Assembly (NCBI GenBank): GCA_046758745.1
Contig: JBHIAV010000054.1
Coordinates: forward strand, 1-16,226
Source: Gemmatimonadota bacterium
GTDB lineage: Bacteria > Gemmatimonadota > Gemmatimonadetes > Palauibacterales > Palauibacteraceae
Length of the DNA stretch: 16,226 nucleotides
Direction: 5' to 3'
The notes beneath the pieces are model-generated. The model searched no databases. It saw only the letters and a list, made by a program, of their open reading frames with translations, and was not told the DNA's origin. The position numbers and the translations under genes are program-made. Shown here in pieces: positions 1 through 16,226 of this stretch (its first letter is position 1; every line of letters starts with the position of its first letter).

Positions 1-163
1 GGCGAGGGAGCTGCCTATGGGTTCGTTAGTGCCCCCTACGCCGATTCTCTGGTAGTGTCAAGCAGAGCTCTCGGGAACGCAATAGATCCGACCTCGCCTA
101 TACTGGCGCGGGTCGAGTCCCCCCTGGGCGCGGGCGCCGCCGCATTTGGACGGTCATGAGAAG

Positions 164-694
164 ATGAGAGACCGGTTGGCTCTGCCGGGTATCGGGCTTG
201 TGTCTGTTCTTGTGGTTCTGGGGGTGGCGTTCATTCTCTCGGGCCGACAGACGCCGATCCCCGGTGACGACGGGCTGCGGGCGCTGCCCGCCGTGAACGC
301 CTTCCTCAACGCCGCCAGCGCTGTTCTCCTCTCGGTCGGCTATCTCTTCATCCGGCGGAAGAACGTGACCGCACACAGGATCTGCATGGTCTCGGCCTTC
401 GCCGTCTCCTGCCTCTTCCTAGTCTCCTACCTGATCCACCACTACCGGGTGGGATCGATCGCATTTCCCGGGCTGGGCTGGATCCGCCCGGTCTATTTCA
501 CGCTCCTCGTCTCCCACATCTGCCTGGCCGCGCTCATCGTCCCGCTGGCCCTGACCACGATCTACCGCGCCCTGAGCGCACAGCTCGACAGGCACGTGAG
601 AATCGCGCGTTGGACCCTCCCGATCTGGCTGTATGTCTGCTTGAGCGGCGTCCTCGTGTACGTGATGCTCTACCGGCTTTACCCGCCGCCCTGA
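164..694 (+). CDS. DUF420 (YozB-like) integral membrane protein
   Basis: Hydrophobic ORF with DUF420-type motifs LPAVNAFLN, H+xxM (AHRICM), FLVSYLxxH, SHIxLA and HxxIARWTLPIWLYVxxSGVLVY. ATG at 164 is preferred over the track's TTG at 146. Confidence 0.85.
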   Translation: MRDRLALPGIGLVSVLVVLGVAFILSGRQTPIPGDDGLRALPAVNAFLNAASAVLLSVGYLFIRRKNVTAHRICMVSAFAVSCLFLVSYLIHHYRVGSIAFPGLGWIRPVYFTLLVSHICLAALIVPLALTTIYRALSAQLDRHVRIARWTLPIWLYVCLSGVLVYVMLYRLYPPP

Positions 695-794
695 GCGGGC
701 GAGGCCTCCGACTGCCCATTCCCCATGGGCACGAGCTTGTGGAACCGATCCGGGCCGCCCGCGGACCGGACCCGGCTCCCGCGATCCCGACCGA

Positions 795-1325
795 CTAACC
801 GAGATCGGGCTCCACTTGTAGGGCGTCGTTGAATCGGTTCGTGAAGTTGGCCACGCAAATAACCAGGGTCAGCTCCACGATCTGATCCTCGCTGTAGTGC
901 TTCCGGAGCTCCTCGAGCGTCCCGGAGCGAATTCCCGCGGCACCGCGGGTCGCCCGCTCCGCGTACAGCAGGGTCGCCTTCTCTTTGTCGTCGAACAGAT
1001 CGCTCCTCTGGTAGAACTGGAGCGCCCCGATCTGCTCCTCGGTCAGGCCCATCCGCTTCGCCGAAGCGGTGTGAGCGCGTGTTCAATACTCGCACCCGTT
1101 CAGCAGGGCCGTCTTCAGGTATGCCAGCTCCTTGTACTTCGACTCGACGGTCCCCTCGTTCAGAATCGAGCCGTACAGCGGCAGGAAGCTCTTCAGGACC
1201 GCAGGGCGGTGGGCCATCACGCCGAAGAAGTTGGGCATCCGCCCGAATTTCTCCGTCAGAGCCCCGTAGATCCCCTTGAGATCCGCCGGGGCCCTTTCGC
1301 TCGAAACCGGATCGATCGGTGGCAT
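795..1325 (-). CDS. AhpD-like / carboxymuconolactone decarboxylase family peroxidase-related protein, putative selenoprotein (UGA=Sec at codon 81, 176 aa)
   Basis: ATG at 1325 follows a GAGGAG RBS. The frame reads MPPIDPV...KELAYLKTALLNGCEY-TGA(1083-1085)-TRAHTASAKRMGLTEEQI...ANFTNRFNDAL and is continuous with the 795..1052 ORF. The TGA occupies the second Cys of CxxCxxxH, and a SECIS-like hairpin follows. Confidence 0.88.
1047..1076 (-). promoter_or_regulatory. Putative bacterial SECIS element (in-coding hairpin 3' of UGA)
   Basis: The mRNA after UGA is ACACGC GCUCA CA CCGCUUC GGC GAAGCGG A UGGGC. It forms a 7-bp upper stem CCGCUUC/GAAGCGG, a G-initial apical loop beginning after 20 nt, and a lower stem GCUCA/UGGGC. 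Confidence 0.75.
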
Positions 1326-1540
1326 GTCTGCTCCTCGATTCTGGTCCTGGGGCTCAGCCGCAGGAGTTTGGCGTGCATGGGGCTTCTCTGGACGTGCGTA
1401 GATGCTACCACCGCCGCGGACGGGTGGCGCGCGCTTCCACCCGCGGCTCCGGCCGGGAACGCGGGCCACTCCCGCCGGGACGACCGGGCGCCCCGGACGG
1501 GCTCGTACCGAGGTAGAATTGTGGCCGGGGAGGCCGAGCG

Positions 1541-1945
1541 GTGACCGTACGACTCACGCGCCTCGATCACGTGGCGATCTATGTCTCCGATCTCGCGATG
1601 GCGGAAAGATTCTACACAGGGCTGCTCGGGATGCGGCTCGTCGATCGGCTGGGCGACATGACGTTGGTGGAGTGCGGCGGGACGAACGTCGGCCTCATCA
1701 GGCGGCCCGAGCTGGCTCCGCGCGACCCGAGCATCATCCACAATCCCCTGGCCCGGGCACATCATGCCTTTCTCGTCGAGCCGGAGAGATTCTCGGAAGC
1801 CCGAACAGCGCTCGAGACGGCCGGCGTCCGCATCCACGGGCCCGTGGCCTGGGGGGACCACGACTGCTTTTACTTTCTCGATCCGGACTGCAACCTTCTC
1901 GAGATCGTGACTCCACCCGGGCGCCCGGCGTTAGGCAGGTCCTGA
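1541..1945 (+). CDS. VOC / glyoxalase-bleomycin resistance family protein
   Basis: Motifs LDHVAIYVSDLxxAERFY, HHAFLV and FYFLDPDxNLLEI, including the metal-ligand His/His/Glu. GTG start after GGGAGG, with a TAGAAT -10-like hexamer at about 1514-1519. Confidence 0.9.
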   Translation: MTVRLTRLDHVAIYVSDLAMAERFYTGLLGMRLVDRLGDMTLVECGGTNVGLIRRPELAPRDPSIIHNPLARAHHAFLVEPERFSEARTALETAGVRIHGPVAWGDHDCFYFLDPDCNLLEIVTPPGRPALGRS

Positions 1946-1979
1946 GCGCCTGGAAAATGCCCTACTTCAGTGCGGACGC

Positions 1980-2008
1980 GGACTTGTCAAGTCCATTGAA
2001 TTCAATGG
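1980..2008. repeat. Two overlapping palindromes
   Basis: GGACTTG-T-CAAGTCC (1980-1994) and the perfect 16-bp palindrome CCATTGAATTCAATGG (1993-2008). Confidence 0.8.
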
Positions 2009-2155
2009 GTTCGTTCAAGATCCAGCCTCCGTGGCCTAGGGCGGACCGGCCTCAGGACGCAAGGGCTGGATTTCGGGGCGTCTAGGACGGCTGGAGGCGT
2101 TCGATCACCACGGTTGTAGGGCAGTTTCTAACAATTCTGAACCGGCGTTGCCGGT

Positions 2156-2210
2156 ATACATATGTATCATTATACATTTACATTGACGTTCTATAAGAAA
2201 TGCATATGTT
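2156..2210 (+). promoter_or_regulatory. AT-rich sigma70-type promoter with upstream palindrome
   Basis: TTGACG (2183-2188), 16-bp spacer, TATGTT (2205-2210). A 12-bp palindrome ATACATATGTAT lies at 2156-2167. The region is an AT-rich island in GC-rich DNA. Confidence 0.5.
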
Positions 2211-2256
2211 AACACTGGAGACGGATCGGGAGATGTCAGGCCAGACAGGGAGATCC

Positions 2257-2700
2257 ATGGCGAACAGCGCCGCCGGAACCGACCTCGGAGGGACGGCGGA
2301 AGGCTTCTCCCGCGGCATGCGCTCCGCCTGTCAGCCTGAGAGGCGTTCAGTTCTACTGATCGATGATGACCCCTCCGTGCGCACGTTCTTCCGGATGTCC
2401 CTGCCGCTGTTCGGTTATCAAGTGGATACAGTCCGTAGCTGTCGGGACGCCAGGAAGAAGCTCGCGTCCCGGCACTACTCGACCATTCTCCTGGATCTGG
2501 TGCTGCCCGACAGCAGCGGGATCTTTTTCTACTACCGGCTCAAGGCGCGGCGGCCGGAGCTCGCCGCCAAGGTGATCTTTCTGACCGGGGCCATCGAGCG
2601 GTTCCCGCGGCTTGGGGCGCTGCGCGCGGAAGGACGCCCGGTGTTGCTCAAGCCCACGCGGATCCGGGAAGTGCTCAACGCCATCCGGGCCATCGAATAA
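2257..2700 (+). CDS. Stand-alone response regulator receiver (CheY-like) protein
   Basis: VLLIDDD, ILLDLVLP (phospho-Asp), IFLTG and LLKP motifs, with no output domain. The start is uncertain (2233 or 2257); 2257 follows AGGGAG. Confidence 0.85.
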   Translation: MANSAAGTDLGGTAEGFSRGMRSACQPERRSVLLIDDDPSVRTFFRMSLPLFGYQVDTVRSCRDARKKLASRHYSTILLDLVLPDSSGIFFYYRLKARRPELAAKVIFLTGAIERFPRLGALRAEGRPVLLKPTRIREVLNAIRAIE

Positions 2701-2831
2701 TGCGAAGGGACAGCCTCGAGCACCGGCTACCTCCGCGGTCCGATCCGGCCGGGCAGGTCGCGTATCAGAACTCTTCACTCGTATCTCGAATCAGGCGGGC
2801 TTGATCGCCCGGCAGCATCAAGGAGACGACC

Positions 2832-3278
2832 ATGGAGGCGGTTTCGATTCACAGGGAGCTTGAGCGGAAGGATGCATCCTCGGAGCCATCAGCTCCCCCG
2901 GCCCGACCGAGCAAGCGAGGAAGAAGGGTGCTTCTCGTCGACGACGATGATGGCGTCCGCGAATTCCTCGCCACGGTTCTGACACGAAAGGGACACGCCG
3001 TGGACGCGGTCCCGACCTGCCTCGACGCCCTGTTCCACTTCATCCGCATCCCCTATGACTGCCTGATCCTCGACCTGTGTCTTCCGGAAGGGAACGGCCT
3101 GCACGTGTACCATCAAGCAAGACGCATCGATCCGTATCTTGCCGAGCGGGTCGTGTTCATCACCGGCTACGATGAATCTCACCCTCTCTACCAGCAGGCC
3201 AGGGAGTTGTCCCTCCCGGTCCTTTCCAAGCCGCTCTCGATCCCGCGCCTGATTGAGATCCTCAATGGGTACTCGTGA
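2832..3278 (+). CDS. Stand-alone response regulator receiver (CheY-like) protein
   Basis: VLLVDDD, LILDLCLP, VFITG and LSKP motifs. AAGGAG RBS before ATG 2832. Confidence 0.88.
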   Translation: MEAVSIHRELERKDASSEPSAPPARPSKRGRRVLLVDDDDGVREFLATVLTRKGHAVDAVPTCLDALFHFIRIPYDCLILDLCLPEGNGLHVYHQARRIDPYLAERVVFITGYDESHPLYQQARELSLPVLSKPLSIPRLIEILNGYS

Positions 3279-3404
3279 AGCCTGCACCTCCCGAGTGTCC
3301 TGAGGCACCGCCCGACCCACCGACCCCCGGTCCCCGTGCGTCCACGCAGCTGCAAACGCGAGGTCCGGACGGGACGGGCCTTTCGCAAGTGACGACGACA
3401 CCCC

Positions 3405-3815
3405 TTACGGCTGCGTCCATCCCAGGACCTGACCTGACTCGTCGAAGCTGACCCACCCGCCCGCGGCATCAGGGTAATACCAGATCTCGATGGACGTGGA
3501 CCGGCTCGTCTTCACGGGCTCGCCCAAGATGTGGATGACATCATCCTTGGTCATGCCCTTGCTCAAGGAGCGCCAGCTCCTCTCGTCTCGCCAGCGCGCC
3601 GGGCCGGCTGCCTCCGCGGAGGGCGCGCCGACCGACAACCTTTCCTCGAGGTGCGCCACACGAAGCCGGAGCTTTTCCACCTCCTTCTCGAGCTTTCCGA
3701 CCCTCTCGGAGAGGGTCTCCCCCGCACCCTCCTGACTCCAATTGGTTGCCGCCCCGAGACCGACCAGGAATGCGACGAGCAGTAGGCTGGACCCGACAAT
3801 TCTTCTTGGCTTCAT
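3405..3815 (-). CDS. Secreted protein with coiled coil and C-terminal BamE/SmpA-like domain
   Basis: ATG 3815 follows GGGAGA. Signal peptide MKPRRIVGSSLLLVAFLVGLGAA, heptad segment LSERVGKLEKEVEKLRLRVAHLEERL, and a SmpA-like LSKGMTKDDVIHILGEP...EIWYY motif. Confidence 0.7.
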   Translation of the reverse strand: MKPRRIVGSSLLLVAFLVGLGAATNWSQEGAGETLSERVGKLEKEVEKLRLRVAHLEERLSVGAPSAEAAGPARWRDERSWRSLSKGMTKDDVIHILGEPVKTSRSTSIEIWYYPDAAGGWVSFDESGQVLGWTQP

Positions 3816-4054
3816 TCTCGTCTCCCATCTTGAGGAGTCCCACACCGGCGCTGAGCGCTTGCAGGATCGGAGGGCCCTCATGTCTCTATTATCCATGCGC
3901 GGGAGCCGAACGGCGCGACGAAAGCTGACTGCCGAAATTTGCGGCGTCCTTCGCGACCCGGGCGGGGCTCGAGATCCCGCGGGGGCGCCCGTCTCCTGCG
4001 TCGTGGAGCGGCCGCAAAGGCCGAGACACGCATGATTCATGTAGGATACACGGC

Positions 4055-5788
4055 ATGGGCCCACTCGACACGGTGATGCGGTATCACCTCGAGAGCAAGC
4101 ACCACTTGAGTCGGTATGCGCGCTCCCCCGGCCGCCTGGACTGGGCGAACCAGCCGAACCCGTTCCGCCGCTTCGACGGCGCGCCGCTCATTCGATTGCC
4201 GATCCTCGGCCCGGAGGAGGAGCCGCTCTCGCCCCTATACGACGATCTGTACCGGCCCTTCGCAGCGCCGAGCGCGTCCGTCTCCATCCGCAGCCTATCG
4301 AGATTGCTCGAGTATGCCCTTGCCCTCTCCGCGTGGAAGCAACTCGGCCACGCGCGTTGGGCCCTTCGCAGCAATCCCTCCAGCGGCAACCTGCATCCCA
4401 CCGAGGGCTACCTGTTGATCGGAGGGCTTAACGATACCGCGCTGACCGCCGGCCTCTACCATTACGCCCCGAAGGAGCACGGGCTCGAACGGCGCGCGGA
4501 GATCTCCGACGAGGTGCTCTCGGCACTCATGAAGGAGTTTCCCCCGGGATCCTTCTTGATGGGCCTTTCCTCCGTTCACTGGCGGGAGGCGTGGAAATAC
4601 GGCGAGCGCGCGTTTCGCTATTGCCAGCATGACGCGGGGCACGCGATTGCGGCGATCCGGATCGCGGCCGCGGCGTTGGGATGGAATGCCGTGATCCTCC
4701 ACGGCCTGGCGGATCGCACCATCGAGGCGCTGCTAGGGCTCGATCGGGCCGATGATTTCGAGGGCTCCGAGGGCGAAGATCCGGAGTTGGTGATGGTCGT
4801 CTGGCCGGCCGATGCTGGAGCTTGCGGACCGGACGGCCCGGGACGGCGACTTCCGCTCCACCTTGATCTCGATGCAGTTCGCGAGCTCACGAGACAACAC
4901 TGGTGCGGGAGGGCAAACCGGCTGAGCGCGGATGATCCGGTCTCCTGGGAGATCATCGATCATGTGGCGGCGGCGTCGCGGAAGCCGAGCGGCGAACGAA
5001 TGACCCTCGAGCTCGTCCGTCCGGCGAAGCCGCGGGGCGGGGCCGGGGGGACCTGCAGCGGGCCCTCCGCCGGGCGGATCATCCGGCAACGCCGAAGCCT
5101 CCTGGGCTGCGACGCCGAGACGGCGATTTCGGCGCAGAGTTTCTACCGCATGCTCTCCCGGGCGATGCCGCGCCTCGAACGCGATGTGAGCCGGCGTCCC
5201 ATGCCATGGGACGCGATCCCCTGGGACCCAGCGATCCATCTGGCCCTGTTCGTGCACAGGGTCGTTGACATCCCACCCGGGCTGTACATGCTGCCCCGCA
5301 ACTCCGGCAAGGTGGAGGCGCTGCGAGGCGCCATGCGGGCGGAATTCTCCTGGGAGACCCCGCCGCGTTGCCCTCCCGATCTCCCCCTCCGCCTGCTCGC
5401 GGAGGGGGACGCGAGGGACATCGCCACGACGGTCAGCTGTCACCAGGGGATCGCGGGAGACGGCGCGTTCGCCGTCGGCATGATCGCCGAGTTCGAGCCG
5501 ACCTTGCGACGGCGAGGCCCGTGGTTCTATCGGCGATTGTTCTGGGAGACGGGGGCAATCGGGCAGGTCCTCTATCTAGAGGCGGAAGCGGCCGGCGTCC
5601 GGGCGACGGGCGTCGGCTGCTTTTTCGATGATCTGGTCCACGAGGTCTTCGGTTTCCAGGATACCGCGTTCCAGTCGCTCTATCACTTCACGATCGGCGG
5701 GCCCGTGGACGACCCCCGCCTCACGACGCTGCCTCCGTACGGCCCCCACGTCGATGCGGGACCACCTGACCGGACCGGGGGATCGTAG
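4055..5788 (+). CDS. SagB/ThcOx-family FMN-dependent dehydrogenase (tandem nitroreductase domains)
   Basis: YHxxSKH, LDWANQPNPFR, LRSNPSSGNLHPTEGY, WREAWKYGERAFRYCQHDAGH; second domain IRQRRS, SCHQxIAGDG, ETGAIGQVLYLEAEA, TGVGCFFDD. Confidence 0.9.
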   Translation: MGPLDTVMRYHLESKHHLSRYARSPGRLDWANQPNPFRRFDGAPLIRLPILGPEEEPLSPLYDDLYRPFAAPSASVSIRSLSRLLEYALALSAWKQLGHARWALRSNPSSGNLHPTEGYLLIGGLNDTALTAGLYHYAPKEHGLERRAEISDEVLSALMKEFPPGSFLMGLSSVHWREAWKYGERAFRYCQHDAGHAIAAIRIAAAALGWNAVILHGLADRTIEALLGLDRADDFEGSEGEDPELVMVVWPADAGACGPDGPGRRLPLHLDLDAVRELTRQHWCGRANRLSADDPVSWEIIDHVAAASRKPSGERMTLELVRPAKPRGGAGGTCSGPSAGRIIRQRRSLLGCDAETAISAQSFYRMLSRAMPRLERDVSRRPMPWDAIPWDPAIHLALFVHRVVDIPPGLYMLPRNSGKVEALRGAMRAEFSWETPPRCPPDLPLRLLAEGDARDIATTVSCHQGIAGDGAFAVGMIAEFEPTLRRRGPWFYRRLFWETGAIGQVLYLEAEAAGVRATGVGCFFDDLVHEVFGFQDTAFQSLYHFTIGGPVDDPRLTTLPPYGPHVDAGPPDRTGGS

Positions 5789-5796
5789 CGGGTCCG

Positions 5797-6054
5797 TCAT
5801 CCTCCCCGTTGAAGCTCCTTCCTGACCTCACCGGAGATGGCGGGATCGCGATCGACGTACCGCTTGATTCGCTCGAGCGCGTCGAACCTGGTCATCTGCA
5901 CGACACGCTCAATCGCCGCGTGGCCGCGCCACTCGCAGTGGTCGACATGGTGTTCCCGACTGACGCTGCAGTTGCGACACTGCGTGGCGCCCCATGGCGC
6001 GAGCCAACACGGGCACGCCTCGTGGGCCGTCGCCACATCTTCCTCAAGGCTCAT
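5797..6054 (-). CDS. Small Cys/His-rich hypothetical protein (85 aa), possible metal-binding
   Basis: ATG follows GGAGGGAAG. The protein contains H-x2-CPC, CRNC and HHVDHC. It is co-directional with and about 37 bp downstream of the nfuA-like remnant. Confidence 0.55.
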   Translation of the reverse strand: MSLEEDVATAHEACPCWLAPWGATQCRNCSVSREHHVDHCEWRGHAAIERVVQMTRFDALERIKRYVDRDPAISGEVRKELQRGG

Positions 6055-6091
6055 CGAGACGCTTCCCTCCGCCGCCCACGGGATCGCCCAC

Positions 6092-6461
6092 CTACCGGCC
6101 CGGAGTGCAGAAGGGGCTCTTGCCGGCCGCGTGATCCGTGGCGTCGACCAGCGAGATCCTTCCGCCGTGACGCTCCACAGCCGGATCGACCTCGTCCTCC
6201 AGCAGGGATCGGACGTCTTCTCTGATCTCGGCCTCGCCTCGAGGGCCGTTGCGCCGGGCGGCGCGCTTGTCGAGGATGGCGGGAACCGGCGGCGTCGGTT
6301 GGGTGCGGATCGCGGCCCCGATCGGCCTCATGAGGTCGGACCACCCGGCGGACGCCGTCTTCCCCACGCTCACGACATCTCCCGCGACCAGTGTCGGGGT
6401 CGGCGGGAGAGGGCTGCGCCCTGATGGTGATCGCGCCCGCGACGCGAATCTTCTCAGTCAT
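6092..6461 (-). pseudogene. NfuA/NifU-like Fe-S carrier remnant with two internal deletions
   Basis: ATG 6461 overlaps the end of the mrp ORF. ITIRAQPSPADPDT jumps frame at about 6392 to LVAGDVVSVGKTASAGWSDLMRPIGAAIR (end of Nfu_N). It continues LLEDEVDPAVERHGGRISLVD, joined directly to the NfuA-like tail ATDHAAGKSPF. The CxxC-bearing core is absent. Confidence 0.75.
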
Positions 6462-7710
6462 CGTCCTTCGTGGCCCGTGTCGATCCGCGCTCGGCGAGGG
6501 AGCGAAGAAGCTCGAAGGAATAGAACCCCGTGCGATGGCCGTCGTTCCAGGCGATGTTGATCGCGTAGCTGCCGACGCTCGAGATGACCCGTGGTGCCAC
6601 GTCCCGGCGCACGGTCTTGGGATCGAGCCTCCTCCGACCGGTCGTCTCATCGACGCACGCGGCGCAGGGACAGGCGAGCCGGAGGTCTCGGACGTCGTGG
6701 TCTTGCCGCCGTCCATCCTGCCAGAGGATCGACAGCGTCCGCGGGTCACGCCGCCGAAGTCCAACCGGGACGATCGTTCCTCCCTCCGGGGCGGCCACCC
6801 TCTCGAGCCAGGACGGAGCCGTCTTGTCGTCACCCCAGCTCCAGACGAACGGCTCCAGAACGACCTCCGGCGTCGCGTCGAGGCTCCGCACCAGTTGCGT
6901 GGCGATGGCGCGGTAGGCGACGGCCGCCCGGGAATCCGGGCTGCCCGTAACGATCGGCCGACCCTCGTCTCCGCCCGTGACGATCTCCGGGTCGATCGGT
7001 ACGGCGCCGAGGAACGGAACGCCCAGTTCTTCGCTCATGCGACGGCCTCCACCCCGGCGGAAGATGTCCGTCGTCTCGCCGCAGTGCGAGCACAGGAAGC
7101 TGCTCATGTTCTCGATGATGCCGAGGATGGGGACCTGGACCTTCTCGAACATCCGGAGCCCTCGGCGGGCGATGCGGAGGCTGACGTCCTGCGGTGTCGT
7201 CACGATGATCGCGCCGGAGAGCGGCACTCCCTGGGAGAGCGTGAGCTGCGTATCGCCGGTCCCCGGCGGAAGATCGAGGATCAGGTGGTCCACTTTACCC
7301 CAGGCGACCCCGGTCACGAACGCCTGGAGATACTTCGAGACCATGGGCCCGCGGAGGATCGCCGGCTCGTCATCGCCGGTCAGGATGCCCATCGAGATCA
7401 CTTTCAGCCCCGAGCGTTCGAGGGGCACGATCCGTCCCTCCGCGGTCATCGTCGGTCGTGGGCCCCGCGGGATCCCGAGCATGACCGGTATGCTGGGCCC
7501 GAAGAGGTCCGCGTCGACGAGCCCCGTCGGCGTGCCCATCCGGCTCAGGGCGAGCGCGAGGTTGACGCTGACGGTCGATTTCCCCACACCCCCCTTTCCG
7601 CTTGCGACCGCGACGATGTGGCGGACCCCCGGCAGCTTCTCCCGTACGGGGGCACCTCCCGGGGGCCGGGTGGGCGACTGGTCGGGGCCTGGAGCGCGGT
7701 CGGTTGGCAC
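6454..7710 (-). CDS. mrp: Mrp/NBP35/ApbC Fe-S cluster carrier ATPase fused to C-terminal DUF971 (GBBH-like N-terminal) domain
   Basis: SGKGGVGKST deviant Walker A, DADLFGPS, LRGPM, DLPPGTGD, VTTPQ, ENMS and CSHC motifs. The C-terminus has LRLACPCAACVDETTG and VGSYAINIAWNDGHRTGFYSF. The start is placed at GTG 7710 because the track's TTG at 7746 coincides with the -35 box. Confidence 0.92.
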   Translation of the reverse strand: MPTDRAPGPDQSPTRPPGGAPVREKLPGVRHIVAVASGKGGVGKSTVSVNLALALSRMGTPTGLVDADLFGPSIPVMLGIPRGPRPTMTAEGRIVPLERSGLKVISMGILTGDDEPAILRGPMVSKYLQAFVTGVAWGKVDHLILDLPPGTGDTQLTLSQGVPLSGAIIVTTPQDVSLRIARRGLRMFEKVQVPILGIIENMSSFLCSHCGETTDIFRRGGGRRMSEELGVPFLGAVPIDPEIVTGGDEGRPIVTGSPDSRAAVAYRAIATQLVRSLDATPEVVLEPFVWSWGDDKTAPSWLERVAAPEGGTIVPVGLRRRDPRTLSILWQDGRRQDHDVRDLRLACPCAACVDETTGRRRLDPKTVRRDVAPRVISSVGSYAINIAWNDGHRTGFYSFELLRSLAERGSTRATKDDD

Positions 7711-7750
7711 AAGGTACAATGTATCAAAAGTGTACCATTTAGTCAATTAT
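7711..7750 (-). promoter_or_regulatory. Sigma70 promoter of the mrp operon (probably leaderless), with candidate operator
   Basis: TTGACT (7746-7741), 17-bp spacer, TG-n-TACATT (7723-7718), then 7 nt to GTG 7710, with no SD. An inverted repeat GGTACA-N12-TGTACC spans 7713-7736. Confidence 0.7.
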
Positions 7751-7795
7751 TAATTCGAACCGCCCTGCCCGTCCCCGAGCCCACCTCTCTTCGCG

Positions 7796-10111
7796 TCAGC
7801 GCCCCGCCGCCACCTCGGAGCGAACCTGCCGCGCCGCTTCGACCATCGCGATAAGCGCGGGCCGGATCTCGTCCCAGGTCCGAGTCTTGAGGCCGCAGTC
7901 CGGATTGACCCAGATCTGCTCCGGCCGGAGCACGGAGAGCGCCTTGCGCAGAAGCTCCTCGATCTCCTCGCGCTTCGGCACCCGAGGGGAGTGGATGTCG
8001 TAGACGCCGGGACCAATGTCCCCCGGGTAGCCGGAGCTGGCGAAGGAGTCGAGCAGCTCCATGTGCGAACGGGACGCCTCGACCGAGATGACATCGGCAT
8101 CCATGGTGCTCACCGCGTCGATGATGTCGTTGAACTCCGAGTAGCACATATGGGTGTGTATCTGGGTCCCGTCCGAGGCGCCCGCGGAGGCGAGGCGAAA
8201 CGCCTCTATCGCCCAGTCCAGATAGGCCTTCCAGCGCTCGCGCCGCAGAGGCAGGCCCTCGCGCATCGCCGGCTCGTCGATCTGGATCACCCTCAGGCCG
8301 GCCGCCTCGAGGTCGGCGACCTCGTCGCGGATGGCGAGCGCGATCTGACGGCAGATGACGGCTCGAGGCAGGTCATCCCTGACGAAGGACCATTGGAGAA
8401 TCGTCACGGGGCCCGTCAGCATGCCCTTGACGGGCCGCTCGGTCAGGGACTGAGCGTATCTCGACCAGTCCACCGTCATCGGGCCCCGGCGGGAAACATC
8501 GCCGAAGATGATCGGCGGCTTGACGCACCGCGATCCGTAGCTTTGGACCCAACCGTTCTGGGTGAACGCGAAGCCGGCGAGCTGCTCGCCGAAATACTCG
8601 ACCATGTCGTTGCGCTCGAACTCGCCGTGCACCAATACATCGAGTCCGATCTCCTCCTGGAACGTGATGGCCCGTTTCGTCTCCTCCCGCAGGAATTTCT
8701 CGTAGCTCCCGACGCCTCGAGTTCCGGCACGGAACTCCGCGCGCGCCTTCCGCACCGCGCTCGTCTGGGGAAACGACCCAATGGTTGTCGTCGGGAGGGC
8801 CGGTAGCTTCAGGCGGGCTCTCTGTTTCTTCCGGCGGGTCCCGTACGCGCTGCCCCGGCGCAGCATCGGCCCACCAATGGCGGAGAGTCGGGCCCGCACG
8901 GCGCTGTCGTGGACTCGGGGCGAGGCGCGGCGTCCGCCGAGCGCTCGGCGGGCCGCCTCGAGGTCCGCGCGCACCGCGTCCCGACCTTCATGGAGCGCCC
9001 TGGTGAGCACGGTGATCTCGCGCAGCTTCTGCCCCGCGAACGCCAGCCAGCTCGTCAGCTCCGGGTCCATACGTTCTTCCAGATCGAGATCGACCGGGAC
9101 GTGGAGAAGGGAGCACGACGGCGCGACCATCACGCGGTCCGGGCCGAGCGCCGCGACGGCCCGCTCCAGGGTGGCCAGGGCGGCATCGAGATCCGCGCGA
9201 AAGATGTTGCGACCGTCCACGACGCCGAGCGACAGGGCCAGGCTCGGCGGCACCTGTCTCAAAGCACGATCGAGACAGTCCGGGGCCCGCACCAGGTCGA
9301 GGTGGAGGGCGTGGATGGGAAGCCCGAGAGCCATCCCCAAGTTATCGCCCAGGTCTCCGAAGTACGCGGCCACGAGCAGGCGCGTCCGCACAGCCGCGGC
9401 GCCGAGCCGCCCATAGGCGGAGGCGAACGCCTCACGAGAGGTGCTGCTCAGGTCGAGCGCCAGGCACGGCTCGTCGAGCTGTACCCAAGGCGCCCCGGCT
9501 TCCTGCAGCCTCCCCAGAACCTCTTCATACACGGGCAGTAGGGCCGGCAGGAGCTCCAGCGACGATCCCGCTCGATCGCCGTACATCTTGCTCAGCAGCA
9601 GGAAGGAGACCGGGCCGAGGATCACCGGTCGCGTCGTGATCCCCAGCGCCCTGGCCTCGAGGAACTCGTCAATCGGCTTCGTGGAACCCAGCCGGAAAGT
9701 CTGGTCCTTCCGGAGCTCCGGCACGATGAAGTGGTAGTTCGTGTCGAACCACTTCGTCAGCTCCATCGCCGGAACGCTCACCGCGCCGCTCGCATCGCTC
9801 TCCTGGAGTCCCCGCGCCATGGCGAAGTAGGTCTTCAGGCCGATCGTCGTGCCTTCCGGCGCGTAGCGCTCGGGCACGGCGCCGACCATCACCGCCGTGT
9901 CGAGCACGTGGTCGTACAGGGAGAAATCGTTGCTCGGGATCGCATCCAGGCCGAGGTCGATCTGAACCCTCCAATTCCGGGCGCGCAACGCCCGGCACTC
10001 GCCGATCAGATCCGCCTCGCCGAGGCTTCCCGACCAGTAGTGCTCGAGCGCCCGCTTCAGCTCCCGCCGCGGGCCGATCCGTGGGTAACCGAGATTCGTC
10101 GCCATCACCAC
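7796..10111 (-). CDS. metE: Cobalamin-independent methionine synthase
   Basis: 771 aa. NLGYPRIGPRRELK, DFSLYDHVLD, KWFDTNYH, LPTTTIGSFPQT, HGEFERNDMVEYF and WVQSYGSRCVKPP motifs, plus Zn ligands HTHMCYSEF and NPDCGLKTR. Strong GAGGAGGAGG RBS. Confidence 0.97.
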   Translation of the reverse strand: MVMATNLGYPRIGPRRELKRALEHYWSGSLGEADLIGECRALRARNWRVQIDLGLDAIPSNDFSLYDHVLDTAVMVGAVPERYAPEGTTIGLKTYFAMARGLQESDASGAVSVPAMELTKWFDTNYHFIVPELRKDQTFRLGSTKPIDEFLEARALGITTRPVILGPVSFLLLSKMYGDRAGSSLELLPALLPVYEEVLGRLQEAGAPWVQLDEPCLALDLSSTSREAFASAYGRLGAAAVRTRLLVAAYFGDLGDNLGMALGLPIHALHLDLVRAPDCLDRALRQVPPSLALSLGVVDGRNIFRADLDAALATLERAVAALGPDRVMVAPSCSLLHVPVDLDLEERMDPELTSWLAFAGQKLREITVLTRALHEGRDAVRADLEAARRALGGRRASPRVHDSAVRARLSAIGGPMLRRGSAYGTRRKKQRARLKLPALPTTTIGSFPQTSAVRKARAEFRAGTRGVGSYEKFLREETKRAITFQEEIGLDVLVHGEFERNDMVEYFGEQLAGFAFTQNGWVQSYGSRCVKPPIIFGDVSRRGPMTVDWSRYAQSLTERPVKGMLTGPVTILQWSFVRDDLPRAVICRQIALAIRDEVADLEAAGLRVIQIDEPAMREGLPLRRERWKAYLDWAIEAFRLASAGASDGTQIHTHMCYSEFNDIIDAVSTMDADVISVEASRSHMELLDSFASSGYPGDIGPGVYDIHSPRVPKREEIEELLRKALSVLRPEQIWVNPDCGLKTRTWDEIRPALIAMVEAARQVRSEVAAGR

Positions 10112-10127
10112 GGCGTCGCCCTCCTCC

Positions 10128-10587
10128 TCAGCTCACAGATGCGCGCAATCGATCGCCGTCGTTCCGTCCTCGAATCGGGATGACGAGCAGACGGTTCTCG
10201 AACCGCACCGGGTTCATGAGATCAATGAACAGCCGGATCGGCCAGGCGAAACAACCCGACATCCGTCGCGCCGGGCGCCGCCATCAGAGCGTCGTGGGCG
10301 ACATCGGCACGGTCGCCGGTGAGCTTGCGTTCCGAGGTGGCGAAGTTCTTGACCTCGGCCGGCAGGACTCGGGCGTTCGTCTGGTCCCTCGACACGCCCC
10401 GGACCGGTACGGTGATGTTCGCGGGGGAAACTCCTCCCGTCGCGACCTGGCACGATGGCGGCTGGAAGGGGCGGAAGTGCCGCCGGTCGATCAGCGTCAC
10501 GCCGGGGGACGCATCCGCGAGACGACGCGCGGCATGGAGTCCGCCGAGCCCGCCACCGACGATCACCACGCGATGGGGCGCTTCCAT
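10128..10587 (-). pseudogene. ndh: Type II NADH dehydrogenase (NDH-2) remnant with large internal deletion
   Basis: ATG 10587 follows GGGAGA. The N-terminus HRVVIVGGGLGGLHAARRL...LIDRRHFRPFQP..QVATG...DALMAAPGAT shifts frame at about 10265 into SGCFAWPIRLFIDLMNPVRFENRLLVI, which resembles the NDH-2 C-terminal GxxAWxxWLFxHLxxLxGFxNR helix. The NAD-binding middle is missing. Confidence 0.8.
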
Positions 10588-10754
10588 CCGAATCTCCCGG
10601 TTCAGAGGCGGCTGAGCGGGGCGTCGCTCGGCTCGAACAGACCGAGGCCGGGACGTGCACACGGGCGGTCCCATGGACGAGGAGGGTCAGGGCCGAGGTG
10701 ACGGACACCTCGCCCCTTCACGCTTGGAAGACCGCCGGACCCGGCCGGCGGCGT

Positions 10755-11066
10755 TCAGGGGATCTCGACCTCGACGTCGTTTCCCTCAACGCGCACCTTA
10801 TACGACGGCACCTCCCCTGGTGCCGGTGGCGTCAGGTTCTTGCCCGTCGTCACCTCGAACTCGGCGCCGTGCAGCGGACAGGTGACCGTGGTCCCTTCGA
10901 GCGCCCCTTCAGAGAGAGAGCCCCCGCGGTGCGTGCAGGCGTCCCCGATCGCGTAGAACGTCCCTCCGACGTTGAATAGCGCGATCTGCCGCCCTCCCAC
11001 CTCGACCGCCTTGCCGGTCCCGGGAGCCAGCTCGTTGACGTCAGCGACCTTATGAAAAGTGGCCAT
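10755..11066 (-). CDS. Rieske [2Fe-2S] ferredoxin
   Basis: CTH...CPLHG Rieske ligands, 103 aa. GAGGAGG RBS before ATG 11066. Confidence 0.95.
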   Translation of the reverse strand: MATFHKVADVNELAPGTGKAVEVGGRQIALFNVGGTFYAIGDACTHRGGSLSEGALEGTTVTCPLHGAEFEVTTGKNLTPPAPGEVPSYKVRVEGNDVEVEIP

Positions 11067-11466
11067 CGTGTTTTGCCTCCTCGTTCGCTCCGCGCCGCCC
11101 GGACCAATCGGCAAGACGGGCACCGCGGAGCCCACCCCTCGAGTGGAAGCGCCGAGCCGAGATCGGCTCCGCCTCCAGAGCGTCACCGAATTGCGGCATT
11201 CTAGCCCTTTCATTGCCGTTGAACAAGCCTCCAGAGGCACGGGAAACACAGCTGACCTCTCCCCTCAGCTTCTCGAGTGATTGATCCCCACTCTCATGCC
11301 ATTTGAAGAGTTCATGTGCTTTCTGGTAGTCCGCCTCAACAAACGCCGCCATGACGAACGCCTCGGCCCGATCGGCTGCAATGCTGGGGCTGTGACCGAG
11401 GCGCTGTACCCTTGGAACTCGACAACCGGAAACCATAGGCAGCAGCAGTGCCGGATTCCTCTTCAC
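11050..11466 (-). other. Possible degraded lipoprotein ORF
   Basis: GGAGG RBS, then GTG-KRNPALLLPMVSGC (lipobox-like VSGC) and a helical segment AEAFVMAAFVEADYQKAHELF. The 3' part looks non-coding and overlaps the Rieske start. Confidence 0.3.
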
Positions 11467-11580
11467 GGCCACCTCCCACTGCCCCCTGGACGTCCGATAT
11501 CACCCGCGGGGTTCGAGCCCCCGGACGTTATGTGATGAACACTCTCTGACCCAACAACGCGTTTCACTGCGCCTAGGATG

Positions 11581-11956
11581 TCAGCACGTCGAATGTATGA
11601 GACCCCCTACCCGCCCCTTTCGTGCGAGTTCGTTATAGAGGCGGACGGCTTCCTCGGTCTGCAGCAGGTGCGTTGAGATGCCCCGCCCCTTCAGCATCTG
11701 CAAGGTCCCGGGGCGGACCTGAAGGCGTTCGTATACACCCTTCGACAGGACGACCACAGTAGCAACCCGCTTCAGAAGTTCCTCGACGTCCGCAGGCTGA
11801 ATACCCGGAACGTGCTCAGTACCCGTCTCTTTCCAGTTCCACTCTCGTGCCCCACCCCGGGAAGAGCTTCGCGTCCTTGAACGCGCCGTGTCCTTCCACA
11901 TCCACCCTCCCCCAGGACAGGCCGGCGATCCTCGGCGAGCCTGCGCCTGCAGTCAT
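11581..11956 (-). pseudogene. Mth938-like / AAMDC domain protein with +1 frameshift
   Basis: ATG 11956 follows AGGAGG. SPRIAGLSWGRVDVEG..FKDAKLFPG continues in another frame as GAREWNWKETGTEHVPGIQPADVEELL...QTEEAVRLYNEL...VGGLIHSTC. The span is 376 nt (3n+1), with the likely extra G in the run at 11855-11858. Confidence 0.85.
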
Positions 11957-12183
11957 CGCACGATTCCCTCCTGTAGCATCCTCGGCCGTAGCCCCGCGCC
12001 ACCTGCGCCGGGCGACCGCCGGCCCCGGTCCGCCGCAAGCGCATGCGCCCGCCGTCAGCTGAATGCCGGTGCTGCGCGGCCGGACGAACTACGCTGCGGT
12101 TCTCTAGCTACCTTTCGGGCCCGCACGAACACTCTAGCCGGTGGAATCGCTAAGGTGGCGCCCACGTGTCCCGAACGCGTGAC

Positions 12184-12477
12184 CTACGGTAGTGCTGCGA
12201 TGATCTTCCGGTACTCCTCCTCTGTAAAAGCGCGCAGAGTCTCGGTGCGGACATTCCCCAGCGCAGACAACGAAAGCGCGAGCTTGACTGCTGCTGCCTC
12301 GTCAGGAGCTTCGGTGATGACAATCGCGTCGTACCGTCCCGTGACCAGATAGAACTCCTTGATCTGTGCACCGGCGCTTCTAAACATCTTGCGGGCTGCC
12401 TCGAGGCGCGCCGGGCTTTCCTTAATGTTCTGGATTCCTTTTTGCGTGAAGCGGCTGAGAAACACGAACGTGGCCAT
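12184..12477 (-). CDS. GYD domain protein
   Basis: FTQKGIQNIKESPARLEAA, YLVTGRYD, EAPD and GNVRTETLRAF motifs. AAGGAGG RBS. Confidence 0.9.
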   Translation of the reverse strand: MATFVFLSRFTQKGIQNIKESPARLEAARKMFRSAGAQIKEFYLVTGRYDAIVITEAPDEAAAVKLALSLSALGNVRTETLRAFTEEEYRKIIAALP

Positions 12478-12715
12478 GAGCTTTCCTCCTTCGAGTCCGA
12501 TCGGTCCGCACCAACCAGTTGCTACCGAGAGACGAGAGTCCTCGTTACAGCCGCCGCAGAGCTAGAACCAACCGTACGAGTGGTCGTACCGAGCCGGGAC
12601 GCCTCCCATGCTTCATCCCTGCTCGGTCCGTTCCTGTCGAATGCCAGGGCGGCGCGCGACCGCGGGCTCCAGCCCGCTGCCAGCCGCCGCCCCCGCCACT
12701 GCCTTCATGTTGTGA

Positions 12716-13135
12716 CTACGTGCCCACGTATTTCGCATAGCCCAGCCCGAATGACACACTGATCACGATGACGACTACGTACTGAGGCCAAAAGCTACCA
12801 GCCAGGTAAGACACATCCAGCGGATGGGAGAGCCCACGGGTGACGAAATGAGTGAACATCGCGGTTCCAAGCACCGCGGCGACCAGGGGCAGGACCAGCC
12901 TCGGTCGCCGCGGCGCAACCCACCTTCGGACGGCAAAGAGTAACGGGGCGTAGAACAACGGCAGGGCCACCATGACAATAACAAAAGTTATTGGGCCCAT
13001 CGCAACTGCGAACGCGGCACAAGCGCGGATGCTCCGAGTCACCCTGACCGTGTCGACCACCATTAGGAGAAAGCCGACGGCCCAAGAGAACGTCGCAATC
13101 AGCACTACCGTCCCGAGCCTACCCAGCAACTTCAT
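12716..13135 (-). CDS. Hypothetical membrane protein (about 4 TM), cassette-like
   Basis: 139 aa with four hydrophobic stretches and lower GC than its neighbours. The ATG lies 2 nt after a GTTGGGA core-site-like motif, with no clear SD. Confidence 0.6.
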   Translation of the reverse strand: MKLLGRLGTVVLIATFSWAVGFLLMVVDTVRVTRSIRACAAFAVAMGPITFVIVMVALPLFYAPLLFAVRRWVAPRRPRLVLPLVAAVLGTAMFTHFVTRGLSHPLDVSYLAGSFWPQYVVVIVISVSFGLGYAKYVGT

Positions 13136-13137
13136 GG

Positions 13138-13234
13138 TCCCAACGTCACCTATCAGCCGCGCCGGGTGCTCGACGTCACGACCGCTTCGGGAGCGCGGCG
13201 CCCGCGCGGGACGTCGGTGAACTCAATGCTGAAA
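13138..13234 (-). mobile_element. Degenerate attC-like site
   Basis: The right arm CGCGGCTGAT-AGGTGAC-GTTGGGA lies directly before the 13135 ATG. The left arm TTTCAGC-ATTGA-GTTCACCGACG is decayed. Total length is 97 bp. Confidence 0.35.
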
Positions 13235-13269
13235 CCGCCGATCCGCGCTACCCCGCGTCGGGTTCGTGG

Positions 13270-13635
13270 GCTGCAACACCTTCCGAGACTCCATCGAAAG
13301 CATGTTGTGAATCACGCTCGCTAGGTCTTCCTCGTCGATCAGAATCGCCTCCTGCCGCCGGATCTCGCATGGATTGCCGATGGAGGGGCCTGAGGAGGTC
13401 GAGCATCTTGTCGAGCGGGCCAGAGGACAAGTCCGCTCAGAACGCTGTCGCGCATTCGATCCCCTTTTCGAACGAGAGATGGTACAGGTTCCACACGATG
13501 CCCCTCGTCAAGAGGACCCGAGGGGCGAAGTCCAGGTATTCTCTGGCGTGTATCAGCATCGTTGAGGTTGTCTTCCGGCGCCTTGGCGAGGTGAGGGAGC
13601 AGCTTCTTCAGCGGCTCCCGGATATCGATGGCCAC
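13270..13635 (-). pseudogene. Remnant of a restriction-endonuclease-like (type I HsdR N-terminal domain-like) protein
   Basis: GTG follows GGAGGAGG. Protein-like blocks occur in shifting frames: MAIDIREPLKKLLPHL..EDNLNDADTRQRI (NEADT-like), VLLTRGIVWNLYHLSFEKG (LTNG.W-like) with an in-frame stop at 13437-13439, and EIRRQEAILIDEEDLASVIHNMLS. The 3' boundary is approximate. Confidence 0.55.
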
Positions 13636-14218
13636 CGAGCCTTTCCCTCCTCCGCTCGAGCAGGAATACTGCCCAACGTGCGTGGCCTCGGCCTCGCGTT
13701 GGACTTTTCCGAATGTCCTTCCAGGTGGTCTGTACGGCGGAATATACGCCTGGTCTCAGTCTTGAACAAGACCCTCGGAGTCGACCCGGCGGAGACCAAC
13801 TCGGCTCCACGGAACTGCTTGCCTAGTCAGGCCTTCGGCCGCGGGGGTTTCCGCGTGGCGCGGAGAGTCAGACAACCCAACGGCCACGCAGATCCCCTCG
13901 CGGTGATGCCGAGGGTTCTCTCCGAGGCCGGGCCGAGGGGACGGGTTTGCTGGGCCGAACCCCGCACGCTCGGGGACATTCGGGGAGATGAAGAGGCGGG
14001 CCGATGTTGGCCGCAGCGCGCCTTTCCCGAAAGCAATTTCGGCCCCCCACGCGTTCCGCGTTTCGAAACACTTTCCTGACAAGCCGTTACCGTGGGGTCG
14101 GGGCTCCCTGCAGGTTAAGGGAACCAGTTCCCGGACCCACTCCACTGACCTATGCGTGTCTTGAATCCCGCCGAGAGTTGATGATGGGCTCAGCCGATAT
14201 ATCGTGGGCCCGCTCCCT

Positions 14219-15748
14219 TCAGCGCGGGGGCTCCCGAGGACCGGTCTCCAGGACGGTCAGATCGAAGATCGCGAGATCCACGACCATGTGGTATGCGGCC
14301 GCCGCGTGGTAGCGCGTTCTAAGAATTGCCCGCATCTCCTCCGTGTACCGCGAGCCGAACAGCCATTCGGGCCGCGTCTGGGCGATCACGGTTCGGATCC
14401 GGCCGTCCGCGAGCGCTTCGAGAAACGGTCTCTGGTCCCAGCGGCCCGCTTCCGCGAGCTGGGTCATGACGAACGGCTGAAAGATGACCTCCTTGCCGGC
14501 GCACCGGAGAAGGACCGCGTCGTCGGAGACGGCCGGCCCGGGCCGCGCCGCCAGGTCCCGGCACATCAGATCGAAGACCGTCGGCTCGGCAGAGAGAGCC
14601 TGGTGCGTCTGGCGGACGTCAACGAAACGGACCGCACCCAGGAGGACGGCGGCGGCGCCCAGCGCCGCGCAGGCAACCCGTCCCGGTCGGCCGCGATCCC
14701 GCAGCCACGGAAGCGGAAACTCGTTCGCCGCCAGCAGCGCAACGGCGGCTAGCGGCTCGATGAAGTAGTTCGAGTCGGAGCCGAGCTTGCCGGAGCTGAG
14801 GGACACGGCCGCCGCGATAACGGCATAGAGGCCGAAGATCGACAGACGCCTTGCGGTCGCGAGAGCAGCGAGCGCGGGCGACATGAGGAGCAGCTCCGGC
14901 GCATGAGAGGCGAGGAACCTCCCCGCGAGAGTCCACGCGCCCGCCCAGGAGAACGGGTTGCGGTTGGCCGTGACCGTGTGGAAAAGAAACCAGCCATCCG
15001 AGTACCAGGACAACGCGGTGGCGGCGCCCCCAAGCAGGACCGCGAGTGAGGCGGCGAACACGAGTCCACGCCGCGGCGAGCGCGCGATGAGGAAGATCGT
15101 CACCGCCAGGGCGGCCGCGACGTAGCTCTGCTTCGTCAGGATCGCGGCGGCCAGCAGCGGCGCGGCCCAGAGAAGCCCAGGGCGCGCCGCGCCGCGCGCG
15201 GCGACGAGAATCCCCAGGGCAGAGAGGAGCGCCGCTGTGTAATCGGGCCGGGCCACCAACAACCAGGAGCGCTGCAGCGGAGCAAGTAGGAACAGGAACG
15301 CGGCGATGGGTGCGACCGCTCCCGCCCAGCGCCTCTCCGAGATGCCGATGATCCCCGCGAGCAGCGTCGCGGACAGAAGCGAGACGAGTCGCGCCGCCAG
15401 CAGACCAGGCAGTCCCAGCGCGATCAACAAGGCGACGAGAGAGGTGTAAAGAGGCGTGTAGACGCTCACCACGAAGGGCGGCTCTGAGGGGTCGCCGTAC
15501 AGAGCCTCCCCACGCGCCAGCCGAGCGGCGTCGTTGACGTTGAATCCTTCGGCGTAGCTGAACGCCTGAGGCAGCTCGATCCGTGCGACGAGCCCGTCCA
15601 GGACGGTCCATGCGGCGAGGACTGCCAGCACCAGGAGCGCCACATGATGGGCGAGGCGCCCGGCCGAAGAGCCCGACGGTATGCGGCTCGGGTTAATCGG
15701 GCCGGCACCTTCCAGCGGAGCGTGATCTCCTGACAGCGCGCGAGTCAC
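14219..15748 (-). CDS. GT-C fold (ArnT/PMT/GT39-like) polytopic membrane glycosyltransferase
   Basis: 509 aa multi-TM protein with an N-terminal loop YAEG...GEALY...YTPLY and ARPD, LTKQ and GKLGSDSNYFIE motifs, plus a soluble C-terminal domain. The start is uncertain. Confidence 0.75.
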   Translation of the reverse strand: MTRALSGDHAPLEGAGPINPSRIPSGSSAGRLAHHVALLVLAVLAAWTVLDGLVARIELPQAFSYAEGFNVNDAARLARGEALYGDPSEPPFVVSVYTPLYTSLVALLIALGLPGLLAARLVSLLSATLLAGIIGISERRWAGAVAPIAAFLFLLAPLQRSWLLVARPDYTAALLSALGILVAARGAARPGLLWAAPLLAAAILTKQSYVAAALAVTIFLIARSPRRGLVFAASLAVLLGGAATALSWYSDGWFLFHTVTANRNPFSWAGAWTLAGRFLASHAPELLLMSPALAALATARRLSIFGLYAVIAAAVSLSSGKLGSDSNYFIEPLAAVALLAANEFPLPWLRDRGRPGRVACAALGAAAVLLGAVRFVDVRQTHQALSAEPTVFDLMCRDLAARPGPAVSDDAVLLRCAGKEVIFQPFVMTQLAEAGRWDQRPFLEALADGRIRTVIAQTRPEWLFGSRYTEEMRAILRTRYHAAAAYHMVVDLAIFDLTVLETGPREPPR

Positions 15749-15772
15749 CAGAGGAAAAGGCTCCGTAGAGCA

Positions 15773-15818
15773 TGTGCCGGTTCAGCGATTTCAAACACCC
15801 TGTGCTGGTTCAGCGATT
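15773..15818. repeat. 18-bp direct repeat pair (1 mismatch)
   Basis: TGTGCCGGTTCAGCGATT (15773-15790) and TGTGCTGGTTCAGCGATT (15801-15818). Confidence 0.75.
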
Positions 15819-16226
15819 CTTACTCATTTTCGACAGTTTCGTCGATTTCGCGCGGGACGATTCGCTGGGACAGCGCGTCATTGCTGGATCGGGCCTTCGG
15901 TTGCGCGCGGAGTGTAGTGCCAACAATCGACAGGACGCCTTCGATTTCCTATTCATCCGTGATCGGTTAAGGGATCTGTTTTCAGCGGGATAGCTTGATG
16001 GACGCTGGGTTTCAGCGATCATTGTGTTGCTCCATTCTCGACTCTCGCAAGGAGCAATTGTCGGGAGAGGTTGGGATCGATCACCTCGTGGAGAAGCATC
16101 GCTTCGATCCCCTTTGCCGCCTCCCGCGCGAGATGCGCCGGGGCGAGCCACCAGAGGGAGGTACCCTCATTGGGTGTGTAAATAGAACGAGGGCGATGTA
16201 GCCTTCCGGGTGATGAACCCCGGGCC

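Follow-up and report, generated by a model that had tools for sequence, protein, structure and literature searches.

A probable AhpD-like selenoprotein gene with an in-frame UGA at the second active-site cysteine

A mechanical list of open reading frames divides the minus strand of positions 795 to 1325 in the DNA analysed here (hereafter the window, the whole stretch of 16,226 nucleotides) between two separate entries, 795..1052 (85 amino acids) and 1083..1469. Does the TGA between these entries end a gene, or is it decoded as an amino acid inside one? Sequence comparison leads us to the latter answer: 795-1325 is very probably one gene, encoding an AhpD-like member of the CMD family, a thiol/selenol oxidoreductase in which UGA codon 81 would specify selenocysteine (Sec).

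A single reading frame interrupted by one TGA

Direct translation of the minus strand yields one frame of 176 codons, running from ATG 1325-1323 to TAG 797-795, with the TGA at 1085-1083 (codon 81) as its sole internal stop (Table 1). Translating TGA as U gives a product of 176 residues whose only U, residue 81, is flanked as LLNGCEY-U-TRAHTASAKRMGLTEEQ (LLNGCEY-U-TRAHTASAKR), a C78-x-x-U81 motif with H85 four residues further along. An earlier note on this DNA had described a single 176-residue frame with one internal UGA at 1083-1085, and translation bears this out. The same note had claimed that the locus is split by ORF callers into two genes; this is confirmed by the database records, because the exact 85-residue and 80-residue halves are stored as two separate predicted proteins of a 16,226-base contig. 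The stored 80-residue piece starts from ATG 1325, unlike a 128-residue form from GTG 1469, which is absent from the protein records. Residues 1 to 176 are covered in the alignments of most orthologues, and a scan of 600-1600 returned no sigma-70-like promoter or intrinsic terminator.

Table 1. Positions of the gene and its features in the window, with the evidence for each.
Feature	Position	Strand	Evidence
Predicted AhpD-like (CMD-family) selenoprotein CDS, 176 codons + TAG	795..1325	-	Translation, PF02627, orthologue alignments
UGA codon 81, predicted U of C78-E-Y-U81	1083..1085	-	PA0269 alignment, orthologue codons, X2 and X3 assemblies
SECIS-type stem-loop inside the CDS	1047..1076	-	Fold and comparison of orthologues
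Active-site segment, codons 66-85: E66, C78, Y80, U81, H85 = AhpD proton-relay set	1071..1130	-	PA0269 alignment, invariant columns
Putative Shine-Dalgarno-like GAGGAG, 5 nt 5′ of the ATG	1331..1336	-	Read from the sequence

The TGA itself is reproduced in independent assemblies. Three DNA sequencing runs from three samples of one study contain the stretch, and the window may itself derive from one of these runs, X1; no RNA run is listed for the stretch. A contig of X2 (record 12) spans 1060-1500 and one of X3 (record 17) spans 941-1209, both with zero differences, TGA included, which answers a concern in the earlier note that the codon might be private to one read set. Across the 801 bases of 700-1500, the sole variant listed lies at position 1101. 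Run depth is modest, about 4-10.

The genome to which the window belongs (3.08 Mb in 130 contigs, 87% complete) encodes all four components that the earlier note had expected of the host, SelA, SelB, SelD and tRNA-Sec, each over its curated cut-off. The tRNA is recognized by Rfam RF01852 with 82.2 bits and by ARAGORN as tRNA-SeC with anticodon tca; selA scores 523 bits, selB 359.5 bits on the contig that it shares with tRNA-Sec, and selD 354 bits, the last with one in-frame TGA of its own in the motif GAG-U-ACK. In the same window, TGA is the ordinary stop of the Pfam-supported DUF420, VOC, response-regulator and MetE genes, and the genetic code has therefore not been reassigned.

Family, fold and active site

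The predicted protein matches Pfam CMD (PF02627; 66.7 bits, cut-off 23) over residues 41-123 and hence across the UGA, and the TIGR00778 AhpD core with 39.9 bits against 27.8. No full-length NCBIfam model reaches its cut-off for the 795..1325 protein. The closest are NF053654 (‘YciW-related (seleno)protein’), the best-scoring NCBIfam model, with 97.8 bits against an equivalog cut-off of 310 over residues 2-171, and TIGR01926 (‘peroxidase-related enzyme’), a near miss with 75.0 bits against 81.8 over residues 4-173. The AhpD-type seleno-models NF041047, NF041238 and NF041537 give 18-23 bits. Because these scores are low or under the cut-offs, the gene falls outside NF053654, NF041047, NF041238 and NF041537, although NF053654 is likewise an AhpD-type family that varies between Sec and Cys.

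A sequence search of the PDB found PA0269 of Pseudomonas aeruginosa as the best relative (E about 2e-21, residues 54-173, across the UGA), together with Bmp8 and the AhpD proteins of D. radiodurans and S. pneumoniae. NGCAYCVNMH of PA0269 aligns with NGCEYUTRAH, which places U81 on the second Cys and H85 four residues on, in agreement with the earlier note. At an ungapped offset of 30, residues E66, C78, Y80, U81 and H85 correspond to Glu36, Cys48, Tyr50, Cys51 and His55, which passages of PMC3141380 give as the proton relay of PA0269, with Glu118, Cys130, His132, Cys133 and His137 as the equivalents in M. tuberculosis AhpD (MtAhpD). All five columns are invariant in a 25-sequence orthologue alignment (A2), and the relay pattern of peroxidase-type AhpD, Glu...Cys-x-x-Cys-x-x-x-His, is present with the predicted Sec as its second Cys.

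An AlphaFold model, for which the 25-sequence alignment was the input and C stood in for U, has a mean pLDDT of 92.6 and a pTM of 0.87, and is all-helical with nine helices. Foldseek against the PDB gave 37 matches at E <= 0.001, those listed being AhpD-like or CMD chains; the best are D. radiodurans AhpD (6k40, TMq 0.89), the AhpD-like chain 2pfx (0.88) and S. pneumoniae AhpD (6e8l, 0.86), and the debrominase Bmp8 reaches 0.81-0.83. PA0269 (PDB 2o4d, 2ijc and 7xw1), an AhpD-like protein that is a weak peroxidase, has all five relay residues without a shift in register and superposes on the model with 33-34% identity and an rmsd of 1.7-2.0. Its TMq is only 0.70 because it is without about 30 of the N-terminal residues (145 amino acids against 176), and its second active-site residue of the motif is Cys where Sec is predicted here.

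MtAhpD, the reductant of AhpC, has the E...CxxCxxxH relay in common with the 795..1325 protein. A passage of PMC6626918 reports that its Cys133, not Cys130, cross-links Cys61 of AhpC, and the predicted Sec would occupy this AhpC-linking position. From MtAhpD to the protein described here, His132 is replaced by Tyr and Cys133 by the predicted Sec; the motif helices of MtAhpD are C-terminal, as described in passages of PMC3141380.

Codon 81 and the hairpin beyond it

Two sets of relatives were compared at codon 81. In the first, 41 related genomes were searched, of which 20, including G000, matched at E <= 1e-10; the 27 match rows contain exactly one TGA in 21 cases and none in 6. By tblastn, the 19 fetched loci from outside the window have a stop at codon 81 in 13 and Cys in 4, with 2 lacking an alignment there; L037 and L038, rows with one TGA, are those without a tblastn alignment across residue 81 and are excluded from the counts. 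The 13 stop-bearing homologues are distant, at 26-35% identity. For the second set, one genome per species was scanned, giving 163 relatives from which the best 80 (60-84% identity) were taken, mostly metagenome-assembled genomes (MAGs) of Acidobacteriota (Polarisedimenticolia, Terriglobia, Acidiferrales and Bryobacterales) together with Rokubacteria. Codon 81 of these 80 orthologous loci is TGA in 40, TGC in 34 and TGT in 6, just the two kinds of codon, Cys or a conserved TGA, that the earlier note had suggested looking for. The gene thus has its orthologues in MAGs of Acidobacteriota and Rokubacteria, in a group that alternates between Sec and Cys. Among the 80 metagenome loci nearest to P0034 (77-95% identity), one of nine Trp-bearing protein records described below, TGA occupies the codon in all 80.

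A search of a large protein collection returned 701 full-length relatives at E <= 1e-20, which are named ‘uncharacterized peroxidase-related enzyme’ (many, from JGI) or ‘carboxymuconolactone decarboxylase family protein’. For the best 120 of the 701, the residue at the U81 position read by motif is Cys in 104, Trp in 9, Glu in 3 and Asp in 1; the remaining 3 lie outside the motif, two with Glu at the U81 position and one in which Ser replaces the first Cys. A few relatives thus have Glu or Asp at the second Cys, and not every member of the group can share the CxxC/U chemistry. The earlier note had named Trp at this position as a result that would count against Sec. Trp does appear, in 9 of the 120 proteins, but the nearest 80 DNA loci all read TGA. 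The nine Trp forms are all from JGI, the longest contig of each measuring 942-1852 bases, and the peptide past the Trp (TASAKR, IASAKR, TASSKR or SASGKR) is similar to the one found in Sec forms. Trp is absent from 110 of the 120 listed relatives, and none of the 160 DNA loci examined (80 from species genomes and 80 from metagenomes) has TGG at codon 81. On strong comparative grounds, the Trp of these database relatives most plausibly comes from a TGA to which a Trp-reading code was applied in translation, because the 80 loci nearest P0034, the closest of which is 95% identical and which do not include P0034's own contig, have TGA in 80 of 80 and TGG in none.

Immediately downstream of the UGA, within the coding sequence, lies a hairpin with the features of a bacterial SECIS element. 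Its apical part, at 1053-1069, is CCGCUUC-GGC-GAAGCGG, a 7-bp stem with a 3-nt loop starting with G, 13 nt past the UGA; a lower stem of 5 bp joins 1072-1076 with 1047-1051. Passages of PMC1088965 characterize SECIS elements as stem-loops that lie just 3′ of the UGA and have a small apical loop containing G, and the 795..1325 hairpin has such a loop just past the UGA. An Rfam scan of 950-1150 at E <= 10 gave three chance-level matches and no SECIS family. The 41 nt from the UGA fold with -16.3 kcal/mol (z = -2.13; 6 of 200 shuffles as stable), and the 76-nt stretch around the hairpin has z = -0.67, with 44 of 200 shuffles as stable, in DNA of 65.5% G+C. The evidence for the hairpin rests on comparison, as the fold of the single sequence is undistinctive.

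This comparison can be made in both sets. In the first, all 14 TGA sequences can form a hairpin of 6-8 bp here with a GGC or GGU loop, which is absent in the 4 Cys loci. In an ungapped alignment of these 14 sequences (A1; 12 distinct), 88.1% of cells are paired over the seven positions of the stem; shuffles give 60.3 ± 4.2%, none of 500 reaching the observed value, and slid controls give 18-64%. L031 and L032, in which the hairpin is 2-3 nt out of register, were retained and scored as unpaired cells. Changes on both sides occur in 6 of the 7 pairs and are equalled in 33 of 500 shuffles, with the limitation that these covariation controls ignore relatedness and that the helix was defined from the same sequences.

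The second set separates the two codon types. All 7 pairs are present in 38 of the 40 TGA orthologues and 6 pairs in the other 2, and the 40 Cys orthologues have 1 to 6 pairs, with all 7 in none of them. The conserved peptide A-S-A/S-K-R provides part of the pairing potential, six Cys forms keeping 6 of the 7 pairs. However, the 16 Cys forms with an identical A-S-S-K-R peptide keep only 3-6 pairs, which shows that the constraint on synonymous sites goes with TGA at codon 81 and not with Cys. The loop of the 40 Sec orthologues is GGC in 30 and GUC in 10, and the 80 metagenome loci nearest P0034 have the full hairpin in 63 and 6 of 7 pairs in 17.

Rival readings, mechanism and evolution

Several other readings of the locus have to be weighed against a Sec codon. 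A nonsense mutation may have killed a Cys-type AhpD-like gene, leaving the two halves as a pseudogene. TGC or TGT becomes TGA by a single-base change, Cys forms are common (40 of the 80 loci), and gene callers do give two ORFs, yet we consider this very unlikely, since the same TGA recurs in half of the 80 orthologues from other species, in every one of the 80 metagenome loci and in the 13 distant homologues. The downstream half is, moreover, intact and conserved in TGA relatives, each match has one stop only, the hairpin is kept at synonymous sites only with TGA forms, and the Sec machinery is complete. On the comparative TGA and Cys data, the hairpin and this machinery, the earlier note's choice of UGA recoding over nonsense is well supported. 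An error of sequencing or assembly, confined to a single contig, could be suspected behind the TGA from the metagenome-type assembly in 130 contigs and the run depth of about 4-10; with X2 and X3 contigs covering 1083-1085 without a difference and orthologues elsewhere having TGA at codon 81, such an error is exceedingly improbable.

The remaining alternatives accept the gene and differ on how its UGA is read. A changed code or near-cognate read-through could insert Trp, Gly or Cys, as the W stored at the U81 position in 9 of the best 120 relatives might seem to indicate. This has a very low probability in our judgement, given that four Pfam-supported window genes end in TGA, that TGG is found at none of 160 DNA loci in a family almost free of Trp (none in 110 of 120), and that the UGA aligns with Cys, has a SECIS hairpin beside it and occurs in a genome with the full Sec pathway. 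Release factor 2 is a competitor of Sec insertion, which also requires a supply of selenium, and it is conceivable on these grounds that a true selenoprotein gene has a UGA that mostly terminates, with the 80-residue fragment as main product and the Sec form minor or selenium-dependent. The fragment would end short of U81 and H85 and would lack the C-terminal helices, however, and conservation downstream of the TGA is strong, which makes predominant termination highly unlikely as well.

With Sec at codon 81 as the preferred reading, the parts found suggest how the protein would be made and how it may work. SelB with Sec-tRNA(Sec) would decode UGA 1083-1085 as selenocysteine, recruited by the hairpin in the coding sequence with its 7-bp stem and GGC loop 13 nt downstream of the UGA. 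Selenophosphate would be supplied by SelD, itself with an in-frame UGA, and the genome adds SelA, SelB and tRNA-Sec. The active site would consist of C78-E-Y-U81 with H85 and E66, Sec replacing the second Cys of CxxC. By homology to Cys133 of MtAhpD, the selenolate of U81 would be the nucleophile that acts on an oxidized partner or peroxide; homology likewise suggests that C78 would resolve the intermediate through a selenenylsulfide, and that some reductant would recycle the enzyme.

AhpD-like selenoproteins have been known from metagenomes, as the earlier note had stated and as passages of PMC1088965 and PMC2398784 agree. The former, on the Sargasso Sea (2005), lists 27 AhpD-like (COG2128) and 4 CMD-domain CxxU selenoprotein sequences; the latter, on the GOS data (2008), lists 299 selenoproteins with 902 Cys homologues for ‘AhpD-like 1’ (COG2128) and 70 with 207 for ‘AhpD-like 2’ (pfam02627). 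A 2026 review (PMC13188914) enters AhpD-like selenoproteins as TIGR01926 CxxU and PF02627 CxxU, the AhpD-like selenoprotein family serves as the browsing example of BSepDB (PMC13326102), and Sec/Cys interchange is the subject of PMC1794560. The marine AhpD-like CxxU proteins share with the 795..1325 group the domain family, Sec on the second Cys, a SECIS hairpin just past the UGA whose small apical loop contains G, and many Cys homologues. They come from plankton, whereas the 795..1325 group comes from Acidobacteriota and Rokubacteria MAGs and scores just under the TIGR01926 cut-off. The gene is a genuine but ordinary member of a CxxU AhpD-like class known since 2005.

The class, its motif and its Sec/Cys dynamics are already in print, and the value of the locus lies mainly in the correction of an annotation. 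The selenoproteome of these bacteria is under-counted, because the gene is stored as fragments and some relatives as Trp proteins. The 40/40 split between Sec and Cys among close orthologues offers a natural data set on Sec-Cys interchange, and on how a SECIS inside a coding sequence constrains synonymous sites, with some Cys forms holding partial relics.

A quick maximum-likelihood tree of 81 proteins, with codon 81 masked and a midpoint root for drawing only, gives a first view of this interchange. Sec forms are scattered across the tree, with the two large clades of Cys forms lying inside this scatter. The tree requires no fewer than 7 Sec/Cys changes, and well-supported branches alone force 2; shuffles require a mean of 27.4, and 0 of 500 are as low as 7. 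L094, which has Cys, pairs in the tree with L118, which has Sec (SH-aLRT 98), and keeps 6 of the 7 hairpin pairs, which is consistent with a recent change from Sec to Cys in a tree that is midpoint-rooted without an outgroup. The nearest relative of the window gene is L039, a Sec form (85% over 168 columns), and the next is L040, a Cys form from Polarisedimenticolia. A broader account, which we offer tentatively as somewhat short of probable, would take Sec as the older state in a distinct AhpD-like group, widespread in Acidobacteriota and Rokubacteria MAGs and covered by no curated model, with Cys having arisen several times and left decaying SECIS relics, with records that systematically store fragments or Trp proteins, and possibly, in the window's genome, with an all-selenium peroxide relay involving its two Sec-type peroxiredoxins.

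A motif scan of the window for a second selenoprotein, by TGA next to Cys, Thr or Ser with at least 50 open codons on each side, returned 15 rows at 13 places, one of them the 795..1325 gene; the other candidates look like off-frame G+C-rich sequence, and 13311-13823, the one compared with Pfam, is without a match. The surroundings of the gene were also searched for partners. It is a solitary gene, flanked by DUF420 (146-694, convergent) and by glyoxalase/VOC (1541-1945, divergent). When the DUF420, VOC, two response-regulator, BamE-like and nitroreductase genes were compared with the 80 orthologous loci, VOC was found at 1 and the others at none. When the ORFs surrounding these loci were clustered, no partner recurred at more than 26 of them; the one larger cluster, with 40 loci, is an artefact made up of the C-terminal half of the TGA genes themselves. 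Seven cluster representatives compared with Pfam included an AMP-binding enzyme and an M48 peptidase, with five lacking a match, and we take the shared neighbours as lineage synteny, not as functional partners.

M. tuberculosis ahpD is co-transcribed with ahpC, as passages of PMC3141380 describe, whereas the 16-kb window around the 795..1325 gene contains no peroxiredoxin. The window's own genome has ten PF00578 (AhpC-TSA) matches on other contigs, none of which adjoins the gene; these peroxiredoxins are candidates only for the role of redox partner, and two of the ten have an in-frame TGA at the peroxidatic position.

Predicted selenoproteins elsewhere in the genome

The selenophosphate synthetase of the window's own genome (G000) is itself predicted to be a Sec-type enzyme, since its gene, selD, carries a single in-frame TGA within the N-terminal motif ...SHGAG-U-ACKLGP. 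Two AhpC-TSA (peroxiredoxin) family matches in the same genome each contain one in-frame TGA that falls at a redox motif, ...ARTPG-U-T (T-x-x-U) in locus L122 and ...REFT-U-VPC (U-x-x-C) in locus L124. These loci are likely to encode additional selenoproteins of this genome, and their products are possible partners for the AhpD-like protein. Within the window, Pfam returned no match for three long ORFs (195, 487 and 509 aa).

Features in the window and in other contigs of G000
Feature	Location	Strand	Remarks
Protein with two nitroreductase-domain stretches	window 4055-5788	+	577 aa
Long ORF	window 5837-6424	+	195 aa
Long ORF	window 6391-7854	+	487 aa
MetE	window 7796-10111	-	
Rieske protein	window 10755-11249	-	
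Long ORF	window 14219-15748	-	509 aa
selD	G000:C11:70024-70941	+	L016; 354 bits
AhpC-TSA family match	G000:C3:16493-16891	-	L122
AhpC-TSA family match	G000:C2:46383-46754	-	L124

Residues at the Sec position in relatives

Among the 120 best-listed of 701 full-length database relatives, nine stored, JGI-derived proteins have Trp at the Sec position (P0012, P0021, P0032, P0034, P0038, P0051, P0064, P0078 and P0122). All 80 DNA loci nearest to one of them, P0034, carry TGA at the Sec codon, which points to the stored Trp as a product of short contigs translated with a TGA=Trp code. In six further close relatives at 62-68% identity (P0027, P0067, P0087, P0116, P0118 and P0119), Glu or Asp replaces the second Cys/Sec (CxYE, CxYD or SxYE) and the peptide that follows also differs (AAAKK, AAAKR or AAAQR); judged from these residues, CxxC chemistry would be impossible for them.

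Cys-form orthologues and similar copies in the samples

Among the best 80 orthologues of 163 relatives, six Cys forms (L094, L093, L097, L104, L105 and L079) still have 6 of the 7 SECIS stem pairs, and the tree places a Sec form as sister of L094. These partial stems look like decaying SECIS relics that followed a Sec-to-Cys change. Three near-identical Cys-form orthologues (L080, L084 and L112) come from MAGs labelled Micrarchaeota, Saccharimonadales and Verrucomicrobiia; an Acidobacteriota clade encloses them in the tree, and they are probably mis-binned contigs rather than gene transfers.

In three DNA runs of one study (X1-X3, the first possibly the source of the window), contigs of 33-35 bases match the active-site and SECIS stretch alone (window 1054-1094), with 2 differences and at higher depth (10-38), which suggests that other organisms in these samples carry closely similar Sec-type copies.
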